A stretch of 64,000 nucleotides of DNA from Alphaproteobacteria bacterium (lineage in GTDB: Bacteria > Pseudomonadota > Alphaproteobacteria > GCA-2731375), in contig CBDDBZ010000039.1 in the NCBI GenBank assembly GCA_965225945.1, positions 128,001 to 192,000 of the forward strand, in the 5' to 3' direction. This document shows, one piece after another, positions 1 to 64,000 of this stretch. Each line of letters starts with the position of its first letter. Position 1 is the first letter of the stretch. The notes under the pieces were generated by a model, which was not told the DNA's origin, did not search any database, and worked only from the letters and a program-made list of their open reading frames with translations. The translations under genes were made by a program, and so were the position numbers.

Positions 1-627
1 CACTCGATCCCGCTCCGCCCCAATCGCGTGCATCCGCTGAGCCGGGTCGATCACAACAACAACGTCGGCATCCACGCGCCGGAGATCCAATACGCCTTCG
101 AGCCCGAGGGCGAGTGGATCGACATCACCACGGTGCACAAGGGCGGTCTCTTCGGCACCGACTACCGGATGCTGTTCCCGGGCGACGGGATCGACGGGAT
201 CAAGCGCTTCTTCCTCGACGTCTTGCTGCAGCACGGACGGCGCGGCCTCGCCTGCCAGCCGGCGATCGTCGGCATCGGCCTCGGCGGCGGCAAGGACACC
301 TGCATGCGGCTCGGCAAAGAGGCGGCGTGCCTCAGGATCGTGGGCGAGCCCAACCCGGACCCCGAGATCGCGGCGCTGGAGGCGGAACTGTGCGTGCTCG
401 GCAACGAGATCGGCCTCGGGCCGATGGGCTATGCCGGCCGCTCCATGGTGATCGATTGCCATATCGAGGTCGGCTTCACCCATACCGGCGCGATGCCGAT
501 AAGCATGCACAGCTTCTGCCTCTCCTCGCGCCGGGCGACGGCCAGGCTCCATCCCTCGGGCGCGGCGGAGTATCGAACCGATCCCCGATGGTTCACGCCG
601 TTCTACCGGCGGGAGGGCGTCGAATGA
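1..627 (+). CDS. Fe-S hydro-lyase (fumarate hydratase/tartrate dehydratase) alpha subunit, 5' end outside window
   Basis: Motifs KGG, ACQPAIVGIGLGG, GLGPMG and THTGAMP..C..RR typical of the TtdA/FumA N-terminal family; stop overlaps next ATG (ATGA 624-627). Confidence 0.85.
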   Translation, partial: HSIPLRPNRVHPLSRVDHNNNVGIHAPEIQYAFEPEGEWIDITTVHKGGLFGTDYRMLFPGDGIDGIKRFFLDVLLQHGRRGLACQPAIVGIGLGGGKDTCMRLGKEAACLRIVGEPNPDPEIAALEAELCVLGNEIGLGPMGYAGRSMVIDCHIEVGFTHTGAMPISMHSFCLSSRRATARLHPSGAAEYRTDPRWFTPFYRREGVE

Positions 628-1292
628 GCGGGCTGCGCGAGGTCCGGCTGGAGACGCCGATCACCGACGAGGACGTGGGCGGGCTGCGCCAGGGCGACAT
701 CGTCTATCTCGACGGTACCATCTACACGGCCAGGGAAGGCACCTACAAGCGGGTGGTGGAGGAGGGCGTGGCGCTACCGGTCGATCTCGCTGGCTTCTCC
801 AACGTCAACTTCCATTGCTCGCCCGCGGCCAGCGTCGGGGCCGACGGCGGCTATTCCGTCGGCGCGGTGACGGCGACCGCGAGCTTCCGCTTCGCCAAAT
901 GGATCTAGGGCTGGTTCGACGCGGTCAGCACCCGGATGATCATCGGCAAGTCGGGCATGTCGGAACAGATCTACCGCGACGTCTTCGTGCCGCGCGGCGC
1001 CGTCTACTTGACCACGGTCGGCTACGGCACCGGCGCGCTTCTGGGCCGCGGCATCCGCGAGGTGGTGGATACGGTCTGGCTCGACGAGTTGGGCATCGCG
1101 CAGGCCATCTGGATCTTCCGGGTGGCAAACTTCGGCCCCTTCATCGTCGACAGCGACCAGCAAGGCACCAGCCTCTTCGCCAAGTCGAACCGGGAAATCG
1201 AGAGCCGCATCGAGAGCCTCTACGACGGCCTGGCGCCCCCCATCCTCTCGCGCTACGGCGAGAAGACGGAGCGCGACGACGAGGTGATCTGA
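624..1292 (+). pseudogene. Fe-S hydro-lyase beta subunit with in-frame TAG at 906-908
   Basis: ORFs 624-908 (LRQGDIVYLDGTIYTARE) and 936-1292 (IIGKSGM..LGIAQAIW..FGPFIV) are in the same frame, separated only by TAG. Confidence 0.8.
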
Positions 1293-1772
1293 AGCGCGCG
1301 CCAGCTTCGTCATCGCGGTGACGTCAAAATTGCAACGCTTCCGACGGGCCACCGGTGGTAGGCTGGCATTAAGCGCCTCTCTCAAGTATGGTTCGCCGCC
1401 GTCGAGTGAGATCCGATTTGGGCGATCATGCTACGATGTGCGCTGATCGTGCCGTATCGGGAGTCTTTCGGACTGGAGGTCATTGAATTTCATGATTGAT
1501 CGCGATGCCGGGCGAGGCGAGACCTTCAAGCTCTTCTTCATTCCTTGCCTATCCGGTTATCACCCACACCCACTATATGTAGTGTGCACCCATTTTCCTG
1601 AGTAAAGCTCGGTGCAGGTCGAAGCGGAGATATCTCCGGCGATGCCGAGCAGGGACTCGGACGGCATTGTAGCGCCTTTTAGGCGACACTTTAGCGTGGT
1701 GGAAATCCTAATCATTGAGTCGGATTTGGCAAAACGCCACGTTGCATAAAGGACCGTCACTTCATTGAAATT

Positions 1773-2797
1773 GGCTCAATTCGTGAATTGTATGCATTAG
1801 TGATAGAGTGCCTGGAACGTCAGGAGGTTGGGTTATGGACGGCAAGGGTTTCCAGGTGTGGCTTTCGGCGGCGCGCGGGCTGACGCGCGCGCAGCGGCGC
1901 GAGGCGCTCGCGGTGCTGTCGGGCCGGAGCGAGGGCGAGGCATCGAAGGCCGCGATCGAGCTTGGTGTGGACGAGGCCCGGCGCTGTCCGCACTGCGCGA
2001 GCGAAGGGGCGGTTTCGCGCGGTATGGCGCGGGGTCTGCGGCGCTACCAGTGCAAGGGCTGCGGCAGGACCTTCAACGCGCTGAGCGGTACGCCGCTGTC
2101 GGGCTTGCACCACAAGGAACGCTGGCTGTCGTTCGGGGCGTCGCTGGCGAAGGGGGAGACGGTGAAGGCCTCGGCGGCGCGCTGCGACGTGGCGGTGAGC
2201 ACGGCGTTCCGCTGGCGTCACCGGTTTCTGGCGGCGGCGCGGAGCGATTCGGAGGTGCTCAAGGGGATCGTGGAAGCGGACGAGACCTACGTCCTGGAGA
2301 GCCGGAAGGGCGCGCGCGGGCTGGGGCGCAAGGCACGGCGGCGGGGCGGCAAGGCGAAGAAGCGCGGCCTCTCGCGCGAGCAGGTACCGGTTCTCATGGC
2401 GGCGGACCGGAGCGGAACGACGGTCAGCGCGGTGCTGCCCAGGGTCGATGCGGCGGCGCTCACGGCTGCCCTCGACCCGGTGGTCGCGAAGGACGCCCTG
2501 CTGGTCTCCGACGGCGGCGCGAGCTACCCACCGTGCGCCGCCGCGCTCGGGGTGAGCCACGAAGCACTCAACCGCTCGATGGGGGAACGGGTTCGGGGCG
2601 ATCTGCATGTGCAGACGGTGAACAGCCGCCACAGCCGGTTGAAGGACTTCCTGCGTCCCCGCCGCGGCATCGCCACCCGCTATCTGGACAACTACCTGAG
2701 CTGGTTCCACCTCGTCGGCCTCGCCCCCGGCGCCAATGACCGAGCCTGCCTCGCCGCCGCCGTAACAAGGTGACGCATACAATTCACGAATTGAGCC
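1773..2797 (+). mobile_element. IS1595-family insertion sequence (1025 bp), nested
   Basis: 23-bp perfect IRs GGCTCAATTCGTGAATTGTATGC (1773-1795, 2775-2797); 8-bp TSD TTGAAATT (1765-1772, 2798-2805). Confidence 0.93.
1835..2773 (+). CDS. IS1595-family transposase
   Basis: Zn ribbon CPHC..CKGC, HTH, EADETY, SDG and HVQTVNSRHSRLK..GIATRYLDNYL motifs; AGGAGG upstream. Confidence 0.93.
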   Translation: MDGKGFQVWLSAARGLTRAQRREALAVLSGRSEGEASKAAIELGVDEARRCPHCASEGAVSRGMARGLRRYQCKGCGRTFNALSGTPLSGLHHKERWLSFGASLAKGETVKASAARCDVAVSTAFRWRHRFLAAARSDSEVLKGIVEADETYVLESRKGARGLGRKARRRGGKAKKRGLSREQVPVLMAADRSGTTVSAVLPRVDAAALTAALDPVVAKDALLVSDGGASYPPCAAALGVSHEALNRSMGERVRGDLHVQTVNSRHSRLKDFLRPRRGIATRYLDNYLSWFHLVGLAPGANDRACLAAAVTR

Positions 2798-2854
2798 TTG
2801 AAATTTATCTGAAATCGGAGGTGAACGACACCGATGGAATATTCCAGGAAATCA

Positions 2855-3161
2855 GAGCTTCATTGAATTGTAGGATTCGAGTGCCGGATTATTCACAAAT
2901 AGCTCTGTGAGCTGGTTTTCAAGTTCGCTCAATACGTCATATGAAGTAAACGGATTGAGGATCACGTTCTTGCGTGTCAGCTTCGTCTTCGCTGCGACTC
3001 AAAACGCGCAGGAGACTAACAGGCGCGGACGGGTTCTTCGCAACGATTCGTGCCAGCGCGTCGCTTTCTTCGACTAGTGCCGTCAATCGCTCAGACGATG
3101 TCGTTTCATCAGCAGCTTCCCGTCTGGCCGTGGGTTTCTTCGTTTTTCCCTTGGTCGCCAC
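2855..3161 (-). pseudogene. Frameshifted LRV/HEAT-like repeat protein (passenger of the outer element)
   Basis: ORF 2937-3161 has ARIVAKNPSAPVSLLRVLS; an alternative frame continues TRKNVILNPFTSYDVLSEL..LFVNNPAL, resembling NP-containing LRV repeats. Confidence 0.5.
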
Positions 3162-5128
3162 CGTTCCGTCCCCCGATGTTAAGTACGTGACGTGAATTAA
3201 ACTCCGGTTCGGTTTTCAGAACAATCAAGAATTAGCCGGATCGCCTCCTCAATGCGCCTGCGCCGGCCCTTGCCTGCAGTCCAAGGAGACACACTACATA
3301 TAGTGGGTGTGGGTGATAACCGGATAGGCAAGCTTCATTCAGCCCTCTCATTATGATGACGATGGTTATGTCATCCAGTGGCTGCGCTCGGAGATTCCCT
3401 CGAATTCGATGGCCCTGATGAACGGCATCGTGCTGGACTGCATCCAACACCGAGTGTTGGGCGAGGATGTCGAGATCGAAGTGAGCGCCAGCGACGAGAC
3501 CAACACGCGGATCAAGCCCTCCGATATCATCGAGGAAATCAGGCGAGGCGGCGGGAAGGGGCTGGTGGCGCTCGTCGGTGTGCAGTCGAATCAGTTTCCC
3601 CGTGCCCTCGACATCTCGAGACCGCTCAGAGAGGCCGGAATTCCGGTCTGTATCGGAGGCTTCCACGTCAGCGGCTGCCTGGCCATGCTGCCGGACATTC
3701 CCGTCGATATCCGCGACGCCATGGACCTCGGCATCTCGATCTTCGCCGGCGAGGCCGAGGGCCGTTTCGACGAGGTGCTCCGGGACGCCCACGCGGGCCG
3801 GCTGAAGCCGTTGTACAACTACATGACGGCTCTCCCCAATCTGGACGGCGCGCCGATCCCGATTCTGCCGCGTGGCAGCATCGAGCGCACGGTCGACGCC
3901 TTCACCAGCTTCGATTCGGGCCGCGGCTGCCCCTTCCAGTGCAGTTTCTGCACGATCATCAACCTGCAGGGCCGCAAGTCGCGTTACCGCAGCGCCGACG
4001 ACGTCGAGCGAATTATCCGGCAGAACAACGCCCAGGGCATCCGCAAGTTCTTCATCACCGACGACAACTTCGCCCGCAACTCGAACTGGGAGGCGATCTT
4101 CGATCGTCTCATCAAGCTGCGAGAGGTGGACGGTATCAAACTGAAACTGATCATCCAGGTCGACACCCTCTGCCACCGGATCGAGGGGTTCATCGAGAAG
4201 GCGGCGCGCGCGGGCACGAATCGGGTCTTCATCGGTCTTGAGAACATCAATCCGGAGAACCTGTTGGTGGCGCAAAAGCGGCAGAACCGGATCACCGAAT
4301 ATCGCGAGATGCTGCAGGCATGGAAGCAGGCCGGCGTCATGACCTATTGCGGCTACATCGTGGGTTTCCCCGGGGACACGCCCGAACGGGTTCTCAATGA
4401 TATCGAGATCCTCAAGCGCGAACTTCCCATACACTTGCTGGAGTTCTTCTGCCTGACCCCGCTGCCCGGCTCGCAGGATCACAAGGAGCTCGCGGCCAAG
4501 GGCGTGGCGATGGAGCCGGACATGAACAAGTATGACCTGGAGCACGTCTGTACGGCGCACCCGAAGATGAGCGCGCAAGAATTCCAAGAGCTCTATGAGC
4601 GTGCCTGGGACACCTTCTATACGGACGAGCACGTCGAGGCGATCATTCGCCGCGCGGTGGCCTCGGGGATGCGGCCGGGCCCGGTGAAGACGGCGCTCCT
4701 GGAATTTTATGGCTGTCAACGTATCGAACGGGTGCATCCGTTGCAGGGCGGCCTGTTCCGCCGCAAGTATCGGCGGGATCGGCGCTCCGACATGGCGCTG
4801 GAGAGCCCACTGGTCTTCTACCCCCGCTACCTCGGCGAGACGATCCTCAAAGTCACCCGTTTCTGGCTTCTGAAACGACGCTACGACCGCATTCTCGCCC
4901 GAGTCTTGGCAGACCCGGAAAGGGCGCGCTACACCGATTTGTCGATTTCGCCGGTGGTGGCGGAGGAGTTGGACGAGCTCGAGCTCTTTTCCAACTCCGA
5001 CTCGGCCAAGGCCGCCGTCGCAAAGGCACGCCGGCAGCAGCAAATGAGTGCCGCGCACGCCGCCCCGCCCCTCCAAGTCAGCCAGGCATCGTAACCTCGC
5101 GCCTGGTCGGGAGCAGGGAGGCCGGCGC

Positions 5129-6118
5129 TTACCCCGCCCGCATCTCCGCCCACGTCGCGCGCATCCATTCGGTGCAGGCGATGGCCTGCTCGAAGAGGGA
5201 ATAGCCGCAGCCCTCGCCGTAATCGAGATTGGGGATGAACTCGGTGGAGATCTGACCCAGTTGCCCGCTCGCGTCCGCCGCGTGATGGCGCAGCAGGCTA
5301 CGGACCACTTGCTTCCACGGCTCCAGCGCCTCTTCCCGCCACGCGGCGTGGTATTCGCCCGGTTTCGGCCGGACGAAGGGATACTGGATGCCGCGGCCGG
5401 GCTTGCCGTCCTCGCCATGTGCCGCGGTGTTCTTCGGATTGGCGGGGATCGCCGCGCGGGCATGGCAGTGACGCACCCAGCCGGCGTCGATCCAGATGTT
5501 GGTGACGTTTCCTGGCCGGAAGGGGTCGAGCACCAATTCACCCGTCTCGACCGCCGGGCGGATGTTCAGGACTTCCTGTTCTTCCGGATTGTCGATCTTG
5601 AAGATCACGTGGCTGTGGTCGAGCGTCAGGTGAAAATCGACGCCCCTGGCCTCGATGGCGCGAGCGACCGTGGCGACCCGGCGGAAGTCCTCGCTCCACA
5701 TGTTGACGTGGACCTCGAAGCAGGGAGCCACGCCATATTCCTCGCCCCACTCGGCGGCGGCCAGGTAGAACTCGACGACCTCCCGGTCGCTCACCAGGTG
5801 GCCGTCCTCGTGGTGCATCATCACCTGGGTGTTGTGGACCAGCGAGCCGAGCTCCTTGCCCAGCGCGAGGTTCGATTTCAGCAGCGCTTCGTCGCGCCCG
5901 AGGGTGTAGAACCAACCGCCGGCGCGGATCGGCAGATCGTATTTCGCGCTCGCCGCCAGAAACTGTTGCACCTCGTCCGGCGCCGGAGTCTTGTCGACAT
6001 AGTCGAACACGCCGGCGTCCCGGACCATGCGGAAGCGGGTGTCGATGTCGGGCATGGGAGCGTCGTGGCCATGCTTGATGCCGTTGGTCTGGATACCGAA
6101 TTTCAGCTCGTCCGCCAT
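5129..6118 (-). CDS. Xylose isomerase-like TIM barrel (sugar phosphate isomerase/epimerase family) protein
   Basis: ATG at 6118 with GGAG RBS; FEVHVNMWSE, TLDHSH and STEFIP metal-ligand-like motifs. Confidence 0.7.
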   Translation of the reverse strand: MADELKFGIQTNGIKHGHDAPMPDIDTRFRMVRDAGVFDYVDKTPAPDEVQQFLAASAKYDLPIRAGGWFYTLGRDEALLKSNLALGKELGSLVHNTQVMMHHEDGHLVSDREVVEFYLAAAEWGEEYGVAPCFEVHVNMWSEDFRRVATVARAIEARGVDFHLTLDHSHVIFKIDNPEEQEVLNIRPAVETGELVLDPFRPGNVTNIWIDAGWVRHCHARAAIPANPKNTAAHGEDGKPGRGIQYPFVRPKPGEYHAAWREEALEPWKQVVRSLLRHHAADASGQLGQISTEFIPNLDYGEGCGYSLFEQAIACTEWMRATWAEMRAG

Positions 6119-6183
6119 GTGGCACTGCTCCCCGGGTCGAAGTCTATATCGGTTGCGGCCGGGCACGCTATGGCGACGTCGGC

Positions 6184-7533
6184 TCACTCGTCGCGGGCGC
6201 GCTGGATGAATTCCTCCAGCCAGTGGATGTGATAATCGCCGTCGATGAAGCCGCCATCGCCCATCAGCGCGAGATGAAGCGGGATATTGCTCTCGATCCC
6301 GCCGACGACGAATTCGTCGAGGGCGCCGCGCAGGCGCATCAGGCATTCGTTTCGGTTGCGGCCTTGCACCACCAGTTTGGCGATCAGGCTATCGTAGTGC
6401 GGCGGCACCTCGTAGCCGGCGAAGAGCGCCGAATCCACCCGCACGCCCAGCCCCCCCGGCGGGTGATATTCGGTGAGCCGGCCCGGCGAGGGCGCGAGGC
6501 TCCAGGGCGCCTCGGCGTTGATGCGGCATTCCACGGCATGGCCCGAGAGTACGATTTCGTCCTGCACCAGGTCCAGGACGCCGCTCTCGGCGATGCGCAA
6601 CTGCTCGCGCACCAGATCGATGCCGGTCACCGCCTCGGTCACCGGATGCTCGACCTGGAGGCGCGTGTTCATCTCGATGAAATAAAATTCGCCGTTGTCG
6701 TAAAGGAACTCCACCGTGCCGGCGCCCCGGTATCCGATCGGGCCGAGCGCCGCCACCACCAGCGCGCCGATCCGCTCGCGGGCGTCGGCGTCGAGCGCGG
6801 GGGAAGGCGATTCTTCCAAGACCTTCTGATGGCGGCGCTGCAGCGAACAGTCGCGCTCGCCCAGATGGACGACATGGCCCCGGCCATCGCCCAGCACCTG
6901 CACTTCGATGTGGCGGGGCCGCTCCAGGTAGCGCTCCAGGTAGAGGGTGTCGTCGCCGAAGGCGGCCAGCGCCTCGGCCCGCGTGGCGGCGAAGGCGCCA
7001 TCCAGCGCGTCGGGCCCGCGCACCACCTTCATGGCGCGCCCGCCGCCGCCGGCCGCCGGCTTCAGCAGCAGCGGATAGCCGATCCGCCCCGCCTCGGTCC
7101 GGGCCTGGTGGGCATCGCGGACCGGACCGTCGCTTCCGGGCACCACCGCGAGGCCGAGGGCGGCGATGCTCCGCTTGGCCGCCACCTTGTCGCCCATCAG
7201 CCGGATGTGCTCGGGCGTCGGGCCGATGAAGACGATCCCGTGCTCCTCGACGATCTCGGCGAAATTCGCGTTCTCGGAGAGGAAGCCATAGCCCGGATGG
7301 ATCGCCTCGGCGCCGGTGATCTCGGCGGCGGCGATGATCGCGGGAATGTTGAGGTAGCTGTCGCGGGCCGCCGGCGGGCCGATGCAGACGCTCTCGTCGG
7401 CGAGGCGGACGTGCATCGCGCGGGAATCGGCGGTCGAATGCACCGCCACCGTCTCGACGCCCATCTCGCGGCAGGCGCGATGGATGCGGAGCGCGATCTC
7501 GCCTCGATTGGCGATCAGGACCTTGGAGAACAC
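6184..7533 (-). CDS. accC: Acetyl-CoA carboxylase biotin carboxylase
   Basis: KVLIANRGEIA, HPGYGFLSENA, ERDCSLQRRHQK, EMNTRLQVEHPVTE. Confidence 0.96.
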   Translation of the reverse strand: MFSKVLIANRGEIALRIHRACREMGVETVAVHSTADSRAMHVRLADESVCIGPPAARDSYLNIPAIIAAAEITGAEAIHPGYGFLSENANFAEIVEEHGIVFIGPTPEHIRLMGDKVAAKRSIAALGLAVVPGSDGPVRDAHQARTEAGRIGYPLLLKPAAGGGGRAMKVVRGPDALDGAFAATRAEALAAFGDDTLYLERYLERPRHIEVQVLGDGRGHVVHLGERDCSLQRRHQKVLEESPSPALDADARERIGALVVAALGPIGYRGAGTVEFLYDNGEFYFIEMNTRLQVEHPVTEAVTGIDLVREQLRIAESGVLDLVQDEIVLSGHAVECRINAEAPWSLAPSPGRLTEYHPPGGLGVRVDSALFAGYEVPPHYDSLIAKLVVQGRNRNECLMRLRGALDEFVVGGIESNIPLHLALMGDGGFIDGDYHIHWLEEFIQRARDE

Positions 7534-7545
7534 CGCCGAGGGCGC

Positions 7546-7992
7546 CTATTCGATCACCACCAACACCTCGCCGAACTCCACCGGGCCGGCGTTCTCGACG
7601 AGGATGCGGACGATGGTGCCGTCATGGTGGGCGGGGATCTCGTTGAAGGTCTTCATCGCCTCGATCATCAACACGGTATCGCCCTTGGCCACGACATCGC
7701 CGAGTTCGACATAGGGCGCCGCCCCCGGCTCGGGCGCCCGGTAGACGATGCCGACCATGGGCGAGACCAGCGCGCCGGGATGGCCGTCGAAGAACTCCTC
7801 CGCCGGCGCGGCGGGCGTGGCCGGCGAATTCACCCCGGCGACCGCCGGCGCCTGGGCCACCGTCTGCGTCCGGGGCCGCGCGACCCGAATCCGGCGATCG
7901 TTCTCCTGCACCTCGATCTCAGCCAGGCCGGTCTCCTCCAACAGCGCCGCGAGCTCGCGGATCAGTTCGCGATCGACGTCGAACTTGCCCAT
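7546..7992 (-). CDS. accB: Biotin carboxyl carrier protein
   Basis: SPMVG and EAMK biotinylation motif; directly upstream of accC. Confidence 0.96.
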   Translation of the reverse strand: MGKFDVDRELIRELAALLEETGLAEIEVQENDRRIRVARPRTQTVAQAPAVAGVNSPATPAAPAEEFFDGHPGALVSPMVGIVYRAPEPGAAPYVELGDVVAKGDTVLMIEAMKTFNEIPAHHDGTIVRILVENAGPVEFGEVLVVIE

Positions 7993-8009
7993 GCGCGCGC
8001 CGCTCCCTT

Positions 8010-8030
8010 CTAGTGGGTTCTATCCACTAG
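8010..8030. repeat. 21-bp CTAG-flanked palindrome, copy 1
   Basis: CTAGTGGGTTCTATCCACTAG; contains the aroQ stop codon. Confidence 0.8.
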
Positions 8031-8473
8031 GTATCCACACTCGCGACCGCTTCCGCCGCCGCCTCTATCGCCGCCAGATAGCCGCGCGCGCCGAAGCCGC
8101 AGATGACGCCCCGGGCGAGCGGGCTGACATAGGAATGATGACGGAACGCCTCGCGCTGGTAAACGTTGGAAAGATGAACCTCCCAGCACGGCAGGTCCGA
8201 GGCGCGAATGGCGTCGTGGATCGCGACCGAGGTATGGGTGAAGGCGGCGGGGTTGATGATCAGCGCCGCCGCCGTGCCGCGCCCTTGCTGGATCCAGGTC
8301 ACCAGCTCGCCCTCGTGGTTGGACTGTCGGAAATCCACCTCGAGGCCGAGGGCGGCACCCCGCTCGCGGCACATCGCCTCGATCTCGGCCAGCGTCAGGC
8401 TGCCGTAATGCTCCGGCTCGCGGGTGCCGAGCATGTTCAGGTTGGGACCGTTCAGCACCAATATCATCGCCAT
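8027..8473 (-). CDS. aroQ: Type II 3-dehydroquinate dehydratase
   Basis: [39 protein letters not shown]. Confidence 0.96.
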
Positions 8474-8664
8474 GCCGAAGCCCCCTCCATGGCCTGCCGC
8501 CACGTCCGACCGATGTGAAACGCCACGTCGACCTTTATAATGGCACGAAGATGGGCGGGAAAGCCGGAATCGGCGTCTCGGGGCGCGTCGGCCCTTGTCA
8601 GCCACGGGGTGGGCACGCATTATCCCGCACCGTTCGAAATCGCGCGAGAGGGGACGTCGAGGCC

Positions 8665-9648
8665 ATGCAAGTGACGATCAACGGGGAAGCACGGCAATTC
8701 CCGACCCCCCTCTCGGTGGTGGAACTGCTCGCCTCGCTCGGCCTCGATGCCCGCAAGATCGCGCTGGAACGGAACCTGGAGATCGTGCCCCGCTCGAGCT
8801 ATGGCGAGGTCATGGTGGGGGACGGCGACCAGCTGGAAATCGTCCATTTCATCGGCGGCGGCGAAGTGCGCGCAGCTGAGGAGGATCCCTTCGTCGTCGC
8901 CGGACGCAAGCTCGAATCGCGCCTCATCGTCGGCACCGGCAAGTACAAGGATTTCGACGAAACCCGCCTGGCGATCGAGGCCTCCGGCGCCGAGATCGTC
9001 ACCGTGGCGGTGCGCCGGGTCAACATCACCGATCCGGGCCAGGAAATGCTGGTCGATTTCGTCGACCCCGAGAAGTACGTCTATCTGCCCAATACCGCCG
9101 GCTGCTACACCGCCGAGGAAGCGGTCCGCACGCTCCGCCTGGCGCGCGAGGCGGGCGGCTGGAACCTGGTCAAGCTCGAGGTGCTGGGCGACCAGAAGAC
9201 CCTCTATCCCGACATGCCGGAGACGCTCGTGGCGGCCCGAGAGCTCATCGCCGACGGCTTCGAGGTGATGGTCTATTGCTCCGACGATCCGATCCAGGCC
9301 AAGCAGTTGGAGGAGATCGGCTGCTGCGCGATCATGCCGCTGGCGGCCCCCATCGGCTCGGGTCTCGGCGTGCAGAACCCGGTACAGATCCGCATCATCG
9401 TCGAGAACGCGAGGGTGCCCGTGCTGGTCGATGCCGGGGTCGGCACCGCGTCGGATGCCACCGTCGCGATGGAGCTCGGCTGTGACGGCGTGTTGATGAA
9501 CACGGCGATCGCCGAGGCCAAGGATCCGATCCGGATGGCGGTGGCGATGAAGCACGCCATCATTTCCGGCCGCCTCGCCTATCTCGCCGGGCGCATGGCG
9601 CGCAAGCTGTACGCCGATCCCTCCTCGCCGCTGGCCGGCCTGATCTGA
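8665..9648 (+). CDS. thiG: ThiS-ThiG fusion (sulfur carrier plus thiazole synthase)
   Basis: N-terminal ThiS ([14 protein letters not shown]) runs without a stop into [17 protein letters not shown] and [10 protein letters not shown]. Confidence 0.92.
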
Positions 9649-9753
9649 TCGGCCTCTCCGGCTTAACCGTTTGTCGACAAATCCACCGCATGCTTTGACG
9701 GGAGGCAAAAGGACCGGCGAAAATTGCCGGCCCGCGAAGCGCGAGAAGGCCAT

Positions 9754-10707
9754 ATGACCGTCGATAGCGGCGCCGGTGCGCCATCGCTCCGCGTCCCCTT
9801 CGAAGCCGGCTTCTTCTCCCGCGCGCAGCGTGATCAGGCGGCGCGACCGGAGGCGGCCCCGAATCCTTCCGAGCGGGCCGAGCACGAGGCCGCCGCGCCG
9901 CCGGTGCGCCCGGTGGATCCGCCCGCCCGCGCGGCCGACGAGCAGACGCGCCGGGGCCCCGACTCGCGTTCGGGCCAGCTGCTCTCCTTCGATGCCATCG
10001 CCCAGCTCCAGGGCGAGGACGGTGACGGCGGCATCGGCCCGGGCGGCCTCGACGCGGCGGCACGGGCCGAGGTCCGCGAGCTGAGCGAGAGCGATCGCCG
10101 GGTTCGCGCCCATGAGCGGGCGCACGCGGCGGCGGGAGGTGCGCATGCGGGACTGCCGACCTTCAGCTTCGAGACCGGGCCCGACGGCCGGCGCTACGCC
10201 GTCGCCGGCGAGGTGGCGATCGACGTCAGTCCCGTCGCCGGCGACCCCCGGGCGACGATCGAGAAAGCCGATCAAGTCAAGCGCGCGGCGCTGGCGCCGG
10301 CGGAGCCCTCGCCACGAGACCGCCAGGTCGCCCGGGCCGCCGAGGCGCTCCGGCGCCGGGGCCAGATCGAGCTCGACGATCGGCGTGCCGCCGAAAGTAT
10401 CGGCGCACCGAAGGCCGCGGCCGAGGCGGGCATCGGCAACGGACCGACGAGACCCGCAGCCAGGGCCGACAATGGGCTGGGAAGTGCCGGCCGCAACGAA
10501 GTGGTATCGGGTCTTAGGGCGCCTGGTTCCGCCGAACCGCCGGAGCGGCTCCGAGCCTCGGGCGTCGCCACCGAAGCAGGGCGCCGCGACAGCGAGGAGC
10601 GCCGTGCGCCGGGCATCGATGCAGCCGGCGACGGCAACCCCGACGGCAGCCCGCTCGACGCGACCCCCCGCGCCCGCCCCGGTGCCGGCGTCGACCTGCG
10701 GATCTGA
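9754..10707 (+). CDS. SprA-related / putative metalloprotease (CJM1_0395-like) protein
   Basis: [43 protein letters not shown]. Confidence 0.8.
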
Positions 10708-10811
10708 GACCGGCGCGTCACCTCGAACAAGCAGGGCGGGAGAAGTGCGCGAAGGCAGTAAATTGCATTGCGTGTGTTCCAGCCGCCGATTCGCGTCAAA
10801 CCCGGAGCACT

Positions 10812-11963
10812 CTATTCCGCGAGGCGGTGGACGACGAAGGATTCGTCCAGGAACCAAAGACCGCCGTGGCGCCGCAGCACCTCCGCCGTGGAGTCGAGAT
10901 AGTCGCCCCGGCCGAGCGCGCCGGTCAGCCGATCATCGGGGATCTGGGCGACATAAATCGCCGCGTTCCAGGCGGCCAGCAGGGTCGAGGTGCCGATGTT
11001 GGTACCGAGCTCGTCCGGCAGCGCGTGCAACCGGTAGCGGAACAGCGCGCCCTCGTCGTCGGCTCCGCTGTAGCGCAGGTCGGGCAACTCCTCGCCCAAC
11101 GTCGCGCTCAATTCCACGATCAGCTCGTGCCCGGGCGTGCGGAAAGGGTCTTCGTCCGGCCAGACCTTGCGCACGATCTCCATCCCCGGGTCGCGCCCGG
11201 TGGCCTGGATCACGACCATGCGCCCGCCGGGGCCAAGCGCGCGGGCCAGTGGTGCCAGCACGTTGCGGACCTTGGTCCGCGCATCCAGCCGGGCGCGGTA
11301 GGGTTGCGAGGCGACGACCAGGTCGTAGTCGGCCTCGATTCCGTCCGTCCTCGGCATCAGTCGGTCGAGCACGAAGCGCTGGTCGGCCCGGTAGAACACC
11401 ACGACCGAGGGCTCGACATAGAGCGGATTGCCGGTGCGTTCGCTGGTCCGGGTCCGCCAGTCCTCGGCGAGCTTGGGCAACAGGTCGCGGATCTGCCGGT
11501 CGAACGCGTGCGCCGTCGTCCCCTCGAGCGGCACATCCCACCAGTTGAGCGCGTCGCGCGCCGCCGCCTCGCGGGGCCTGAGCCAGGGCGCCTCGGAATA
11601 GAGCATGTTGGTGACCACGAGCACGGTCTGGGGATGTTCGTGAAAGCGGTCCGCCATCTTTTCCAGGGCGAGGCGGATATCCTCGAGGCTGATCTCCTTG
11701 CAGACGATGAAGAACGGCACGGTCGGAAAACAGCCATGGGCGTCGCGCAGCACCCGGATGAGCACGCTCGCATCGCCCATGCCGGCATCGAAGATGCGCA
11801 AGCCCGGGGGCTGGGGGGCCAGCTCCCGCAGCTCGGCCCCGACGCGCTCGGCGATGGCCCATTTCTCGCTGCAGGTGGTGACGAACAGGAGAAATTTCTC
11901 CCGGTTGTCGAAGAAGCGAAAGTGCCGTGGCGTCGCCGCGCCCCCATCGCTCGTCACCATCAC
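10812..11963 (-). CDS. Conserved hypothetical protein with possible SAM-methyltransferase-like fold
   Basis: Long ORF with normal composition; LRIFDAGMGDA resembles SAM-binding motif I. Confidence 0.65.
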   Translation of the reverse strand: MMVTSDGGAATPRHFRFFDNREKFLLFVTTCSEKWAIAERVGAELRELAPQPPGLRIFDAGMGDASVLIRVLRDAHGCFPTVPFFIVCKEISLEDIRLALEKMADRFHEHPQTVLVVTNMLYSEAPWLRPREAAARDALNWWDVPLEGTTAHAFDRQIRDLLPKLAEDWRTRTSERTGNPLYVEPSVVVFYRADQRFVLDRLMPRTDGIEADYDLVVASQPYRARLDARTKVRNVLAPLARALGPGGRMVVIQATGRDPGMEIVRKVWPDEDPFRTPGHELIVELSATLGEELPDLRYSGADDEGALFRYRLHALPDELGTNIGTSTLLAAWNAAIYVAQIPDDRLTGALGRGDYLDSTAEVLRRHGGLWFLDESFVVHRLAE

Positions 11964-12049
11964 CCGCGCCTTTCAAACCGTTGCCGAGGACGCTGCGCCT
12001 CGGCACAATCCAGGCCCGCTTCGTCGTCAACGTCGCCAGGAGTCGCGCC

Positions 12050-12928
12050 ATGAAGATCGGTCTATTCGTCCCCCTGTGCAACCCACACCACACCCCCGAC
12101 TACATTCGCGCCCTCGGCCGCGCGGCGGAGGCGCGGGGCTTCCACTCGCTCTGGCTCGGCGAGCATGTGGTGCTGTTCGACGACTATGATTCGAAGTATC
12201 CCTATGCCGAGGACGGCCGGATCGGCCTCTCGGCGGAGGCCGGCCTGGTCGAATCCTTCACCGCGCTGGCCTTCCTCGCGGCGGAGACCCGCACGCTCCG
12301 TCTCGGCACCGCCATCTGCCTGGTGCCGCAGCGCAACCCCGTCTACACCGCGAAGGAAGCCGCCTCGATCGACTATCTCTCCGAGGGGCGCTTCGATTTC
12401 GGCGTCGGCGTCGGCTGGCTGCAGGAGGAATTCGAGGCCCTGGGCGTGCCCTTCGCACGCCGCGGCGCGCGCTGCGCTGAGTATCTGGAGGTGATCAAGC
12501 GGCTCTGGTGCGACGAGATCTCCGCCCATGAAGGCGAATTCTACCGCCTGCCGCCCTGCCGGCAGTTTCCCAAGCCGGTGCAGCGGCCGCATCCACCGAT
12601 CTATTTCGGCGGTGAAAGCGAGGCCGCGCTGCGTCGCGTCGCCGACCTCGGCGACGGCTGGCACGGCTTCAACCTGACGCCCGAGGCGACGGCCGAACGG
12701 CTCTGGCGGCTGGACGAACTGCTGGCCGAACGCGGCCGCGACCTGAGCGACGTCGATATCACCGTCTCGCCCTATCTGCATCCCGCCGACACGGAAGCGA
12801 TGCGGCGCTATCACGCGGCCGGGGTCGAGCAACTCGTGGTGATGGTGCTGACCCGCACGGTCGAGCAACTGGAACGCCGGCTCGACGACCTCGCCGAGGA
12901 CCTGGTGCGGCCGGCCGCCACGCTCTGA
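12050..12928 (+). CDS. LLM-class (luciferase-like) oxidoreductase
   Basis: AEARGFHSLWLGEH, RLGTAICLVPQRNP, GRFDFGVGVGWLQEEF; AGGAG RBS. Confidence 0.9.
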   Translation: MKIGLFVPLCNPHHTPDYIRALGRAAEARGFHSLWLGEHVVLFDDYDSKYPYAEDGRIGLSAEAGLVESFTALAFLAAETRTLRLGTAICLVPQRNPVYTAKEAASIDYLSEGRFDFGVGVGWLQEEFEALGVPFARRGARCAEYLEVIKRLWCDEISAHEGEFYRLPPCRQFPKPVQRPHPPIYFGGESEAALRRVADLGDGWHGFNLTPEATAERLWRLDELLAERGRDLSDVDITVSPYLHPADTEAMRRYHAAGVEQLVVMVLTRTVEQLERRLDDLAEDLVRPAATL

Positions 12929-12987
12929 AGAGCCGCGCTCGGAGCCAAGACTCGAAAGTCGCCGAAGCCGGCCTATCGGCCGGAGAC

Positions 12988-13617
12988 TCAGGACGCGCGG
13001 GCGGGGAAGATCTTGGTGCGGGCCCGGAGCGCCTGGAGAAGGCCGTCGACGCCGTGGCGCTTCACCACGGCCGCGAACTCCGCGCGTTGCGTCACCGCCA
13101 TGGAGACACCCTCCACCGCGACGTCGATGATCTTGTAGTGGTTGTCGATCACGCGGATGCGCCACTCGGCGTGAATTGGCGATCCGCCCGGGCGCTGGAT
13201 CCGGGTCGAGACCACGATGTCGCGCTTGCCGGTGGCCCGCGCGCCGCCGACCTCGAAGCTCTCGCCGGCGTAGCCGCCGAGGCGGCGTGAATAGGTTGCC
13301 AAGGTATATTCCGAGAACAGATCCAGGTAATCGCGCTGCTGTTCGCTGCTGGCGCCGCGCCAATGGCGGCCGAGGGCGAAGCGGGCGATGAAATGAATGT
13401 CGAAACCTTGCGCCAGCAGGCGACGGAAGGCCGCCTCCCGCTGCTCCAGACTGCCGGAGGTCGTGCGCAGCACGGAAATCGCCTGGCCGGCCAGCCATTG
13501 CATGAACTGGGCGGCACCGTCGATCTGGGCTCGAGATGCTGCGGCGTGGGCGGAGTTCCAGAATAGTGCCAGTGCCGGTAGCCCGGCGAGTAAGGCGCGT
13601 CGCGTGGGTCGTCGCAT
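12988..13617 (-). CDS. MlaC/Ttg2D-family phospholipid-binding periplasmic protein
   Basis: Signal peptide with RR; FD...IARFALGRHWR and KIIDVAVEGVSMAVTQRAEF. Confidence 0.85.
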   Translation of the reverse strand: MRRPTRRALLAGLPALALFWNSAHAAASRAQIDGAAQFMQWLAGQAISVLRTTSGSLEQREAAFRRLLAQGFDIHFIARFALGRHWRGASSEQQRDYLDLFSEYTLATYSRRLGGYAGESFEVGGARATGKRDIVVSTRIQRPGGSPIHAEWRIRVIDNHYKIIDVAVEGVSMAVTQRAEFAAVVKRHGVDGLLQALRARTKIFPARAS

Positions 13618-13832
13618 CGTCGCTCGGCCCCCTGACCGATTCGGAACCGCGATTCGCCAAAGTCCGGTCCGCCGGAGAGGCGACGACGCGATTCGGGGAA
13701 GTATCTCAAGAAAACATGGGCCCCGAAAGTCTCTCGACCAGTGATGTCGATCACCGCCTGGACGCGCGAATGCACCGCCGGAGGCGGCCATAGATCATGA
13801 GATTCCGAGTATTGCCAAGTCTTTAACCCGCT

Positions 13833-13864
13833 TGTGGATAATACTGTGGAAAACTTGTTGACAA
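13833..13864. promoter_or_regulatory. Cluster of three co-oriented DnaA-box-like sites
   Basis: TGTGGATAA 13833-13841 (perfect TTATCCACA complement), TGTGGAAAA 13845-13853, TGTTGACAA 13856-13864, in an AT-rich stretch. Confidence 0.6.
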
Positions 13865-13868
13865 ACAC

Positions 13869-15091
13869 CATGGTACACGACGGCATTTACGTAGGACGTT
13901 GAAAAGGTTGTAGGATTCCCGATTCACTCCACGACGAGTCAAGAGGGAAATCATGCGAGACAACCCGATCAACGCCCTGCGTGAGACGCTACGATGCGGC
14001 TTCGCCTTTCGCAAGAGCCGTCTGGAGAGCCTTTGCGTCTTGGTCTTCGGCGTGTTCGTCGCCCGGACGGTGAACCTCTCTCACTTGGCCTGCCACTTTC
14101 CGGGGCGCGCGCGATCCAGCTCCAACTATCGGCGCCTGCAACGGTTTTTCGAGCAAGTCGATTTCGATTACGATCGCCTCGCCGAGTTCCTGGTCGCGAT
14201 GATGGGGCTCCAGGCGGGGCCGTGGCGGCTGACCATGGACCGGACCAACTGGCGGCTGGGTCGCCGCGACGTCAACATCTTGATGATCGGCATCGTCAAC
14301 CGCGCCATCGCCATTCCCGTGTGCTGGCGGGTGCTCGACAAGGCGGGCAATTCCAATACCAAGGAGCGGATCGCGATCCTCGAACACGTCCTCCGGCTCT
14401 TCGGGGTCGACAAGATCGCCAGCCTCCTGGCCGACCGGGAATTCATCGGCGACGCCTGGCTGGCATGGTTGCAGGAAAAGGCCATCCCCTTTCACATCCG
14501 CATCCGATCCAACATCAAGATCGCCAACACGCGTGGTCGCATGGTCAAGGCGAGGGAGCTGTTTCGCGACCTCAAACCCGGGGAAAGCTGCATCCTCTCC
14601 AACGCCAGGCGCCTCTCGGAGGCCAGAAAACCCAAGGCCAGGCCCGTCTTCGTCGCCGCGCTCCATCTCAAGACCGGCGAACTGTTGATCGTCGTGACCA
14701 ACGACGCGCCCGAGGAGGCCTTGGCCATCTACGCCCAGCGCTGGCAAATCGAGACCCTCTTCGCCGCCTTGAAAACCCGTGGCTTCAACCTCGAAGACAC
14801 CCACATGACCGACCCGGAGCGCATCTCCAAGCTCACCGCCGTCCTTTCCATCACCTTCTGCTGGGCGCACAAAGTCGGCGATTGGCTCCACGAGGCCGAG
14901 CCGATCCGCCTCAAAACCCACAAAAGGATGGCAAAATCCATCTTCCGATACGGTTTCGAGTGGATAAGGCGACAGCTCGTCAATCCTATCGACAGGCGTC
15001 AAGCCATTGAGCTGATTCGTTTCCTCGTCCCCGGAAAACCACCAGTCCAGGTGCCCAGGCCAAAGCCAGCATGAACGAGTCGTGTACTGTG
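13869..15091 (+). mobile_element. IS4-family insertion sequence (1223 bp)
   Basis: Imperfect 13-bp IRs CATGGTACACGAC / GTCGTGTACTGTG; 9-bp TSD GACAAACAC at 13860-13868 and 15092-15100. Confidence 0.9.
13953..15074 (+). CDS. IS4-family DDE transposase
   Basis: MDRTNW, ADREFIG and YAQRWQIETLFAALK (YREK motif). Confidence 0.93.
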   Translation: MRDNPINALRETLRCGFAFRKSRLESLCVLVFGVFVARTVNLSHLACHFPGRARSSSNYRRLQRFFEQVDFDYDRLAEFLVAMMGLQAGPWRLTMDRTNWRLGRRDVNILMIGIVNRAIAIPVCWRVLDKAGNSNTKERIAILEHVLRLFGVDKIASLLADREFIGDAWLAWLQEKAIPFHIRIRSNIKIANTRGRMVKARELFRDLKPGESCILSNARRLSEARKPKARPVFVAALHLKTGELLIVVTNDAPEEALAIYAQRWQIETLFAALKTRGFNLEDTHMTDPERISKLTAVLSITFCWAHKVGDWLHEAEPIRLKTHKRMAKSIFRYGFEWIRRQLVNPIDRRQAIELIRFLVPGKPPVQVPRPKPA

Positions 15092-15149
15092 GACAAACAC
15101 TTAACGAACATTTGGCTTACGCATAGTTTTATTTGATCTGGCACGCGTT

Positions 15150-16430
15150 TTTTGCCTGCTTCCGTTTTTCTGCGAGAGTCGGTTTGCACGCGTTGGCGTC
15201 GAGACCAGTTCTGGGTGGCGACCAAGGCTTCGGGAGGCGGCTTTTTCGGAAGCCGGTTCCCACTGGCGGCGGAAGCCCCGGGAAGTGGATCTCGATCGGG
15301 AAGCGAGAAGTTTCGGCTTCGGACTTTCCGGTGCGGAGCGACGTGTTCTCCGCTGGCGGTGTCGCCGCTTGGATGATGCGATCGCGTCCTAGGTCGGTTT
15401 TCGGATCGGCCGATGGGGTGATCGGATCGCAAGGGCGGCGATAAGACACCGTCGAGGCGAGGCGCATCGCGCCCCAAGCGGCCCTTCGGGGCGGGCGCGA
15501 CGAGCTTCGGTCGGGGGCGGCGCGGTTCCGCGACCCGCGCGGGGAGGGGCTTCCTCGGAAGCTTTGCCTCGCCGGTGCGTGGATCGTCGCCGGAACGTCC
15601 GCCGCGAGGCGGATGCGACCACGGGCTCGGTGTGACGGTGACTTCGGTCGCCGGCGCGCGGGGCGGGTGGACTCCGATCCGGGACCATGCGCGGCGCGAC
15701 ACGGCGTCTTGGGGCGTCGCGACGGGCCGGACATGGAGACCGGAACGCGATACGCCGATCCGACGGTTCTCTCGGGAACCTTCGTGGCGACGTGGTTTCG
15801 GGCATCCCGGCCAGGCGTTCGGTCGCGCGGCGGCTCGTGTCCGTCGTCGCCCTCCTCGGAGGGTGATGTCGGTCGAGGGACGGCGCGGGTCCGGCGAGAG
15901 GCGCAATTTCGGCGCGCGGGAGGCGTCGGAGATGTCGGGTCGATGCGAGGGCGACCTCGTGGCGATGTGGCGGAACCGAGGCGGAACGGGCATCGAGGCG
16001 CGCGAATCGACGGGCGAGACCGAACCGGTGGCGTCGCGTTCGGCGGCGGTGGCATTCTTCGGAATGCGCCGGCGTCGGGGGCGAGGTCGCGCGAGCCGCT
16101 GGGCTCGGACGGGGCAAACCTTCGGGTCGGTCTCGCTCGGGACGGTGGGCGCGAGCCGGGCGGGCACGGCGGTTCGGGTGGAAAGGCGCGCGGCACGGAG
16201 GACGGAAGATCGGGGCTTCGCCCCGGGTCGGCCGGCCAAAGAGGCCGAACGACGGAACGCCCGAAAGCCGACGGCGGTCGAGATCGCGGATTTATCCGAG
16301 ATCGAGACCGCCGCCAGGTACCGCAACGAAGCGCGTGTCGGGAGCGAGAGCAGCTCCTAGGGCGTCGGGCGCACCCCTTCGGGGAGGCGACGCGTGGACC
16401 CAACCACCACGCGACCCGGCGCCCTTACCG
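15150..16430 (+). ncRNA. Candidate large structured non-coding RNA (boundaries approximate)
   Basis: At least 10 hairpins, most with UUCG/CUCG/GNRA loops; G-U pairs favour the + strand; strong G skew; overlapping ORFs are only Arg/Pro/Gly-rich shadow frames. Confidence 0.55.
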
Positions 16431-16702
16431 TTGCTGCTCATATAGCAATGTTCCCCTCTCTCCACAACAAAATTTTGCGCCTCCGCGCGACCGAACCCCA
16501 ACCTGTTGCGTTTCGGTGTCGGTCAATGCGAAGCGACGGGGCCAATGCGTCGGCCGCGCGGCGGGGCGAAGGAGACCTCGAAAATATCGAACGATGGTTC
16601 GAAAAGCGGCTGCTGGCGGCCCGGAGCCGTGCTAGCATGACGCCCTCCGAGCCCTGAGCGCGGAAAGCGCGACACCGGGCGAGGTCTGGGGAGCACCAAT
16701 AC

Positions 16703-17803
16703 ATGGACTTCATACGGATTTCGGCCGATTCCCACGTCACCGAGCCGCCGAACTGCTACATCGACAACATCGACCCCAAATATCGCGACACCGCACCCCA
16801 TATTCGCCACGACGAGAAGCTGGGCGACATCTACGTGATCGACAAACTCGACATGACGGTGCCGATGGGCCTGGTCGCAGCCGCCGGCAAGGATCCGAGC
16901 GAACTTCGGGCCAAGGCGGCGAGCTTCGACGATCTCCATCGCGGCGGCTGGGACCCGGTGCAGCGGCTCGAAGACCAGGACCGGGACGGCGTCGCGGCCG
17001 AGATCATCTATCCGACCGTCGGCATGCCGCTCTGCAACCACGAGGACGCGGATTACAAGAAGGCCTGTTTCGATGCCTACAACCGCTGGCTCCTGGCTTT
17101 TTGCGAGCGTGCGCAGGACCGCCTGATCGGCTGCGGCCAGACCGCGATTCGCTCGGTCGAGGAGGGCATCGAGGATCTCCGCCGGATCAAGGAGATGGGC
17201 TTCAAGGGCGTGATGATGCCCGGCAGCCCGGTGATGAGCGATTATGACGATTCCATCGACGATCCCTTGTGGGAGGCGGCGATCGACCTCGAGCTGCCGC
17301 TCTCCTTCCACATCCTGACCTCCAAGAACGACAACCTGCACCAGTACCGGAGGCCGAAGATCAACAGCTTCCTGGCCATCATCCGGGGCTGCCAGGACAT
17401 CATCGGGACCTTCATCTTCGGCGCCGTGTTCGAGCGTCATCCCGAGCTGAAGCTGGTCTGCGTCGAGGCCGATGCCGGCTGGGTGCCGCACTACATGTAC
17501 CGCATGGATCACGCCTACAAGCGCCACCGCTACTGGCTGAAGTGCCCGGAGATGGAGCGGCTGCCGAGCGAATATTTCCGCGAGAACGTCTACATGACCT
17601 TCCAGGACGACTGGACCGCCTTCACGTCGACCGAAATGCTCAATCCGAAGCGGTTGATTTGGGCCAACGACTTCCCGCACAGCGATTCGACCTGGCCCTG
17701 GAGCCAGGAGATGCTGGCCGAGCACACGGCCGGGCTGAGCGAGGCGGATCGCCGCGCGATCCTGCGCGGCAACGTCGCCGAGCTTTACGGCCTCGCGGCC
17801 TGA
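16703..17803 (+). CDS. Amidohydrolase_2 family protein
   Basis: ISADSHVTEP, LSFH, CVEADAGW, WANDFPHSDSTWP. Confidence 0.9.
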   Translation: MDFIRISADSHVTEPPNCYIDNIDPKYRDTAPHIRHDEKLGDIYVIDKLDMTVPMGLVAAAGKDPSELRAKAASFDDLHRGGWDPVQRLEDQDRDGVAAEIIYPTVGMPLCNHEDADYKKACFDAYNRWLLAFCERAQDRLIGCGQTAIRSVEEGIEDLRRIKEMGFKGVMMPGSPVMSDYDDSIDDPLWEAAIDLELPLSFHILTSKNDNLHQYRRPKINSFLAIIRGCQDIIGTFIFGAVFERHPELKLVCVEADAGWVPHYMYRMDHAYKRHRYWLKCPEMERLPSEYFRENVYMTFQDDWTAFTSTEMLNPKRLIWANDFPHSDSTWPWSQEMLAEHTAGLSEADRRAILRGNVAELYGLAA

Positions 17804-17830
17804 GCTCTCGCCAGGCTCGAGGCAACGAGC

Positions 17831-19522
17831 ATGGATTATGATCTGAAGATCATCGGCGGCACCATCGTCGACGGCACCGGCGCGCCCGGGCGCGCCGGCG
17901 ACGTCGCCATCAGGAGAGGCCGGGTAGTCGCCCTGGGGGAGGCGCCGGGCCGGGCGGCTGAGACCATCGAGGCCAAGGACAGAATCGTCGCGCCTGGCTT
18001 CGTCGACATCCACACCCACTACGACGCTCAGATCCTGTGGGACCGGACGCTCTCGATCTCGCCCTGGCACGGCGTCACCTCGGTGGTGATGGGCAACTGC
18101 GGCTTCGGCCTCGCGCCCACTCGGGCCGAGCATCGCGAGCTGATCATGCTGACGCTGGAGAAGGTCGAGGGCATGAGCATCGCCGCGCTCAGGGCGGGGC
18201 TGGGCGCCGATTGGCCCTTCGAGACCTTCCCCGAGTATCTCGACGCGATCGAGCGGGTCGGCTTCGCCATCAACGTCGGCGTGCTGTTCGGCCATACGCC
18301 GCTCAGGATGTGGGTCATGGGCGAGGAGGCGGTGGAGCGCCCGGCCACCGAGGGCGAGATCGCCGAGATGCGGGAGCTGCTGCGCCACGGGCTCAGGGCC
18401 GGCGCGATCGGCTTCGCCACCTCCAGGGCCGGCACCCACGTCGGCTACCGGGGCAAGCCGGTGCCGAGCCGGGTGGCCGAGATCGAGGAGATCTTCGCGC
18501 TGGCCGAGGTCTTGGGCGAGGAAGGCCTGGGCGTGGTGCAGGCCACCGCTGGCCGACAGCTCAGCTTCGAGCAGTTCGCCGAGATCAACCGGCTGAGTGG
18601 GCGCACCGTCACTTGGACCGCGCTGCTGGCGGGCCTGGCGCTCGGCGGCGGCAATCACGAAGACCAACTGGCCCAGACCGATCGGCTGGTGGCCGACGGC
18701 TTCGACGTGGTGCCGCAGGTGACGCCCCGGCCGCTCAACTTCGAATACCAGTTCAAGGCGCCCTTCCCCTTCGAGCCGATGTCGACCTTCAAGGAAGTCG
18801 CGGCGGCCGACTTCGCGGGCAAGAGGCGGATCTACGCCGAGCCCGACTTCCAACGGGCCTTCGCCGTCAAGATGCGCGAGGGGGTCAGGCCGAGCTTCCG
18901 CGACGCCTTCGCCAAGACGGTGATCACCGAGCACGGGCCGGAACCGGAGCTCGCCGAGCGGTCGCTCTTCGAGGTCGCGGGCGAGCGCGGCCTTGAGCCG
19001 GCGGCGTTGGCGCTGCAACTCTCGCTGCTGACCGAGCTCGAGACCCGCTTTCGCATGCCGGTGGCGAACCACGACGAGGATCAGGTCGAGAGCTTGCTCA
19101 AGAACAAGAACACGGTGATCGGCCTGTCCGACGCGGGCGCGCACGCGAGCCAGCTCTGCGATGCCTGTCTGCCGACCTACCTGCTGCAGCGTTGGGTCCG
19201 CGAGAAGGGCGTGCTGGAGCTGGAGGAGGCCGTCCGCATGCTGACCTCGCGACCGGCCGAGGTCTTCGGTATCGAGGGCCGGGGCCGGCTGCGCGAAGGC
19301 GCGGCCGCCGACGTCGTGGTGTTCGATCCCGATCATGTCGGCGCCGGACCCTTGCACCGCGTGCACGATCTGCCGGCGGGCGAGGACCGGCTGGTCTCGG
19401 ATGCGTTGGGCATCGAGGCCGTGGTGGTGAACGGCACGCTCCTGCGCCGGGCCGGCGAGGACGTGGCCCGGCCCGATGGCGCGCTTCCCGGCCGCCTGCT
19501 CCGCGGCGGCACGGCCGATTGA
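17831..19522 (+). CDS. N-acyl-D-amino-acid deacylase family amidohydrolase
   Basis: [30 protein letters not shown]. Confidence 0.9.
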
Positions 19523-19583
19523 AAGCCCGCCCGGCTTCGATTAGAGTGGCGGCCGACGCTGGGCCTTGGGCCTGGCGCTCCGG

Positions 19584-19660
<77 letters not shown>

Positions 19661-19762
19661 ATCTTTTCAAGCGAATATATCAACCGACCAAACTTGTTAC
19701 CGGTTCGAGGATTCCCGAGGCCAAGCGCGCCGCCTTCCGGCGCTGCCCAAGGGCCCGACGGG

Positions 19763-20245
19763 TCACCGGCGGCGGCCGAGTGCCGCCGATACCATCTCCA
19801 GCACCTCCGCCCGCTCGGCGGGCGCCAGGAAACCGGCACAGGCGAGCGCGCGGCCGTGGCTGGCGAGCCGGAGGCAGCCCCGGCCGGCTTCGCCTTCCTC
19901 GCGCTCGACGCGGACCCATTCGGCCGGGAAGCGCCAGCGCTCGACCCGGCCGCCGGGGTGGTGACGGGCCAGCACCAGTTCGTCGCCCTCGACGCTCAGC
20001 CGTTCGCGCAGCCGCGCCGCCCGAGAGCTCAGGTGAAAGGCGAGGGTGATCGCCATGACGCCGAGGCCGAGGAAGCCAAACACTGGCCAGGCGCCGACAG
20101 CCACAAAGACGATTCCGGCACCGAAGCCGATGGCGGAAACCACCGCCATCAGCATCCACAATCCCCAGACCCCGAGGCTTCTGTGCGGCCACATCACCAC
20201 GTCCAGGCCGGCCGCTTCGCCCTCGATCGCCTCGAACCGCTCCAT
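19763..20245 (-). CDS. DUF2244-family membrane protein
   Basis: PHRSL, GAWPVFGFLGL, WVRV, GFLAPAER. Confidence 0.85.
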   Translation of the reverse strand: MERFEAIEGEAAGLDVVMWPHRSLGVWGLWMLMAVVSAIGFGAGIVFVAVGAWPVFGFLGLGVMAITLAFHLSSRAARLRERLSVEGDELVLARHHPGGRVERWRFPAEWVRVEREEGEAGRGCLRLASHGRALACAGFLAPAERAEVLEMVSAALGRRR

Positions 20246-20472
20246 CCGGCGAGTTTAGGCATCATCCGCTCACGCGGAATCACCGACCCGTCGCGGGGCA
20301 TGTCGGGCCGGTGACCGCTCGATCGCGACCGTGGGATCCACCGCCCCCACGGCACGCGATTGTCTCCCGACTTGTCGGGCCCGAGGGTTTCGGGGCAGCA
20401 TCGTGGTCCCGCGACGAAGCGGCGCCCGCGCCGCCCCGGTTTCGGCGCGCGCGAGGGAGAGGACGAGACGCC

Positions 20473-22185
20473 ATGACCTACGACTACATCATTGTCGGCG
20501 GGGGCTCGGCCGGCTCGGTGCTGGCCAATCGGCTCTCGGCCCGGAGCGCCAACAAGGTCCTGCTGCTGGAGGCCGGCCAGGACACTCCCCACGGCAAGGT
20601 GCCGAAAGAGATCCTCGACAGCTATCCCGGCACCGCCTATCTCGACAACCGCTTCCACTGGACCGAGCTCGAGGTCACCACCCAGCCGGTCAGCCACAAC
20701 AATCCGGACGCCGACCGGCCGCGCTTGCGCAAATACGAGCAGGCCCGCGTGCTCGGCGGCGGCTCCTCGATCAACGGTCAGCTCGCCAACCGGGGTGCCC
20801 CCACCGACTACGACGAGTGGGAATCGCGCGGCGCGCGGGGCTGGAACTGGGACTCGGTGCTGCCCTATTTCAAAAGGATCGAGCGCGACATGGATTTCGA
20901 CGGGCCCTATCACGGCCAGTCCGGCCGCATCCCGGTGCGCCGCATCATGCCCGATCTCTGGAACGGCTACTCGACCGCCGCGGGCGAGGCCTTCGGCCGC
21001 GCCGGCTACGAGTTCCTGGCCGACCAGAACGGCGAATTTCGCGACGGCTACTTCCCGATCACCATGTCGAACGCCTACGAGCGCCGCGTCTCGGCGGCCA
21101 TCGGCTATCTCGATCCGGGCACGCGGCTGCGCGAGAACCTGGAGATCTCGACCCACACGCAGGTCCAGGAACTGCTGTTCGAGGGCACCCGCTGCGTAGG
21201 CGTCAAGGCCCAGGTGGGGGACCGGGCGAAAGAGTTCCGAGCGGGCGAGATCATCGTCTCCTCGGGCGCGATCCACTCGCCAGCGCATCTGCTGCGGGCC
21301 GGGATCGGCCCGGCGATGGCGCTCGCCGAGCTCGGCATCGAGGCGCGCGCCAACCTGCCCGGCGTCGGACAGCGACTGATGGACCACCCCTCGATCGCCG
21401 TCGCCGCCTACATCGAGCCCGGAGCCCGGGTCCGGAACGAGTTCACCCGCCGCCATCTCCTGGTGGGGCTGCGCTATTCCTCCGAGCTCGACGGCGCGCC
21501 CGCCGGCGATATGTTCATGGCCGCGGTCTCGAAATCCTCCTGGCACGCGGTCGGCGAGCAGATCGCCTCGATGATCGTCTTCGTCAACAAGACCTATTCC
21601 GAGACCGGGCAGGTCAAGCTGGCGACGCGCGATTGGCGGGACGAGCCGACGGTGGAGTTCAATCTGCTCTCCGACCGCCGCGACCTCGACCGGCTGATGC
21701 AGGGCTTCCGGCTGATGGCCGAGATGCACGACGATCCCGCCCTCCAGGCGGTCGCCAGCGATGCCTTCCCGGCGAGCTACAGCGACAAGGTGCGCCAGGT
21801 CGGCGAGGTCAATCCCAAGAACAAGTTCCTGACCGGCGCCATGGCCAAACTGCTCGATGGCCCGGCGCCGCTCCGCCGCCTGTTGATCGAGAAGCTGATC
21901 ATGGAGGGATACAGCCTCGAAGAACTGCGCCGCGACGATGCGGCGCTGGAGGCGTTCACCCGCGAGGCGGCGGTCGGCGTCTGGCACGCCTCCTGCTCCT
22001 GCCGGATGGGGGCCGACGACGATTCCATGGCGGTGACCGACAACGCCGGCCGGGTCCGGGGCGCTATCCAGGGGCTCAGAGTCTGCGATGCCTCGGTCTT
22101 TCCCGTGGTGCCCTGCGCCAACACCAACTTCCCGACCCTGATGGCCGCCGAGAAGATCTCCGATGCCATCCTCGACGGTCACTAG
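20473..22185 (+). CDS. GMC family (choline dehydrogenase-like) oxidoreductase
   Basis: YDYIIVGGGSAG, LGGGSSING, WH.SCSCRMG, NTNFPTLMAAEK. Confidence 0.93.
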   Translation: MTYDYIIVGGGSAGSVLANRLSARSANKVLLLEAGQDTPHGKVPKEILDSYPGTAYLDNRFHWTELEVTTQPVSHNNPDADRPRLRKYEQARVLGGGSSINGQLANRGAPTDYDEWESRGARGWNWDSVLPYFKRIERDMDFDGPYHGQSGRIPVRRIMPDLWNGYSTAAGEAFGRAGYEFLADQNGEFRDGYFPITMSNAYERRVSAAIGYLDPGTRLRENLEISTHTQVQELLFEGTRCVGVKAQVGDRAKEFRAGEIIVSSGAIHSPAHLLRAGIGPAMALAELGIEARANLPGVGQRLMDHPSIAVAAYIEPGARVRNEFTRRHLLVGLRYSSELDGAPAGDMFMAAVSKSSWHAVGEQIASMIVFVNKTYSETGQVKLATRDWRDEPTVEFNLLSDRRDLDRLMQGFRLMAEMHDDPALQAVASDAFPASYSDKVRQVGEVNPKNKFLTGAMAKLLDGPAPLRRLLIEKLIMEGYSLEELRRDDAALEAFTREAAVGVWHASCSCRMGADDDSMAVTDNAGRVRGAIQGLRVCDASVFPVVPCANTNFPTLMAAEKISDAILDGH

Positions 22186-22202
22186 TGGATTCTATCCACT
22201 TG
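22182..22202. repeat. 21-bp CTAG-flanked palindrome, copy 2
   Basis: CTAGTGGATTCTATCCACTTG; contains the GMC gene stop TAG. Confidence 0.8.
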
Positions 22203-22217
22203 GTGCGCAAGACAGCC

Positions 22218-24290
22218 ATGTGGCGGATGGCCTTCGACATCGGCGGGACCTTCGCCAATTTCGTGCTGGCGGGCACCGACCGGCCGCCCCGCTTCCTGAA
22301 ACTGGCGACCACGCCCGACGATCCGGCCCGCGCCGTGCTCCAGGGCTTCGAGCGCCTGCTGGCGGAGGCGGGCGTCGAGGCGGCGGCACTCTCGACCGTG
22401 CTGCACGCCACCACCGTCGCCACCAACGCCATCATTGAGCGCAAGGGGAGCCCGACCGCGCTGATCACCACGGCGGGTTTCCGCGACGTGCTGATCATCG
22501 GCCGGCAGAAGCGCTACGAGACCTATGATCTGCATATGGAAAAGCCGCCGCCGCTGGTGCCGAGGCGGGCGATCGTGGAGGTGAGGGAACGGCTGGCGCC
22601 CGACGGCACGGTCGAGGTGCCGCTCGACATGGCGTCGGTCGATTCCGCGATTTCGGCGGTGCTGGCCCAGGGCGCGGAGTCGGTCGCCGTGGCGTTGCTG
22701 CACGCCTATGCCGAGCCGGCGCACGAGGAGGCGATCGCCGAGCGCCTGGCGCTGCGGGCGCCGGGCTTGCCGGTCTCGCTCTCCTCGACGATTTCGCCGA
22801 AGTTCCGCGAATACGAGCGGACCAGCACCACGGTCGCCAACGCCTACGTCCGGCCGATCGTGCGCGATTACGTGGGCCGGCTGCAAGCGGCGCTGGCGGC
22901 GCGGGGTTTCGCCGACGCGTTCTTCATCATGCAGTCGGCGGGTGGCCTGATCTCGCCGGAGATCGCGGAGGCGGAGCCGGTCCGAATCATCGAATCCGGG
23001 CCCGCCGCCGGCGTGCTGATGAGCGCCGAGGTCGGTCGTGGCGCCGGCGAGGACCACGTCATTACCTTCGACATGGGCGGAACCACGGCGAAGCTCGGCG
23101 CCGTCGAGGGGGGCGAGCCTGCGGTCACCCAGACCTTCGAGATCGATCCCGTCCGCTACCGGCCAGGAAGCGGACTGCCGATCAACGTGCCTTCGGTCGA
23201 GCTGCTGGAGATCGGCGCCGGCGGCGGCTCGATCGCGCGGGCCGACTTCGGCGTGATCCACGTCGGACCGGAGAGCGCCGGGGCCGATCCGGGGCCGATC
23301 TGCTATGCCCGGGGCGGGACCCGGCCGACGGTGAGCGATGCCAACCTGGTGCTCGGCTATCTGAACCCCGACTATTTCAACGCCGGCGAGATGCGCCTGG
23401 ACCTGGAAGCGGCGCGAGCCGGGGTCCGACGGGATATCGCGCGGCCGCTGGATCTCGACGTCGAGCGGGCGGCCTGGGGCGTGCATGCGGCCGCCAACGC
23501 CAACATGGAGCGCGCGATGCGCATCGTCTCGGTGGAACGGGGGCGGGACCCGCGCCGCTTCGCCATCGTCGCCTTCGGCGGCGCCGGTCCCTTGCACGCG
23601 GCCAGGCTCGCCAAGGCCTTGGGCGCGCCCCGGGTGATCGTGCCCTTCGGCGCCGGCGTCGGCTCCGCCGTCGGCCTGCTCGGCGCCGCGCCCCGAATCG
23701 AGACCTCGACCACCCGGGTGCTGAGGCTCGAGGACGGCGTGGAAGGGCTGATCGGCGAGATTTACACCGGCCTGGAGGCGCGGGCCTTGGCCGACATCGT
23801 CCGCCTCGGCGTGCCGGGCCCGCCCACCTGGCGGCGCGCCGGCTATTTCCGCTATCTGGGTCAGGGCTACGAAATCCGCGCTGAATGGCCCGCAGCGCCG
23901 ATCGAGGCGGGCTATGCGGCGGCGCTCAGGGAGGCTTTCCACACGGCCTATGAGGCGAACTACGGCTACCGCGACGAAAGCGCCGAGATCGAGGCCGTCG
24001 ACTGGCACCTCGTCGCTGCCTTCGAGGCGGCGGGCACCGGCCTCGACCTCGGCTGGCGGCCGCGCGCCGGCGAGACCCCGCCGGCGGGTGATCGACCGGC
24101 TTGGTTCGAGGAGACCGGAGGCTTCACCGCCACGCGGGTGCTGGACCGCGCCGGGCTCGCCGCCGGGGCCGAGATCGAGGGGCCGGCTATCGTCGAGGAG
24201 GCGGAAGCGACCAGCTTAGTGCCGCCCGGCATGACGGCGCGGATCGACGCGCGCGGCAACCTGGTGATCGAGACGGGAGTGGAGAGATGA
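22218..24290 (+). CDS. Hydantoinase/oxoprolinase subunit A
   Basis: DIGGTF, HATTVATNA, REYERTSTT, ESGPAAG, DMGGTT, AFGGAGPLHA. Confidence 0.92.
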   Translation: MWRMAFDIGGTFANFVLAGTDRPPRFLKLATTPDDPARAVLQGFERLLAEAGVEAAALSTVLHATTVATNAIIERKGSPTALITTAGFRDVLIIGRQKRYETYDLHMEKPPPLVPRRAIVEVRERLAPDGTVEVPLDMASVDSAISAVLAQGAESVAVALLHAYAEPAHEEAIAERLALRAPGLPVSLSSTISPKFREYERTSTTVANAYVRPIVRDYVGRLQAALAARGFADAFFIMQSAGGLISPEIAEAEPVRIIESGPAAGVLMSAEVGRGAGEDHVITFDMGGTTAKLGAVEGGEPAVTQTFEIDPVRYRPGSGLPINVPSVELLEIGAGGGSIARADFGVIHVGPESAGADPGPICYARGGTRPTVSDANLVLGYLNPDYFNAGEMRLDLEAARAGVRRDIARPLDLDVERAAWGVHAAANANMERAMRIVSVERGRDPRRFAIVAFGGAGPLHAARLAKALGAPRVIVPFGAGVGSAVGLLGAAPRIETSTTRVLRLEDGVEGLIGEIYTGLEARALADIVRLGVPGPPTWRRAGYFRYLGQGYEIRAEWPAAPIEAGYAAALREAFHTAYEANYGYRDESAEIEAVDWHLVAAFEAAGTGLDLGWRPRAGETPPAGDRPAWFEETGGFTATRVLDRAGLAAGAEIEGPAIVEEAEATSLVPPGMTARIDARGNLVIETGVER

Positions 24291-25966
24291 AGCAAGAGGT
24301 GGATCCGGTGACCCTGACGGTGGTCTGGAACGGCCTCCTGTCGATCGCCGAGGAGATGGGCTCGACGCTGCGCCGCACCGCCTTCTCTGAAGCGGTTCGC
24401 GAGGGCGATGATTTCTCGACCGGCCTCTTCGATCGACGGGCGCGCTTGGTCGCGCAGGGCAATTTCACGCCCGGCCATCTCGGCTCCATGCCCTATGTGA
24501 TTCAGAGCATGCTGGAATATTTTCCGCCCCAAGGCCTGCTGCCGGGTGATGCGATTCTGATGAACGATTCCCAGCTCGGCTCCGGTCACTTCCCCGACTG
24601 CTTCCTGGCCAGCCCGGTCTTTCTCGGGGACGAACTGATGGGCTTCGTCGTCAACACCGCGCACCATATCGACGTCGGCGGCGCCGCGCCGGGCTCGCAG
24701 CGCGTTCACGGCGTCACCGAGGCGTTTCAGGAAGGCCTCCGCATTCTGCCGGTGCGGATCGTCCGCGCGGGCGCCTTCGATGCCGACCTCCTGCGCATGA
24801 TCCTCGCCAACGTCCGGATGCCGGCGAAGGTGGAAGGCGATCTCCGCGCGCAACTGAACGCCAATCGGGTGGGCGCGCGGCGCTACGCCCGCATATACGC
24901 CGAGCAGGGCGCGGCGGTCATGGAAGCGGCGTTCGAAGCCATCCTGAGCCATACCGAGGCGCGGATGCGGGAGCTGATCGGGGAGATCCCTGATGGGGTC
25001 TATTCCTTCGACGATTTGCTGGACGATTACGGCCCCGGCACCGAGGCGATCGCGGTCGCGGTCGACGTCACGGTCGCCGGCGACGATATCGAGGTCGACT
25101 TCTCCCGCTCCAGCGATTCCGTGCCGGCGGCGATCAACTCCTACCTTAACTACACCCGGGCCTACACGGTCTTCGCGGTCAAGGTGTTCTCCGACGCGCT
25201 GTTGCCACAGAACGAGGGCGGGATGCGGCCGATCCGGACCGTGGCGCGAGAGGGCTGCTTCTTCAACCCGACCTTCCCCGCCGCCAGCGGCGGCCGCGCG
25301 GCGGTGCAGATCCGCATCTTCGACGCCATCAACGGGGCGCTGGCCCAGGCTCTGCCTCATCGCGCCATGGGTGCCTTCTCGCACTGGAGCAACCCCAACA
25401 TCGGCGGCATCGACGATGCCACCGGCAAGCCCTTCGTGATGTACGACCTCGCCTTCGCCGGCTATGGCGGGCGGGCCGACAAGGACGGCGCCGAAGCGCT
25501 GGCGCCGGTGATGAACTGCCGCAACATTCCGGTCGAGGTGCACGAGACCAACAATCCGGTGCGCATCCACCGCCTGGAACTGATCCGCGATTCCGGCGGC
25601 GCCGGGCGCCATCGGGGCGGCTCGGGGCTGCGCAAGGACGTGGAGCTGCTGGCCGCCGAGGCGACCATCACACTGCTCGGCGACCGCCATCTGAACGCGC
25701 CCTATGGCCTCTTCGGTGGCCATCCGAGCACCAAGGCCGAGACGGTGCTGAACCCCGACGGCGAGGCGGTTCGGCTCGGCTCCAAGGAGGTGCGCCACCT
25801 GAAGCGCGGCGACGTGGTGAGCTTCCGCCTCTCCGGCGCCGGCGGCTACGGCGATCCGGCCGAACGCGACCCCGAGGCGGTGCGCCGCGACGTGGCGGAC
25901 GGCTACGTCTCCGAGACTCGGGCGCGCGAGATCTACGGCCTCGATCCGAATGGGCAAGGAGAGTGA
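24287..25966 (+). CDS. Hydantoinase B/oxoprolinase subunit
   Basis: EEMGSTLRRTAFS, H.PD, HHIDVGG, DSGGAGRHRGG, GGYGDP; ATGA coupling with subunit A. Confidence 0.92.
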   Translation: MKQEVDPVTLTVVWNGLLSIAEEMGSTLRRTAFSEAVREGDDFSTGLFDRRARLVAQGNFTPGHLGSMPYVIQSMLEYFPPQGLLPGDAILMNDSQLGSGHFPDCFLASPVFLGDELMGFVVNTAHHIDVGGAAPGSQRVHGVTEAFQEGLRILPVRIVRAGAFDADLLRMILANVRMPAKVEGDLRAQLNANRVGARRYARIYAEQGAAVMEAAFEAILSHTEARMRELIGEIPDGVYSFDDLLDDYGPGTEAIAVAVDVTVAGDDIEVDFSRSSDSVPAAINSYLNYTRAYTVFAVKVFSDALLPQNEGGMRPIRTVAREGCFFNPTFPAASGGRAAVQIRIFDAINGALAQALPHRAMGAFSHWSNPNIGGIDDATGKPFVMYDLAFAGYGGRADKDGAEALAPVMNCRNIPVEVHETNNPVRIHRLELIRDSGGAGRHRGGSGLRKDVELLAAEATITLLGDRHLNAPYGLFGGHPSTKAETVLNPDGEAVRLGSKEVRHLKRGDVVSFRLSGAGGYGDPAERDPEAVRRDVADGYVSETRAREIYGLDPNGQGE

Positions 25967-25967
25967 C

Positions 25968-26489
25968 ATGGAAGGGGGCCGAATCGCGCCCTATCGCGGC
26001 ATCTGGCCGGTCATCGGCGAGGGCTGTTTCGTGGCCCCCGGCGCGGTCATCGTCGGCGACGTGCATCTGGCCGAGGGGGCGAGCGTCTGGTTCGGTTGCG
26101 TCATCCGGGGCGACGATCACCACGTCAGGATCGGCGCCCGGTGCAACATCCAGGACGGCACCATCATCCACGTCACCCCCGACGAGAATCCGACGCTGAT
26201 CGGCGACGACGTTACCATCGGCCACGGCGCCAGGTTGCACGGCTGCAGCGTCGGGGCAGGGGCGTTGATCGGCATCGGCGCCATCGTGCTCGACGGCGCC
26301 GTGGTGGAGGCGGGCGCGATGGTCGCGGCGGGCGCGCTCGTCACGCCCGGAAAGCGCGTCGGGTCGGGCGAACTTTGGGCCGGCAATCCCGCGCGCTTGC
26401 TACGCGAGCTCCGTGACGAGGACCGCGAATTCATGACCTGGGACGTCGCCCACTACCTGGGCCTCGCACGCGAGTATCTGGAAATGTAA
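25968..26489 (+). CDS. Gamma carbonic anhydrase family protein
   Basis: Hexapeptide repeats; IRGD, NIQDGTIIH, IGHGARLHGC. Confidence 0.9.
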   Translation: MEGGRIAPYRGIWPVIGEGCFVAPGAVIVGDVHLAEGASVWFGCVIRGDDHHVRIGARCNIQDGTIIHVTPDENPTLIGDDVTIGHGARLHGCSVGAGALIGIGAIVLDGAVVEAGAMVAAGALVTPGKRVGSGELWAGNPARLLRELRDEDREFMTWDVAHYLGLAREYLEM

Positions 26490-26516
26490 CCCGACCGCCC
26501 CGCCGGGGCGTCGCCA

Positions 26517-27056
26517 TCAGCTCTCGCGGGCGGGCGGGCGCGCCTTGGCGGCGAGGCGCTGGGCGCAGACGCGGCTCGACATCGGCTCGCCGCCCCGGTC
26601 CAGGGCCTCGACATGGGCCACCGCCGTGCCGACGCCCGCAGAGTCGGCATAGAGGAAGATGTGGAGCACGCAGCTCGAGCCGACGTACTGCCAGACCTCG
26701 GCCGGCGGATCGCGCCGCTTCAAGGTCGGCGCGCCGAAGACGCCGACCAGCTCGCCGGCGCCGAGCCCGACCAGACGGCGGGGCGGCGGCGGGCGGGTGA
26801 TCACGGCCGTGCTGGTGGCCGGCGCGCCTGCGCTCGGCGGGTTCGCGCTCGAGGCTGTCGCCGTCGTCTCGGTGGGGGTCGCGGTTCCCGCGGTTGGTCG
26901 CGCCGGGTCGTCGGCGAAACCGAGGCAGCCGGCGAGTACCAGGGCCGGCGCCACGCGGGGGAGCGCGCGCCGAACAGCGTCACGCCGCCCCGCGCCGCCG
27001 GTCTCCGTGCTTGCTTCCGATCGGATCGGACGGGTCGGTACCCGCGCCTCGCGCAC
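26517..27056 (-). CDS. Hypothetical lipoprotein (start uncertain)
   Basis: Lipobox LAGC, low-complexity linker, GAP..RRDPPAEVWQY..CVLHIFLY domain. Confidence 0.6.
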   Translation of the reverse strand: MREARVPTRPIRSEASTETGGAGRRDAVRRALPRVAPALVLAGCLGFADDPARPTAGTATPTETTATASSANPPSAGAPATSTAVITRPPPPRRLVGLGAGELVGVFGAPTLKRRDPPAEVWQYVGSSCVLHIFLYADSAGVGTAVAHVEALDRGGEPMSSRVCAQRLAAKARPPARES

Positions 27057-27059
27057 CGG

Positions 27060-27580
27060 CTAACCGTCGAGGGTGTTCATGTTGCCGATGATGACGCCCC
27101 CCGGCTCCACGGCAAGCTGGCTGTAACGGACGTCGCCCTGAATGCGGCCGCTACCTTGCACCACGAGCTGACCGCGCACGGTGAGCTGGCCCTCGAAGAG
27201 GCCGCCGACCACCGCCTCCTCGACCTCGACCATGCCCTTGAAGACGCCACCGTCGCCGATGATGATCGTATGGCATTCCTTCAGGTCGGCCTCGACCCGG
27301 CCGTCCACCACCAGCTTGTCGCAGGCGTTGATGGAACCGCTCAGCACGATTTCGTGGCCGACCACGAGGGCCTTGCCGTCGCCGTCACCGGACGCGGACG
27401 CCTGGGCGGGCGGGCTCGGAGCTCGGGCGGCGCAGGCGCAGGCGCCGGCTCGGCCGCGGCCTCCTCGGCCGCGTTCTCCTCGGCCGGCGGATCGTCGTCG
27501 ACGTTCCGACTGCCACCAACGATGCTTCGAATGCGCCGTGAAATTTCGGGCCTGACGCCGCCGTCGTCATTGTCCGACAT
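27060..27580 (-). pseudogene. Bactofilin (polymer-forming cytoskeletal protein), apparently frameshifted near 27420
   Basis: ATG 27580 with purine-rich RBS is in one frame; the bactofilin domain (LVVG..IVLSGSI..CDKLVVDGRVEA) is in another, with only a GTG at 27365 as its own start. Confidence 0.7.
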
Positions 27581-27644
27581 ATCGCTCTTCCCCCGCCATC
27601 GGGCGCTCGACCGCCCTCATCGATCACCGTCCCGCGCGACCGAT

Positions 27645-28361
27645 TCAGGCCGGCGCGCGAGCCGCGAGAGTCTTGAAGACATGCACCATGGCCGACGTGG
27701 CGACCAGCGGCGCCAGCAGGTTGACGATCGGGATCGTCATCACGAAGGCGATGACGACGCCCGTCAGAAACAACCTGAAGCCGCCCTTTCGGCGCGCGGG
27801 CCCGATTGCTTCGGGCGCCAAATGCCTCGAACTCACGAACTCGAAATACTCACGACTAAAAAGATATCCGTTGATCGCATAGAAAACAACAAGATTTAAG
27901 ATCGGAATCAAAAGTAGAGGCAAGTAGAGAATCAGGGCAATTACATTCAGCACTATCATGACGACAGAGAACTTGAGCGACAGCATGAAGGAAGCGCGCA
28001 TCGACAGCCCCTTGCCCGGGGGATCGTTCGGGTAATGGCGCGCCTCGACGGCGGCGGCGATTTCGTCCAGAAACAAACTGGTGAAGAGCGATGAGACCGC
28101 GGGAAACAGCAGGAACAGCGCGATCACCAGTACCACCTTGCCGACGGCTTCGGCGTAGGGCGAGAAATCGACCTCGTAGAGCCACAACAATTCGAAGGTC
28201 CAGGCGGCGGGGTCGTCCGGCATCACCCAATCGAGCATCGCGCTGGCGAGGACGTAAACGACGATGAAGACGGCGAGGGTGAGACCGACGGACTTTATCA
28301 GCACCGCGCGGAAGGTTGGGTCTGGGAGCTGTTCGATCGCCTTGATGAAGGCTTGCAGCAT
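27645..28361 (-). CDS. EI24/CysZ-family membrane protein
   Basis: Several TM segments; FLDEIAAAVEARHYP, NGYLFSREYF, IPIVNLLAP. Confidence 0.85.
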   Translation of the reverse strand: MLQAFIKAIEQLPDPTFRAVLIKSVGLTLAVFIVVYVLASAMLDWVMPDDPAAWTFELLWLYEVDFSPYAEAVGKVVLVIALFLLFPAVSSLFTSLFLDEIAAAVEARHYPNDPPGKGLSMRASFMLSLKFSVVMIVLNVIALILYLPLLLIPILNLVVFYAINGYLFSREYFEFVSSRHLAPEAIGPARRKGGFRLFLTGVVIAFVMTIPIVNLLAPLVATSAMVHVFKTLAARAPA

Positions 28362-28379
28362 GACGCGGGCGCTCCGGAT

Positions 28380-29812
28380 TCAGCCGTCGTGACGGACGAT
28401 CGGGTCGATCGGCACCCGCTGGGCGAGGCCGAGCACCTCCTCCAGCCGGGCCGCGGCACCAAGCAACGCCGCATCCTCGCGCGGCGGGCCGACGAGCTGC
28501 AGGCCGACCGGTAGGCCGGCGGCGGTGAAGCCGCAGGGCAACGACACCGCCGGCAGGCGGTCAGGGTGGGGAGATAGGTCAGCATCAGCCAATCGACATA
28601 GTTGTCGAAGCGTTCCCCCGCAACCGTTTCGAGATAGCGTATGTCGACGTCGAAGGGGGCGGCCATCACGGTCGGGCAGCAGAGAATGTCGAAGCGCCGG
28701 AAGAAGTCGACAATGCGGTGATAGAGCGCGCCCCGCTCGCGTTCCGCCCGGGCGGCATCGCCGGTGCTCTGTGCCATTCCCTTCTCGATGTTCCAAATCA
28801 CCTCGGGCTTCAGTTGCGCGCGATAATTTTCCAGTAGCGGAGCCCGCGCCAGCACGTAGCCGTGGGCGCGCAGCGCCTGGAAGATCTCGCGGCCGCCGGA
28901 GAAATCCGGCGTCGCCGCCTCGACCTCGGCGCCGGCCTCTTCGAAGCGAAGCGCCGCTTTCTCGGCAATCTCGCGGACCTCCGGCTCGACCGGTGCCAAC
29001 CCCAGATCGGCCGACCAAGCGACCCGCGTCGGCGGCGGGCCGGTCTCGGCGGCCTCGCGGAAGGCCGTCTCGGGTGCCGGCAGCGAGATGGGGTCGGACC
29101 TGTGCGCGCCCGCCATCGCGTCCAGCATCAGCGCCACGTCGGCGACGTTGCGGGCCATCGGTCCCTCGACCGAGAGCGTGTCGAAGGGCGCCAGAGCGGG
29201 ACCGCGGGCGACCCGGCCCGGACTCGGCCGGTAGCCGACGATCGAGCAGAACGACCCCGGGATGCGGAGCGAGCCGCCGAGGTCGCTGCCGTGCGCGAGC
29301 GCCACCTGGCCCGTGGCCAGCGCCGTGGCGCTGCCGCCGGAGGAGCCGCCGCAGGTCATCCGCGTATCCCACGGGTTGCGGGTGGCGCCGAAGACCTCGT
29401 TGAAGGTGTTGGCGCCGGCGCCGAACTCGGGCGTGTTGGATTTGCCGATGACGATGGCGCCGTTGGCCTCGAGCCGCTCGACCAGGATGTCGGAGCTCTC
29501 GGGCACGGAATCGGCGAAAATCGGGGAGCCTCGGGTCGTGCGCACGCCGGCGACGTCGACGAGGTCCTTGATCGCCACCGGTAGGCCATGAAGGTAGCCG
29601 GGGCCCGGTGCTTGGCGAGGGCCCGAAGCCTCCATGCGACGGGCCTGCTCGAGCGCCCTCTCGCGGCAGAGCGTCACCATGGCGTTGACCGGGCCGTTGG
29701 TCGTCTCGATGCGATGGTAGCTCGCTTCCACCAGCTCGCTCGGCGCGAGTTCTCTTCGGCCGAGGAGGTCCACCGCCGCCCGCGCGGTCAGCCGCCAGAG
29801 ATCCTCGCGCAT
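28380..29812 (-). pseudogene. Amidase-signature family protein with a 1-bp deletion near 28558
   Basis: GGSSGGS and GSDLGGSLRIP; the C-terminal LPAVSLPCGF..GLPVGLQLVG is in another frame (ACC GC CTG where ACC GGC CTG is expected). Confidence 0.8.
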
Positions 29813-30005
29813 GCGAATTCGGGCTCCCGAGCCGGGCATCGTCCGACCCGACCGAATAGTCGATCGGTTACGCCCGAGCGGACAAGGGTCGAGGCTTCGC
29901 CACTATGCCCGCTGGCCGAATCGTTGTACAGGCGGGGCGAGTGTCTCGGATGCGCGCCGGGAACTATACTCGACCGAGGCCGCCAGACGAGGGAAGGGCC
30001 GCCCC

Positions 30006-31004
30006 ATGGCGAACGGTGACACGGACGTACTCGCGATCGGGAACGCCATTGTCGACGTGCTCGCGCACGCCGAGGAAGTCTTCCTCGCCGAGCAGGGCCT
30101 GGAGAAGGGGGCGATGACCCTGATCGACGCCGAGACGGCGGAGAGGCTTTACGATCTCATGGGTCCGGGCGTCGAATGCTCGGGCGGTTCCGCCGCCAAC
30201 ACGGTCGCCGGCGTGGCCGGCTTCGGCGGCAGCGCCGCCTATATCGGCAAGGTCCGGGACGACGAACTGGGCCGTATCTTCCGCCACGACATTCGGGCCG
30301 CGGGCGTCGCCTTCGATACCGCGCCGGCGCGGGACGGTCCGCCGACCGCCCGCTGCCTGGTCCTGGTGACGCCGGACGCGCAACGCACCATGCACACCTA
30401 CCTCGGCGCCTGCGTGGAGCTGACGCCGGGGGATATCGATCCCGACCGGGTCCGGGCGTCGAAAGTCACCTATCTCGAGGGCTACCTCTGGGATCCGCCC
30501 CGGGCCAAGGAAGCCTTCCTGTCGGCGATCGAGATCGCCCACGGGGCCGGGCGCAAGGTGGCTCTCACGCTCAGCGACAATTTTTGTGTCGAGCGCCACC
30601 GCCAGGAGTTTCGCGATCTCGTCGACGATCACGTCGATCTGCTGTTCGCCAACGAGGACGAGATCATGGCGCTCTACGAGGTCGATACGTTCGATGCCGC
30701 CTTGCAGGCGGTGCGGGGCCGGGTCGAGGTCGCGGCGCTGACCCGCTCGGAGCGCGGCTCGGTGATCCTCGGGCCGGAGGCGGTACACGTGGTGGATGCG
30801 GATACCGCGCCGATCGTGGTCGACACGACCGGCGCCGGCGATCTCTATGCCGCGGGCTTCCTGCACGGCTTCACGCGGGGCCTGGATCTCGCCCACTGCG
30901 GCCGTCTGGGCGGCGTCGCGGCGGCGGAGGTGATCGCTCACATGGGGGCTCGCCCCGACCGATCGCTGGCCGAGGTGGCGCGCGAGCGGCTCGGCACGGC
31001 GTGA
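30006..31004 (+). CDS. PfkB-family kinase (adenosine kinase-like)
   Basis: GNAIVD, GGSAANT, EGYLWD, FANE, DTTGAGD. Confidence 0.92.
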   Translation: MANGDTDVLAIGNAIVDVLAHAEEVFLAEQGLEKGAMTLIDAETAERLYDLMGPGVECSGGSAANTVAGVAGFGGSAAYIGKVRDDELGRIFRHDIRAAGVAFDTAPARDGPPTARCLVLVTPDAQRTMHTYLGACVELTPGDIDPDRVRASKVTYLEGYLWDPPRAKEAFLSAIEIAHGAGRKVALTLSDNFCVERHRQEFRDLVDDHVDLLFANEDEIMALYEVDTFDAALQAVRGRVEVAALTRSERGSVILGPEAVHVVDADTAPIVVDTTGAGDLYAAGFLHGFTRGLDLAHCGRLGGVAAAEVIAHMGARPDRSLAEVARERLGTA

Positions 31005-31017
31005 GTCGGCCCGGCGC

Positions 31018-31191
31018 GAGAAGCAGTTCGGCGGCGAACTGGTGATCTCGCCCGAGGTGGCGGCGCGCGCGCGCCTGGGCGTCTCCGCCTTTCCGGCCCA
31101 TGCGATCGAAATCCGAGGCCTCCGCGAGCCCTTGGCGGTGCACGCCATTGCCCACGCGAGCGACTTGCCGGAAGCGGTCCCCGCGCCCTGA
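31018..31191 (+). pseudogene. C-terminal fragment resembling a class III adenylate/guanylate cyclase
   Basis: Translates EKQFGGELVISPEVAARA..FPAHAIEIRGLREPLAVHAI..DLP*; no N-terminal part present. Confidence 0.5.
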
Positions 31192-31225
31192 GTCGCGAGC
31201 GGCCAGGGTCCTATCATGTCTCTTG

Positions 31226-32167
31226 CTATTGCCGCTGGAGCGTGGACCGCGCCTCCGCCACCACTTCGAGATGCCGTTCGTGATCGCCGGCGAACCTCAG
31301 CACCAGATGGCTGGCGCCGGCCGCGACGTAGCCGTCGAGCCATGCGCCGAGGCCCTGGGCCGGGCCGGCATAGCAAGCCTGCCGCCGCTTCAGGAGTGCG
31401 GCCGGTTGCCCGTAGTAGTCCTCCAGATAGGAATCGACACGGGCTTCGGCCCGCGCCGCGTCGTCGTCGAGTGCGAGGGTCAGATAGACCGCCCCCACCA
31501 CCGCGTCCGGATTGCGCCCGGCCTCCTCGGCGTGGGCACGGACGGAACGCCACTGGGCGCCCCAACCTTGCGCGTCGGGGCCGGTCGGGAACCAGCCGTC
31601 CATGTGGCGCCCGGCGCGCCTCAACGCTCCCGGGAAGGAGCCGCCACCCCAGATCGGCGGGCCGCCCTCGCGATGCGGCGTCGGGCCTAGCATGGCGCCC
31701 TCGAGCCGCCAGCGGCCGTCCCAATCCACCCGCTCGCCCGACCAGAGGGCTCGGCAGAGCCGCAAACCCTCCATCATCCGGCCGATCCGCTTCTCGAACG
31801 GCACGCCGGCGGCGGTAAATTCGGCACGGATGTTGGCGACGTCCGCGGCAATGCCGACGCCCAGGATCAGCCGCCCCTCGCTCAAGCGGTCGAGCGTGGC
31901 GACCTGATGCGCCAGCAGCACGGGATTGCGGAGCGCCGGCAGCAGCACGGCGGTGCCGAGCGCGATGGCGCCGACCCGACCGGCGACGGCCGCCAGCAGC
32001 GACAGCGGCTCGTGCCGCGGCCGGGCCAGCAGCGAATCACCGACCCAGAGCGAATCGTAGCCGAGCACATTCGCCCGTTCGCACAGCGCGAGGAGCGGCC
32101 CGGTTTCCGGCCGCCCCTGCATGATCCGCTCGCGCGTCGGCAGCAGATACCCGATACGGACCGTCAT
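31226..32167 (-). CDS. LLM-class flavin-dependent oxidoreductase
   Basis: GYDSLWVGDS, LGTAVLLPALRNP, ATLDRLSEGRLILGVG. Confidence 0.9.
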   Translation of the reverse strand: MTVRIGYLLPTRERIMQGRPETGPLLALCERANVLGYDSLWVGDSLLARPRHEPLSLLAAVAGRVGAIALGTAVLLPALRNPVLLAHQVATLDRLSEGRLILGVGIAADVANIRAEFTAAGVPFEKRIGRMMEGLRLCRALWSGERVDWDGRWRLEGAMLGPTPHREGGPPIWGGGSFPGALRRAGRHMDGWFPTGPDAQGWGAQWRSVRAHAEEAGRNPDAVVGAVYLTLALDDDAARAEARVDSYLEDYYGQPAALLKRRQACYAGPAQGLGAWLDGYVAAGASHLVLRFAGDHERHLEVVAEARSTLQRQ

Positions 32168-32276
32168 CGCTCGCTTCCGCGCGGCCGTCCAGCGTCCGGC
32201 GAGGGAGGCAGGCCGTTATCGCGTGATCGGAGCGCTCGGCGATAGGTCGAGAGAATCGGACCACGCCGGCGATCGA

Positions 32277-32570
32277 TCAGCCGCCCGCCGCCTCCACGAC
32301 CACCCGGCCGCGACCGCGCCTCACGGTATAGCCACCCCGGGGAATGCTCTTGATCTTGCCGCTCTCGACCAATCGCATGATCGCCCCGCCGATGGCTTCC
32401 GCAGTCTTGTCGACCGGTTGGGAAACGACCTTGGTCGGGCGGCTTTTCAGCCAGGCCAAAAACGCCTTTTCCGCCAGATCGTCACCGATCGATTTGCGAA
32501 GCGCGTTCAGTTTGCGGAGTTCCATCTTCGAGAGCTCGTTCTCGTTGATCCTCGTCCAGCGTTTCGCCAT
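32277..32570 (-). CDS. Small basic hypothetical protein
   Basis: 97-aa Lys/Arg-rich ORF with AGGA RBS and an AT-rich upstream region. Confidence 0.7.
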   Translation of the reverse strand: MAKRWTRINENELSKMELRKLNALRKSIGDDLAEKAFLAWLKSRPTKVVSQPVDKTAEAIGGAIMRLVESGKIKSIPRGGYTVRRGRGRVVVEAAGG

Positions 32571-32766
32571 TTTACAATGTTCCTAAGTTGCAAAGGGTAG
32601 GGTTGCTTGATAACGCCCATGGCAAATTTTGGCCAGTAAAATTTTCACGAACTCCCTCGCCCAACCCCTATAGTGGCGATTGGGCATCACTGGGGCCCGG
32701 CCGGTTCGCCGTGGGCTCGAAATCGGTAACGCCGGAGTTCGGACGATCATCCGAAGTGGGCGGCGG

Positions 32767-33534
32767 CTACAATACCCGCTCGATCGAGGTGCCGCGCAGG
32801 TCCATCTCGAAATCCAGGCCCGCCACGGGGGGGCGGGCGTAATACCAGGTCAGACCGGCCGTGGCCGCGCCTCGGGCGACGATCTCGTCGGCGAAAAAGG
32901 GGTGGAGGTCGTGAACGGTGTAGACCTGGGTGGCGCTCGCATCGCGCCAGCCCACCCCGAGCCTCGCCATGCGCGCCTCCATGGCGCCCAGGACATATCG
33001 TGCCTTCTCGCGCAATCCCGCGGGCGAGGTGTCGCCGAGACGGATGATGCGCTCCTGGTAGCTTCCCGCTCCTTCCGGCGCCTCGCCGGAGCCGGCGACG
33101 ACGAAATCGGCGCCGCCGCGCCCGCTCGTGGGAACCGTATAGCAAAAGGCCTCGAAGCAAGGCTCGGCCGGCGGCTCGATTTCCGGGCAGACGTTGGAGC
33201 GGGCGATCGGATTGTCTTCGTCGCGAAAGATTTCCCAGTCCGCCAGCGTGGCGACATAGTCCCGGTTGAAATCGACGAAGCCGGTTTCCGTGAACGGCAC
33301 GGGCGAGCGCAATTCGCAGGCGCAGAAGGCGGTTCGCGGTCGGCGAAGCGAGGCGAGATGCGCCTCGATGGCGCGAAACCCCTCGACGATGTTCGGTCGC
33401 CGGGTGAAGCGTGCGCGTTCGATCGCGAAACCGGGCTCTGCCGCCACCCCGCCGGAATACTGGAAAGGGCCGGGAACATAGCGATAGCCACCGGCCTCGA
33501 ACGACTTCGCGTCCCCCAAGGTGATCGCTCCCAA
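32767..33534 (-). CDS. Hypothetical protein, RidA/CnbZ (aminomuconate deaminase)-like
   Basis: QYSGGVAA, CACELRSP, NPIARSNVCP, FVVAGSGE, RPPV.GLDFEMD. Confidence 0.6.
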   Translation of the reverse strand: MGAITLGDAKSFEAGGYRYVPGPFQYSGGVAAEPGFAIERARFTRRPNIVEGFRAIEAHLASLRRPRTAFCACELRSPVPFTETGFVDFNRDYVATLADWEIFRDEDNPIARSNVCPEIEPPAEPCFEAFCYTVPTSGRGGADFVVAGSGEAPEGAGSYQERIIRLGDTSPAGLREKARYVLGAMEARMARLGVGWRDASATQVYTVHDLHPFFADEIVARGAATAGLTWYYARPPVAGLDFEMDLRGTSIERVL

Positions 33535-33543
33535 TCCGCCGAC

Positions 33544-34401
33544 CTAGTGTCCGGCCGCGCCGTTATGGATCACCTCGACTTGATCCCGTGGTACGTAGAA
33601 ATAGGATCCCGGTCTGAACTCATGGCCCAAATCACCCAGCAAGCGGCGTTGCCTGGCCGTGCAGCGATCCTTGACGGCGGAGGTCGTTTCGAAGTCATAG
33701 GCGCGGACGAACATCTGGCAATAGTTGTAAAGCAGCGTCTTGCGGCCCCGACCGGAGGAATTGGGCGACGGTCCGTGCCAGAGCGAGTGGGAAAAGAGAT
33801 AACAGTCGCCGGCCTTGCCGGTGAGCGGGACCGCGCCCGGCGATTGCGGCGATACCACCGGCGTGTCGTCCTCGTCCTCGGGGAAGGGCCGCATGTGGCT
33901 CCCGGGGAAGACCGTGAAGTTGCCGCAATCCGCCCCGTCGACGTCGCTCAGCAGATACATGGCCTTCAGCGCCAGCGGACGGCTGGTCTCTGTCACCCGG
34001 ATGCGCCGCAGGCCCTCGCCACCGTCGGTATGGGTGTAGCCGGGGAAGTCCGGCGTCGAGGCGCGCACGATCGCCTGCGACATCGAGAGCAGAATATGGG
34101 GCCCCATGATGTCGACGATCAGATCGAAAATCCCGGGTCGGTCGATCAGCTCCACGAAAGCGTCGTGATAGGGCAGAATGTCGCGGCGATCCATGAAGGC
34201 CTCGGGGTCCTGACTGGCGCTCCGTTCGACCCAGCCGTAATGGCCGCGCGGCAAGTCCGTCGGCTCCCACCCGGGCTTGCCCCGCATCAAATCGATCTCA
34301 GCGCTGAAAAGCGCCACTTCCTCGGGGGACATGACCCCCTCCAATTGGATGTAGCCGTCGATCGCCCAATCCCGGCGTTGCTTTTCGCTGAGCGTCCTCA
34401 C
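33544..34401 (-). CDS. PhyH-family Fe(II)/2-oxoglutarate dioxygenase
   Basis: HTD, VFPGSH, GD..LF..LWH and R motifs; GGAGG RBS. Confidence 0.88.
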   Translation of the reverse strand: MRTLSEKQRRDWAIDGYIQLEGVMSPEEVALFSAEIDLMRGKPGWEPTDLPRGHYGWVERSASQDPEAFMDRRDILPYHDAFVELIDRPGIFDLIVDIMGPHILLSMSQAIVRASTPDFPGYTHTDGGEGLRRIRVTETSRPLALKAMYLLSDVDGADCGNFTVFPGSHMRPFPEDEDDTPVVSPQSPGAVPLTGKAGDCYLFSHSLWHGPSPNSSGRGRKTLLYNYCQMFVRAYDFETTSAVKDRCTARQRRLLGDLGHEFRPGSYFYVPRDQVEVIHNGAAGH

Positions 34402-34507
34402 CGTCGTCCTCCCCTACATCGCGCCGCGCCAACCTAGCCCAATTTCCTTCCGCGCGGAATCACCCGATTGTCCGCGGCTCTTTCCACCCGCTCGATCAAC
34501 CCCCCGA

Positions 34508-35743
34508 TCAAGCAATGACCCGGCGGGCGGCCAGGTCGTCGAGCGCGGTCTCGTCGAGGTCAGCCAAGTCGGCCAGGATCTCGCGGGTGTGGGTGCCCGT
34601 GGGCGCGGCCGCGCCCTCGTAGCCGGTCTCGGCGGCGCTGAACTTCAAGGGAAAGCCGGCCTGGGCGAGCCCGGGAAGGGGCCCGAGCCTCGGGTGCGCC
34701 ACCGGCTCGATCATGCCTCGGGCGCGAAGCTGGGGGCAACGCAGCAATTCGTCGATTCCCCGCACCGGGCTCGCCACGACTCCCGCCCGGGCGAGCCGCC
34801 GGTCGAGATCCTCGGTGTCGTGCGCGCGCGTCCAGTGCTCGAGCAGCGCGTCGACCTCGCCGTTGTGCTGGACCCGCCAGCCCATCCGGCCCCAGTCTTG
34901 GTGCTCGGCCAAGTCGTCGCGGCCCATCACCGCGCAGATTCCACGCCACATCGCCTCCGTCCCGCAGCAAATCACCATCCAGCCGTCCCGGGTCGGATAG
35001 GCGTTCATCGGCGAGAAGCGCATGACGCGATTGCCCTGGCGCTGCGGCACGCCCAGCGCCTCGTAGCAGTCGAGCGGCTCGTCGAACAACAACGAGAACA
35101 ACACGTCGACCATCGAGACGTCGACGAACTGTCCGAGGCCGGTGCGCTCGCGGTGATAGAGCGCGCCCAGGATGGCGGCGAAGGCGAAGCCGGCGGCGAT
35201 GGTGTCGGCCAGTGGCGAACCCGCCTTCATCGGCGGGCCGTCGGGCGCGCCCGTAATGCTCATCAGGCCGCTCATCGCCTGGGTCGTGACGTCGTAACCG
35301 CGCCGCTTGGCCTCCGGCCCGGTGCTGCCGAAGCCGGTAATTGCGCAATGGACCAGGCGTGGATTGGCCGCCTGGAGCCTCGGCCAATCGATCCCCAGCC
35401 GTGTCGTGACGCCGACCGAGAAGTTCTCGACCACGACGTCCGCCGTCGCGACCAGGCGGAGGAAGAGGGCGTGGCCCTCCTCGGACTTCAGGTCGAGGGC
35501 GATCGACTTCTTGCCCCGACAGCGTTTCAGAAAGGCGATACCGAGGTCGTCCTCGTGACGGCGCTCGATCGACGGTCCGCCGCGCCCATGGAAGATCGGC
35601 GCGCCGGAGAGCGTGTCACCCGTCGCTGGATCGTCGACGCGGATCACCTCGGCGCCGATGCCGGCCAGCAGCAGCGTCGTGTGCGGCCCGGCGAGGAACC
35701 GCGAGAGGTCGAGCACGCGCACGCCGTCGAGAATGCGGCTCAT
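34508..35743 (-). CDS. CaiB/BaiF family III CoA-transferase
   Basis: VRVLDLSRFLAGP, RGKKSIALDLK, DVVVENF, ITGFG, TGLGQFVDVSM; AAGGAG RBS. Confidence 0.92.
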   Translation of the reverse strand: MSRILDGVRVLDLSRFLAGPHTTLLLAGIGAEVIRVDDPATGDTLSGAPIFHGRGGPSIERRHEDDLGIAFLKRCRGKKSIALDLKSEEGHALFLRLVATADVVVENFSVGVTTRLGIDWPRLQAANPRLVHCAITGFGSTGPEAKRRGYDVTTQAMSGLMSITGAPDGPPMKAGSPLADTIAAGFAFAAILGALYHRERTGLGQFVDVSMVDVLFSLLFDEPLDCYEALGVPQRQGNRVMRFSPMNAYPTRDGWMVICCGTEAMWRGICAVMGRDDLAEHQDWGRMGWRVQHNGEVDALLEHWTRAHDTEDLDRRLARAGVVASPVRGIDELLRCPQLRARGMIEPVAHPRLGPLPGLAQAGFPLKFSAAETGYEGAAAPTGTHTREILADLADLDETALDDLAARRVIA

Positions 35744-35825
35744 GGGGGGCTCCTTTTGGAGATGGGGGTCGCGGGCCGGGCCGTCGCGGGAGCCCGGGTC
35801 TCGCGAATCTAGTTTAGCGTCGGGC

Positions 35826-36356
35826 TCAACCGTTGGCGCCGAGCAGGATCTCCTCGGCCCGCGCCACGGCGTCGCGCGCCCGCGCCGCCAGCTCGCCCGG
35901 CGCGGCACTGCTGATCGGATGATCGATGACGACGAAGGGATAGTCCTCCGCCCCCAGCACGCGGGCAATCAGCTCGGCCGCGGTGGTGAATTTCGAGGTC
36001 ATGATGCCGGCCGAGGGGAGTCCCAGCCGCTCGGCGATGATCGCGTCGTGCAAACTGCACGACGAGCAACTGCCTCAATCGCCGATACCGGCGACCAGCG
36101 CGTTCCATCTCTGTGCGTCGTCCAGCAGCCCCGCCTCGGCCGGCGCGCTGTAGTTGGCCTTGGTGAGGCGGATCACCTCGGCGACGCCGTGGTGCTCCAC
36201 CAGTTCGTGCTCGAAGGCGTTGAAGAAAGCCAGCGTGCCCCGCTTGCCGTTCGACAGCAGGGCGATGGTCGCGCCCTCCAGCGTGGTCAGCCGGGGCGCC
36301 AGGGCGAAGGCGCTGGCGCCGCCTTCGTGTGTCGGATCGAGGATTTCGATGCTCAT
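35826..36356 (-). CDS. UGSC-family selenoprotein (TGA at 36075-36077 read as Sec)
   Basis: ORFs 36075-36356 and 35826-36053 are in frame and read GIGD-UGA-GSCSSCSLHD; NGK and HPI motifs. Confidence 0.82.
36044..36064 (-). promoter_or_regulatory. Bacterial SECIS-like hairpin
   Basis: CGUCGUGCA-GUU-UGCACGACG perfect 9-bp stem starting 11 nt after the UGA, with GU in the apical loop. Confidence 0.65.
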
Positions 36357-36402
36357 GCTCTCCCGCTCTCTTCCCTCAAGCTGTGCTCGTGTTCCCGCGG
36401 CC

Positions 36403-37449
36403 TTAACGCCCGCAGTCGATGCAGGCGCCGATCGCCATGGTGACTGCCTGGCTCTTGCTCCCGAACCAAGGCGGGATCACAGCGCCGAAGCCGCCCGCCG
36501 GGCCGCCCGCCGCGATCACCAGCAGATCGTCGGGCCCGGTCAAGGCCGAATATTCCTCCTCACCCCGGTCGCCGACCACGGCGCCCTTGCCGCAGTCCGC
36601 CCACTCGCTTCGCCGGACCCGCGCGGTCCGGTGGACGTAGGCGCGGATGTCGGCCTTGGACCAGCCGGCCCGCTCGAAGTGCGCGCGAAGCTGCGGCGGC
36701 ACGACGATCGCGTAGTTCCCCGGCCAGATCGAATAGTGCCGCATATTGGCCTTGATCTCGGCCGCGAAGGTATCGAGGATCTGCTCCGGCTCGGTGGTCC
36801 ACTCGTTCATCACCTGGCGCGGCGCGCCCGCCGCCATCACCGTCACCGCCGAGACGCCTTCCGGCACCTCGCGTTCCGCCGCCAACGGCAACCAAGGCGA
36901 ATTGGCCTCGTCCTCGGCGATGCAGTAGCTGAACTTGCCCGGATGGCCGAGGGTCGAGCGGTCGATGTCGCCCGGCCGCGCGTCCAGGAGGTTGCAGACG
37001 ATCAGACGGATCGCCCGGCCGATCACGGTCGTCGCCCGGTCGGACGAGGCGAGCACGTTGAAGCTGCCGTCCATCCCCAATTCGTCTCGGACCGGCCCGT
37101 TGACGACGATCAGCAGGGCGCAGCCGCCGGTGCTGGCGGTGGGTCCGTGCAGCATGAAGGACTCCTGCAGCATCGCCGTGAAGGCGGCGACGACGACGGG
37201 GAAGTGCATCGGAAGGCAGCCGGCCATGACCGCGTTGACGGCCAGCTTCTCCGCCGTGATCGGGCGCTCGCGCACCGGCTCGATCCCGATCAGGTGGTCG
37301 CCCGGCAGCAGCACCCCCTCGAGGCAGGCCTGGACGGCAGCGGGCGTCGGCGGCACCACCGGCAGCCCGTCGCTCCAGCCGCGTGAGTGATAGAACTCCT
37401 GGGCCTCGGCCATGTCGTCGACCGCGTATCGCCTCGAGCTCAAGGTCAT
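36403..37449 (-). CDS. Conserved hypothetical protein (UGSC-associated)
   Basis: GWSDGLPVVPPT, EKLAVNAVMAGC, IGRAIRL, STLGHPGK, EDE..SPW. Confidence 0.8.
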   Translation of the reverse strand: MTLSSRRYAVDDMAEAQEFYHSRGWSDGLPVVPPTPAAVQACLEGVLLPGDHLIGIEPVRERPITAEKLAVNAVMAGCLPMHFPVVVAAFTAMLQESFMLHGPTASTGGCALLIVVNGPVRDELGMDGSFNVLASSDRATTVIGRAIRLIVCNLLDARPGDIDRSTLGHPGKFSYCIAEDEANSPWLPLAAEREVPEGVSAVTVMAAGAPRQVMNEWTTEPEQILDTFAAEIKANMRHYSIWPGNYAIVVPPQLRAHFERAGWSKADIRAYVHRTARVRRSEWADCGKGAVVGDRGEEEYSALTGPDDLLVIAAGGPAGGFGAVIPPWFGSKSQAVTMAIGACIDCGR

Positions 37450-37816
37450 GGGTCCGCTCCGCTCATCACCGCCATGCTAGCGCGTTGTCGCGCGGGACTG
37501 AACCTCGCGCGACTACGGTCATCAGGAGTATATCCAGTTCGCCCCGGGCGTGACTGGGCTCGAGCATGATGGCGTTCCACGTCAGTATGCGCGCCCGCGA
37601 GGAAGACCGGGAGTTGGTGACACCGCTGTATGGTCCGGACGGAACCTGGTTGCACAATATTTCGTGATTCGCCCAACTCCCACCACGATGCTCAGTATTG
37701 TTTCGTCAACTCGGAAGTGTCATTTCTAAGCTGTGGAGGGACCCTGAGGGCCATCGAGGGCCGGAGAAGGGTCGCTGGGGGCCCAGGGTGGTCCCGACCG
37801 AGATGAGGCATGGCAG

Positions 37817-38128
37817 ATGCAGCGGGTCCTGAGATGCTATGCGGAAGGGAACAACTCCGGGTGGGAAGCTTTCTGCCTCGAGTTGGATATCGCCATTCAG
37901 GCTGACACCCTGAAGGACGCCATGGATGATCTCCATGGCGCGATCGCAATACATTTAGAATCTGTCATGGACCTGCCGGAGGCAGAGCGCAAACACCTAT
38001 TATACCGTCCAGCCCCGTTGACCATGCGGCTCAAATTCTTCTGGCTCATGGTGAGGGCCATTTTCGCCGGCAGCCGGCGGCCCGACCAGGGGCGCTCTCA
38101 GGGGATTCCTTGGTTCGCGCCAGCGTGA
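37817..38128 (+). CDS. HicB-like / DUF1902-like antitoxin-fold protein
   Basis: WEAFCLELDIAIQADTLKDAMDDLHGAI pattern. Confidence 0.55.
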   Translation: MQRVLRCYAEGNNSGWEAFCLELDIAIQADTLKDAMDDLHGAIAIHLESVMDLPEAERKHLLYRPAPLTMRLKFFWLMVRAIFAGSRRPDQGRSQGIPWFAPA

Positions 38129-38470
38129 CGAGAACGGTCACCGGCGGTGGTGACGATCACGGCCGGACGGAACGTGAAGCGCGTGGACGGTTGCTGGCGG
38201 CGGTCTCCCGAGCAAGCGCTGGCCCGCCTGCCGGTGGCGACCGTCGAGAACGGCCGGTTGACGATCGCAAAGTGGCTACCATACTGAAGCGTCGGCGCGG
38301 TACGCGCGGGACCTCCGCGCGACCGTCACCTCGCCGGGGAATGCGGCCTTTGGCGGCGCCGGTGGGCATGACGATCCGGTGATCGAAGTGGGGTTGGCGC
38401 CCATGGGACCATCACCGTGCTAGCGATCGGGTCGTAAGGCCGGAGTGAGGGGCGGCAGGAGGAAAGAGTC

Positions 38471-38752
38471 ATGGCGAGTGATGACGGGCAGACAAAAGTA
38501 CCGCCGGCCGAGGATCGCCTGGCCCATGACATTTCGACGTTGGAATGCCTCACGGCCTTGGTGCGCGGCACAGTCCACAACGCCCGAGCGCTTCAAGCAC
38601 TTACGCTCATGACGCTCGGCGACGATATGGATCAGAAAGACAACCTAATTAAGGCGATGAAACACCTAGCGGAAGATTCGGACGCAATGCATGAGGCGCT
38701 AAAGGAGTTGACGAAGAATGCCCGACGACGCTTCGACGACGTCAGCCGATAA
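38471..38752 (+). CDS. Hypothetical protein
   Basis: 93-aa ORF with AGGAGG RBS; lower GC. Confidence 0.55.
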   Translation: MASDDGQTKVPPAEDRLAHDISTLECLTALVRGTVHNARALQALTLMTLGDDMDQKDNLIKAMKHLAEDSDAMHEALKELTKNARRRFDDVSR

Positions 38753-38768
38753 CGTCGACCTCGTACTT

Positions 38769-39182
38769 ATGCTGAGGCGAGTTGCGGACCTGACAGAGGA
38801 CCTCGATGCGATGAAGGAGGCGAACCAGCGCCTTGAAACCAGCGCCGGCGGGCGCCATACTGGCGGCATGGAGTCACGGATGGCTAAAGTCGAAGCGGCG
38901 GTCGAGCACATTGACCGCGCGTTCACCGACACGCGTGAAGACATCCGGCAAATCCGCGACAACCTCAGAGTCGACTTCCGCATTCTGTGCGGCGCACTTG
39001 TCGCTGGCTTCCTGATCTTGGCAGGAAGCGGCCTCTTCGCGTACAACCGGTTGGATGACAAGATAGAAAGGCTTGGGGCTCGATTGGTTCGGATCGAGAC
39101 AGCCCTGGTCGCGATCGATGCGAAGTTGGACAGCCTCGCCGCCAAGCCGCTCCCGAAGCGGGCGGCGCTCGTGAAGCCCTAG
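38769..39182 (+). CDS. Hypothetical coiled-coil protein with one TM helix (start uncertain)
   Basis: MESRMAKVEA heptads followed by ILCGALVAGFLILAG. Confidence 0.55.
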   Translation: MLRRVADLTEDLDAMKEANQRLETSAGGRHTGGMESRMAKVEAAVEHIDRAFTDTREDIRQIRDNLRVDFRILCGALVAGFLILAGSGLFAYNRLDDKIERLGARLVRIETALVAIDAKLDSLAAKPLPKRAALVKP

Positions 39183-39404
39183 CCCCCAACTCGTGAAACA
39201 CCCCCCAGCGCCGACGCGATAACCGGAAGGCCCGCATTGAGACCGTGGGTCTCCACGAGCGTCTCCACCGGCTGCCGCCTTACCCAGTCGCCAGCTCCTT
39301 GATCGCCGTGATCACGCGAGGCCAGGTGTCCGTCCCTTCACGTCGCCTTCATCCGATGCGACGACTCCAGCGCCGACGCGCCGGAGGCCTTCGGTTTTAA
39401 CGGC

Positions 39405-41609
39405 TCATAGAAAGTTATACGGGTCGATGTCGATGCGGACGCGGACGTTCGCGGGCGGCGTCACCCGGGCGACCCAGGCCCGCGTCAGCTCGGAGACCCG
39501 CACGCCCCGGCTGGCCTTCAACAACAGCCGGTAGCGGAAGCGTCCGCGCAACAGCGCCAGCGGCGCCGGCGCCGGGCCCAGCACCTGGATATCGCCATCC
39601 CCGGGTGCCGCCCGCGCGAGCGCCGCCGCCGTATCGCGGGCCCGCGGCTCGTCGGGGCCGGAGACCACGAGCGCCACCAGCCGGCCGTAAGGCGGCATCC
39701 CCTGGCGCAGCCGTGCCTCGCCCTCGCGCTCCAGAAAGCGGTCGCGGTCGCCGGAGACCAGGGCCTCCATCACCGGGTGCTCCGGCATGTAGGTCTGCAG
39801 ATAAGCTCGTCCCGGGCGTTCCCCCCGCCCGGCGCGGCCGGCGATCTGGCTCATGAGCTGGTAGGTCCGCTCCGCCGCGCGCAAGTCGCCGCCGGCGAGC
39901 CCCAGGTCGGCGTCGATCACCCCGACGCAGGTCAGCAGCGGAAAATTATGGCCCTTGGCGATGATCTGGGTGCCGATCACCAGATCGATCTCGCCCTGGG
40001 CGATCCGCTCGATCATCGCCTGGGCCGCCCTGGGCCCGTGCACCGTGTCGCTCGCCACCACCTCGGCCCGAGCGGCGGGGAAGAGCTTGGCCGTTTCCTC
40101 CAGGATGCGCTCGACGCCGGGGCCGCAGGCGGTGAAGTCGGCCTCCGCCTCGCAAGCCGGGCAAGCTTCGGGGGGGAGCCTCGAGAAGTCGCAGTGATGA
40201 CAGCGGAGGCGGTCCTGGAATCGATGCTCGACCAGCCAGGTGGCACAGTTGGGACATTCCAGGCGATGCCCGCAGCGCCGGCAGAGGGTGAGCGGCGCGT
40301 AGCCCCGGCGATTGAGGAACAGCAGCGCCTGCTCGCCGGCCGCCAGCGCGCTCCCGATCCGGGCCCTGAGCAGGGGCGAGATCCACTCGCCCGCCGGCAG
40401 GCCGGCGCTCCGCATGTCGATCGCCTCGATTTCCGGCAGCTCCGCCGCGCCCGGCCGGTTGGGCAGCCTCAGGTGGCGGTAGCGGCCGCGCTCCGCGTTC
40501 ACCAGGCTCTCCAGGCTCGGCGTGGCGGAGACCAGCACGATCGGGATTTCGGCCAGCGAGGCCCGGGCCACGGCCATGTCGCGGGCGTGGTAGCAGACCC
40601 CCTCGTCCTGCTTGAAGGCGCCGTCGTGCTCCTCGTCGACGACGATCAGGGCCAAATCCGCGAAGGGCAGGAAGAGGGCCGAGCGGGCACCGACCACCAC
40701 CTTGGCGTCGCCCTCGGCGATGGCCCGCCAGGCCCGCCGCCGCTCGGCTTGGCGCAGATCGGAATGCCAGGTTTGCGGCGGTACGCCGAAGCGGGCTTCG
40801 AAGCGGGCCAGCCACTGCGCGGTGAGCGCGATCTCCGGCAGCAGCACCAGGACCTGCCGGTGCTTGGCCAGCGCCCTGGCGATCGCCTCGAAATAGACCT
40901 CGGTCTTGCCGGCGCCGGTGACGCCGTCAAGCAGCAAAACCGAATAGCCGCCCTTGCGCGCCGCGTCTTCCAGGACCTCGGCGATGTCTTGTTGCTCGGG
41001 CGTGAGCGAGGGTCCTGGACGCCGCCCATCCGGGTCTACGGCCGCGGCCGTGGCCGGCAGCGCGACCTCGGCCAAGGTGGCGCTTCCCACCAGGCCGGTG
41101 ACGACGCTCGCGCCCACGCCCGCCGCCTCCACGATCTCGGCGCGGGTCAGCGCCGGCCCCACCGCCAAGACCTCCAGTACCCGGCGCCGGGCGGGTGTCA
41201 GCCGCTCGGGCGGCGGCCCGGCCAGGCGATAGCCGACCCGGGGCCGCGGTGCCGTCAGCGCCGCCGGCACGCTCATCGCCATCCGCAGCACCGCGCCTGG
41301 ATCGGCGCAGGTGTAGGCCGCCACCCAGTCGATGAAGCGCCGCATGGTCTCGCCCATCGCCGGCACCTCCAGGATTTCGGCGATTCGTTTCAGCTTGGCG
41401 GCGGCAACCGGGGATTCGGGGTTGGCCCCGCCCCGGCCCCAGACGACGCCGGCGACGTGGCGGCGGCCGAGCGGCACCACCACGAAGTCGCCGGGCTCGG
41501 CCCCGCTCTCGGCCCGCGCGTAGTCGTAGGCGCCGGCCAAGGGCAGCGGCAGAAGCACGTGGACGCGATCCCCTCCCGCGCTGGGTGAGGTGGCATGCGC
41601 TTCGGCCAT
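39405..41609 (-). CDS. priA: Primosomal protein N'
   Basis: [14 protein letters not shown], two Zn-binding CxxC pairs, [13 protein letters not shown] terminus. Confidence 0.97.
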
Positions 41610-41684
41610 CCGCTAAACTCCGCCTGGTGATTCGCTGGCGCTCGAGCCGGCTGCCGCGAGGCAAAGCGAGGTGGTCACGAGCCG

Positions 41685-42353
41685 ATGAAGTTCTTCGTCG
41701 ACACCGCGGACGTGGATGAAATCCGCGACCTCGCCGCCACCGGCATGATCGACGGCGCCACCACCAACCCCAGCCTCGTCGCCAAATCCGGGCGCGACTT
41801 CTTCGAAGTATTGCGGGAGATCTGCGCTATCGTCGAGGGCCCGGTCAGCGCCGAGGTGACGGCCACCGAGCACGCGGCGATGACGGCGGAGGGACGCAAG
41901 CTCGCCGCCTTCGCCGACAACATCGCCGTCAAGCTGCCGATGACCTGGGACGGCCTCAAGACCTGCCGGGTGCTGAGCCAGTCGGGCATTCAAATCAACG
42001 TCACCCTCTGCTTCAGCGCCACTCAGGCGCTGCTGGCGGCCAAGGCCGGCGCCGCCTTCGTCTCGCCCTTCATCGGCCGGCTGGACGACGCCGGCCATGA
42101 CGGCATGGAATTGATATCCGAGATCGTCGAAATCTTCGACAACTACGACTTCAACACCGAGGTCCTGGTCGCCTCCGTCCGAACCGTGAATCACGTCAAG
42201 CAAGCCGCCATGATGGGCGCCGATGTCTGCACCCTGCCGCCGGCGGTGCTGCGCCAGTTGATCAACCATCCCCTGACCGACAAGGGCTTGGCGGCCTTTC
42301 TCGCCGATTGGGAGAAAACCGGACAGTCGATCCTGGCGGCGGAGGCCGAGTGA
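41685..42353 (+). CDS. fsa: Fructose-6-phosphate aldolase / small transaldolase
   Basis: [39 protein letters not shown]. Confidence 0.92.
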
Positions 42354-43053
42354 TGACGCGTGAACGGACGCCGGCGAGGCGTGGCGGCGAGACGGAACCG
42401 GCGGCGGACGAGGTCGTCGCCTTCCTGCGCCGAAACCCGAGTTTCCTCGAGGAGCATCCGGAGCTCCTGGAGATCTTGACGCCGCCGGCGCAACGGACCG
42501 GCGAAAACGTGCACGACATGCAAGCGTTCATGCTGCGCCGCCTGCGTGACGAGGTCGGCCGTCTCGGGACCCAGTTCGCCGAATTGATCGAGACCGGGCG
42601 GAGCAACATGACCGTGCAATCGCAAGTCCACGGCGCGGTGCTGGCGCTGCTGGAGGCGCGCAGCTTCGAGCATCTGATTTACCTGGCGACGGAAGAGTTG
42701 GCGCCGATCCTCGACGTCGACGTGATCACCATCTGCGTCGAGGTCACGGCGGACGAGACGCCGGCCCGGGTGCGCACGGCCGGCATTCACAAGCTGGAGT
42801 CGCATGGCGTCGATTCCCGGATCGGCCAGGGCCGCGACGTGCTGCTGGCGAACGACATACCGGGCGACCCGGACGTCTTCGGGCCCGCCGCCGGCATCGT
42901 TCGCAGCCAAGCCCTGGCGCGGCTCAGATGCGGCCGGCACGCGCCCTGCGGCCTCATCGCCTTCGGCGCCCGCGACAAGGGCAAGTTCGAGCCCCATCAG
43001 GGGGCGGAACTGCTGGTCTTCCTCGCCCGGGTGCTGGAGCGGCAGATCCAGGG

Positions 43054-43075
<22 letters not shown>
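42353..43075 (+). CDS. DUF484 family protein
   Basis: VVAFLRRNPSFL, F.PHQGAELL.FL; typical position upstream of xerC. Confidence 0.88.
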
Positions 43076-44004
<929 letters not shown>

Positions 44005-44035
44005 GCGGGGCGGTTAGGGCTTAAGTCTCTTGCTA

Positions 44036-44521
44036 TCAGCCGTCGATTTCGACTTCGGCCTCGACCTCCACCGGCGTGCCGAAGGGCAGTCCGGCGAGAC
44101 CGACGGCGGAGCGCGCGTGGCCGCCGACCTCGGCGCCGAAGAGCTCGATGATCAGATCGGAATAGCCGTTGATCACCAGGGGATAGCGGTTGAAGTCCGG
44201 GCCTGTGTTGACCATGCCGAAGACCCGGAGCCAGGCGCTGATCCGATCGAGATCGCCGATCGCGGCCTCGATGCTGGCGAGCGCGGCGAGCGCGGTGAGC
44301 CGCGCCGCCTGGTAGCCGGCCGCCTCGCTCACCTCGGCGCCGACCTTGCCGAGCGGTTCGGCGACCGAGCCGTCGAGGTCGAGCGCGATGTGGCCGGAGA
44401 CATAGACCCGCTTGCCCCGCACCCGAACCCAGGAGAACGGCAGCACCATCCCCGGCGGCACCCGGATGGGCGCCGGCAGTTGGAGCCCGAGTTCGTTCAA
44501 ACGATCCTTGATTTTGGACAT
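44036..44521 (-). CDS. RidA/YjgF family protein
   Basis: VYVSGH, NGYSDL..LFG..GGHARSAVG..LP..PVEVE. Confidence 0.9.
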   Translation of the reverse strand: MSKIKDRLNELGLQLPAPIRVPPGMVLPFSWVRVRGKRVYVSGHIALDLDGSVAEPLGKVGAEVSEAAGYQAARLTALAALASIEAAIGDLDRISAWLRVFGMVNTGPDFNRYPLVINGYSDLIIELFGAEVGGHARSAVGLAGLPFGTPVEVEAEVEIDG

Positions 44522-44579
44522 GGCTGTCTCCCTCGTCCGCCCAAGAGCATTTCAAGCCGGGTGAAGCCCACCCACGCGC

Positions 44580-45104
44580 TCACGGCTTGCCGAAGGTGGC
44601 GATGCGGTCGATGGCGCAGACGAACAGCACCCGTTTCTCCTCGATCACGGGATCGCGTAAGCCATAGGGCGGCTCGTTGCCGGTATATTTTGTCCAGATC
44701 CGGTCGACTTGCTCGGTGACGTATTCGCCGCCTTCCTCCCCCTCGCGCAACTCCTTCTCCACCGTGCATTTGATCTGCACCCAGTGGTAAGGATTGTCCG
44801 GGTTGACGAGCAGGACCGTGAGCCGGGGGTTGTTTCGGATCCATTCGCACTTGGCCCGGTGCGAGGCCGTGTTGATCAGCACCTTGTCGTCCTCGTGGTC
44901 GAACCACATCGGCGTCAGGCGCGGCCGACCGTCCGGCCCGCTCAGTCCCAGCGTCATGGTGATTGGGCGGTCCAACAGCTGCTTGTAGATCGGGTCGAGA
45001 TCGGCGAGGCCGCTCGCTTGGCTGCGCTCGCCGACCGCGAACTGCCCCTCCTGAAGCCCGTTCGCCACATGCCTGAAATTGGCGATCGTGAAAGTCTCCG
45101 ACAT
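44580..45104 (-). CDS. Pyridoxamine 5'-phosphate oxidase-like (PPOX) protein
   Basis: DGRPRLTPMWF, NT..RAK..IRNNP, NPYHW; GGAGG RBS. Confidence 0.8.
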   Translation of the reverse strand: MSETFTIANFRHVANGLQEGQFAVGERSQASGLADLDPIYKQLLDRPITMTLGLSGPDGRPRLTPMWFDHEDDKVLINTASHRAKCEWIRNNPRLTVLLVNPDNPYHWVQIKCTVEKELREGEEGGEYVTEQVDRIWTKYTGNEPPYGLRDPVIEEKRVLFVCAIDRIATFGKP

Positions 45105-45222
45105 CTGTTCCTCCCTTGGCTTGGCCCGACGGGCGCCCTCTCCGGCGACCCGCATGGCGAACTCGAGCTTACCGCTTTTGCGGCCGCTCCGCGCCTGCCG
45201 GCACAGAGCTACGATTCCTCTC

Positions 45223-46806
45223 CTATGGCACGACCGTTTCGTGTCTTCGCCGCCGTGGTGGACGGGCCTCGACCATGCCGCCTGGCCCGAGCCGCGTGTT
45301 GGCGAGGGTGCGATCGTCATGGTTCATGCGCCAGCTCAGCATTTTTTGCGCATATTCGAGCACCAGTCCGTGATGGGCGGGATCGTTGCTGAGATCGTGG
45401 AATTCGTGAGGATCACTCTCCAGATCGAAAAAGAGCGGTGGCAGGCCGGTAAAATGGACATATTTGTAGTGCCTGTCCCGGATCAGATTGGCGCTGCATT
45501 GATCGGGAGCGAGGCCCAACACCCGGCCGCCGTCAAGCCCTGGAAAATGGCGAAAATCGAACTCTGCATGAGCCTCCGTGCGCCAATCCTGGACCTCCTG
45601 GCCCCGGCAGAAGGGGAGCAGCGACTCGCCGTCACAGGCGACGGGGACCTCGAGGCCGAGCCACTCGAGGATCGTCGCCATGAGATCGATATTTTCGCTG
45701 AAGGCGTCGATCGTCGTGCCACGCCCTGGCTCGCTCGCCTCTCTCGGATCACGGATGATCAGCGGGATGAAGTAGGTCTGCTCATGGTAGCTGAACTTCG
45801 ACATCATCCAATGGTCGCCCAACTGCTCGCCGTGGTCGGAGGTAAAAACGATGAGGGTTCGCCCCCAAGCCCCGCTCTCTTTCAGCTGCGCGATCAATCT
45901 GCCGATTTGAGCGTCGATCTCCGTCATCATGGCGTAATAGGTCGCCCTGATCTGGCGGATCTCGCCGTCGTCGAGTTCGAGATAACCCTCGAGCGAGGCG
46001 CCATGCGTGTAGGGCGAGTCCAGTTGGTTCGAGAGATAAAACCGGGCCCAGGGATGCTGCATGGCCTCTTCCTCGGGCCTCGCTCGGCGAATCGGCAGCG
46101 CCATGCGGTCGGCATCGTAGAGAGCGTTATAGGGTTTCGGCACGATAAAGGGCGGATGTGGCGAGCGATAGGAGATGTGGACGAACCAGGGTGTCGTGTC
46201 GCGGGCCGAGATATAGGCCAGCGCCTCGTCGGTCAAAAAGGCCGAGCCGCTGTCTTCCGCCCGGTACCAGGTCGGCGCGAAGGTGCGCCCGCGCGCCGGA
46301 TCAATGCCCTCCCTGTCGGGCCGAAACAGCGCTCGCGGGTCGTCTTCGACCTCATAGCCCCGTTGTCGCAACGCTTCGACCCAGGGGCGGAAGTCGGCGT
46401 CCATGCGGACCACCGGCGTCATCCCCGGCAACAGCCCGGTTCGCGTTCTGAGTTCGGGATCGTCGGATTCGCGGCCTCGCGGGTCGGCGGCGATATCGGT
46501 ATAGCCGAAAAGGGCGGGATCGTAGCCGGCCTTGCGTGCCTCGCGCGCGATATTGGCATGGCGGTCGTCGAGCGGCGTGCCGTTCGTCACCGCGCGATGA
46601 TTATGCAGATAGAGCCCGGTGTAGAGGCTCGCGCGCGCCGGCCCGCACGATGTCGCCTGCGAATAGTGGCGGCGAAACAAGGTGCCTTCCCTCGCCAAAG
46701 CGTCCAGATGCGGCGTCTTCACGACCGGATGGCCGAGCGCGGAGAGGCATTCGCCCCGCCACTGATCCGCCGTGATGAAAAGCACGTTTTCCGTCGTCTT
46801 GCTCAT
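45223..46806 (-). CDS. Sulfatase-family hydrolase, phosphonate monoester hydrolase-like
   Basis: ADQWR, CGPARASLYTG (CxPxR formylglycine motif), PHPP, SDHGEQLGDH. Confidence 0.88.
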   Translation of the reverse strand: MSKTTENVLFITADQWRGECLSALGHPVVKTPHLDALAREGTLFRRHYSQATSCGPARASLYTGLYLHNHRAVTNGTPLDDRHANIAREARKAGYDPALFGYTDIAADPRGRESDDPELRTRTGLLPGMTPVVRMDADFRPWVEALRQRGYEVEDDPRALFRPDREGIDPARGRTFAPTWYRAEDSGSAFLTDEALAYISARDTTPWFVHISYRSPHPPFIVPKPYNALYDADRMALPIRRARPEEEAMQHPWARFYLSNQLDSPYTHGASLEGYLELDDGEIRQIRATYYAMMTEIDAQIGRLIAQLKESGAWGRTLIVFTSDHGEQLGDHWMMSKFSYHEQTYFIPLIIRDPREASEPGRGTTIDAFSENIDLMATILEWLGLEVPVACDGESLLPFCRGQEVQDWRTEAHAEFDFRHFPGLDGGRVLGLAPDQCSANLIRDRHYKYVHFTGLPPLFFDLESDPHEFHDLSNDPAHHGLVLEYAQKMLSWRMNHDDRTLANTRLGPGGMVEARPPRRRRHETVVP

Positions 46807-46930
46807 GGCGACCCCGAATTTCCAAGATGGCTTGCCCAAGACGTATTGCAGATCGAGCAAAAATTCTAGCTACAGAGCAGATCCATGAACGTGATCTACG
46901 ATCTTCGATCGAAAGGCGGGTATCTCGGGA

Positions 46931-49594
46931 TCAGAAATCGAGCGAAATGTCGCGGTGGAAGGATTGGCAGACGGCCACTTCCTCCGCCTGCTCCTCCGTC
47001 AGCCGTTCCTGCTGCCTGACACCGATCGTATCGCGGATGGCGGCGTCGTATTCCGCCAGTCCGGGCGCCAGCTCCAGATTCGCCCGCGCCCGCCACGCCA
47101 CGTCGGCGGCGAACAGTTCCAGGGCCTTGGCGAGCTCGCCCGCCGCCTTTTCCCGGTCCGGCGAGTTGCCCTTGAGCGCGCGGCGTGCCCGCGAGAGCTT
47201 CGACCTGATTGGACTGGCGCCGGCCACCCGGCCGACCTCGGCGGCGCTCGCCTTGATCGTGTCCCTGGCCTGGTCGGGAGGATGATTGGCGATGACCCCC
47301 TCGAGGTCCTCGATCCGGCCTTCCAAGGCCGCTAGGGATTCCGCTTGCGAGATGACTTTGCGGAGCTCGACGATGGTCTCGTAGGCGTCGTCGACATTGC
47401 GCCGGTATGCGCGGCGCGCCTTCTTCTCGGCGTTCGCCAGCTCGACATAGCGCTTGCGGGCCCTCTCCCAGCCGGCCGGCGTCCTGGCCACCAACTCTTC
47501 CCTTTGCTTCGCGAGTTCGGCGGCCAGGCGGTCGATCTGTTCTCGGTCCTCGGCGGCGGCCGCGCCGTCGCCCTCGATGCGCCGGCGGTCCCGCTCCAGC
47601 TCCGCCAAATCGCGCTCGATCACCCCCATCACCACGCGCAGGTCGCGCATTTCGCGGTGCAGGGGGCGATAGGTTACGACATACTCGGCGAGCGCGGCTT
47701 CGGCGGCCTTGACCTCGGCCACCAAATCGAAGGTCTTCAGTGCCAATTCGAAAGCGTCCGCGAGCGAGCTCCGGTATTTGTCGGGCAGATATTCGATGTC
47801 GAGAGCCCGCGCCCGCTCGATGGCCGCGCGCAACGCGCCGCCGCGGACATCGTACTGCTGGAAGATGTGCTCTTCCAAACAGATTTGCAGCCTCGGATTT
47901 GACGGCGGCGGCGCGGTCTCCGACGTGAGATAGACCTTGTTCGGCAGATAGTTCACCAGGGACGGGAAAAAGCCGACGATGGCGAGGCCCATCAACTGAA
48001 GTAGGATGAAGGGCACCACGCCCTTGTAAATCTCGATGGTCCGCACGATCGGCGGCGCCACGCCGCGCAAGTAGAACAAGGCGAACCCGAACGGTGGCGT
48101 CAGAAACGAGGTTTGCATGTTGACGCCGATCATCACCCCGAGCCATACCGCGGTGACGTTGGCCGAGGGATCGGCGAGCAGGATCGGCGCGATGATCGGC
48201 ACCACGACGACCGCGATCTCGATGAAGTCGAGAAAGAAGCCGAGCAGGAAGATGACCACCATGACGACCACGAACTTGGTGGTGAAGCCGCCCGGCAACC
48301 CGGTCAGGAAGTCGCGCACCAGATCCTCGCCGCCGAAGGCGCGGAACGCGGCGGTCAGCATGGCGGCGCCAACCAGGATGATGAACACCAGGGACGTGGT
48401 CTTGGCGGTCTCGATCATCACGCCGTTCAGGGTCTTGTCGATTTTGAACACCCGCCAACCGCTCCAGATGACGCCGAGGCAAAAGGCGCCCGACGCGAGT
48501 GCCGCGAGGATCATGCCGATCCGGTCGTCGGGTGTCCGGATGTTCTTGACGTTGATGTCGTAGAGGTTGAGCACCGCGACGATGGCGACGAGCGAGACGA
48601 GGCTGACGACGGCGGGCGTGAAGGCGCCGCGCTTGCCTTCCATGAGCCGGTAACCGGCCAAGATCATGGCGCCGATGGCGCCCACGGCGCCGGCCTGGTT
48701 GACCGTCGCGATGCCCAGGATGATGGACCCGAGCACGATGAAGATCAGTCCCAGCGGTGGCACCAGAACGATGAAGAAGTGCTGGAAGAAGGCGACGTCG
48801 AACTCGCCTTCGTGCGGCGCCGGCGGCGCCAGCTTCGGTCGGATCCGGGCGATCACCAGGATATAGACGATGTACAGCCCGACCAGCACCAGTCCCGGCA
48901 GCAAGGCGCCGAGAAACATGTCGCCGGCGCTGGTCGAGGTCAGGTCATATTCGCTCGGCAGGCTCGACAGGCCGGTGCCCTGCTTATACTCGGCGGTGCG
49001 GATCGAGCTCGCCCGGTCGGTGGCGTTGGAAAGCTGATCGGCCAGGATGATGAGCACGATCGACGGCGGAATAATCTGCCCCAATGTTCCCGACGCGCCG
49101 ATGGTTCCGGTCGCCAAGGAGTGGGCGTATTCGGCCCGCAGCATGACCGGCAACGAGATCAGGCCCATGGCGATCACGGTCGCGCCGACGATCCCGGTCG
49201 TCGCCGCCAGAAGGGCGCCCACGACCACCACGGAAACGCCCAGTCCGCCAGGAATGGTGCCGAAGACCTGGGCCATGGTGACGAGCAGGTCCTCGGCGAT
49301 CTTCGAGCGCTCGAGCATGATGCCCATGAAGATGAACAGGGGAATCGCGATCAGGGTGTCGCGTTCGGCCTCCCAGTAGATGCCGCGGAAATTGGTGATG
49401 CCCGAGTTGAGCCATTGGATGGCGTCGCCCTGGTGGAAATAGGCGTCCGCGCGCCCTTCGAACAAATAGCCCGAGAGCGCCGCCAATCCGATCGTCACGA
49501 TCGCCGAGCCGGGAAGCGCGAAGGCCACCGGATACCCGCCGCCCAGTGCCAGGACCATCAGCAGGATGAGGATGACGAGGAACAGGATTTCCAT
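46931..49594 (-). CDS. TRAP transporter large subunit (DctM) with long soluble C-terminal extension
   Basis: AIPLFIFMG, SGTLGQIIPPS, QTSFLTPPFGFALFYLRG; ~250-aa hydrophilic tail. Confidence 0.9.
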   Translation of the reverse strand: MEILFLVILILLMVLALGGGYPVAFALPGSAIVTIGLAALSGYLFEGRADAYFHQGDAIQWLNSGITNFRGIYWEAERDTLIAIPLFIFMGIMLERSKIAEDLLVTMAQVFGTIPGGLGVSVVVVGALLAATTGIVGATVIAMGLISLPVMLRAEYAHSLATGTIGASGTLGQIIPPSIVLIILADQLSNATDRASSIRTAEYKQGTGLSSLPSEYDLTSTSAGDMFLGALLPGLVLVGLYIVYILVIARIRPKLAPPAPHEGEFDVAFFQHFFIVLVPPLGLIFIVLGSIILGIATVNQAGAVGAIGAMILAGYRLMEGKRGAFTPAVVSLVSLVAIVAVLNLYDINVKNIRTPDDRIGMILAALASGAFCLGVIWSGWRVFKIDKTLNGVMIETAKTTSLVFIILVGAAMLTAAFRAFGGEDLVRDFLTGLPGGFTTKFVVVMVVIFLLGFFLDFIEIAVVVVPIIAPILLADPSANVTAVWLGVMIGVNMQTSFLTPPFGFALFYLRGVAPPIVRTIEIYKGVVPFILLQLMGLAIVGFFPSLVNYLPNKVYLTSETAPPPSNPRLQICLEEHIFQQYDVRGGALRAAIERARALDIEYLPDKYRSSLADAFELALKTFDLVAEVKAAEAALAEYVVTYRPLHREMRDLRVVMGVIERDLAELERDRRRIEGDGAAAAEDREQIDRLAAELAKQREELVARTPAGWERARKRYVELANAEKKARRAYRRNVDDAYETIVELRKVISQAESLAALEGRIEDLEGVIANHPPDQARDTIKASAAEVGRVAGASPIRSKLSRARRALKGNSPDREKAAGELAKALELFAADVAWRARANLELAPGLAEYDAAIRDTIGVRQQERLTEEQAEEVAVCQSFHRDISLDF

Positions 49595-49614
49595 GGCGAC
49601 GTTCTCGTGTCGCT

Positions 49615-50691
49615 CTATACGTCGGCGGTTTCGGTCGTGTCGGGATCGTGACCGGCTTCACCCACCAGGACCGCCACGGCGCCGAGGAGATAGCTGGCGA
49701 ACTGGATCATCATGGTAACGGCGAAGACCAGAAGGAAGGCTGCCAGGAGGTACTTGACGTACATGCCGTAGCCGCTCTGCGTTACCTCGTAGCTGAGCAG
49801 GGGGCCGTTGATGACGTTGAACTTGCCCCACATGCCCTGGGTCAGGATCACCCAGCACAGCGGCATCCCCAACAGCAGCGAACCCACTGTATTGGTCCAC
49901 GCCTTGCCGCGTTCGGTGAATCCCGCGTAGAGGATGTCGACCCGCACGTGGCCTTCGTGAAGCAGGGTGTAGGGGCTGGCGAAGAGGAACAGGGCCCCGT
50001 ACCAGAAGCGCACCAAATCCCCCATGAACGCCTGTTCGTAGGAAAACACGAAGCGCGTGATCACGATCAGGATCTCGGCGACGACGATCAGCAGGGTGAG
50101 CCAGGTGAATCCCAGGGAGCGCGAGAACCAGGCGATGACGAAGGACACGACGACCAGCGGATAATGCACGGTCTCGCCGCGGTAGCGGGAGCGGCCGAGA
50201 TCGCCTGCCAGGTCCTTGCCGACGACCGAGGCCAGGAGCCCCTCCACCCGCAGGAAAGAGAGCACCGCATCGGCGACGCCGATCAGCAGCACGGCCCAAA
50301 ACGCCGCCCGGATGAGGTAGGCGGTCAGGTTCGAGAGCATCTCCGAATCGGCCCTGAGGGTGCGCCCCGGCGTCATCGCCACCCACGCGACGATCAGCCC
50401 GACGGGGACCGCGTAGAGGGCCACCTGGATCCAGCCCCGCGAGACGGTCGCGCCGTCCAGCGGCGATTGCAATGACTCGAAGCCGAACCATCCGAGGTGC
50501 GCGAACAAGCTCGGCAGGCCCGGCCAATCGAGCCAGAAGTTGAGGTAGTTGTTGACCAAGAACGCCGCCACCAGCACCGCCATGCAGACGGAAAACATCC
50601 GTGCCAGCCGAGCGATGGCGGTCCCCGCCGTTCCCGATGGCGTCCAGAGCGTGCCGGCGCCGCCCGCGGTCTCTTGCGCTGCAGAGGTCAT
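49615..50691 (-). CDS. TRAP transporter small subunit (DctQ), extended
   Basis: Multiple TM helices; EGHVRVDILY. Confidence 0.87.
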   Translation of the reverse strand: MTSAAQETAGGAGTLWTPSGTAGTAIARLARMFSVCMAVLVAAFLVNNYLNFWLDWPGLPSLFAHLGWFGFESLQSPLDGATVSRGWIQVALYAVPVGLIVAWVAMTPGRTLRADSEMLSNLTAYLIRAAFWAVLLIGVADAVLSFLRVEGLLASVVGKDLAGDLGRSRYRGETVHYPLVVVSFVIAWFSRSLGFTWLTLLIVVAEILIVITRFVFSYEQAFMGDLVRFWYGALFLFASPYTLLHEGHVRVDILYAGFTERGKAWTNTVGSLLLGMPLCWVILTQGMWGKFNVINGPLLSYEVTQSGYGMYVKYLLAAFLLVFAVTMMIQFASYLLGAVAVLVGEAGHDPDTTETADV

Positions 50692-50820
50692 GGCCGTCGT
50701 GGCGTCGGGAAAACCGGGCGCCGGCCTCGTGCGGTCCCGGCACTAACAAGCGGCAAGCGGGGCCCCTCGAGGGCCGCGCTGCCACGTCGAAGCAAGGTGT
50801 TCCCGAGTCTAGATCATGCT

Positions 50821-51918
50821 CTAGACACCGAGAACCCGGTTGCGTTGGGCGACATAGGCCTGATCGGAAATCTTCGACCAACCGGCCAGATCGCTCCGCG
50901 CCGCACGGAAGCTGGCGTCGATCCGCTTCGCCAAATCGCTGTGAGCGCGCACGGTCTCGAAGACCGCCTCCGCGGCTTCGCCGAAGCTGTCGTAGGTGTC
51001 ATCGGTGAACTTGCGCAGCTTGACGCCTTGTTCGGAGATGAGCTTCTTCAGCGCGGTACCGCTCTTCATCATGTACTCGGCCATCATGGTGTCGTTTTCC
51101 CAGCCGGTCGCGGCTTCGATGATCAGCTGGTCGGTCTTGGACAGGCTGTCCCACCATTTCTTGTTCATGCCGAACGACAGCATCGTGCCCGGCTCGTGCA
51201 TGCCCGGATAATAGTAGTACTTGGCGGCCTCGTAGAACTTCATGAAGCTGTCGTTCCAGGGACCGACCCACTCGGTCGCGTCGATGGCGCCGGAGACCAG
51301 GTTCTCGTAGATCTGACTGCCCGGCAACGATACCGGCGAGGCGCCCAGCTTCGCCATCACGTCGCCGCCCAGGCCCGGGATGCGCATCTTCAGACCCTTC
51401 AGGTCGTCGGCCGAATTGATCTCCTTGTTGAACCAGCCGCCCATCTGAACGCCAGTGTTCCCGGCCATGACGCATTTCAGCCCGAACCCGGCCGCCAGTT
51501 CGTCCCACAGCTCCTGACCGCCACCGAACCGGATCCAGGCGTTCATCTCGGTGTAGGTCAGGCCGAAGGGCACGGACGCGAAGTAGGCCCAGCCCAGGTG
51601 CTTGCCCTTCCAGTAGTAATCCGCGGCGTGATAGGCCTGGGCCTTGCCCGACGCCACTTCGTCGAACGCGTCGAAGGCGCCGACCCGTTCCTTCGCGGCG
51701 AAGTATTCGACCTCGATCCGGCCCTCGGTCATGATGCCGATGCGCTCCGCCAAGCGTTGCGCGCCGGTGCCGAGGCCGGGGAAGTCCCGCGGCCACGAGG
51801 TGACGATGACCATTTTCTTCTTGCCCTGCGAGATGGCCGGCGCCGCGAGGGTGGTCGTCGCGGCAACAGCCGCGCCGCCGATGGCCGCATTCTTGAGAAA
51901 TTTACGACGTTTCATCAA
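50821..51918 (-). CDS. TRAP substrate-binding protein (TakP-like, Tat signal)
   Basis: KRRKFLK, GNTGVQMGGWF, KMRIPGLGG, DATEWVGP. Confidence 0.92.
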   Translation of the reverse strand: MMKRRKFLKNAAIGGAAVAATTTLAAPAISQGKKKMVIVTSWPRDFPGLGTGAQRLAERIGIMTEGRIEVEYFAAKERVGAFDAFDEVASGKAQAYHAADYYWKGKHLGWAYFASVPFGLTYTEMNAWIRFGGGQELWDELAAGFGLKCVMAGNTGVQMGGWFNKEINSADDLKGLKMRIPGLGGDVMAKLGASPVSLPGSQIYENLVSGAIDATEWVGPWNDSFMKFYEAAKYYYYPGMHEPGTMLSFGMNKKWWDSLSKTDQLIIEAATGWENDTMMAEYMMKSGTALKKLISEQGVKLRKFTDDTYDSFGEAAEAVFETVRAHSDLAKRIDASFRAARSDLAGWSKISDQAYVAQRNRVLGV

Positions 51919-52131
51919 AGTCTCCCTGTTGAAGGTGAAGCGACACCGAACACGCGATCCATCCCGAGACGAATCGGTCTAGGGGTCCGATCGATACCGG
52001 CCATCGTCGAGGCAACCCATTTCCAGACGGGCGCTTCGTAGTCGTCCAGTATAGGGACCGGTTCGCGGCCGGCGCAAGATCCGCGGTAGAGACGGACATT
52101 TGCCCACCCGCATGCCCCCGGCGAGGCGGGT

Positions 52132-53127
52132 TCAGTCCTCGTGCTCGCTTTTCAGTTTGCGCAACTCGTCGATCAGGGGCGGCAGGACTTCGCGGCAATC
52201 GCCGACGATGCCAAAGCGCGACGATCGGAAAATTTGCGCCCCGGGATCATTGTTGACGGCAACGACCGTCTTGGCGTTGCCGCATCCCGCCATGTGCTGG
52301 CTCGCCCCGGATATGCCGAGCGCGAAATAGAGTTCCGGCGCCACGGTGCGGCCCGACAGCCCGATCTGGTAGGACGGCGGACACCATTCCAGATCGCAGG
52401 CCACGCGGCTGGCGCCAACCGCGCCCTCCAGCACGTCGGCCAGTTCCCGGGCTTGCTCGAAGCCTTCGGGGCCATTGATCCCCCGGCCGCCGGCGACGAC
52501 GACCCCCGCCGTCTCCAGCCGAACGCCCGCCGTCGCCTCGAGCCTTTGCTCGATGATGCGGCTACGGCTTTCACCGACCGGCGTGGCGAGCTCGATCACC
52601 TCGCCGGAGCGGCAATCGTCGCGCTCGAGGGCAGCCTGGGACTTGGGCTTGACCGTGAGGATGGACGGCTCGGTCTTGAACGACACGACCTCGCGCGCGG
52701 CACCGCCGTAGCATGGCCGCGTCGCGCGCAAGCGGCCCTCCGAGACTTCGGCCGCAACACAGCCGGTCGCGACCGTCGTGCCCAATCGAAACGCGAGCCT
52801 GGGCGCGAGGTCGGCGCCCATCGAGTTGTGGCCGAGCAAAATTACCCAGGGCGGTGCCGCCGCCACGACAGTCTCCAGGTTCGGCAGCCATGCCTCGGCC
52901 AGATAGGGGGCGTAAGTCTCGCCGTCGACGACATGGACCCGGTCCGCGCCGAAGGCGATCAGATCGATGGCGGCGCCCCCCAGTTCCTGGCCGAGCAGCA
53001 CCGCGCTGACCTCGGCCCCCACGGCGTCCGCCAGGCGCCGCGCCAGTGCCAGCAGTTCACGCGACAGCTCCGTGGGGCTGGCGTCGGCCGCTTCGGCAAC
53101 CACGAGAATGCCACTCGGCGCGCTCAT
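52132..53127 (-). CDS. etfA: Electron transfer flavoprotein alpha subunit
   Basis: VVAGGRG, GASR, QIGLSGRTVAP, GISGASQH. Confidence 0.92.
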   Translation of the reverse strand: MSAPSGILVVAEAADASPTELSRELLALARRLADAVGAEVSAVLLGQELGGAAIDLIAFGADRVHVVDGETYAPYLAEAWLPNLETVVAAAPPWVILLGHNSMGADLAPRLAFRLGTTVATGCVAAEVSEGRLRATRPCYGGAAREVVSFKTEPSILTVKPKSQAALERDDCRSGEVIELATPVGESRSRIIEQRLEATAGVRLETAGVVVAGGRGINGPEGFEQARELADVLEGAVGASRVACDLEWCPPSYQIGLSGRTVAPELYFALGISGASQHMAGCGNAKTVVAVNNDPGAQIFRSSRFGIVGDCREVLPPLIDELRKLKSEHED

Positions 53128-53927
53128 AGCACATTCGCCGCATAAAGCCGGCGGGCAAGGTTGCGCGCCATTTCCTCGGCGCTGGCGCCCTGGGCGAATT
53201 CGCAAACGATGTCCTTGGTCGGGATATAGAGGCGCTCGCGTGCCCGCCGCGCGCCCAAGGCACCGACCTCGGCCGCCGCCAAGCCCAAATCCGCCAGGCT
53301 CCAGACCGTGATCGGTTTTCGCGCGGCGCGCATGGTTTCGCGCAAGCTGGCTTTGCGCGGCGGGCCGATTTCGTGCGCAACCGTGACCAGGGCCGGCAAG
53401 GCTGCCTCGACGACTTCGTAGCCGTCCTCGAGCACGCGCTGGACCCGGACCGCGCCGCCCTCGACGGAAACCCCCCGGGCGAAGGTGATCGCGGTCAGGC
53501 CCAGCAATTCGGCGATGGTGCAACCGACCACCCCGGCGTCTAAATCGGCCGCCTGGCGGCCGGTGAAGACGAGATCGACGTCGCCCAGCTTGGCGATGGT
53601 TCGGGCGAGCGGAAGCGCGGTGGTGTAGCTGTCGCCATCCTGGAAGGCCGCGTCCGACAGCAGCACGGCATCGTCCGCGCCGAGCGACAAAGCGGCCTTG
53701 AGCGCCTGGCGGGCGGTCTCCTCGCCCAGGGTGATCACGGTGATCCTCGCCTCGCCCAGCGAGTCGCGAATCCGCAAGCCCGCTTCGATCGCCTGGATGT
53801 CGAAGGGGTTCATGACCGGCGACATGCGCGTGGCGACCGTCATCTTGTTGGTCGCCTCGTCCACCCGAAGCAGGGCGGTGGGCAATTCCGGGTCCTGAAT
53901 CTGCTTCACGCAGACGGCGATGTGCAT
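53124..53927 (-). CDS. etfB: Electron transfer flavoprotein beta subunit
   Basis: IAVCVKQIQDP, MNPFD, GADDAVLLSD, GRQAAD. Confidence 0.92.
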   Translation of the reverse strand: MHIAVCVKQIQDPELPTALLRVDEATNKMTVATRMSPVMNPFDIQAIEAGLRIRDSLGEARITVITLGEETARQALKAALSLGADDAVLLSDAAFQDGDSYTTALPLARTIAKLGDVDLVFTGRQAADLDAGVVGCTIAELLGLTAITFARGVSVEGGAVRVQRVLEDGYEVVEAALPALVTVAHEIGPPRKASLRETMRAARKPITVWSLADLGLAAAEVGALGARRARERLYIPTKDIVCEFAQGASAEEMARNLARRLYAANVL

Positions 53928-53933
53928 GACGGT

Positions 53934-53954
53934 CTAGTGGATTCTATCCACTAG
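53934..53954. repeat. 21-bp CTAG-flanked palindrome, copy 3
   Basis: CTAGTGGATTCTATCCACTAG; supplies the stop of the sulfite oxidase-like gene. Confidence 0.8.
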
Positions 53955-55158
53955 GTTCCACGGTGATGTCCATCGCGACGAGCCCATCGAAATGCTTGCG
54001 TTGGAAATTCCACTCGGTCTGCGGCTGGACGCGGCCGTTTTCGTCGGTGGCGCGGGCCAGGACGGAATAGGCGCCCGGCTTGTCGGCTTTCCAGAGATAG
54101 GACCAGCGGACCCAAAGCCACTTGTCCGGCGCGTATTCGACATGGGCATCGTTCCAGGTCTCGCCGCCATCGAGGCTCACTTCCACGCGGACGACTTTGC
54201 CTTCGCCGCTCCAGGCCATGCCGCGAATCGAATGGGTTCCGACCTCGAGTGGCGAATCCTCGTCGCACGGATACATGATCAGCGTCTTCACGCCCAGCGC
54301 GGTCATCATTTTCTTATTCGGATCGTCCGGCGACGTGCCCGACACGAAGTAATGGGTCTGGTGATAGCAATCGGGCATGTGGTCCATGACCTCGATCTTG
54401 TGAATCCACTTCACCCACCAGTTGCCGGCCCAGCCGGGGACGATTATGCGGACCGGCGCGCCATGCACGTGTTGCAGATATTCACCGTTGTGCGACCAGG
54501 CGAGAATGGTGTCGGGATCCATCGCCTTTTCGATCGGCAGCCCCTTGTCGTAATTGATGATTCCTGGATCGACGACATCAAAATTAGTGCGGCCGACGGA
54601 GCGGTATTGCAGGATGGGATCGGGTCGGCCCTCGTCGAAACCCTCGATGCGGACGGCGACGGCGCTATCGTTGATGCCGGCGCGTCGCAAAACCTCGCCG
54701 AGCGGCACGCCGGTCCATTCGCCGGCGCTGACCAGGCAGGTTGCCGGCGTCGCTTCAACAATGGCGTCGATATCGATCTCATCGCTCGACGGTTCGCTAC
54801 GCCAGGTTCCGAATTCCTCTTGTTTCATGCGCATGGAGGGTTTCGGGTTGTTCGACCTGTCGAGCAAATGGTCGAAAAATTCCCCGTCGTTGCCGGCGCA
54901 TTCGGTAACCGCCCGCACGGTCCGGCCCGGAAGCCTGCGCAGTTCCTCCAGGCTAAATTCGAGGGGGTTCTCGACTTCTCCGAACAGCGAAAAAGTGTAG
55001 TCGTCGGGGTGAATCGGGTCCGGCATCTGCAACTGCGTGACGATGTAGGAAACATCGGTCGGTGTGATCAGCCCCTCGAGATCCAGCACCGGTGAGTCGG
55101 ACCCGATTTCCTTGGACACAGAATTGGCTTAATCGAAGTGTCCAAGGAGGACCGGAAC

Positions 55159-55569
55159 ATGACCGACAATTTTGAGAACAAAGTTGCTGTTGATGGGCCT
55201 GTGGTAAACGAGGGCGAGCTTGGCTCGTCCACGTTTTCCCCGGGCCAGGTTTCGCCGGCAGGCCCGCTGGGACTTGGCCAGCGGTGGACGGTGACGCGCA
55301 AGCGTGAGGTTGCCCTGCGGCTTTTGCGTGGCGAGCCGGTGGAACTTTTGTCGCGGCAGTTGGGCGTGGAGATTTTCCGGCTCGAGCAGTGGCGTGAGAA
55401 GGCGATCGCCGGGATCGATGCCTCGCTCAAGGAACGCAAGGGCGATCCGGTAAAGGCGGAACTGGACATCGCCATGAAGCGGATCGGGGAGTTGATCATG
55501 CAGGTGGAACTGCTGGAGGCCAAGACGGAGACGTCCGGCCCTTTGGGGCGGCGGAGGTCGCGGCGATGA
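55159..55569 (+). CDS. IS OrfA (HTH plus coiled coil)
   Basis: RWTVTRKREVALRLLRGE..LSRQLGV..W; AAGGAGG RBS. Confidence 0.85.
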   Translation: MTDNFENKVAVDGPVVNEGELGSSTFSPGQVSPAGPLGLGQRWTVTRKREVALRLLRGEPVELLSRQLGVEIFRLEQWREKAIAGIDASLKERKGDPVKAELDIAMKRIGELIMQVELLEAKTETSGPLGRRRSRR

Positions 55570-56477
55570 GTGCCGCCACCTCTCCCGGCACGGGTTTGGC
55601 CTACGGCCTCCAGCGGGTCTGTGCGGCCTGGGGTTTTGCCCGTTCCTCGTTCTACGCCATGAAATCCCGGCAGCAGGCCACCGCTGAGCGCCCACCAGCA
55701 AAGCGCCGGGGACCGAAGCCCTCGATCTCGGACGAGGCTCTGCTGGTGGCCATCGAGGCCGACCTGGAGGCATCCCCCTGGGAGGGCGAGGGACACCGCA
55801 AGGTCTGGGCTCGGCTTCGGGTCTGTCGTGGCATCCGTGTTTCCCGCAAGCGGGTGCTCCGGGTGATGCGCGAGAACAACCTGCTCTCGCCCCATCGCTG
55901 CCGCCGCCGTGGCGGAAATCCCCATGTCGGTGAGATCATCACCCATGCCCCCAACCTCATGTGGGGCACGGACGGCGTTCGGGTGTTCACGGTGGACGAC
56001 GGCTGGGGCTGGATATTCACCGCCATCGAGCATTGGAACGCCGAGTGCGTCGGCTGGCATGTGTGCAAGCGAGGCGACCGCTTCGCCGCCCTTCAGCCGG
56101 TCTCCATGGGGCTTGCGAGGCTGTATGCCTCGACCTCCGCCGGTGCGGCGCGGGGGCTGGCCTTGCGGATGGATCACGGCTCCCAGTATCTGTCGGACCA
56201 CTTCACCAACCAGATCAAGTTCTGGGGCATCCAGCCGTCCTACGCCTTCGTCGAACAGCCCCAGACCAACGGCGTCGCCGAGAGGTTCAATCGCACGCTC
56301 AAGGAACAGATCATCCATGGCCGCATCTACCGCAACATCGCGGAGCTGCGGAACGCCGTCCGCGGGTTCGTCGAACAGTACAATGCCCAGTGGATCGTGG
56401 AGAAGAACGGCTACCTGAGCCCCGCTCAAGCTCGTCAGGCGTGGCACACCGCGATGTCACTCAGGCCCGCCGCATGA
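55566..56477 (+). CDS. IS OrfB, rve integrase-core DDE transposase
   Basis: WGTD, DHGSQY, PQTNGVAERFNRTLKE; ATGA overlap with orfA. Confidence 0.9.
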   Translation: MSAATSPGTGLAYGLQRVCAAWGFARSSFYAMKSRQQATAERPPAKRRGPKPSISDEALLVAIEADLEASPWEGEGHRKVWARLRVCRGIRVSRKRVLRVMRENNLLSPHRCRRRGGNPHVGEIITHAPNLMWGTDGVRVFTVDDGWGWIFTAIEHWNAECVGWHVCKRGDRFAALQPVSMGLARLYASTSAGAARGLALRMDHGSQYLSDHFTNQIKFWGIQPSYAFVEQPQTNGVAERFNRTLKEQIIHGRIYRNIAELRNAVRGFVEQYNAQWIVEKNGYLSPAQARQAWHTAMSLRPAA

Positions 56478-56821
56478 GACAAACTTGTGTCCAAGGAACC
56501 GGGTGCGATACAAGATCCAGCACCGGCGAGCGCGCCATGATGACCCGGCCCTCGGGATCCCGGCTCGGCATCAGCTCGGCCCGCTTGCGATCCGGCCATC
56601 CGTGGACCCAATCGCCTTCCAATTCGTCGTCGGCCATGAGATTTCCCGCCCTTCGTCCAAATCCTCGGCACTTCGGGGTGGGCGCCGCCGTGGGCCGCGC
56701 CGTGTTCTCCCGTTGCCTTCGAGCGAAACTTAGCCAATGCGTCTGTCGAGAACAAACTGAATTGATCGGTTTAGGGACCACATGAATTGACCGCTTCTGT
56801 TGTGGTTGGGCGTGCGAATAC

Positions 56822-58237
56822 GGTGAAGTCCTAGACTTGCTGGGAATTTGGTAGGAGGTGCATCCTTCGAGGTGTCGATTCCCACCCGGGCATGGCTGCG
56901 CGCCAGCCCAGCACAGGAGGCACCTCCATGACGAAGAGACTACCCGGAAGCGAGCGCACGCGTGAAGCCTTGAACGACCTGATCGAAGGGCGCGCCCGCG
57001 TGGTCGACGCGAAGAGTGAATTGGTGCGGTTGGCGACGCGGTTGATCATCGAGGAAGGCTTGGAGGCCGAGGTGCGCGACGCCCTGGGCCGGGACTATTA
57101 CGAGCACGGTTCCGAGCCTGGCCGAGGTTACCGGAACGGTTCGCGCGAAGGTCATCTGAAGACGGCCGAGGGGCGGATCAGGTATGCGGCGCCGCAGGTC
57201 GCCGGGACGGACGAACCGTTCCGTTCGGATCTGCGAGCGCACCTGAAGGGTCATTCCGAGGGCCTGGAGGATTTAGCCGTGGAGATGCTGGCGCGCGGTC
57301 TCTCGGTGCGCGACATCGAAGATGCCTTCAGGGAAGAAAGTGGGCGCTTGCTGCTGTCGCGCACGGCGGTCTCGGAGATGGGGGAGCGGCTCTGGGCGGA
57401 CTACCTCGGCTTCGCCAAGCGCGACCTTAGCGAGTTCGAGATCGCCTACCTCTTCGTCGACGGCATCGCCGAGCGGCTGCGGGCCGGGCAGAGGCGAGAG
57501 CCGGTGCTGGCGGCCTGGGGCTTCACGCTCGAGGGCAAGAAGGTTCTCCTGCATCTGATGGCGGGCTCGAAGGAGGACAACGAGACCGTCTCCGCGTTCT
57601 TCCAGGACATGCGCAGCCGAGGCCTGGGCGATCCTCTCCTGATCGCCTCCGACGGCGCGCCTGGCATTATCAAGGCGATCGAGATTTGTTTTCCCAGGAG
57701 CGCGCGCCAACGCTGCCTCGCGCACCGGATGAGGAACTTGGCGGCGAAGGTGCCCGAGGATCTCTGGCCGGAGTTCAAGGCCCGCGCCCAAGCGGCCTAC
57801 CAGGCCCCCTCGCGCGCCATCGCCCGCGATCTGGCCGAGGGCGTGGTGCGTGACTGGGAGCGCGAGCTGCCCTCGGCGGTGGCCTGTTTCCTGGATGATT
57901 TCGAGGCCTGCATCGCGCACCTGCGCATGCCGGTCAATCACCGCCGGGCGATCCGCACCACCAACCTGCTGGAGAGATTGTTCGGGGAGGAGCGCCGGCG
58001 CTTGAAGATCATCCCCAACGCCTTCGGCGAAAAGGCGGTACTGAAGCTCATGTTCGGTGCCATGAGCCGCGCCGCCGAGCGATGGAAAGCAGTCAAGGTC
58101 ACCGTCTTCGAGCGGCGCCAGATGGACGCCGTCAGGAAGGAACTCGATCAGGAATACCAAGCCCAGCTGGAACTACCAGAACAGGCCTCGACGGAGGCAA
58201 CCCCGGAGAAAATTCCCAGCAGAATCCGGACTTGACC
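56822..58237 (+). mobile_element. IS256-family insertion sequence (1416 bp)
   Basis: Imperfect IRs GGT(G/C)AAGTCC..TGCTGGGAATTT; 9-bp TSD TGCGAATAC at 56813-56821 and 58238-58246. Confidence 0.9.
56928..58235 (+). CDS. IS256-family (Mutator-like) transposase
   Basis: GYRNG, YLFVDG, SDG, QRCLAH, RTTNLLERLFGEERRR; AGGAGG RBS. Confidence 0.93.
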   Translation: MTKRLPGSERTREALNDLIEGRARVVDAKSELVRLATRLIIEEGLEAEVRDALGRDYYEHGSEPGRGYRNGSREGHLKTAEGRIRYAAPQVAGTDEPFRSDLRAHLKGHSEGLEDLAVEMLARGLSVRDIEDAFREESGRLLLSRTAVSEMGERLWADYLGFAKRDLSEFEIAYLFVDGIAERLRAGQRREPVLAAWGFTLEGKKVLLHLMAGSKEDNETVSAFFQDMRSRGLGDPLLIASDGAPGIIKAIEICFPRSARQRCLAHRMRNLAAKVPEDLWPEFKARAQAAYQAPSRAIARDLAEGVVRDWERELPSAVACFLDDFEACIAHLRMPVNHRRAIRTTNLLERLFGEERRRLKIIPNAFGEKAVLKLMFGAMSRAAERWKAVKVTVFERRQMDAVRKELDQEYQAQLELPEQASTEATPEKIPSRIRT

Positions 58238-58374
58238 TGCGAATACGGGTATTCCATTCCTCGATCTCGCGAGCGAGCGCAACGGAAGCGGGGACCACCG
58301 TCTCCGTTTTCCCCGCCAGGTCGATGAAGACCCGGGCCCGCCGTCGCGGCTCGGTGCCCTTGCCGCGGCCCGTC

Positions 58375-58570
58375 TCACGCGGAGCCAGTGTGCTCGCGTT
58401 CCTCGCCGAAGATGTCCTGCACGAACGGCATCGACTTCCAGGCGGGATCCGGCGGCCCGTGGCGCTGGCGCGGTGAAGGGACGGAGCCCTCCTCGAAGGC
58501 CATCTTCGCGATATTGCGTGGGCAGTTGGTGAAGCTGTGATCGGCGCCGGCGCGGATCAGACGCCTCCCG
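58375..58570 (-). pseudogene. C-terminal fragment resembling a PNPOx-like FMN-binding protein
   Basis: Translates LIRAGADHSFTNCPRNIAKMAFEEGSVPSPR..PPDPAWKSMPFVQDIF; no start or N-terminal part. Confidence 0.45.
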
Positions 58571-58632
58571 CCCGCTATGCCGGCGGTCGCAGGCGGCCAT
58601 CCATCAAATCGGCCGGAGCCCGAGTTCCCGAG

Positions 58633-59979
58633 CTAGTCGAAGCCTCGGAACAGGATCGTCGGCAGCCACAGCGAAATCCAGGGAAAGACCAGGAGAGCCG
58701 CGAGCACCACCATGTGCAGGGAGATGAAGGGAACGACGCCCTTATACATGTGTATCAGGGTGATTTCGGGTGGGCTGATGCCGCGCAGATAAAAGATCGC
58801 CGGCGCCATCGGCGGGGTCAGATAGCTGGTCTGGATCATGATCAGAAAACAGATGCAGAACCACACCTTCACCTGGCCGGGATCGAGCCCGGGGAAGGCG
58901 AACCCCGTGATGATCGGTACGGCGATCGGCACGACGATCAGGATCAGCGAGATCAGGTCGAGCACGAAACCCGCGACGAAGGCGATCGCCAACAAGATCC
59001 CCATTGTCCCCCAGCCGGACAGGTTGGCCGCCTCCATCAATTGCTGCGTTCCGATCAGGCCGCCGGCCGCGGTGAAGACGCCCGCGAACATCGTGCCACC
59101 CAGCAGAATCAACAGGATCATGGCGGTGATGATCACGGTCTTGAACAGCGCCTCGCGCAGCACGGCAAAGGTGAGCGTGCGGTAGGCCAAGGTCATGACG
59201 AGCGAGCCGATCGCGCCGCTCGCGGCCGCCTCCGTGGGCGTCGCAAGGCCCGCCAGGATCGTGCCCAGCACGAGAGCGATCAGGCCCATCGGTGGAACCA
59301 GGGCAGTGGCGGTGATCCAAAGCTTCCGCAAGAACGACGGTTCGTCGTCCCGGGGCGGCAGTCGCGGGCCGTCCGCGGGCCGCAGCGTGCAACGCACGAG
59401 GATGTAAACGACGTAGCAACCGGCCAACATCAGCCCGGGAATAATCATGCCGGCGAACAGGTCGCCGATCGAGACATCGGCGACGGGCCCCAGGATGACG
59501 ACGACCACCGACGGCGGAATGATGGTGCCGAGCGATCCACCGGCGCAGATCGTGCCGGAGATCAGCGACTTGTTGTAGGCGTAACGCAGCATCACCGGGA
59601 TCGCCAGCAGGCCGACCACGGTTTCCGTGGCGCCGACGATGCCGGTCGCCGCGGCGAACACTACGCACAGCAGCACCGTGCCCACCGCGAGGCCGCCCGG
59701 CAAGCGGCGGGTCCACATGTGGATCGCCTCGAACAGGCGCTCGGCGACCCCGGAGCGCTCCAGCAGCGAGCCCATGAAGATGAACAACGGTACCGCGCCC
59801 AGCACGTAGTTGGAGGCGACGTCGTCGACCTTGGCCACGAACAGGGAGACCGCCGCGTCGCCGAACCGGATGTAACCGAACACCAGGGCGATGCCCATGA
59901 GCGAGAAGGCGACGGGAAACCCGAGGAAGATCAGCGTCAGCAAACACGGGAACATCAAGAGGGCGAATTCGACGCTCAT
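58633..59979 (-). CDS. TRAP transporter large subunit (DctM)
   Basis: AVPLFIFMG, GGSLGTIIPPS, QTSYLTPPM..IFYLRG. Confidence 0.92.
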   Translation of the reverse strand: MSVEFALLMFPCLLTLIFLGFPVAFSLMGIALVFGYIRFGDAAVSLFVAKVDDVASNYVLGAVPLFIFMGSLLERSGVAERLFEAIHMWTRRLPGGLAVGTVLLCVVFAAATGIVGATETVVGLLAIPVMLRYAYNKSLISGTICAGGSLGTIIPPSVVVVILGPVADVSIGDLFAGMIIPGLMLAGCYVVYILVRCTLRPADGPRLPPRDDEPSFLRKLWITATALVPPMGLIALVLGTILAGLATPTEAAASGAIGSLVMTLAYRTLTFAVLREALFKTVIITAMILLILLGGTMFAGVFTAAGGLIGTQQLMEAANLSGWGTMGILLAIAFVAGFVLDLISLILIVVPIAVPIITGFAFPGLDPGQVKVWFCICFLIMIQTSYLTPPMAPAIFYLRGISPPEITLIHMYKGVVPFISLHMVVLAALLVFPWISLWLPTILFRGFD

Positions 59980-60668
59980 TCGAAGCCTCCCGCCGCGGAC
60001 GGCTCGGGCACGTCACGACCCATCAACACGAGAACGCATTTGCAGATCTCAACCACCGTCTGGATGGTGAGCAGATAGAACCCGAACGTGAAGGTAAACC
60101 GGAACGGCCAGATGATCGGATTCCAGGCCGATTCGCCGGAATTCTCATTCACCTTGTAAGCGTCCAGGAAATATACCCATAGGCCCCATGAACACCAGAC
60201 CAGCATGGGCAGCAGGAAGACGACATAACCCAGGAAGTCGATCAAGGCGCGTTTCTTCAGTGAAACGTGGTCGTACAGGAAGTCCACGCGGATATGGCGC
60301 CGCATTTGCATACAGTACGCGATGGCCAGCATCAGGCTGGTCCCCATCAGCATGTAGGAAACCTCGAACGCCCACGACGTCGGGGCTCTGAAGGCGTAGC
60401 GCGAAACCACTTCGTAGACCATCAGCACCGCCAGCACCGGGACAATGCAGGCGGCAAGCCAACCAAAGCACTTCGTGATCGTCTCGATCGGCCGGATGAA
60501 GACCCAAATATCGCGCCGGATCACGGCCATCACGGCCCCCCCCGCGATGATCGCCACGGTCAGGTAGAATATCCCGACCAACAGCGCCAGGAGCGCGCCG
60601 TAGCCTGCCGGCTTGCCCGAGATGATCAGCGCGTGTGCCTCGGACAGGCTGGTCAGCACTGTTTCCAT
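59976..60668 (-). CDS. TRAP transporter small subunit (DctQ)
   Basis: YEVVSRY.F.APTSW, HIRVDFLY. Confidence 0.9.
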   Translation of the reverse strand: METVLTSLSEAHALIISGKPAGYGALLALLVGIFYLTVAIIAGGAVMAVIRRDIWVFIRPIETITKCFGWLAACIVPVLAVLMVYEVVSRYAFRAPTSWAFEVSYMLMGTSLMLAIAYCMQMRRHIRVDFLYDHVSLKKRALIDFLGYVVFLLPMLVWCSWGLWVYFLDAYKVNENSGESAWNPIIWPFRFTFTFGFYLLTIQTVVEICKCVLVLMGRDVPEPSAAGGFE

Positions 60669-60711
60669 CGCCAGCGACCAAAAATCAGTGAGTGATCAAG
60701 GACATATAGGA

Positions 60712-60738
60712 GGGGGGGGCGCATTGCGGCGCCCCCCC
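60712..60738 (-). other. Intercistronic GC hairpin after the TRAP substrate-binding gene (possible mRNA stabiliser or attenuator)
   Basis: GGGGGGGCGC..GCGCCCCCCC stem; no U-tract. Confidence 0.55.
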
Positions 60739-60763
60739 GCTCGAGATTGACTTCGTTTCCGGA

Positions 60764-61837
60764 TTATTCGTGGATCTTGCCGATCGCCGCGCGGGTGCCC
60801 GGTCCGGAACGCATTTTCGAGTAGACCTGCATGTCCATCTGGAACTTGCGCTGATGGTTCAGCATCTTCTTGAACCAGGCGTTGCCCTCGACCTGTTTGT
60901 CGGCCCAGTCGTTGGCCGCCTGCTGGGCGATTTTGATGAAACTGGGCTCGAGCCGCAGCATCGTATTGCCCAACTTTTCGAACCGCCGGTAAGCACCGAG
61001 GTCCTTGTAGGCATGGTCCCGCCAGTGATCGAAGGTGCTGAGACGCGCGGCCAGCCGGATCATCCCCTGGTCGCGCTCGGAGATCTTGTCCCAGGCTTTC
61101 TTGTTGAACTCGCACTCCTGCACGGCGGAGGGCTGATGGACGCCGGGGAAGATGATGTACTTGGCGATCTTGTGGAAGCCGACCGGCTCGTTGGCCGAAG
61201 GCGAGCTCCACTCAGTGGCGTCGATGACGCCGCGCTCGAGCGCCGCGTACACTTCCGCGCCCGGCAGGATCACCGTGGAGGCCCCGAGGCTGCCGCCGAT
61301 CTCGGCCCAGGCACCGGCGGTGCGCTGCTTGAGACCCTTGTACTCGGCCAGATTGGTGACCTTGCGCTTGGAATGCAGGAAGATCTCCGAGGGGAAGATG
61401 CCGCAAGGTATCGACACCACGCCGAATTTTTCCATGCGGTATTGTTCCCACAGCTTCGCGGCGCCGGCCTCATAGAGCCAGAGGAATTGTTCCTCCTCGG
61501 TCAGGCCACCGGCATAGCCGGCGAAGATTACGGTCGTCCTGTCGATGCCCCAGTCGTAGCCCATCCAGTTGTGACCGGCCTCGGCGACACCGGACTTGAC
61601 GGTTTCGGTCACTTTCAGCGCCTTGCCGAGCGTGCCGGCCGGGAACACCGTGATATTGACCCGGCCGTTGGTCATGAACTTGACCATCTCGGCGAATTCC
61701 TTGGCGTCTTCCAGGAACACGCCACCGCCCCAAGGGGCGGCCATGCTCCACTCCACCGCCTTTGCGGCACCGCCCGATGCCATGAGGCCGGCCCCGAGAA
61801 CGGCACCGACCACCTGCTTCATGAGTTTCGACTTCAT
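60764..61837 (-). CDS. TRAP substrate-binding protein (DctP)
   Basis: Signal peptide; GLKQRTAG, LERGVIDATEW, PGVHQP; GAGG RBS. Confidence 0.9.
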   Translation of the reverse strand: MKSKLMKQVVGAVLGAGLMASGGAAKAVEWSMAAPWGGGVFLEDAKEFAEMVKFMTNGRVNITVFPAGTLGKALKVTETVKSGVAEAGHNWMGYDWGIDRTTVIFAGYAGGLTEEEQFLWLYEAGAAKLWEQYRMEKFGVVSIPCGIFPSEIFLHSKRKVTNLAEYKGLKQRTAGAWAEIGGSLGASTVILPGAEVYAALERGVIDATEWSSPSANEPVGFHKIAKYIIFPGVHQPSAVQECEFNKKAWDKISERDQGMIRLAARLSTFDHWRDHAYKDLGAYRRFEKLGNTMLRLEPSFIKIAQQAANDWADKQVEGNAWFKKMLNHQRKFQMDMQVYSKMRSGPGTRAAIGKIHE

Positions 61838-61974
61838 TCGCCTTACCTCCCCGTGGATCAGAGACACTCCAGATTATGAACCGATTTATCCCAAGTCACT
61901 CGGTTTCCATGGTGATGTTACCCATATTGCGCCGTCATTGGAAAGGTTTTCTGCCTCGGCCTTCCGGCGAAAAG

Positions 61975-62110
61975 CGTGGCTCGGCCGAGCAGGACCTCGC
62001 CGTCGCCGAGCGGCGCACTCGGTGCCTCCACACAGTCGATTTGCCCATCGGTCAGACCCGTCGCGCAGGTGCCGCAGACGCCGGAGCGGCAGGCGAAGGG
62101 CGCCGCCCGC
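61975..62110 (-). pseudogene. Fragment of a plant-type [2Fe-2S] ferredoxin domain
   Basis: Translates APFACRSGVCGTCATGLTDGQID..GEVLLG; the fourth Cys position reads Gly and there is no start. Confidence 0.6.
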
Positions 62111-62160
62111 CCGCATCGCCGAATTGGCCGGGCCTTACCCGGCTCGAAGCGCGCGGCGGA

Positions 62161-62778
62161 TCAGTCCTCGGCGTCGCTCGGTTTGGCCCGCGACCAGGGA
62201 TCGTCGCTCAGCATCGAGAACAGCAGATGGTCGCGCCAGGCGCCGTCGATCCGGAGATATTGCCGGGCCAGCCCCTCCTCGACGAAGCCGACCTGGCGCA
62301 GCACCGCCTTGGAGCGGTCGTTGTGCGCCAGGCAGGCCGCCTCCAGGCGATGCAGACCCAATTCGCCGAAGACGAAAGGCAGCAGCGCGCGAACCGCGTC
62401 GGTCATGTAACCCTGGCCGGCGTGAGGCTTGCCTATCCAGTAGCCGAGCGAGCAGGACTGGGTGACGCCGCGCCGCACGTTGGAGAGCGTGAGACCGCCC
62501 AGGAGCGAATCGTCCTTGCGGCGAAAGACGAAGAAGGCATAGCCCAGCCCTTCCCGCGCGTCGCGGGCGTAGCGCCGCAGCCTGCGGCGATAGGCGTTCC
62601 GGGTCAGCTCGTCGGGCGACCAGGTCGGCTCCCAGGGCGTCAGGAACTCGCGGCTCTCGGCCCTGAGCCGCGCCCACTCGGTCCAATCGATCGGCTGCGG
62701 CGCGCGCAGGTGGACCTTCACGCCTTGCAGGACGTGGGCACCGCCGCCCCAGGGGGGATTGCGCAAAAACGTCGACAC
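62161..62778 (-). CDS. rimJ: RimJ-type GNAT N-acetyltransferase
   Basis: FLTPWEPTW, LGYWIG..GQGYMT, LHRLEAAC, WRDH. Confidence 0.85.
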   Translation of the reverse strand: MSTFLRNPPWGGGAHVLQGVKVHLRAPQPIDWTEWARLRAESREFLTPWEPTWSPDELTRNAYRRRLRRYARDAREGLGYAFFVFRRKDDSLLGGLTLSNVRRGVTQSCSLGYWIGKPHAGQGYMTDAVRALLPFVFGELGLHRLEAACLAHNDRSKAVLRQVGFVEEGLARQYLRIDGAWRDHLLFSMLSDDPWSRAKPSDAED

Positions 62779-62937
62779 GTTCCGCCGGCCTCGCCTAAGT
62801 GTCCGACCGAGAAGTCGCCGTCGGCGACTTATACCTACATCACCGGCCCTCTCCCCGGGCCAACCCAGCCATGCAGATCCCCGCAGGTGTGGTTGGGCCG
62901 GGGAGAGGGCCGGCTTCGGGGGCTTTCGAGTCAGCCT

Positions 62938-64000
62938 CTAAGCCGCCAACGGCGACAAGCTTGCCCTGATCTCGTCGTAGCTGGCAAGCCCGTCGATCGG
63001 GCCGAGGGCGGCGATCGCCGGCGCTCCGCCCTCGACCAGCCGGCGGGCGACGCGGCGCACCGCCTCGGCGTCGACCGCGTCGACCTCGCCCACCAGTTCC
63101 TCGAGGGGGATCGGCCGGCCGTGGATCAGCATCTGCCGCGCCAGTTGCTCGGCCCTGGCGCCCGAGCCCTCGAGCGACATCAAGATCCCGGCCTTGAGCT
63201 GGGCCCGCGCCCGGGCCACCTCCTCCTCGTCTGCATCCCGGCCCAGCTTCGCGAGCTCGCCGCAGATCACCGGCACCAGCTCAGCCACCTCCTCGGCCCC
63301 GGTGCCGGCATAGACGCCGAAGATCCCGTCGTCGACGAAGGAGCTGGCGAAGGCGAAGATGGAATAGCAGAGGCCGCGAAGCTCTCGCACTTCCTGAAAC
63401 AGACGCGAGGACATGCCGCCGCCCAGCACCGTGGCGGTCACCTGGTAGGCGTAGAAGTCCTCGTCGGCGTAGGTCAGGCCCGGCAGCGCCAGCGTGAAGT
63501 GGACCTGTTCCAGATCCCGCCTCTCGCGGAATTCGCCCCCGGCGAAGCGGGCCGGCGGTAGCCCAGTCTCGTCGGCGCGCCCGAGATCGCAAAGGTGGCG
63601 CTCGGCAAGCCGGACGATCTCCTCGTGGCGCACCGCACCGGCCGCGACCAGGACCATCCGGGGCGCGCGATAGTGCCGGGCCATGAAGGCTTGCAGGTTC
63701 TCGCGCGGCATCGCCTGGATCCCCTCGGCGGTGCCGAGGATCGGGCGGCCGATCGCCTGGCCGGGAAAGGCCACCTCTTGGAGGTGGTCGAAGACGATGT
63801 CGTCGGGGGTATCGAAGGCCTGGCCGATCTCCTGGATCACCACCTGGCGCTCGCGTTCGAACTCCTTCGGATCGAACACCGAATTTTGCAGGATGTCGGC
63901 CAGGATGTCGACGGCGAGCGCCACGTCCGCCTTCAGCACCCGGGCGTAATAGGCGGTATGCTCGCGCCCGGTATAGGCGTTGAGGTGGCCGCCCACGGCC
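62938..64000 (-). CDS. M16 (pitrilysin) family peptidase, 5' end outside window
   Basis: GGHLNAYT, ERQVVIQEI, LGGGMSSRLFQEVRELRGLCYSI. Confidence 0.92.
   Translation of the reverse strand, partial: AVGGHLNAYTGREHTAYYARVLKADVALAVDILADILQNSVFDPKEFERERQVVIQEIGQAFDTPDDIVFDHLQEVAFPGQAIGRPILGTAEGIQAMPRENLQAFMARHYRAPRMVLVAAGAVRHEEIVRLAERHLCDLGRADETGLPPARFAGGEFRERRDLEQVHFTLALPGLTYADEDFYAYQVTATVLGGGMSSRLFQEVRELRGLCYSIFAFASSFVDDGIFGVYAGTGAEEVAELVPVICGELAKLGRDADEEEVARARAQLKAGILMSLEGSGARAEQLARQMLIHGRPIPLEELVGEVDAVDAEAVRRVARRLVEGGAPAIAALGPIDGLASYDEIRASLSPLAA

What the first reader, a model, noticed from the sequence alone, without database searches (positions are those of the whole stretch)
15150..16430. 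Candidate ~1.3-kb highly structured non-coding RNA
Seen in sequence: the interval between the IS4 end and the amidohydrolase has no credible protein but carries a dense run of + strand hairpins. UUCG loops: CGGCTTT-TTCG-GAAGCCG (15238-15255), GCCC-TTCG-GGGC (15481-15492), CGGTGAC-TTCG-GTCGCCG (15636-15653), GCATTC-TTCG-GAATGC (16052-16067), ACC-TTCG-GGT (16118-16127). CUCG loops: GCTTC-CTCG-GAAGC (15549-15562), GGTTCT-CTCG-GGAACC (15765-15780), CGTCGCCCTC-CTCG-GAGGGTGATG (15845-15868). GNRA loop: CGTCCGCC-GCGA-GGCGGATG (15596-15615). Also CGGGGC-TTC-GCCCCG (16211-16225), a long bulged helix (16272-16313) and a multibranch domain closed by AGGGCGTCGGG/CCCGGCGCCCT (16359-16425). Stem sequences differ while loop types recur, several stems need G-U pairs that work only on the + strand, and the strand is G-skewed (33 G vs 15 C in 16141-16200). 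Established: UUCG and GNRA are the stabilising tetraloops of structured RNAs. Inference: a large ncRNA. I recognise no rRNA, RNase P, tmRNA or group I/II intron signature, so it may be an undescribed class.
Basis: partly seen in the sequence, partly recalled or inferred. Interest (0 to 1): 0.9.

Follow-up and report, generated by a model that had tools for sequence, protein, structure and literature searches.

The report
Large hairpin-chain RNA behind DnaA boxes
This stretch is a gene for an abundant, highly folded RNA of about 1.2 kb that makes no protein, belongs to an undescribed RNA family found in several groups of Alphaproteobacteria, and always sits behind binding sites for the replication initiator DnaA.

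Summary
The + strand carries 9 UUCG/CUCG-capped hairpins, against 0.72 +/- 0.85 in 1000 shuffles and 0 on the - strand. This is the richest such window in the 6.27-Mb genome.

The region is non-coding. It folds better than shuffles on the + strand: z -6.1, against -2.4 on the - strand. It matches no Rfam 15 family.

It is in RNA libraries. One metatranscriptome contig covers 15268-16423 without a mismatch at depth 293. Contigs of the neighbouring genes have depth 3.5-9.5.

It is conserved. Its 3' three-way junction is in 25 of 33 genomes of the family and in 15 of 151 sampled alphaproteobacterial families, with strong covariation.

Upstream there is always an AT-rich stretch with DnaA boxes: 71 boxes in 38 loci, 2.9 expected. 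Relatives range from about 150 nt to 1.3 kb, and the window holds an expanded form. Here an IS (47 copies in the genome) separates the boxes from the promoter.

Verdict: a real, expressed ncRNA of an undescribed family, probably under DnaA control. Its function is unknown.

The parts
13833..13853 (-). Two DnaA-box-like sites, TGTGGATAA (13833-13841, perfect reverse complement of TTATCCACA) and TGTGGAAAA (13845-13853, one mismatch). They are the upstream control module of the RNA gene, now cut off from it by the IS.
   Evidence: the genome has only 14 perfect boxes and 463 with at most one mismatch (0.074 per kb). The same pair or triplet precedes the RNA in G001, G002 and G009, in all 19 g5 loci and in most hits from other families.
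13869..15091 (+). IS (DDE transposase ORF 13953-15074) with a 9-bp target duplication GACAAACAC (13860-13868 and 15092-15100). It is an intruder, not part of the RNA gene, and splits the DnaA boxes from the promoter.
   Evidence: Sequence read; terminal inverted repeat; Pfam DDE_Tnp_1. 47 near-full-length copies in G000, mostly 99.7% identical or more. Absent from the syntenic site in G001, G002 and G009.
15117..15185 (+). Remnant of the third box (TTACGCATA, 15117-15125, three mismatches) and a promoter-like stretch: CCTGCT (15155-15160), 17 nt, GTCGGTTT (15178-15185).
   Evidence: It aligns with CTTGTC-N17-CACGATTT of G002, CTTGTT-N17-CATCAATA of G009 and CTTGTT-N17-CCACCATT of g5 (read). 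The promoter is inferred by position. The simple sigma-70 consensus scan finds none.
15187..16423 (+). The RNA, about 1237 nt. It is a chain of short helices with 21 hairpin loops in the MFE fold, of which 6 are UUCG, 3 CUCG and 2 GCGA; 72% of bases are paired.
   Evidence: folds and z-scores; hairpin statistics. RNA-library contig 15268-16423, 1157 nt, depth 293, 0 mismatches; a second run's contig also ends at 16423. The 5' end is inferred from the start of conservation (GCACGCG, 15186-15192) and from a G002-like RNA contig that begins near the equivalent of 15206.
15187..15545 (+). Conserved 5' domain of the genus form, with invariant blocks at about 15186-15208, 15322-15370 and 15517-15543.
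   Evidence: Alignment A1. In the consensus fold A3, 16 of 74 pairs show changes on both sides across three species.
15891..16144 (+). 254-nt stretch present only in this species. It includes the hairpin 16052-16067 and is a recent expansion of the hairpin chain.
   Evidence: a single 254-column gap in both G001 and G002.
16314..16446 (+). Conserved 3' domain, the family's signature. It holds the hairpin 16317-16339, outer helices, and a three-way junction closed by AGGGCGTCGGG (16359-16369) and CCCGGCGCCCT (16415-16425), with arms 16371-16388 and 16391-16413.
   Evidence: Covariance models R1-R3. Hits. Pair counts: 91.2% paired against 75.2% shuffled with 32 of 46 pairs changed on both sides; 87.7% against 68.1% with 40 of 46.

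Best explanation
SHOWN. 15187-16423 (+) is a gene for a non-coding, strongly folded RNA that accumulates far above its neighbours in RNA libraries. It is one member of an RNA family that Rfam 15 does not hold. The family has three parts in fixed order:
1. An AT-rich stretch with two or three DnaA boxes.
2. A body of very variable length, from almost nothing to about 1.2 kb, made of short helices many of which are capped by C(UUCG)G or C(CUCG)G loops.
3. A conserved 3' domain of about 130 nt whose core is a three-way junction. Its closing helix, GGCGUCAGG/CCUGACGCC, is nearly invariant. In most lineages a run of U follows it.

INFERRED.
- DnaA bound to the boxes, which lie about 60-120 bp upstream of the start, controls transcription, so the RNA level follows the replication cycle or DnaA activity.
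- The three-way junction serves as terminator in most lineages and as a 3' protective structure. Here, without a U-run, the 3' end at 16423 would arise by trimming back to the helix.
- The G-rich, C-poor, fully folded hairpin chain lets a long untranslated transcript escape Rho and the single-strand-specific RNases. This would explain both its abundance and its composition.
- The RNA then acts in trans through its conserved ends, by binding a protein or, in lineages where the second arm has a C-rich loop (CYCCGCG), by pairing with G-rich mRNA sites.

In this genome the IS has moved the DnaA boxes 1.2 kb away from the promoter, so DnaA control may be weakened, yet the RNA is still abundant.

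The confidence of 0.6 is for the whole statement. That it is a genuine structured ncRNA gene of an undescribed family I put at about 0.9. The inferred steps together I put at about 0.4.
For: Non-coding.

Structure beyond composition and one-sided.

Presence in RNA libraries at high depth: in run X10 the contig 15268-16423 has depth 293. Contigs of the flanking single-copy genes, also without mismatches, have depth 3.5-9.5. The 47-copy IS has depth 67.5. Some flanking bins have depth 0 in all four runs, which argues against carried-over DNA. A G002-like variant of the RNA appears as an 886-nt contig at depth 120 in X12. Eight of the rows that hold the stretch are on record as RNA.

Conservation with compensatory change:
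- Full-length fold of three species: 64 of 319 pairs changed on both sides, against 29.5 +/- 3.8 shuffled and 6-18 when slid.
- 3' domain.

Many invariant G-U pairs only pair on the + strand RNA (for example columns 136-1431, 178-199, 242-269).

Family-wide hairpin bias: 23 full-length homologs have 5-18 UUCG/CUCG hairpins on the RNA strand and 0-2 on the other. CTTCGG occurs 184 times against 9.8 expected in the g5 bodies.

DnaA boxes were no part of the model, yet 30 of 38 loci have at least 2 in the AT-richest 300 nt upstream: 71 observed, 2.9 expected.

The only other box cluster of this genome lies in front of a class II ribonucleotide reductase gene. By established knowledge, nrd genes are DnaA-controlled in E. 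coli and Caulobacter (recalled).

A U-run follows the junction in most lineages.

Flanking genes differ between genera, so this is an independent gene.
Against: - No read-level data. Contigs give neither strand nor true ends, and the tool itself warns that contig depth is a poor measure of expression.
- The two contigs that stop at 16423 come from one study.
- The first 80 nt (15187-15267) are not covered in X10.
- No canonical sigma-70 promoter or intrinsic terminator is found in the window by the simple scans. The promoter hexamers here are the most degenerate of the set.
- DnaA binding and its direction of control are untested.
- The window's own second arm has the loop ACCCAACCA, not the C-rich CYCCGCG seen elsewhere, so the pairing idea may not apply here.
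- In 160-nt windows the middle of the RNA is only mildly better than shuffles.
- The alignments used for searches were fitted to the model, and the structure was derived from the same alignment. Both lean towards the structure.
- Related sequences are not independent.
- No partner protein or target is known, and nothing in the neighbourhood points to one.
Confidence: 0.6

Rival explanations
1. Multivalent protein sponge or scaffold. The repeated short GC helices with inert UUCG caps are themselves the working part. They bind many copies of a hairpin- or dsRNA-binding protein such as an RNase, a helicase, a cold-shock protein or a nucleoid protein, much as CsrB titrates CsrA. Growth of the chain tunes capacity.
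For: The repeated unit is a structure, not a sequence. Stems differ while caps recur. Compensatory changes keep the hairpins. Copy number of hairpins varies from 5 to 18 between relatives. The RNA is abundant.
Against: Short forms of about 150-300 nt exist in other families with almost no chain, so the chain is dispensable for the family's core function. No enriched linker or loop motif other than the tetraloop itself was found. By established knowledge UUCG loops are poor contact sites (recalled). No candidate protein is linked by gene neighbourhood.
Confidence: 0.15
2. A DNA-level element. The DnaA boxes plus the AT-rich stretch would be a replication origin, a secondary origin or a DnaA-titration site. 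The G-skewed transcript would serve locally, through transcriptional activation or an R-loop, and the free RNA would be a by-product.
For: DnaA boxes next to an AT-rich stretch in every lineage. The transcript is G-rich (skew +0.15 to +0.27), which by established knowledge favours RNA-DNA hybrids (recalled). Caulobacter has a precedent of an ncRNA gene inside its origin, CcnA (PMC8959179, passages read).
Against: There is no switch of cumulative GC skew at the locus in contig C39. Sampled skew along the complete chromosome of G104 places no switch from negative to positive at the locus, though that test is noisy. There are two or three copies in some genomes and a tandem pair in G160. No origin-type neighbours such as dnaA, hemE or parAB were seen, and dnaA lies on another contig. 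Covariation with G-U pairs and a conserved 3' junction speak for selection on the RNA. The box-to-promoter geometry is fixed.
Confidence: 0.1
3. A long cis-acting leader (5' UTR) that controls the amidohydrolase genes downstream (16703 onwards).
For: Same strand and directly upstream in the window and in G001. No terminator-like site lies between them in the simple scan.
Against: RNA contigs end at 16423, 280 nt before the start codon, and the downstream gene's contigs are about 30-80 times shallower. G002 has other coding sequence in between. G009 has a convergent protease gene downstream, and g5 genomes have a U-run terminator followed by unrelated genes.
Confidence: 0.05
4. No function of its own: a decayed gene, an IS-related remnant or a GC-rich spacer whose hairpins arise by chance or mutation bias.
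For: The middle of the RNA evolves fast, with many indels including one of 254 nt within the genus. An IS lies next to it.
Against: Hairpin count and MFE lie far outside the shuffles. There are compensatory changes. The element is conserved across at least 15 sampled families, with a conserved promoter module. It is present without the IS in all relatives. It is deep in RNA libraries.
Confidence: 0.03

Closest known systems
CcnA of Caulobacter crescentus (cell cycle non-coding RNA A; PMC8959179, passages read)
   Same: An alphaproteobacterial ncRNA whose gene is physically tied to DnaA boxes and so to the replication cycle. The paper proposes action through a C-rich loop on G-rich ribosome-binding sites. 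This resembles the CYCCGCG loop of the second arm in many members of the present family.
   Different: [quoted passage not shown] Here the boxes lie upstream of the promoter, the locus shows no origin features, copies can be multiple and the RNA reaches 1.2 kb. Sequence homology could not be tested because I held no CcnA sequence.
Large bacterial ncRNAs of unknown or recently studied function: OLE, GOLLD, ROOL, HEARO, raiA (Rfam families)
   Same: Large, highly structured, abundant and conserved, with no obvious link to neighbouring genes.
   Different: None of their Rfam models matches, at the gathering score or at E up to 10. From recall, those RNAs have elaborate conserved multi-stem cores. 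Here only the ends are conserved, and the body is a variable chain of simple hairpins whose length differs about tenfold between lineages.
CsrB/RsmZ-type sponge RNAs
   Same: Many repeated hairpins in one abundant RNA, with the number of repeats varying between species.
   Different: From recall, those hairpins present GGA in the loop for CsrA. Here the loops are UUCG/CUCG and no other repeated motif was found.
C(UUCG)G hairpins as RNA stabilisers (Tuerk et al. 1988, recalled, not read here)
   Same: The same extra-stable tetraloop hairpin, known to block 3' exonucleases and to nucleate folding.
   Different: It is known as single hairpins at the ends of mRNAs and in rRNA, not as a chain of 5-18 in one dedicated non-coding transcript.
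DnaA-controlled promoters such as those of nrd genes
   Same: A phased array of DnaA boxes just upstream of a promoter. This genome's only other box cluster lies in front of its class II ribonucleotide reductase gene.
   Different: The product here is an RNA, not a replication-related protein. I found no DnaA-controlled ncRNA of this kind in six literature searches (listings only).

Membership tests
Any Rfam 15 family (4227 models, including rRNA, RNase P, tmRNA, group I/II introns, OLE, GOLLD, ROOL, HEARO, raiA, 6S and alphaproteobacterial sRNAs) | Match to the covariance model at the curated gathering score | tested here: not met
   In the whole window at the gathering score, only a tRNA at 19584-19657 matched. 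In 15000-16750 at E up to 10 there were three chance-level matches on the - strand, at 15-19 bits against cut-offs of 70-91. Eight homologous loci at E up to 1 gave none. The genome's own alpha_tmRNA is elsewhere.
Protein-coding gene | Codon periodicity of G+C, frame-preserving indels, a known domain | tested here: not met
   Flat G+C by phase (max-min 0.04-0.19) between 14920 and 16600, against 0.3-0.6 in the flanking genes. 15 of 15, 26 of 27 and 14 of 16 indels between the three species are not multiples of 3. The four long ORFs have no Pfam hit.
Structured RNA (general) | Folding energy below composition-matched shuffles on one strand | tested here: met
   z -6.06 on +, -2.38 on - (25 shuffles each). 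Window scan.
Structured RNA (general) | Compensatory base changes across homologs | tested here: met
   all with 0 of 500 shuffles reaching the observed values and slid controls at 36-48% paired. Caveat: the alignments or the structure were fitted to the data.
Structured RNA (general) | A transcript of the predicted strand and ends | tested here: inconclusive
   Long, deep contigs in RNA libraries of two studies. Contigs give no strand and only rough ends.
Intrinsic (Rho-independent) terminator, for the 3' domain | A GC-rich helix directly followed by a run of U | tested here: not met
   In the window the closing helix is followed by UUACCGUUG, and the scan finds no + strand terminator. In g5 and in most other families the homologous helix is followed by 4-7 U, so the feature is met in relatives and lost or altered in this genus.
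DnaA-controlled promoter | A cluster of TTATCCACA-like boxes at a fixed place upstream of the promoter | tested here: met
   (71 boxes against 2.9 expected; 30 of 38 loci with at least 2). In the window the IS now separates the boxes from the promoter.
DnaA-controlled promoter | DnaA binds and changes transcription | not testable with these tools
   Needs ChIP, footprinting or DnaA depletion.
Chromosomal replication origin (oriC) | Switch of GC skew at the site, and one copy per replicon | tested here: not met
   No switch at 143 kb of contig C39. G104 sampling shows no negative-to-positive switch at the locus, though it is noisy. Two to three copies, and one tandem pair, occur in some genomes.
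CcnA family | Sequence or structure homology to Caulobacter CcnA | not tested
   No CcnA sequence or model was on hand. Only passages of the paper were read.
CsrB/RsmZ-type sponge | Repeated GGA motifs in hairpin loops | tested here: not met
   Of the 21 MFE loops, 6 are UUCG, 3 CUCG, 2 GCGA, 2 UUC and the rest mixed. No GGA-type word is among the enriched hexamers.

The most novel reading that the evidence does not exclude
A so far unknown, DnaA-controlled RNA family of Alphaproteobacteria that couples an abundant trans-acting RNA to the replication cycle. For example, it could feed back on initiation or on cell-cycle regulators. In one order it has grown by repeated insertion of UUCG-capped hairpins into a 1.2-kb 'hairpin-chain' RNA. 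That would make it a bacterial RNA with expansion segments, in which the chain itself has gained a function such as a high-capacity protein sink or a Rho- and RNase-proof carrier.
Probability: 0.25. Interest if true: 0.9.

Novelty: categorically new. Interest (0 to 1): 0.8.

Why it matters
Few large bacterial non-coding RNAs are known, and each has opened a new line of work. This one has three useful properties.
- It is easy to recognise: DnaA boxes, a hairpin chain and a conserved three-way junction.
- It is present in many alphaproteobacterial families.
- It is abundant in natural samples.

The fixed link to DnaA boxes gives a direct, testable hypothesis: RNA output is tied to replication initiation or DnaA activity.

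The tenfold range of length between relatives, with a 254-nt difference even within one genus, offers a natural series for asking what a chain of inert, very stable hairpins does for an RNA. It also shows how long untranslated transcripts may survive Rho and RNases in GC-rich bacteria.

If it proves to be an ordinary sRNA with a decorative 5' extension, it is still a missing family for annotation. The covariance model built here finds one copy in 25 of 33 genomes of the family.

Tried and rejected
1. Tandem repeats: none in 14900-16800, so the hairpins are not copies of one unit.

2. Second copies in the same genome: none by DNA search or with model R3.

3. An exact 21-mer of the invariant block, searched in the genome collection: 4 hits, all 21-25 nt long inside coding DNA of Myxococcota and Vicinamibacterales MAGs. 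These are chance. That scan leaves out genomes close to the window's, so it says nothing about the genus.

4. Origin of replication. Cumulative GC skew of C39 and C36, dnaA location, neighbours and skew sampling of G104 gave no support. The G104 test is noisy.

5. Conserved neighbour genes. The MlaC gene is a neighbour in g1 and g8 only. In g5 the upstream gene is an Fe-alcohol dehydrogenase, and downstream genes vary. No functional lead came of this.

6. Blast of a short family member against plasmids: no match.

7. Phylum-wide sample with R3: 0 of the 150 other genomes. Only 22 candidates per genome were scored there and Infernal's stricter filters were used, so this is 'not found in those searched'.

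8. Enriched hexamers in the bodies: only the tetraloop words stand out. No linker motif was found.

9. Simple promoter and terminator scans of 13700-16800: no + strand site.

10. Parts without RNA cover. In X10 nothing lies on 15151-15267, and some flanking bins are empty in all four runs. These are contigs, so a hole proves nothing.

11. The bin 13705-13945 has depth 242 in X10. I cannot explain this, because the pieces there were not listed.

12. A possible long-range helix between 15192-15200 and about 16429-16437 appears in the consensus fold (helix 1). It has no change on both sides and lies beyond the observed 3' end, so I make no claim for it.

13. Literature. Six searches were read as listings only, and one paper (PMC8959179) by found passages. 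Nothing resembling this RNA appeared. That does not show it is unpublished. Supplements were closed, and sRNA lists of model species usually sit in supplements.

Full report
**1. The observation**

The interval 15150-16430 was read. The quoted base count, 33 G and 15 C in 16141-16200, is exact.

I scanned for hairpins with a UUCG or CUCG loop and at least four stem pairs. There are 9 on the + strand of 15186-16425 and none on the - strand. 1000 dinucleotide-preserving shuffles gave 0.72 +/- 0.85, with a maximum of 4. Among all 1240-nt windows of the 6.27-Mb genome on both strands this one ranks first (9); the next independent windows have 5.

There are no tandem repeats, so the hairpins are not copies of one unit.

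**2. It is not coding**

The G+C content by codon phase is flat from about 14920 to 16600. The flanking transposase, amidohydrolase and MlaC genes show the usual strong periodicity. The four long ORFs that cross the region have no Pfam family.

Against the two other species of the genus, 15 of 15, 26 of 27 and 14 of 16 indels are not multiples of three. Substitutions fall evenly on the three phases.

**3. Folding**

Taken as 15187-16423, the RNA has a minimum free energy of -719.8 kcal/mol. 72% of its bases are paired. It has 21 hairpin loops, of which 6 are UUCG, 3 CUCG and 2 GCGA.

Twenty-five dinucleotide shuffles gave -663.8 +/- 9.2 (z -6.06). The reverse complement gives z -2.38.

In 160-nt windows the signal is strongest at the 3' end (16200-16520, z -3.5 to -4.7), with z -2.5 and -3.0 in two windows between 15160 and 15479. 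It is only mild in the middle (z -0.4 to -1.9). Much of the raw stability therefore comes from the G+U-rich composition, which I state as a point against over-reading the energy.

**4. Known families**

Rfam 15 gives nothing at the gathering score in the whole window except a tRNA at 19584-19657. At E up to 10 on 15000-16750 there is nothing but three chance-level - strand matches. At E up to 1 on eight homologous loci there is nothing.

The genome has an alpha-type tmRNA elsewhere, which also places it in the Alphaproteobacteria.

**5. The IS and the true borders**

The transposase ORF 13953-15074 belongs to an IS of 1223 bp (13869-15091). It has terminal inverted repeats and a 9-bp target duplication at 13860-13868 and 15092-15100. 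The genome holds 47 near-full-length copies, mostly at least 99.7% identical.

The syntenic sites of G001, G002 and G009 lack it. The native intergenic region is therefore 13792-13868 followed by 15101-16702. The IS is a recent insertion into the upstream region of the RNA gene.

**6. Relatives in the genus**

The region is single-copy in its genome. Both other species of the genus have a syntenic, non-coding, G-skewed region of 1.0-1.1 kb with 70-76% identity in patches.

Blocks at about 15186-15208, 15322-15370, 15517-15543 and 16326-16433 are invariant or nearly so. A 254-nt stretch (about 15891-16144) is present only in the window's species.

A consensus fold of the three sequences has 319 pairs. 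64 of them changed on both sides while staying paired, against 29.5 +/- 3.8 in shuffles and 6-18 when the partners are slid by one to three columns. 91.7% of cells are paired, against 39-46% when slid. The structure was derived from the same alignment, which favours it, but the excess of double changes is large. Many pairs are invariant G-U, which pair only in the + strand RNA.

**7. A family**

I built a covariance model of the 3' domain (16314-16446) from the three species. It found full-length matches in two other genera of the family.

- Rebuilt with five sequences, it found one weak hit in each of 19 of 21 genomes of a third genus.
- Rebuilt with 22 sequences, it gives exactly one match, at E of 1e-12 or better, in 25 of 33 genomes of the family. 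That is 4 of 8 genera; nothing was found in g2, g3, g6 and g7.
- It matches in 15 of 151 genomes drawn one per family from the class, with two or three copies in four of them and a tandem pair in G160.
- A sample of 150 other genomes of the phylum gave none. Only 22 candidates per genome were scored in those large searches, so absences are weak.

Two of the weak hits lie in coding sequence and I take them as false (L041 and L060). L073 and L075 are doubtful.

**8. The 3' domain**

It is a three-way junction. Its closing helix is nearly invariant in sequence (GGCGUCAGG/CCUGACGCC; here GGCGUCGGG/CCCGGCGCC). The first arm usually carries a UUCG loop and the second arm is variable. A small hairpin and outer helices precede the junction.

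- On 22 sequences, 91.2% of cells pair against 75.2% in shuffles, 32 of 46 pairs show double changes, and slid controls give 37-48%.
- On 45 matches from the wider set, which include the doubtful ones, the figures are 87.7% against 68.1%, 40 of 46, and 36-46%.

These alignments were fitted to the model.

In most lineages a run of 4-7 U follows the closing helix, so the junction doubles as an intrinsic terminator. In the window's genus it does not.

In many families the second arm has a C-rich loop (CYCCGCG). In the window it is ACCCAACCA.

**9. The body**

Between the start and the 3' domain the length ranges from almost nothing (short forms of about 150-300 nt in L062, L071 and L059) to more than 1 kb. 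The sequence is not alignable between genera, but the make-up is the same:

- non-coding;
- G-skewed by 0.08-0.18 in the own family, less in some other families;
- full of C(UUCG)G hairpins.

The 23 full-length homologs of the own family carry 5-18 such hairpins on the RNA strand and 0-2 on the other. In the g5 bodies CTTCGG occurs 184 times against 9.8 expected. No other word family stands out.

**10. The upstream module**

In every genus the RNA is preceded by an AT-rich stretch (G+C 35-50% in genomes of 60-68%). It carries DnaA-box-like sites in a fixed arrangement: two or three boxes in one orientation about 11-12 bp apart, and one in the other orientation 20-40 bp further on. A promoter-like CTTGTY-N17-CAYNATTT follows, and then the conserved RNA start YTGCRYG.

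In 38 loci the AT-richest 300 nt upstream of the 3' domain hold 71 boxes with at most one mismatch to TTATCCACA. Shuffles of those same stretches predict 2.9. Thirty of the 38 loci have at least two. The boxes were no part of the search model, so they are independent support for homology.

In the window's genome there are only 14 perfect boxes. One of them, with a one-mismatch neighbour, lies at 13833-13853. The only cluster of three or more boxes elsewhere lies in front of a class II ribonucleotide reductase gene. That fits a role of the boxes in transcription control.

**11. Is it an origin?**

I found no support.

- Cumulative GC skew does not turn at the locus.
- dnaA is on another contig.
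- The neighbours are metabolic genes and differ between genera.
- Several genomes have more than one copy.
- In the complete chromosome of G104 the locus lies 4 kb from the start of the record. Skew sampled at 21 places shows no negative-to-positive switch there, though the profile is noisy.

**12. Expression**

Twenty of 24 listed public runs hold the stretch or a part of it. Eight of those are on record as RNA, and the holders come from eight studies. I laid four metatranscriptome runs, kept as contigs, on 12500-19700.

- In X10 one contig of 1157 nt covers 15268-16423 with no mismatch and one inserted base, at depth 293.
- Contigs of the flanking single-copy genes, also without mismatches, have depth 3.5-9.5. 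The contig of the 47-copy IS has depth 67.5.
- In X12 a contig also ends at 16423.
- X12 and X16 carry in addition a contig of 886 nt (depth 120 and 43) whose overhanging letters equal the G002 form of the RNA.
- A run of a second study has pieces at 15310-15636 and 15843-16197.

Limits: contigs give no strand, only rough ends and one depth per contig, and the tool warns against ranking genes by it. The two contigs that end at 16423 are from one study. 15187-15267 is not covered in X10.

I therefore take 'abundant RNA' as likely, the 3' end near 16423 as a weak hint, and the 5' end near 15187 as inferred from conservation and from the G002-like contig, which begins near the equivalent of 15206.

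**13. What it most likely is and does**

Shown: a non-coding, structured, conserved RNA gene of an undescribed family, present at high depth in RNA libraries.

Inferred: DnaA controls its promoter. The three-way junction ends and protects the RNA. The G-rich, C-poor, fully folded chain allows a long untranslated transcript to escape Rho and single-strand-specific RNases, an inference from established properties of Rho and of C(UUCG)G hairpins. The RNA works in trans through its conserved ends.

Which molecule it meets is open. A multivalent protein sink, a DNA-level role at a DnaA site and a cis-acting leader are the rivals. Their evidence is set out in the Rival explanations section.

In the window's genome the IS has moved the boxes 1.2 kb from a promoter whose hexamers are the most degenerate of the set, yet the RNA is still deep in the libraries. 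I do not know whether the IS contributes transcription.

**14. Novelty**

No Rfam family matches. Six full-text searches gave nothing similar in their listings. The nearest published thing I read is CcnA of Caulobacter, an ncRNA gene inside the origin. It shares the link to DnaA boxes, but by the paper's description not the place, size or promoter.

I could not compare sequences, could not see supplements, and could not name the organisms behind the handles. A listing of a short family member as an anonymous sRNA in some transcriptome study therefore cannot be excluded.

Noticed in passing
window 13869-15091, and 46 other places in G000: The IS next to the RNA gene is present in 47 near-full-length copies, mostly at least 99.7% identical. 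The same genome gives about 45 matches to an IstB-like ATPase of 246 aa, seen as weak Bac_DnaA hits. This is a genome in the middle of an IS burst.
   Followed up: partly
G000 contig C36, about 202255-202344 (locus L050 about 3700-3860): The only cluster of three or more DnaA-box-like sites in the genome (a TTATCCACA and four TTATCCCCA-type repeats). It lies in the 180-bp gap upstream of a class II ribonucleotide reductase gene.
   Followed up: partly
window 13705-13945: In RNA run X10 this bin has a mean depth of 242, and 47-75 in two other runs, although the listed contigs there do not explain it. It could be a short abundant transcript from the MlaC/RNA intergenic region, the 5' part of the RNA in an IS-free strain, or IS-end fragments.
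   Followed up: no
L058 (G160:C67), two matches about 870 nt apart: Two complete copies of the RNA gene in tandem, each with its own DnaA boxes. G081 and G178 have three dispersed copies each.
   Followed up: partly
window 15290-15374, 15507-15541 and 16151-16188 in runs X12 and X16: The metatranscriptomes also hold the RNA of a second, G002-like species at high depth (886-nt contig, depth 120 and 43). The RNA is thus abundant in at least two members of the genus in the same samples.
   Followed up: partly
window 15192-15200 with about 16429-16437: The consensus fold pairs the conserved 5' start with the stretch just after the three-way junction: 9 pairs, 4 of them G-U, with no double change (helix 1). 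If real, it would be a processing stem of the primary transcript, since RNA contigs end at 16423.
   Followed up: no
window 16466-16478 and 16494-16508: Two short blocks downstream of the RNA (CAACAAAATTTTG and AACCCCAAC.TGTTG) are invariant in the three species of the genus. They may be a termination or processing signal, or a control site of the amidohydrolase genes.
   Followed up: no
L076 (G104:C1) 3700-4250: In this complete chromosome the RNA gene lies directly upstream of the rpsB-tsf-pyrH-frr-uppS-cdsA cluster and 4 kb from the start of the record.
   Followed up: partly
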